A DNA stretch of 5,594 bases from a virus. This document shows, piece after piece, positions 1 through 5,594 of this stretch (within the stretch, counting starts at the first letter, position 1; each line of letters begins with the position of its first letter). A model generated the notes under the pieces. The model was not told the origin of the DNA. It searched no databases and saw nothing but the letters and a program-made list of their open reading frames with translations. The stretch spans positions 1 through 5,594 of IMG/VR virus record IMGVR_UViG_3300045988_021592, one strand, 5' to 3'. Position numbers and translations under genes: made by a program.

Positions 1-55
1 CCATGGAACCGCCTGTCCTCTTACCCTGTTTTTATTTGTCTTCCAGTCCCCTATT
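1..55. repeat. Terminal overlap, copy 1. Exact 55-nt duplicate of 5540..5594, marking circular-contig closure.
   Basis: ccatggaaccgcctgtcctcttaccctgtttttatttgtcttccagtcccctatt occurs identically at 1..55 and 5540..5594. The repeat lies inside an open reading frame whose phase is preserved across the join. Confidence 0.95.
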
Positions 56-498
56 GTTCTCTGTCCTAAATATGATAATATTGAGCTTGATGAGTAACAT
101 AATTTTGTTGATTCTTCGATAGTTCCGTTGTTAGTCATTGTTGCGGAATATACGGGTAATTTAACTTTACTCATATCTAACCCGACATTCAATGCGTTGT
201 TGTGCAGCATTGCATTGTACAATCTGATTGGTGCTGTGAAGATATCAATCTGTAATTTGTAAGACCCAAATAACGGTCCTACTGTTGGATGTGTCAGTAC
301 CTTCGTATCTATATCAATGTCAAATGTATCTCCAGGTAATCCCACTAGTTTCATACATGGGACTAGTGTTCCTACTCCCATGCTACTCCGCCACGCGTAT
401 GATAAATTGTGTGTACTTCTGTTGTAGGTCTTCAGGTCTACCTGCATGGAATTGCCACCTCCTAGGGTGTTCTTTCCGATTGATTTTGTTATACTCAT
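1..498 (-). CDS. VP1: Major capsid protein VP1 (Microviridae F/VP1 family), N-terminal 166 codons. It continues across the circular junction into 5539..4154.
   Basis: Hand translation of the minus strand starts at ATG 496..498, with an in-frame TAA at 502..504 just upstream. It reads MSITKSIGKNTLGGGNSMQVDLKTYNRSTHNLSYAWRSSMGVGTLVPCMKLVGLPGDTFDIDIDTKVLTHPTVGPLFGSYKLQIDIFTAPIRLYNAMLHNN... and stays open to position 1. This fits the conserved N-terminal pattern of microvirus capsid proteins (RSxhxLS ... GxLxP ... LPGDTF ... PxRL). It is absent from the ORF track because it runs off the window edge. Confidence 0.92.
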   Translation of the reverse strand, partial: MSITKSIGKNTLGGGNSMQVDLKTYNRSTHNLSYAWRSSMGVGTLVPCMKLVGLPGDTFDIDIDTKVLTHPTVGPLFGSYKLQIDIFTAPIRLYNAMLHNNALNVGLDMSKVKLPVYSATMTNNGTIEESTKLCYSSSSILSYLGQRTIGDWKTNKNRVRGQAVPW

Positions 499-713
499 TC
501 TTTATCTTTTTTATGTTTAACTTGTGTGTGAATTTCGAACATTTCCGCTACAAATGCGAGAATCGTATCCCATTGTGGTGTATCTCTGTATTGTTCCGCT
601 TCTTCTCTGGTTTTGAAATGCTGTTCCGTAGCTAAGTGTTGCCCTATTGTGATGATAAAATCATTTTGTTCTTCGTTAATAGGTCTGATTTTGAATAATT
701 CATCTCCATTCAT
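495..713 (-). CDS. orfC: small acidic hypothetical protein, 72 aa.
   Basis: ATG at 711..713 overlaps the orfB stop (ATGA at 713..710). Its own TGA at 495..497 overlaps the VP1 ATG at 496..498 (ATGA at 498..495). A canonical AAGGAGG lies 7 nt upstream. The protein is rich in D/E with no hydrophobic segment. I recognise no motif. Confidence 0.65.
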   Translation of the reverse strand: MNGDELFKIRPINEEQNDFIITIGQHLATEQHFKTREEAEQYRDTPQWDTILAFVAEMFEIHTQVKHKKDKE

Positions 714-925
714 TTTTTGTCCTCCTTGTTAAATAAATTAATACTTGTGCTATCTGCACTTACTTTTCCGTCTGTTTTATTTTCTGTACTCATGCCGCTT
801 CCTTTCACATTTTTCTGAATGCTCAGCATGTTAGTACAACTCACCCCTAACCATGTTAGGATAGCTGATAATACTGCAATTGTGATTTCACGAATTAATT
901 TTTTGTACTTTTCTTCTATTTTCAT
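710..925 (-). CDS. orfB: small lipoprotein-like or signal-anchored membrane protein, 71 aa.
   Basis: The N-terminus is MKIEEKYKKLIRE (charged n-region), then ITIAVLSAILTWLGVS (hydrophobic h-region), then Cys30 (codon 836..838) in a lipobox-like L-G-V-S-C context. A 41-residue hydrophilic S/T/N/K-rich tail follows. ATG at 923..925. The stop overlaps the orfC start. Confidence 0.62.
   Translation of the reverse strand: MKIEEKYKKLIREITIAVLSAILTWLGVSCTNMLSIQKNVKGSGMSTENKTDGKVSADSTSINLFNKEDKK
721..727 (-). promoter_or_regulatory. Canonical Shine-Dalgarno-like AAGGAGG, 7 nt upstream of the orfC ATG.
   Basis: Plus-strand cctcctt at 721..727 is minus-strand AAGGAGG, followed by acaaaaa and then ATG (713..711). 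It lies inside the orfB coding sequence (codons K-E-D). I saw no comparable purine-rich SD upstream of the other six genes. Confidence 0.35.
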
Positions 926-933
926 ATCATTTA

Positions 934-1191
934 TTAATAGGTTGTTTCACGTGGAACTTTGTTGTATAAGTTGTATACATTTTTAATTGTTGTACTTAAT
1001 TCTAGCATATTATCCCCTGCATATATATTTTCTAGTTGATTGTAGTCGTAGAGGTAATACCTTTTGCTAAACTCTGTGACTATTCCTACCTCTTTATTTT
1101 TTATATATAAATACCAAAATCTTTCTGTTTTGTCCTTAACCATGTAAGCTAGCCACTTCGGAATAAAGCTGAATTCGTATATTCTTTCCAT
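934..1191 (-). CDS. orfA: hypothetical protein, 85 aa from ATG 1189..1191. The track's 117-aa version starts at GTG 1285..1287.
   Basis: MERIYEFSFIPKWLAYMVKDKTERFWYLYIKNKEVGIVTEFSKRYYLYDYNQLENIYAGDNMLELSTTIKNVYNLYNKVPRETTY. It is Tyr-rich with no recognisable motif. I prefer the ATG start because the GTG extension (1192..1287) overlaps the promoter-like elements and translates to low-complexity sequence. It is the first gene downstream of the non-coding region, in the same strand and spacing as its neighbours. Confidence 0.5.
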   Translation of the reverse strand: MERIYEFSFIPKWLAYMVKDKTERFWYLYIKNKEVGIVTEFSKRYYLYDYNQLENIYAGDNMLELSTTIKNVYNLYNKVPRETTY

Positions 1192-1204
1192 ATCTTTAAT
1201 TTTG

Positions 1205-1248
1205 TTTGCTACAAAAATACTGTATTTTTTCCGAAAGCACCAAAAATA
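1205..1248 (-). promoter_or_regulatory. Bacteroidetes-type promoter with -33 TTTG and -7 TAnnTTTG, driving orfA and the downstream genes.
   Basis: The minus strand reads ...TATTTTTGgtgctttcggaaaaaatacagTATTTTTGtagcaaacaaaattaaagatATG. The proximal TAttTTTG is at 1219..1212. A TTTG at 1244..1241 sits 21 nt upstream of it. A second TAttTTTG lies at 1248..1241. This matches the published Bacteroides primary-sigma promoter consensus. It is the only CAAAnnTA (plus-strand form) I found in an intergenic position. Confidence 0.5.
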
Positions 1249-1299
1249 AAATGTTAAATTTATATAGTGCGTTAATCTTTGATTCACGCGCTATATAAA

Positions 1300-1420
1300 T
1301 TCTAGGCTTCGCCGATTGAGAAACACATAGTAGCGCATTCTGCAGAGCGAGTTAGGGATTGAAGGCGAGTATTGCGAAGCAATATGTCTGAGCCGGAAAG
1401 CCCGACCCCTTTAGGGGGAA
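1300..1420. other. GC-richer structured island within the non-coding region. Candidate ssDNA origin or structured element of unknown function.
   Basis: The stretch is visibly richer in G/C than the flanking AT-rich sequence. It contains gGCTTCGCc (1305..1313, which reads GGCGAAGCC on the minus strand), the perfect palindrome tctgcaga (1339..1346), the hairpin tattGCGAAGCaata (1370..1384) and cccc-ttta-gggg (1406..1417). gattga is repeated at 1314..1319 and 1357..1362. Only very short ORFs (24 aa or less) are present. Confidence 0.5.
1370..1384 (+). other. Extended d(GCGAAGC) mini-hairpin with a 6-bp stem and a GAA loop.
   Basis: tattgc-gaa-gcaata. Pairs are 1370-1384, 1371-1383, 1372-1382, 1373-1381, 1374-1380 and 1375-1379. 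The loop is 1376..1378. The core GCGAAGC is the heptamer described as forming an extraordinarily stable DNA mini-hairpin. Confidence 0.6.
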
Positions 1421-1481
1421 CTCCATTATTATAATCTTTATATTCTTCTATATAAACAGAAATATATATGATAATAATATC

Positions 1482-1556
1482 CTGTTGAAACTGTTCATAA
1501 CCGTGTTAATAGCCTGAAATATAGCTATTTATCATGTTCATAACTCTGTTAATAAC
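1482..1556. repeat. Iteron-like direct repeats: a 20-mer present twice (18/20 identical) built from CTGTT / TGTT(C/A)ATAAC submotifs.
   Basis: tgttcataaccgtgttaata at 1492..1511 against tgttcataactctgttaata at 1535..1554, an offset of 43 nt. A tandem ctgttgaaa/ctgttcata lies at 1482..1499. tgttaataac lies at 1547..1556. Confidence 0.6.
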
Positions 1557-1658
1557 TTTTTATAACTTTCTATTATTAAATTATGAAATATAAATCTTTT
1601 TTCTATATATAAATTAAATCTTAATAAAGTGTTAAAAAGTTATTTTTTTATTCACAAG

Positions 1659-1722
1659 TTATCAACATGTTTATTAACCGATTTTGCACACTTATCAACA
1701 CAAAAAAAGCGGTTATTAACCG
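1659..1722. repeat. Imperfect direct repeat of a bipartite motif, ttatcaaca ... ttattaaccg. The second copy contains the terminator hairpin.
   Basis: Copy 1 is ttatcaaca (1659..1667) + tgt + ttattaaccg (1671..1680). Copy 2 is ttatcaaca (1692..1700) + caaaaaaagcgg + ttattaaccg (1713..1722). Confidence 0.6.
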
Positions 1723-1723
1723 C
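1702..1723 (-). terminator. Intrinsic (rho-independent-type) terminator at the end of the rep gene.
   Basis: The minus strand reads aaaagagGCGGTTaatAACCGCTTTTTTTgtg. It has a 6-bp stem (1723..1718 pairing with 1714..1709), an AAT loop and a T7 tract (plus-strand A7 at 1702..1708). The VP4 stop codon TAA (1718..1716) sits in the hairpin apex. It closes the last gene of the minus-strand gene string. Confidence 0.62.
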
Positions 1724-2648
1724 CTCTTTTGTGTTCTTTCTGATATTCTTTGAGCTTTTCCAGTTGCCTTTTGTGCCTTTCCTTTTCCCAGCTGTCATAG
1801 TTTTCGTTATACAATTCTTTAGCTCTTTCACGGTAGTAATTCAGAATGCTGTTGTATTCTTCTTCATCATCTATTGATACCTTTTCGCCACATATGTATC
1901 TGTAACCTCTCTCCTGCTTCTCAATCCACAGTTTTTCTCGTTCCTCTTCGCTGTATATTTTTTTCCGGTAGTACTCAGGCAATGGTAGTTCCATTCCATT
2001 TGGTAATCTGTAGTATTCATTAGTATTATTTTCCCTATACGCATTTCTTTTGCTGTTATAGCTTTGTTCATACCCTTTACCTATCCCTGCGCTGCATAGT
2101 ACAATACCTATATAGTTCCGGTCTATTGGATTTTCTTTGAGCATATATTTCACTACGTAATTCACTGTCTTTTCGTTGCACATATTTCCCTGAAATACAA
2201 ATCCGTACTTCCAGTTATCCTTTATTAAATCAGGATTTCCCCAGCATATGCCGTGTAGGTGTATTCGTCCTGTATTCTCGCCTAGTTCCGTGATGAACCA
2301 GTGTCTGACCGACTTTTTTGTTTTCTTTCGTATACGTTCCAGCATTCTTTTGACTGCTAATTTACATATACTATCTCTGTCTTTTTTTTTGCTGTCACTC
2401 TTCAATTTTTCGTAGTCCTCGTTACTTATTGTTAGCGTCCAGAAGGTAGCCTTTTCAGGATTATTTCGAATCTCTTCGTTCAGCCTGATTACCCACTCTC
2501 TTTTTCTCGCTTTGCGACATTCTATGCATTTTCCACATTTAGCCGGCACTAAAAGTAAACGCCTGTCTTCACAAACAGGCGCATTAAAGTTATTTTTCCG
2601 ATTTGGCTGGTATTTTTTATTCGTTATGTATTTTGTATATAGACACAT
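1716..2648 (-). CDS. VP4: Replication initiation protein VP4 (HUH rolling-circle endonuclease, phiX174 gpA-like), 310 aa from ATG 2646..2648. The track's 327-aa version starts at GTG 2697..2699.
   Basis: The N-terminus has the Cys cluster CGKCIECR. The HUH motif RIHLHGI has H-L-H at 2253..2261. The double-tyrosine catalytic motif NYVVKYMLK has Tyr codons at 2157..2159 and 2145..2147. The Met-Cys N-terminus MCLYTKYITNKKY... fits my recollection of related microvirus Rep proteins. The ATG start leaves a 7-nt gap after the VP2 stop, whereas the GTG start would overlap VP2 by 44 nt. Confidence 0.9.
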   Translation of the reverse strand: MCLYTKYITNKKYQPNRKNNFNAPVCEDRRLLLVPAKCGKCIECRKARKREWVIRLNEEIRNNPEKATFWTLTISNEDYEKLKSDSKKKDRDSICKLAVKRMLERIRKKTKKSVRHWFITELGENTGRIHLHGICWGNPDLIKDNWKYGFVFQGNMCNEKTVNYVVKYMLKENPIDRNYIGIVLCSAGIGKGYEQSYNSKRNAYRENNTNEYYRLPNGMELPLPEYYRKKIYSEEEREKLWIEKQERGYRYICGEKVSIDDEEEYNSILNYYRERAKELYNENYDSWEKERHKRQLEKLKEYQKEHKRGG

Positions 2649-2655
2649 AATTCTA

Positions 2656-3699
2656 TTATTTGGATTTTCCGAATCCGTGCCACTTATTGAATATTGCACT
2701 GATTATTCCTGTTAGTAATTTTCCGTATTTGCCTTCACCTCCTAGCTCATTAATCAGGTCGCTGAATGCCTTATCCTGTTCGAATTGCCACTTCTGTCTG
2801 GCTGTTTCATTTTTGGCTTGCTTTGCTTCCTCTACCATCTTGCCGAATACCGCTATTTTTCCGTTAGCAATCTCGTCGAGAGCATCAGATAGCCTCATTG
2901 CCACCTCCTTGTCATTTTTTGCCTCTTGGTATTCTTTCTGTGATATTCCGTAATCTGCTAACATTCTTTGAAGTTCTTTTTCCTTGAAAATTTCATCAAA
3001 CCCTTTAGTCCATACCGTTTTGCCGTTAACTTCTCCTTGTAACTTAATGCCCTTTCGTAGCTCGTTCAGATAATTGTTGAATTCTATAATCTTGCTTTCT
3101 TCATTAGTCTTATGGATCTGACTAGTTAGGTGTTCTATTCTCTTTTTTGATTCTTCGATTTCTTGTTTGTTCTTTTCAGTTTCTGATTCGACATTTTCGG
3201 TGTCAGTTGTCATCAGTTTAGCTGCTTCTGCGTTGGTTTTCGCTGCTTCTGCTTTAGCCAGTTCTTTCTGAGCCTCCATCTGTTCCCATTGGATGCCCAT
3301 TCCTACACCTGTCGATGTTGGCAGTCCTACTCCTGCTGCACTTCCTCCACCTGCTGCACTTCCACCGCCACCGCCACTACTACCGTATAGTAGTGCTGGA
3401 TTCAGTCCTGCCGCTTCCAGATGTTTTTTTTGATTTTCATAGTTGGTATAATCCCACATTTCCTTGCTGAGTTCTGTGGAATATTTCGCTTGCTCCTTGT
3501 TATATTGAGCCTGTAAGCCCATGTATTCCAGCTGTCTTTGATGCTCCCTTTCTTCGGCTTCTCGCGCTTTTTTCTCTTTTCGCCTGCCGATTCCCATTAG
3601 TGAGCCTAGCCCTCCGATTGCTCCTGATACTAGTCCACCTACACCTCCTGTCAGGCCGCCTAGTGCTGCACTTCCTAGTGCTTCTCCGATTTTTCCCAT
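2656..3699 (-). CDS. VP2: Minor capsid / DNA pilot protein VP2 (functional analogue of phiX174 H), 347 aa.
   Basis: The N-terminus is glycine-zipper-like (GSAALGGLTGGVGGLVSGAIGGLGSLMG). The motif MWDYTNYENQKKHLEAAGLNPALLYG resembles those I recall from gokusho/alpavirus VP2 proteins. There is a poly-Gly/Ala tract (SSGGGGGSAAGGGSAAG), then a long E/K/Q-rich predicted coiled coil, then an amphipathic C-terminus. Its position between the capsid module and rep fits this call. Confidence 0.85.
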   Translation of the reverse strand: MGKIGEALGSAALGGLTGGVGGLVSGAIGGLGSLMGIGRRKEKKAREAEEREHQRQLEYMGLQAQYNKEQAKYSTELSKEMWDYTNYENQKKHLEAAGLNPALLYGSSGGGGGSAAGGGSAAGVGLPTSTGVGMGIQWEQMEAQKELAKAEAAKTNAEAAKLMTTDTENVESETEKNKQEIEESKKRIEHLTSQIHKTNEESKIIEFNNYLNELRKGIKLQGEVNGKTVWTKGFDEIFKEKELQRMLADYGISQKEYQEAKNDKEVAMRLSDALDEIANGKIAVFGKMVEEAKQAKNETARQKWQFEQDKAFSDLINELGGEGKYGKLLTGIISAIFNKWHGFGKSK

Positions 3700-3750
3700 T
3701 TTCGTAGCTTTTTTGAAAAGCGTTAATAACTTAGTTCATATATAAGAGTA

Positions 3751-3766
3751 CACACGTACCCGTGTG
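3751..3766 (-). other. Intergenic stem-loop with a 6-bp GC-containing stem and a 4-nt loop.
   Basis: cacacg-tacc-cgtgtg. Stem 3751..3756 pairs with 3761..3766. It lies in the spacer between the 106-aa gene and VP2. Confidence 0.5.
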
Positions 3767-3778
3767 ATTCGTTAGAAG

Positions 3779-3802
3779 TAAGGGACTCTGAAAAGTCCCT
3801 TA
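3779..3802 (-). other. Intergenic stem-loop with a 9-bp perfect stem and a 6-nt loop, 21 nt downstream of the 106-aa ORF stop. No U-tract follows.
   Basis: taagggact-ctgaaa-agtccctta. Stem 3779..3787 pairs with 3794..3802. The minus strand continues cttctaacg, so it is not a canonical intrinsic terminator. Confidence 0.6.
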
Positions 3803-3822
3803 TACTCATACGTGCTTTGCCG

Positions 3823-4143
3823 TCATTCCCCATTCTGTTGTGGTTCTCCATTCTGTTGTGGTTCTCCATTCTGTTGTGGTTCTTCAGGCTTTTTCATTCC
3901 TTTACTCTTGGCTATTTTACTTGCGTTAGCTAAATCCATAGCCGATTGTGCTATTTCCCATTTGTCTGTCCTGATGTCATATTGAGGTAATACTCCGTCC
4001 TTTTTCTCTGTATAAATTATCGGTGCTCCGTCCGTGATTGGCTCGTTGTTTTCAATTAATTTTGATACTTTGATTTCGATTGATTCGCCCTCGAATGATT
4101 CTACAGACCCCATGAAATTTGGTATATATCTTGTTCTTTTCAT
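3823..4143 (-). CDS. Small 106-aa protein between VP1 and VP2, a possible assembly or scaffold-position protein. Function is uncertain. It has a C-terminal (EPQQNG)x3 repeat.
   Basis: ATG at 4141..4143 lies 10 nt after the VP1 stop. The core ...NNEPITDGAPIIYTEKKDGVLPQYDIRTDKWEIAQSAMDLANASKIAKSK resembles a small protein I recall from gut microviruses, but I cannot verify this. It does not resemble the gokushovirus VP3 scaffold motif as I recall it. The tail is basic and then becomes repetitive and acidic. Confidence 0.75.
   Translation of the reverse strand: MKRTRYIPNFMGSVESFEGESIEIKVSKLIENNEPITDGAPIIYTEKKDGVLPQYDIRTDKWEIAQSAMDLANASKIAKSKGMKKPEEPQQNGEPQQNGEPQQNGE
3826..3879 (-). repeat. In-frame 18-nt tandem repeat in three copies (one mismatch), encoding (EPQQNG)x3 at the extreme C-terminus of the 106-aa protein.
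   Basis: Plus-strand copies are ttccccattctgttgtgg (3826..3843), ttctccattctgttgtgg (3844..3861) and ttctccattctgttgtgg (3862..3879), followed by ttc. Confidence 0.9.
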
Positions 4144-4153
4144 ATTCTATTGA

Positions 4154-5594
4154 TTATAAGTTAGGTATTTGTTTTGCCGACATTACTCTTCTGGCTTCGA
4201 TTCCGAATCCGATTTGTACCCAGAAATTTTGACTTTCTGCTGATGTTTCCGCGAAAATATAATTATACTTACTCGGATCTATATAACTGGTATTGTCTAT
4301 TTCTGTACTTGTAAAATCTCCGTCTTTTGGCTCAAATATTCTGTTCAGTACCATGAATGCTTCATTACCGTTCTCAGCGAATGTTCCGTAAGTTTTGTTG
4401 AAGTTGGTCATGTAGTCTACCCATGCCACCGTCTTGCCGTACGCAACGTTATCTGTTACCCACCCTGCTGCTTTACAGGTTAATAAGTCCTGATATCCTA
4501 TACCGTCTAACGCTGGTTTGTGCAGGTCATTTAGCGTTGTAAAGTATATGTCAAAATCATTTCCTTGGCAATAATCTACGCGAGGTGTAATACTGGCTAT
4601 TCCCATTATGTAACAAGGCTCTGTTACTTTTATATGAAGTTTTCCTCCCTTTTTCGATGTATTGATACCTCTTCCTGCTAATGTTCCTAATGGCTCGTCG
4701 ACTGTTGATGAATTACTTACAACTTCTTGGAATTCTATTTCACTTGACAATCCACCCTCGTACATGGGTGTTTCTGTATGCATATTCCATTCAGATGTGT
4801 ACACTGTTTCGACCCAATCTTGGTAAGTACCTCCGCTCACCGCAATTCTATTTAACATATCATACACTTTCTTTGACAAGTTTAGCTGGTCTATTGTAAA
4901 TTTATCTCCTGCTGTGCTGATTGCTGTTATTGCGCTGATTCCGTTCTCTCCGCTTACCCATTCTGTCTTAATCCAATTGTTGAAAATATCACTTTGGTAT
5001 GTTTTAATTAATAATCCGCATCCTGCTTCTTTCAGATTCCATTTAGTGTTGGTTTCTCCTAGTACGTTACTGAAGTATGAATTTGTTGTTTTGCCTATTT
5101 CAATTTGATTTTTGCCCGCTGCAAGTATTTTTTCTCGTAGTTCGTCTAATTCTGTTAATTTCGCATTAGCTATTGGGCCTTTTCGTGTGTCTGTTGCGAA
5201 TCCTCCTAGTTTTCCGTATACTATTGTACCGTCTGATTTTCTAGTGTATTTTATGTCTTTCCCCGACTGTGTTATGGTAAAATGAGCTTTTAAATAGCTT
5301 GGTTCATAATATTTAGTTTTACCGTTTTTTATATATTGTACTATTGTGTAGTCTACTATGTCTATATTAGCATCTTTTATTAGGAAATATCCTGATGTTA
5401 TTGCTGGTTCTCCTGTTATAGCCGAATATACTATGTTGGTATCGTCTACTTTGTAAGCTCTATCAAATTTGCCTATCCAGTAGTACTGCTCTTCTTGTTT
5501 GTTCGCATAGTAATTCTTGAATATATCTAAGTATGCTAACCATGGAACCGCCTGTCCTCTTACCCTGTTTTTATTTGTCTTCCAGTCCCCTATT
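4154..5594 (-). CDS. VP1: Major capsid protein VP1, C-terminal part. 5540..5594 is the duplicated overlap. The whole protein is 627 aa and ends with TAA at 4154..4156.
   Basis: The track ORF 4154..4879 starts at an in-frame TTG only because no start codon lies upstream in that frame. I translated 4880..5594 in the same frame and found no stop: ...WLAYLDIFKNYYANKQEEQYYWIGKFDRAYKV...GKLGGFATDTRKGPIANAKLTELDELREKILAAGKNQIEIGK...IKTEWVSGENGISAITAISTAGDKFTIDQLN-LSKKVYDMLNR... Codon 5591..5593 equals 52..54, so the frame joins the 1..498 segment. The C-terminus ...FWVQIGFGIEARRVMSAKQIPNL is typical of VP1 proteins. Confidence 0.93.
   Translation of the reverse strand, partial: IGDWKTNKNRVRGQAVPWLAYLDIFKNYYANKQEEQYYWIGKFDRAYKVDDTNIVYSAITGEPAITSGYFLIKDANIDIVDYTIVQYIKNGKTKYYEPSYLKAHFTITQSGKDIKYTRKSDGTIVYGKLGGFATDTRKGPIANAKLTELDELREKILAAGKNQIEIGKTTNSYFSNVLGETNTKWNLKEAGCGLLIKTYQSDIFNNWIKTEWVSGENGISAITAISTAGDKFTIDQLNLSKKVYDMLNRIAVSGGTYQDWVETVYTSEWNMHTETPMYEGGLSSEIEFQEVVSNSSTVDEPLGTLAGRGINTSKKGGKLHIKVTEPCYIMGIASITPRVDYCQGNDFDIYFTTLNDLHKPALDGIGYQDLLTCKAAGWVTDNVAYGKTVAWVDYMTNFNKTYGTFAENGNEAFMVLNRIFEPKDGDFTSTEIDNTSYIDPSKYNYIFAETSAESQNFWVQIGFGIEARRVMSAKQIPNL
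5540..5594. repeat. Terminal overlap, copy 2. Duplicate of 1..55. The unique genome is 1..5539.
   Basis: Base-for-base identity with 1..55. A 55-nt overlap is what a de Bruijn assembler leaves on a circular contig at k=55. Confidence 0.95.

Follow-up and report, generated by a model that had tools for sequence, protein, structure and literature searches.

A candidate O-glycosylated envelope prolipoprotein of an Alpavirinae-type Bacteroides microvirus and its possible role in host lysis

In the mammalian gut, Alpavirinae-type microviruses rank among the most common phages. Among small lipoproteins, the colicin lysis or bacteriocin release proteins are tiny, with mature parts of about 28–33 amino acids; they cause quasi-lysis and release, and their stable signal peptide is itself functional. 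The proteins Llp of T5 and Cor work by binding the receptor with a folded mature domain. Within the microviruses, the only worked-out exit mechanism is that of phiX174 protein E; a minority of those in the gut have acquired an M15 peptidase, and the lysis mechanism is otherwise unassigned in the literature (PMC3394797). A literature search returned no paper describing a lipoprotein or a lysis gene in Alpavirinae-type microviruses.

A further group of small peptides, named “smalltalk” or DUF6486 (NCBIfam NF033879; Pfam PF20096), is found in Bacteroidales. These peptides are 31–47 residues long and end 2–9 residues (mostly 4–7) after a cysteine, which stands in a V-S-S-C motif in 114 of 120 peptides. 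The smalltalk genes are chromosomal and multi-copy, and in all 15 bacterial contexts they are flanked by HU-HIG and Amidase_2 genes, lying directly upstream of the gene for a signal-peptide-less Amidase_2 protein, a peptidoglycan amidase. In the text of the literature, the sole match to “smalltalk protein” is a table entry.

The stretch of DNA analyzed here (5594 nt, hereafter the window) represents a circular 5539-nt genome, positions 1–55 being the same as 5540–5594, with every gene on the minus strand. The gene under study, orfB (710–925, minus strand), belongs to a microvirus family of small lipoprotein-like proteins; it is read from 925 to 713 (71 codons), has its stop at 712–710, and encodes the 71-aa product MKIEEKYKKLIREITIAVLSAILTWLGVSCTNMLSIQKNVKGSGMSTENKTDGKVSADSTSINLFNKEDKK. 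Residues 1–13 (MKIEEKYKKLIRE; 887–925) form an n-region with a net charge of +2, which contains four Lys, one Arg, and four Glu, with K2 and K6 among the first seven residues. The n-region is followed by the uncharged h-region and lipobox, residues 14–29 (ITIAVLSAILTWLGVS; 839–886), and by Cys30 (codon TGT, 836–838), the predicted site of lipidation and cleavage. I14–S29 form a core of 16 uncharged residues, Cys30 stands in an L-G-V-S-C context, and 42 residues run from Cys30 on, 41 of them after the cysteine; in these respects, the charged n-region, 16-residue core, lipobox-like cysteine, and 42-aa mature peptide described in the initial annotation are all borne out by the translation. The protein matches the PROSITE PS51257-type lipoprotein rule (a charged n-region, an uncharged h-region, and a Cys at position 15–35) and fails the strict lipobox pattern [LVI][ASTVI][GAS]C because Gly occupies position −3 (G-V-S-C). 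Its AlphaFold model, with a mean pLDDT of 62, consists of a single helix (residues 2–42) and a disordered tail, and residues 38–60 have a pLDDT below 50. Pfam and PHROGs queries gave no match for the window protein itself.

Upstream of orfB, an ORF at 934–1287 (117 aa from a GTG, or 85 aa from the Met at 1191, with no TM segment) has its stop 8 nt before the orfB start, and no Shine–Dalgarno-like sequence was found ahead of orfB. Downstream, the orfB stop overlaps the start of a 72-aa ORF (495–713) in an ATGA at 710–713, where translational coupling is possible, and the stop of this ORF overlaps the VP1 start in a second ATGA at 495–498; VP1 (627 aa) then runs from 498 to 1 and, across the circular junction, from 5539 to 4154, all of these features being on the minus strand. 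The 72-aa ORF has neither a TM segment nor a family match, and its homologues precede VP1 in relatives without orfB as well. Because this ORF intervenes, the earlier placement of orfB directly before the capsid gene does not hold; of the proposed translational chaining to VP1, the chain itself stands, through its two ATGA overlaps, but direct coupling does not, one gene lying in between. Nor can late, high-level expression be deduced from the position, as had been suggested, because other lineages place the gene upstream of Rep. An Rfam search of the window gave no match, and a G+C-rich island at 1295–1435 folds no better than shuffled sequences (z = −0.49). An antisense ORF (819–986, plus strand) was set aside, because its conservation does no more than mirror that of orfB.

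The conservation pattern shows that orfB is a genuine gene, subject to strong purifying selection. It has 212 close homologous protein clusters, and a profile search found 1430; the family consists of conserved lipoprotein-like proteins of 65–90 aa. The dN/dS ratio is 0.03–0.22 overall and 0.07–0.44 in the tail, and it falls to 0.00–0.08 in the signal and Cys block, where constraint is strongest in the h-region and lipobox; within the block AVLSAILTWLGVSCTNM, no residue changes although 2–4 synonymous codons are in use per site, and the start and stop of the gene are conserved. The family spans microvirus lineages with capsids only 16–21% identical, and the position of the gene varies, being next to or upstream of Rep in several lineages. 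An orfB-type gene is carried by 47–48 of 57 relatives selected by VP1, and about 10 of the 57 have neither this gene nor a peptidase. Only C30, K38, D58, and S59 are invariant in alignments down to 35–45% identity; the h-region, invariant within the orfB clade, is free to vary in sequence in distant homologues.

Conservation of the cysteine among relatives, which the initial annotation had singled out for checking, extends across very divergent homologues, with a small residue at position −1 (S/G/A in 215 of the 217 unique family members); Arg replaces Cys in 2 of about 240 sequences, both outside the set of 217. Distant members have canonical lipoboxes (V-V-S-C, I-T-G-C, L-L-S-C, and L-S-A-C), and Glu is often found at −2 in members of subgroup C. 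Three candidates from the exhaustive profile search (P0123, P0125, and P0132) were rejected as repeat-driven false positives, with, for example, SRCR-like “AGVSCSNM” repeats. Sequence searches of Pfam, PHROGs, PADLOC, and the PDB with orfB or its family returned only smalltalk/DUF6486, for distant members, and the family can be described as a large, previously unannotated group of small lipoprotein-like envelope proteins of Bacteroides-infecting microviruses. The host is indicated by homologue P0128, which resides in a microvirus prophage (L015) within a Bacteroides chromosome contig, as identified via a flanking gyrA that is 100% identical to that of an uncultured Bacteroides sp. and 99% identical to that of a B. 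thetaiotaomicron MAG; a scan of species-representative genomes with P0128 gave no match.

The tail after the cysteine has two conserved elements. The first, residues 31–39 (TNMLSIQKN; 809–835, minus strand), follows the consensus T-x-[ST]-[LM]-[ST]-[IV]-[QS]-K-[NH], in which Lys38 is invariant. An acidic residue at +2 to +6, the surface-export signal of Bacteroidota, is absent from orfB and from all 217 unique members, so the lipopeptide is expected to be retained at the periplasmic face, with no predicted surface exposure. The second element, D58-S59-T60 (746–754, minus strand), begins 28 residues after the cysteine and 13 residues from the C-terminus and represents an invariant D-[ST]-[AILVMT] motif, found in 217 of 217 unique members against 35.5 expected from shuffled tails and in 15 of 15 lineage representatives against 2.2 expected, mostly at a fixed distance of 25–28 residues from the cysteine. 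This motif is the O-glycosylation sequon of Bacteroidota, which is glycosylated only in non-cytoplasmic proteins (PMC8550257, PMC12871550). The tail of orfB thus carries a predicted O-glycosylation site, and the conservation of the sequon argues that the tail is exported and lies in the periplasm; it also suggests selection on a phage protein to bear the O-glycosylation sequon of its host phylum. The lipoprotein-like reading of the initial annotation is therefore supported by the Cys kept in divergent homologues, the S/G/A at −1, the canonical lipoboxes of distant members, and the sequon, which points to an exported tail.

At the profile level, the N-terminal 30 residues of orfB are homologous to the smalltalk/DUF6486 peptides. 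Two family members, P0131 and P0133, score above the curated thresholds of NF033879 and PF20096 (44.1 and 46.0 bits for P0131, NF033879 E-value of 1.3e-11; 32.1 and 33.7 bits for P0133, NF033879 E-value of 7e-8). The link to orfB is transitive, because orfB itself scores 14.9 bits against the smalltalk model, below the cut-off of 24.7, and has no Pfam match. An hhalign comparison of the orfB family with smalltalk gave a probability of 89.6% and an E-value of 1.9e-6 over 30 columns, with the cysteines aligned, and an HMM built from six bacterial smalltalk peptides scored orfB at 15.0 bits, a value reached by none of 300 shuffles; the signal peptides of Lpp, Pal, BT1938, and Rz1 scored about −1 (background) against this smalltalk-only HMM. 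The two groups share a K-rich start, a conserved Trp/Ile pattern, the h-region, an ...ALG-x-x-[SA]-C ending, the cysteine, and the host phylum. In contrast to the smalltalk peptides, which have almost no mature part, orfB has a 41-residue post-Cys tail with a sequon, exceeds the smalltalk length of 31–47 residues, has one residue fewer between Gly and Cys, and lies below the family cut-offs; the HU-HIG/Amidase_2 setting is absent around orfB, with no adjacent amidase and none in the window.

The distribution of the family can be set against that of the acquired peptidases. No peptidase was found in about 60 distinct family-positive microvirus contigs, and no full-length family member in five peptidase-positive microviruses, an alternation that draws on these five peptidase-bearing genomes and on biased sampling. 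The cultured B. fragilis phage phiHBP1 has an M15 peptidase only, and its VP1 is 34–39% identical to those of the family-positive L015 and L110; Dulem virus 264 has a peptidase, for which no relative was found in IMG/VR, together with a truncated, Cys-less smalltalk-like ORF that ends just before the Cys codon. In the 5.5-kb genome of the window, Pfam and PHROG searches found no other lysis candidate and no muralytic domain, and there was no Pfam match to Microvir_lysis, the family of phiX174 E.

On this evidence, orfB may, tentatively, be regarded as a lipidated, O-glycosylated envelope prolipoprotein of an Alpavirinae-type Bacteroides microvirus, most likely acting in host lysis. We infer its lipidation, cleavage, glycosylation, and topology as well as the lysis role. 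The N-terminal 29 residues (n-region, h-region, and L-G-V-S|C lipobox) would insert into the inner membrane, Cys30 would gain a diacylglyceryl group, and signal peptidase II would cleave the precursor, leaving a disordered tail of about 41 residues in the periplasm that would be O-glycosylated at D58-S59-T60; the lipopeptide would remain on the periplasmic side. The functional core would be the N-terminal membrane module, common to the smalltalk peptides that accompany signal-less amidases, and this module may, as infection ends, break through the envelope or upset its regulation, serving either as a single-gene lysis factor or to gate a muralytic activity. A role in lysis is suggested by the smalltalk-like N-terminal module, the lack of co-occurrence with M15 peptidases in the genomes examined, and the absence of another candidate, and orfB is the best lysis-gene candidate so far because its front end resembles peptides that adjoin cell-wall-cutting enzymes. 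Points against this reading are the Gly at −3 in the orfB lipobox, the frequent Glu at −2 in subgroup C, the Arg in place of Cys in two sequences, the transitive nature of the smalltalk link, the chance that the smalltalk-associated amidase is a cytoplasmic AmpD-like recycling enzyme, the small and biased sample behind the alternation with peptidases, the relatives with neither gene, and the family member in an integrated prophage, where constitutive lethality would demand strict repression. The initial annotation had proposed either lysis or superinfection exclusion; the evidence lends indirect support to lysis and weakens the case for receptor-blocking exclusion.

A wider and rather doubtful extension is that the family represents a two-part lysis principle specific to Bacteroidota, consisting of a smalltalk gate for amidases and a phage-borne extended gate. 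On the host side, a lipidated smalltalk-type peptide would gate or activate the signal-less Amidase_2 of the HU-HIG/smalltalk/amidase cassette. On the phage side, microviruses would encode only the extended, O-glycosylated gate, because Alpavirinae-type microviruses are too small to carry an enzyme, and this gate may either free the amidase of the host cassette or block an envelope pathway dependent on undecaprenyl phosphate.

A fairly unlikely alternative is that orfB is not a lipoprotein but an uncleaved, single-pass membrane peptide (N-in, C-out) whose helix I14–I36 is the effector, in the manner of a small holin or of a phiX174 E- or LysM-type lysis protein that binds a membrane enzyme, with the cysteine kept for, for example, disulfide-linked dimerization or helix packing. 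The hydrophobic segment may be taken to span 23 residues (I14–I36), in line with the single helix of the AlphaFold model (residues 2–42), and an h-region that is invariant within the clade, with a dN/dS near 0, is unusual for a cleaved signal peptide. The smalltalk homologues consist of essentially just this segment, the Dulem virus 264 homologue ends right before the Cys codon, and one of 21 members has a weak match to a holin PHROG (E-value of 7e-4). However, although indels alter the spacing from the conserved Gly to the cysteine, the cysteine itself never varies and is preceded by S/G/A, and V/I/L stands at −3 in distant members and in smalltalk (as in the prevalent V-S-S-C); such a combination marks an Lgt/LspA site, not a packing residue. 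Residues 31–36 moreover include T, N, and S, and the h-region sequence varies freely in distant homologues.

It is improbable that orfB is instead a superinfection-exclusion or receptor-masking lipoprotein like T5 Llp or Cor, whose mature lipopeptide blocks a phage receptor at the outer membrane, the benefit being protection of lysogens or of progeny that would otherwise be lost on cell debris. The small lipoprotein architecture, the family member in an integrated Bacteroides prophage, and the dependence of Bacteroides phage susceptibility on surface structures (PMC13064476) are all consistent with such a role. However, the mature part is predicted to be disordered (pLDDT below 50 for residues 38–60), is of low complexity, and has no folded domain, and it is under looser constraint than the signal block; the bacterial homologues stop 2–9 residues past the cysteine. 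One family serves phages whose capsids are 16–21% identical and which therefore probably use different receptors. Without an acidic export signal, surface exposure is not predicted, and no match to exclusion proteins was found in PADLOC, PHROG, or Pfam.

Quite unlikely, too, is a non-lytic envelope function, such as an anchor for replication or assembly, a modulator of outer-membrane vesicles or envelope stress, or a prophage “moron” that serves host fitness. The varying genome position, beside Rep in several lineages, the family member in a prophage, and the roughly 10 of 57 relatives that manage without an orfB-type gene would fit such a function, but very small genomes rarely keep accessory genes, this gene is conserved across lineages with capsids 16–21% identical, and its N-terminal module is tied to muralytic enzymes, which implicates the cell wall. 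That orfB is a chance ORF or an annotation artefact, as its shortness and the lack of Pfam and PHROGs matches for the window protein might suggest, has next to no probability and is already refuted by the conservation pattern (1430 homologous clusters, a dN/dS of 0.03–0.22, a conserved start and stop, and the ATGA coupling to the next gene).

As a candidate for host lysis, orfB is concrete and testable, with Cys30, Lys38, and the D-S-T sequon as mutable features, and phiHBP1, which is cultured on B. fragilis and has a peptidase instead, provides a natural comparator for orfB-carrying phages. orfB also ties to a very common, unstudied three-gene cassette of Bacteroidales (HU-HIG, smalltalk, and Amidase_2). 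If the lysis role is true, the molecule that orfB acts on would become a new “protein antibiotic” target in Bacteroides; if the two-part principle is true, these gut microviruses would gain their first lysis mechanism, and orfB would be the first glycosylated lipopeptide among single-gene lysis factors.

Compared with known systems, orfB is like Llp of T5 and Cor in being a small phage lipoprotein, and unlike them in having a tail that is predicted to be disordered and is less constrained than the signal peptide, with no sequence match to them in Pfam, PHROG, or PADLOC. The o-spanins of the lambda Rz1 type are likewise phage lipoproteins whose mature part, unstructured and about 40 residues long, does its work in the periplasm when the cell lyses. 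Unlike Rz1, orfB has no embedded or adjacent inner-membrane spanin (the neighboring 72-aa and 117-aa ORFs have no TM segment), the genome has no endolysin, the orfB tail has no proline, and the Rz1 signal peptide scores at background in the smalltalk model. An o-spanin reading with VP2 as the partner, by virtue of its N-terminal hydrophobic segment and coiled coil, was dropped because VP2 matches pilot-protein families.

With phiX174 E, MS2 L, Qbeta A2, and LysM of phage M, orfB shares a small, membrane-targeted product in a tiny genome without a holin–endolysin pair, and it would act at the stage of the life cycle at which E-type proteins act. It has no homology to these proteins, and in contrast to phiX174 E, orfB is not embedded out of frame in a scaffold gene, having 4-nt overlaps only, and it has a lipobox Cys and a predicted exported tail rather than a cytoplasmic basic domain. 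The colicin lysis proteins belong to a different phylum and have no sequence similarity to orfB, none of 13 family members giving a Pfam match to Lysis_col at E ≤ 10, and the orfB tail is longer and has a glycosylation sequon. The likeness to them is an analogy in how they would work: their signal peptide is itself functional, and the signal block of orfB is the most constrained part of the protein.

The window holds the whole of a circular 5539-nt microvirus genome, bases 1–55 being identical to bases 5540–5594, and all of its genes lie on the minus strand. Its nearest GenBank records are two unverified faecal microviruses, from mink (MG945660, 87.5% identity) and pig (MT135366, 76.6%). The genes include Rep (1716–2699, Pfam REP_ORF2-G2P), the pilot protein VP2 (2656–3699), the 627-aa capsid protein VP1, which starts at 498, runs across the circular junction, and ends at 4154, a 106-aa ORF downstream of VP1 (3823–4143), and a 117-aa ORF whose stop lies 8 nt before orfB. 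In the 106-aa protein, the C-terminus carries (PQQNGE)3, encoded on the minus strand by an 18-nt unit repeated 3.2 times (3826–3883); the counterpart in the pig relative MT135366 has another C-terminal sequence. A non-coding stretch of 430 nt (1288–1715) separates Rep from the 117-aa ORF and contains a G+C-rich island (~1300–1430), a 20-nt direct repeat at 1492 and 1535, and a 19-nt inverted repeat (1551–1569/1626–1644). It has no match in Rfam, and folding of the island is not better than that of shuffled sequences (z = −0.49); the region may be an origin or a regulatory region. Similar islands seem to be present in the intergenic DNA of the microviruses phiHBP1, L172, and L174.

The gene orfB consists of 71 codons on the minus strand (925 to 713, stop at 712–710). 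The signal architecture described for it in the initial annotation is confirmed: residues 1–13 form a K/R-rich n-region with four Lys and one Arg, along with four Glu (net +2), Ile14–Ser29 form an uncharged 16-residue core, and Cys30 in the L-G-V-S-C context begins a predicted mature peptide of 42 residues that extends to the C-terminus. AlphaFold, using a 21-sequence alignment, predicts one helix at residues 2–42, confident only to about residue 30, followed by a disordered remainder (pLDDT <50), and in this model the mature part is predicted to have no folded domain. The placement of orfB immediately upstream of the capsid gene was wrong, as a 72-aa ORF (495–713, minus strand) comes next; the orfB stop overlaps its start in an ATGA at 710–713, and its own stop overlaps the VP1 start in an ATGA at 495–498. 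The 72-aa ORF has no family match and no TM segment, and recognisable homologues immediately precede VP1 even where relatives have no orfB-like gene (L131–L143), so that it is conserved more widely than orfB.

As judged from sequence comparison, orfB is a real gene. The AVLSAILTWLGVSCTNM block is invariant in 15 genomes with protein identity down to ~60%, and is encoded by two to four synonymous forms per codon. The dN/dS ratio against seven relatives (Nei–Gojobori) is 0.03–0.22 for the whole gene, and 0.00–0.08 at residues 8–33 (signal block and Cys) versus 0.07–0.44 in the tail; the would-be discarded signal peptide is thus the most constrained part of orfB within the clade. A first protein search returned 212 clusters, nearly all from contigs of 5.4–5.8 kb, and a profile built on diverse members returned 1430. 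Exhaustive profile searching of 1.84 billion representatives yielded eight genuinely distant members of 67–90 aa; three further matches were rejected as repeat-driven false positives. The family spans microvirus lineages whose VP1 is just 16–21% identical to that of the window, the gene lying upstream of VP1 in the window and in contig L017, and upstream of Rep in L015, L100/L101, and Dulem virus 245. L015 is a microvirus prophage within a 112-kb bacterial contig, and the flanking gyrA, 100% identical to that of an uncultured Bacteroides sp. and 99% to that of a B. thetaiotaomicron MAG, fixes the host group. Among 57 IMG/VR contigs chosen by VP1 similarity alone (42–94% VP1 identity), 35 have an HMM match, 12–13 more carry a recognisable subgroup (...[GSA]-C-G-S-T-W...), and ~10 (L123, L131, L132, L135, and L138–L143) lack both an orfB-like gene and a peptidase. 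The VP1-related contigs lacking orfB come mostly from one sample set (IMG 33000200xx).

Conservation of the Cys extends across the family; the h-region sequence varies freely in distant members, and the gene lies upstream of either VP1 or Rep. In alignments reaching 35–45% identity, Cys30, Lys38, Asp58, and Ser59 are invariant and Thr31, Asn39, Ser43, and Thr60 are nearly so, and the spacing from the conserved Gly to the Cys changes through one-residue indels (LGVS-C, LGATAC, LGVVSC, LGVNAC, and LGITGC). Arg replaces the Cys in two close orfB relatives, P0042 and P0080 (LGVSRTNM, a one-base change), which may be due to sequencing errors or represent natural loss-of-function variants; the two were left out of the set of 217 unique sequences. 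Position −1 in that set is Ser in 186, Gly in 27, and Ala in 2; the remaining two, with Leu or Thr, probably reflect a misplaced Cys. The orfB sequence agrees with the PROSITE PS51257-type rule and, because of the Gly at position −3, falls outside the stricter lipobox [LVI][ASTVI][GAS]C. Canonical lipoboxes are found in several of the distant members (V-V-S-C, I-T-G-C, L-L-S-C, and L-S-A-C), and conservation around the Cys across the family looks like that of an Lgt/LspA site. None of the 217 sequences has an acidic residue at +2 to +6, and the Bacteroidota surface-export signal, described as acidic residue(s) after the Cys (bioRxiv 10.1101/2023.03.17.533168), is therefore absent from the family.

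The invariant D-S-T of the tail fits the three-residue Bacteroidota O-glycosylation motif D-(S/T)-(A/I/L/V/M/T), which is confined to non-cytoplasmic proteins and is sufficient once engineered into a protein (PMC8550257; PMC12871550). The motif is present in the tails of all 217 unique members, against 35.5 expected from shuffled tails, and in 15 of 15 lineage representatives, against 2.2 expected. It lies 25–28 residues from the Cys in most lineages (20–27 in subgroup C) and 8–13 residues from the C-terminus, except in one member of subgroup C, which has an additional copy further upstream. Such conservation points, indirectly but specifically, to export of the tail into the periplasm in a Bacteroidota host.

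Scanning of the family against NCBIfam and Pfam linked it to short Bacteroidales peptides, as the distant members P0131 and P0133 score above the cut-offs of NF033879 smalltalk (44.1 and 32.1 bits) and PF20096 DUF6486 (46.0 and 33.7 bits), models of merely 29–31 positions that span the n-region, h-region, and Cys. The orfB protein itself reaches 14.9 bits with the smalltalk model, under its 24.7 cut-off. When the family was compared, profile to profile, with six smalltalk peptides from bacteria, the probability was 89.6% (E 1.9e-6) with the Cys aligned, and an HMM from these six peptides alone scored orfB at 15.0 bits, compared with 6.7 for the best of 300 shuffles and about −1 for the signal peptides of Lpp, Pal, BT1938, and lambda Rz1. 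Since shuffles and these signal peptides score low, the similarity is not a generic lipoprotein-signal property, and these comparisons support homology of the orfB N-terminal module to smalltalk. The bacterial peptides are 31–47 aa long (Parabacteroides, Segatella copri, and Bacteroides finegoldii; for example, MKKSVWSTIIKVIIAVATAIAGALGIQSCIL and, in part, ...ALTALGVSSCASAL) and end 2–9 residues past the Cys; V-S-S-C occurs in 114 of 120 Segatella-type sequences. The gene order HU-HIG DNA-binding protein/smalltalk/Amidase_2 was found in 15 of 15 contexts examined (L103–L109 and L175–L182, from Parabacteroides, Segatella, and Bacteroides contigs). The Amidase_2 is an N-acetylmuramoyl-L-alanine amidase of ~150–175 aa, with no N-terminal signal-like sequence visible in the three that were translated. 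The cassette is present in several copies per genome with differing wider neighbourhoods, and adjoins integrases or polysaccharide-synthesis loci.

No muralytic domain was found in the window, and no M15 peptidase or amidase in the family-positive microvirus contigs (70 loci, ~60 distinct contigs); a full-length family member is absent from all five M15_3-peptidase microviruses compared. One of the five is phiHBP1, a cultured B. fragilis microvirus (PMC13064476) whose VP1 is 34–39% identical to those of the family-positive L015 and L110. Another, Dulem virus 264 (L111, PP511383.1), has the peptidase together with a 26–37-aa smalltalk-like ORF (MGPKTKEIIRFIITVITSVAAALGIM) at 4827–4940, which lies ~180 nt downstream of the peptidase gene, is preceded by AGGAGG, stops immediately before a TGT codon, and is followed by (TTTG)n repeats. 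The other three have unrelated ~35-aa ORFs with a single hydrophobic (TM) segment (L172, 3018–3125; L173, 5086–5199; and L174, 5615–5725). These ORFs, which in L172 and L173 lie close to the peptidase gene, are possible holin-like partners. In this small, non-random sample, the pattern is as expected if the family gene and the M15 peptidase were alternative solutions to one task.

The best-supported reading of the sequence is that orfB encodes a small, exported prolipoprotein that probably carries O-glycans and faces the periplasm, with the N-terminal membrane module as its functional core. For the biochemical form, a non-lipidated single-pass membrane peptide is a serious rival. The initial annotation had proposed either lysis or superinfection exclusion, and a receptor-blocking lipoprotein like Llp or Cor is the less likely, as the signal block is under stronger constraint than the disordered tail, phages with very different capsids share the family, and the bacterial homologues lack the mature part. 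A role in lysis is favoured because no gene has been assigned to lysis in these microviruses (PMC3394797) and the window has no other candidate, because bacteria of the host phylum couple the N-terminal module to peptidoglycan amidases, because the family gene alternates with M15 peptidases, and because most relatives keep it despite a 5.5-kb genome.

The published literature searched makes no mention of this microvirus family, its lipoprotein features, or its sequon, and family members in databases are labelled "hypothetical protein" or are unannotated. Small lipoproteins of phages, and candidates for single-gene lysis, are already known as kinds; the conserved host-phylum glycosylation sequon and the homology to amidase-associated peptides are unexpected. 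Although it has no sequence relationship with them, orfB would find its closest functional analogy in the colicin lysis and bacteriocin release proteins, tiny lipoproteins in which the stable signal peptide is itself active.

Follow-up and report, generated by a model that had tools for sequence, protein, structure and literature searches.

The conserved and widespread unit of the window (the whole stretch of 5,594 nt that was analysed) is a 75-nt core at 1349-1423 on the plus strand, and not the entire GC-richer island in which this core lies. We consider it probable (roughly 0.7) that the core is a host-recognised signal which, in single-stranded DNA, initiates the synthesis of a primer or of RNA. 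A preliminary description of the island had proposed a folded single-stranded signal for host priming. This idea gained support from a folded structure, covariation, DNA-type hairpin caps and strand polarity, and also from cassette exchange, the absence of the element from host chromosomes and plasmid copies on what is probably the transferred strand; the heptamer, the palindrome and the pairing of heptamers on which the description had built did not stand. To our knowledge, no mechanism for the conversion of single strands to duplex is known in microviruses beyond phiX174 and G4, and no such start signal has been described for Bacteroidota. The element offers a testable candidate for a conversion signal, with more than 90 natural variants.

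Genomic setting of the GC-rich island

The window represents a circular microvirus genome of about 5539 nt, with positions 1-55 repeated at 5540-5594. All of its genes are carried by the minus strand:

2699-1716, minus strand: Rep/VP4 (Pfam REP_ORF2-G2P)
Minus strand: VP2, VP1 (which wraps the window ends) and several small ORFs

The sole long non-coding stretch (1288-1715), read on the minus strand, lies after the VP4 terminator and before the small-ORF operon. As described previously, it contains an island of higher GC content (0.49 at 1301-1400 compared with 0.26 at 1201-1300, 0.26 at 1451-1550 and 0.10 at 1551-1650), flanked by sequence of about 10-30% GC. The heptamer GCGAAGC was present, as reported, at 1374-1380 on the plus strand and at 1306-1312 on the minus strand, with no further copy in the window; 0.28 copies were expected by chance, and two or more occurred in 6 of 200 shuffles. 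The plus-strand copy indeed caps a hairpin with a 6-bp stem (TATTGC-GAA-GCAATA, 1370-1384), the minus-strand copy is the complement of GGCTTCGCC at 1305-1313, and the CCCC-TTTA-GGGG hairpin was found at 1406-1417. The statement that phiX174 carries this heptamer was correct as well: it is located there at 2358-2364, between the major coat gene (ending at 2284) and the major spike gene (starting at 2395). The tctgcaga palindrome exists at 1339-1346 but is not conserved, relatives having TCTGCATA or TCCGCATG.

The core is a three-helix structure maintained by compensatory changes

Copies of the core were sought with BLAST against phage records, with pattern scans of IMG/VR, metagenomes and representative genomes, and with a covariance model, and more than 90 distinct copies were recovered. 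The core has three helices nested in one another, two purine-rich internal loops that are invariant, and two capped hairpins that vary:

1349-1423, plus strand: core element, a putative three-helix structured single-stranded DNA signal (95 aligned instances)
1349-1353, plus strand: 5' arm of P1 (GAGTT), pairing with AACTC at 1419-1423 and closing the element
1355-1360, plus strand: 5' arm of P3 (GGGATT), pairing with AAGCCC at 1398-1403 around a conserved A·G mismatch
1361-1363 and 1395-1397, plus strand: internal loop GAA opposite GGA, flanking P2 (consensus GNA/GGA)
1364-1366, plus strand: 5' arm of P2 (GGC), pairing with GCC at 1392-1394
1367-1369 and 1385-1391, plus strand: internal loop GAG opposite TGTCTGA, flanking P2 (consensus GAG/TGTYTGA)
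1370-1384, plus strand: hp1 (TATTGC-GAA-GCAATA), which is the plus-strand GCGAAGC mini-hairpin
1406-1417, plus strand: hp2 (CCCC-TTTA-GGGG), a further hairpin that is optional and precedes the 3' arm of P1

The covariance model R1 scored the window copy at 86 bits over 1345-1437. In the consensus, P1 (GCGTY/RACGC) is followed by an A and then by P3 (GGGATW/WAGCCC). P1 also occurs as GGCTT/AAGCC and GCGAC/GTCGC, its innermost pair being C-G in 55, T-A in 33 and G-C in 3 sequences, and the window version GAGTT/AACTC is a double compensatory variant of GCGTT/AACGC in the closest relative, L133. The GGG/CCC part of P3 is invariant, whereas its last pair is T-A in 53, A-T in 32 and C-G in 1 sequence; the middle pair of P2 is G-C in 88, C-G in 2 and T-A in 1. 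The sequences of the internal loops are nearly invariant across copies. Variation is largest in hp1, for which 35 distinct sequences were counted among 77 parsed elements; its stems contain tandem G·A/A·G pairs and just 6 G·T pairs. A GNA triloop forms the cap in 51 of the 77, with C-G as the closing pair in 45 of these, and the remaining caps are mostly TTTA or CTTG. The stem of hp2 covaries as well (CCCGTAGGG, CGGCTTTAGCCG, CCGGAACGG, CCCTTCAGGG), one subtype having CYCGG instead.

Covariation in aligned relatives, a check suggested with the preliminary description, was clearly seen. The 17 modelled pairs were 96.5% paired over the 95 sequences compared with 88.4% in shuffles, and compensatory changes were found at 8 pairs, in 128 cells; the observed values were reached by 0 of 500 shuffles. 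Slid registers, used as a control, were 31-49% paired, and a MAFFT alignment made independently of the structure gave the same picture of covariation. Folding as single-stranded DNA, another suggested check, gave a divided answer. The minimum-energy DNA fold of 1348-1430 yielded the same structure as the covariation model, and the core beat its shuffles on the plus strand (-13.1 kcal/mol, z = -2.58, 3 of 200 shuffles; minus strand z = -1.46), but the folding energy of the whole 137-nt island was not significant on either strand (z = -0.65 for plus, +0.18 for minus). The thermodynamic signal for the core is modest; conservation and covariation, and not folding energy, set this feature beyond chance.

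The heptamer itself is not the conserved unit, as the stem of hp1 varies with compensation and its caps are GAA, GTA, GGA, GCA, TTTA or CTTG. The minus-strand copy is accounted for by a second hairpin, of which it is the complement, in an accessory module next to the core:

1303-1348, plus strand: accessory upstream module, with the GGC-TTC-GCC hairpin at 1305-1313, then GATTG, then CACATAGTAGCGCATTCTGCAGAG

This module is common to about 15 relatives of the window's clade and missing in L133 and most other carriers. Its hairpin covaries, relatives having GCCGCGCGGC or GGCGAGCGCC. Since the two hairpins vary independently, the proposed long-range pairing of the two heptamers over 7 bp is not kept in relatives and lacks support. 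The window also has a TAGCG motif at 1332-1336 in the accessory module, which may be a chance occurrence.

The element follows the T-rich strand

The functional strand is the window plus strand, which is antisense to all genes, a point absent from the preliminary description: the loops and caps are purine-rich on this strand and turn pyrimidine-rich on the other. In all of the 98 contigs that contained both the element and VP1, the element was located on the strand which is T-rich at four-fold degenerate sites. These contigs fall into two groups. In 39 of them the element is on the coding strand and the four-fold AT skew of this strand is -0.3 or lower (T>A); in the other 59, including the window, the element is antisense and the coding strand has A>T with a skew of at least +0.3. 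In both groups the element-bearing strand had nearly the same composition (about T 0.55, C 0.15-0.2, A 0.16, G 0.13), a pattern also seen at the four-fold sites of the packaged strand of phiX174 (T 0.52, C 0.20, G 0.16, A 0.11).

The antisense genomes all belong to one clade, the window's clade of 59 contigs, in which VP1 matches are nearly full-length and reach at least 45% identity, so that the flip in composition may have been a single evolutionary event. Host codon usage does not account for the A-rich coding strands of this clade, because the genes of Bacteroides conjugative elements have T>A at four-fold sites. Four-fold skew is an imperfect marker of the packaged strand, since the Bdellovibrio phage phiMH2K (L179), unlike phiX174, Chp2 and SpV4, is rich in A and C at the four-fold sites of its coding strand (A 0.42, C 0.25, G 0.10, T 0.23), though not a full mirror image. 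Among seven close relatives, polarised substitutions on the window plus strand were C-to-T at 11 of 18 sites and G-to-A at 4 of 17, a direction that fits the expectation with counts too small to carry weight.

Hairpin caps and pairing rules point to DNA

A GNA triloop on a C-G closing pair is a DNA-type cap, whereas RNA prefers GNRA or UNCG. The C-GNA-G mini-hairpin is very stable as DNA (Tm of about 76 °C compared with 39 °C for its RNA counterpart), resists nucleases and is poorly bound by SSB, and it has been located in the complementary-strand origins of G4, ST-1 and alpha3, in ssiA and in the N4 single-strand promoters (PMC13037366). In the modelled helices of the 95 sequences, G·T pairs accounted for 2 of 1583 cells. 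No Rfam 15 family overlapped 1300-1430 at E values up to 10, and searches for tRNA and tmRNA returned nothing that overlaps the island.

These observations bear on the possibility that the element strand is transcribed into a structured RNA, whether a regulator in the 5' UTR, an operator bound by a protein or a small RNA. Covariation alone cannot tell RNA from DNA, and the element of the 39 same-strand genomes is placed in sense, 20-40 nt upstream of a start codon. However, it is antisense to all neighbouring genes in the window, in the 59 contigs of the clade and in every plasmid copy, and no conserved ORF follows it on its own strand. The C-G-closed GNA caps, the near absence of G·U and the empty Rfam search likewise speak for DNA, and the perfect link with the T-rich strand would have to be a coincidence. 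A structured RNA was therefore judged improbable, and a signal acting in single-stranded DNA remains the preferred reading.

The element is an exchangeable cassette of unrelated microviruses

BLAST with the island matched microviruses that are otherwise unrelated to the window. Carriers span at least three clades with VP1 about 22% identical, and include phages whose Rep proteins are about 25% identical or undetectably related; by eye, one subtype of the element is about 90% alike between clades with VP1 at about 22% identity. The position differs as well, the element being located after VP4 or between VP2 and VP4 in the window's clade and after VP1 in other clades. Close relatives of the window showed that the segment can be replaced as a unit:

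1248-1424: exchangeable cassette that holds the island and is swapped in close relatives

In MT135366, a genome 76% identical to the window, both flanks are kept and an unrelated GC-rich segment of about 225 nt occupies the cassette site, and MG945660 (87%) has at least the first 111 nt of this alternative cassette. Model R1 found no copy of the element in MT135366 or MG945660, which ruled out that the cassette of MT135366 is a diverged copy. L133, whose Rep protein is 96% identical to that of the window, has the core and lacks the accessory module. These exchanged placements together with the distant carriers indicate horizontal exchange and a signal that is not specific to one Rep or capsid. 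Because phages with unrelated Rep share the element and close relatives with similar Rep carry another cassette, it would be recognised by the host rather than by the phage.

For the same reasons a phage-specific site, at which Rep would nick the DNA to start viral-strand synthesis or which would serve in packaging, is very unlikely. Such a site would be expected to track the packaged strand just as well, and the element is intergenic, one-stranded, rich in hairpins and close to Rep in many genomes. It is nevertheless shared by phages that have 22-28% identity or no detectable relationship in their Rep and capsid proteins, it is present on plasmids that have neither protein, and close relatives with similar Rep swapped it out while they kept the adjoining AT-rich repeat region. 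CTTGATA, a phiX174/pC194-like sequence that directly follows the element in one sub-group, was considered separately as a Rep nick site and rejected, as it is the opposite-strand coding sequence of the VP2 C-terminus.

The alternative cassette (about 1448-1672 in MT135366, L002; 1-111 in MG945660, L001) is GC-rich, contains several hairpins and has no further match among phage records; it may represent a second type of single-strand signal. In a sub-group of contigs (L013, L078, L128, L131 and their kin) the gap between VP2 and VP4 holds the element, which precedes the VP4 start on the other strand by about 90-120 nt, and RNA begun at the element would there be Rep mRNA. Two copies of the element per contig were seen in L139 (8618 nt), L141 and L186 (8200 nt) and L236; as these contigs are longer than one genome, they may be concatemers or assemblies of mixed strains.

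Host chromosomes were covered by a pattern scan of 185,579 species-representative genomes, which gave 12 matches, of which 11 were chance. The single true copy belongs to a 3.5-kb microvirus-like contig in a Chitinophaga assembly. With no host-chromosome homologue in this set, an origin as captured host DNA or as an attachment site, considered in the preliminary description, was dismissed. The Chitinophaga silvisoli contig (contig43, 3476 nt; L175) has the element, a microvirus-like layout and a T-rich coding strand, and is part of the assembly of a cultured soil Bacteroidota isolate, which makes it a possible lead to a host-phage pair.

Copies in conjugative plasmids of Bacteroides

The element was also found, at 82-84 bits, in plasmids of Bacteroides uniformis and in some 25 contigs from gut metagenomes with TraM and TraN. 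The large contigs, which carry one subtype of the element, belong to conjugative elements of Bacteroidales and encode TraM, TraN and an M23 peptidase. The same subtype occurs in two plasmids of cultured B. uniformis. Only two plasmid lineages have the element, and in PLSDB it was present in only 2 of 72,556 records. Every plasmid copy is on the strand opposite the genes. It is located about 220 nt ahead of a gene for a 560-aa ParB-like protein, which is followed by DpnD/PcfM, DUF2958 and an orphan N6 methylase, and a divergent plasmid copy heads an operon with ArdC. A second copy per plasmid, as known for Frpo, was not detected at E values up to 10.

In pBuniCL06T06-1, the genes behind the element are transcribed toward the operon of BtgA, DUF5712 and the coupling protein, and the element strand runs 5' to 3' away from this BtgA mobilisation operon. 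Since the mobilisation operon usually enters last, we infer, from gene layout only, that the transferred strand of this plasmid is the element strand.

Presence on conjugative plasmids, on the probable transferred strand, might also suggest a transfer origin, or a relaxase or recombinase site borrowed by microviruses for mobilisation or integration, the more so as some Bacteroidota microviruses are reported to occur as proviruses (PMC3091885). This possibility is even less likely than a phage-specific site: on pBuniCL06T06-1 the element is about 9-10 kb away from the genes for BtgA, DUF5712 and the coupling protein, which have an upstream intergenic region of their own, 0 integrated copies were present in the 185,579 representative genomes and the element has no flanking repeats. 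The least credible option is a captured fragment or selfish mobile insert without function for the phage, because, despite its cassette behaviour and absence from close relatives, compensatory changes keep the structure, even between GAGTT/AACTC of the window and GCGTT/AACGC of L133, and the orientation is never random.

In many plasmid-type contigs (L301 at 12593-14600, L007, L243 and others), the element and the start of the ParB-like gene are separated by a leader of about 200 nt that is conserved. The gene behind this leader is not constant (the ParB-like gene, one for a 224-aa protein, or others), which hints at modular exchange on a second level.

Comparison with known single-strand signals

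A host-recognised priming signal can be compared with several systems. Frpo/ssi single-strand promoters of F-like and ColIb plasmids were reportedly characterised by Masai and Arai in 1997. They supply primer RNA and also early transcripts from the leading regions of plasmids (Samuel et al., 2024, PMC11541004). Like them, the element is a folded signal on the DNA strand that, by inference here, enters the cell, and its plasmid copies are in the same context, upstream of establishment and anti-restriction genes templated by the incoming strand. Judged by the T-rich strand in 98 of 98 contigs and by the plasmid layout, the entering strand would template the downstream genes in the present case too. 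The element differs in being shorter (75-nt core) and unlike in sequence, in its Bacteroidota hosts and in having phages among its carriers. Moreover, its hairpin does not rebuild the -35 and -10 hexamers of sigma-70 in duplex form; at best a -7 box is present, as TATGTTTG, partly unpaired, and no -35/-33 box fits because hp1 ends about 8 nt upstream of this box. No Frpo-like signal of Bacteroidota was found in the titles and abstracts of the literature.

The complementary-strand origins of G4, ST-1 and alpha3 (primase), phiX174 (PriA site) and M13/fd (RNA polymerase) are likewise intergenic clusters of hairpins, located on the packaged strand, at which host enzymes initiate the complementary strand. 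G4-type origins and phiX174 contain GCGAAAGC or GCGAAGC mini-hairpins, and the element shares this type of feature, a hairpin cluster with a mini-hairpin cap (GNA in 51 of 77, hp2, accessory hairpin). The CTG start triplet of G4-type origins is not conserved in the element, as the loop reads TGTTTGA in 57 and TGTCTGA in 18 of 77. Fold and sequence of these origins are unrelated to those of the element, which, in contrast, spans distant phage families and plasmids and is antisense to the genes here.

The single-strand origins ssoA, ssoT, ssoU and ssoW of rolling-circle plasmids in Gram-positive hosts, characterised by RSB and CS-6 (TAGCGT) motifs, depend on orientation, act in single-stranded DNA only, are recognised by the host and are swapped as cassettes between replicons which keep their Rep and double-strand origin. 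The element resembles them in orientation dependence and cassette exchange, as seen in the strand rule (98 of 98), the swaps in MT135366 and MG945660 and the varied intergenic sites. Neither RSB nor CS-6 was found in the core, and TAGCG occurs in the accessory module only. The promoters of the N4 virion RNA polymerase are also short DNA hairpins, with GGA or GAA triloops closed by C-G, that are read in single-stranded form; N4, however, injects its own polymerase, for which the 5.5-kb microvirus has no gene, and the fold of the element is more complex.

No description of the core element was found in the literature. It adds a new structural class to a kind of signal already known, and is unusual for its sharing between phages and plasmids and for the strand prediction that it allows.

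Proposed function and the packaged strand

According to the proposed mechanism, the core would fold into a long irregular hairpin (P3-P2-hp1) with an optional hp2 and closing P1, and the stable GNA or TTTA caps probably hold this fold on DNA that is otherwise coated by SSB. A host enzyme would read the purine-rich loops (GNA/GGA and GAG/TGTYTGA) and begin RNA on the incoming strand. This RNA would run toward the 5' side of the element, leftward in the window to the promoter at 1244-1212 and the ORF at 1191-934, and prime synthesis of the complementary DNA strand; where the genes are opposite, as in the window and the plasmids, it could double as the first mRNA. The element may thus be viewed as a horizontally exchanged module of mobile elements, microviruses and conjugative plasmids, that enter Bacteroidota in single-stranded form. 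A single host-recognised module would then link phage infection and conjugation, and the idea of single-strand promoters in plasmid leading regions would reach a dominant gut phylum.

RNA polymerase appears the most likely enzyme, an assignment that we make tentatively, and primase is possible. RNA polymerase is favoured by an unpaired loop with a Bacteroidetes -7 box, for which the promoter consensus is TAnnTTTG:

1383-1390, plus strand: TATGTCTG, 5/6 matches to the -7 box TAnnTTTG, at the junction of the hp1 stem and the unpaired 7-nt loop

A perfect -7-like TATGTTTG was found at the junction of hp1 and the loop in 47 of the 77 distinct elements, and this junction is suggestive of a pre-opened promoter. 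The model is weakened by the missing -33/-35 box and by the 39% of copies which deviate from TAnnTTTG.

As the element strand is antisense to every gene of the window, this clade may package its non-coding strand. We put forward, at slightly below even odds, the wider proposal that the clade consists of negative-sense Microviridae, which package the strand antisense to all genes, that a plasmid-like promoter reads this strand as it comes in, and that the module is shared with Bacteroides plasmids. If so, transcription would take place directly from the incoming strand, before or during complementary-strand synthesis. A negative sense in a large and abundant gut clade would overturn a defining property of the family, and no account of negative-sense microviruses was found in the literature. 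The strand rule would serve as a predictor of the packaged strand from sequence alone, and the prediction bears on strand-aware methods for virome libraries and on models of mutation bias.

Neighbouring features

Several further features were noted in the window. A good Bacteroidetes-type promoter is located on the minus strand (TTTG at 1244-1241, a spacing of 21 nt, and TATTTTTG at 1219-1212). After about 20 nt it is followed by an A-rich leader and the ATG (1191-1189) of an 85-aa ORF at 1191-934; the version in the ORF list, 934-1287 with GTG as its start, probably overstates the length. The left boundary of the cassette is formed by this promoter segment, which is conserved in MT135366. The 85-aa ORF had a homologue in only one of six close relatives, which share all other genes. 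A dif-like site was considered near 1250-1260, where AAATGTTAAAT resembles a XerD arm by eye, and was rejected because the remainder does not fit.

In the region of 10-30% GC, a 20-nt direct repeat, TGTTCATAAC(C/T)(G/C)TGTTAATA, occurs at 1492-1511 and 1535-1554, with a third, inverted copy at 1656-1678. These repeats are conserved in MT135366 and L133 despite the swap of the island and are a candidate for a Rep-binding site or the viral-strand origin. Directly after the VP4 stop codon (1716), the hairpin GCGGTTATTAACCGC at 1697-1730 is bordered by a run of A and, on its opposite side, by a run of T, and looks like a bidirectional terminator. Finally, three tandem copies of an 18-nt unit, CCATTCTGTTGTGGTTCT, occupy about 3829-3885 and encode, on the minus strand, the QNGE-containing repeated C-terminus of a 106-aa ORF at 3823-4143.
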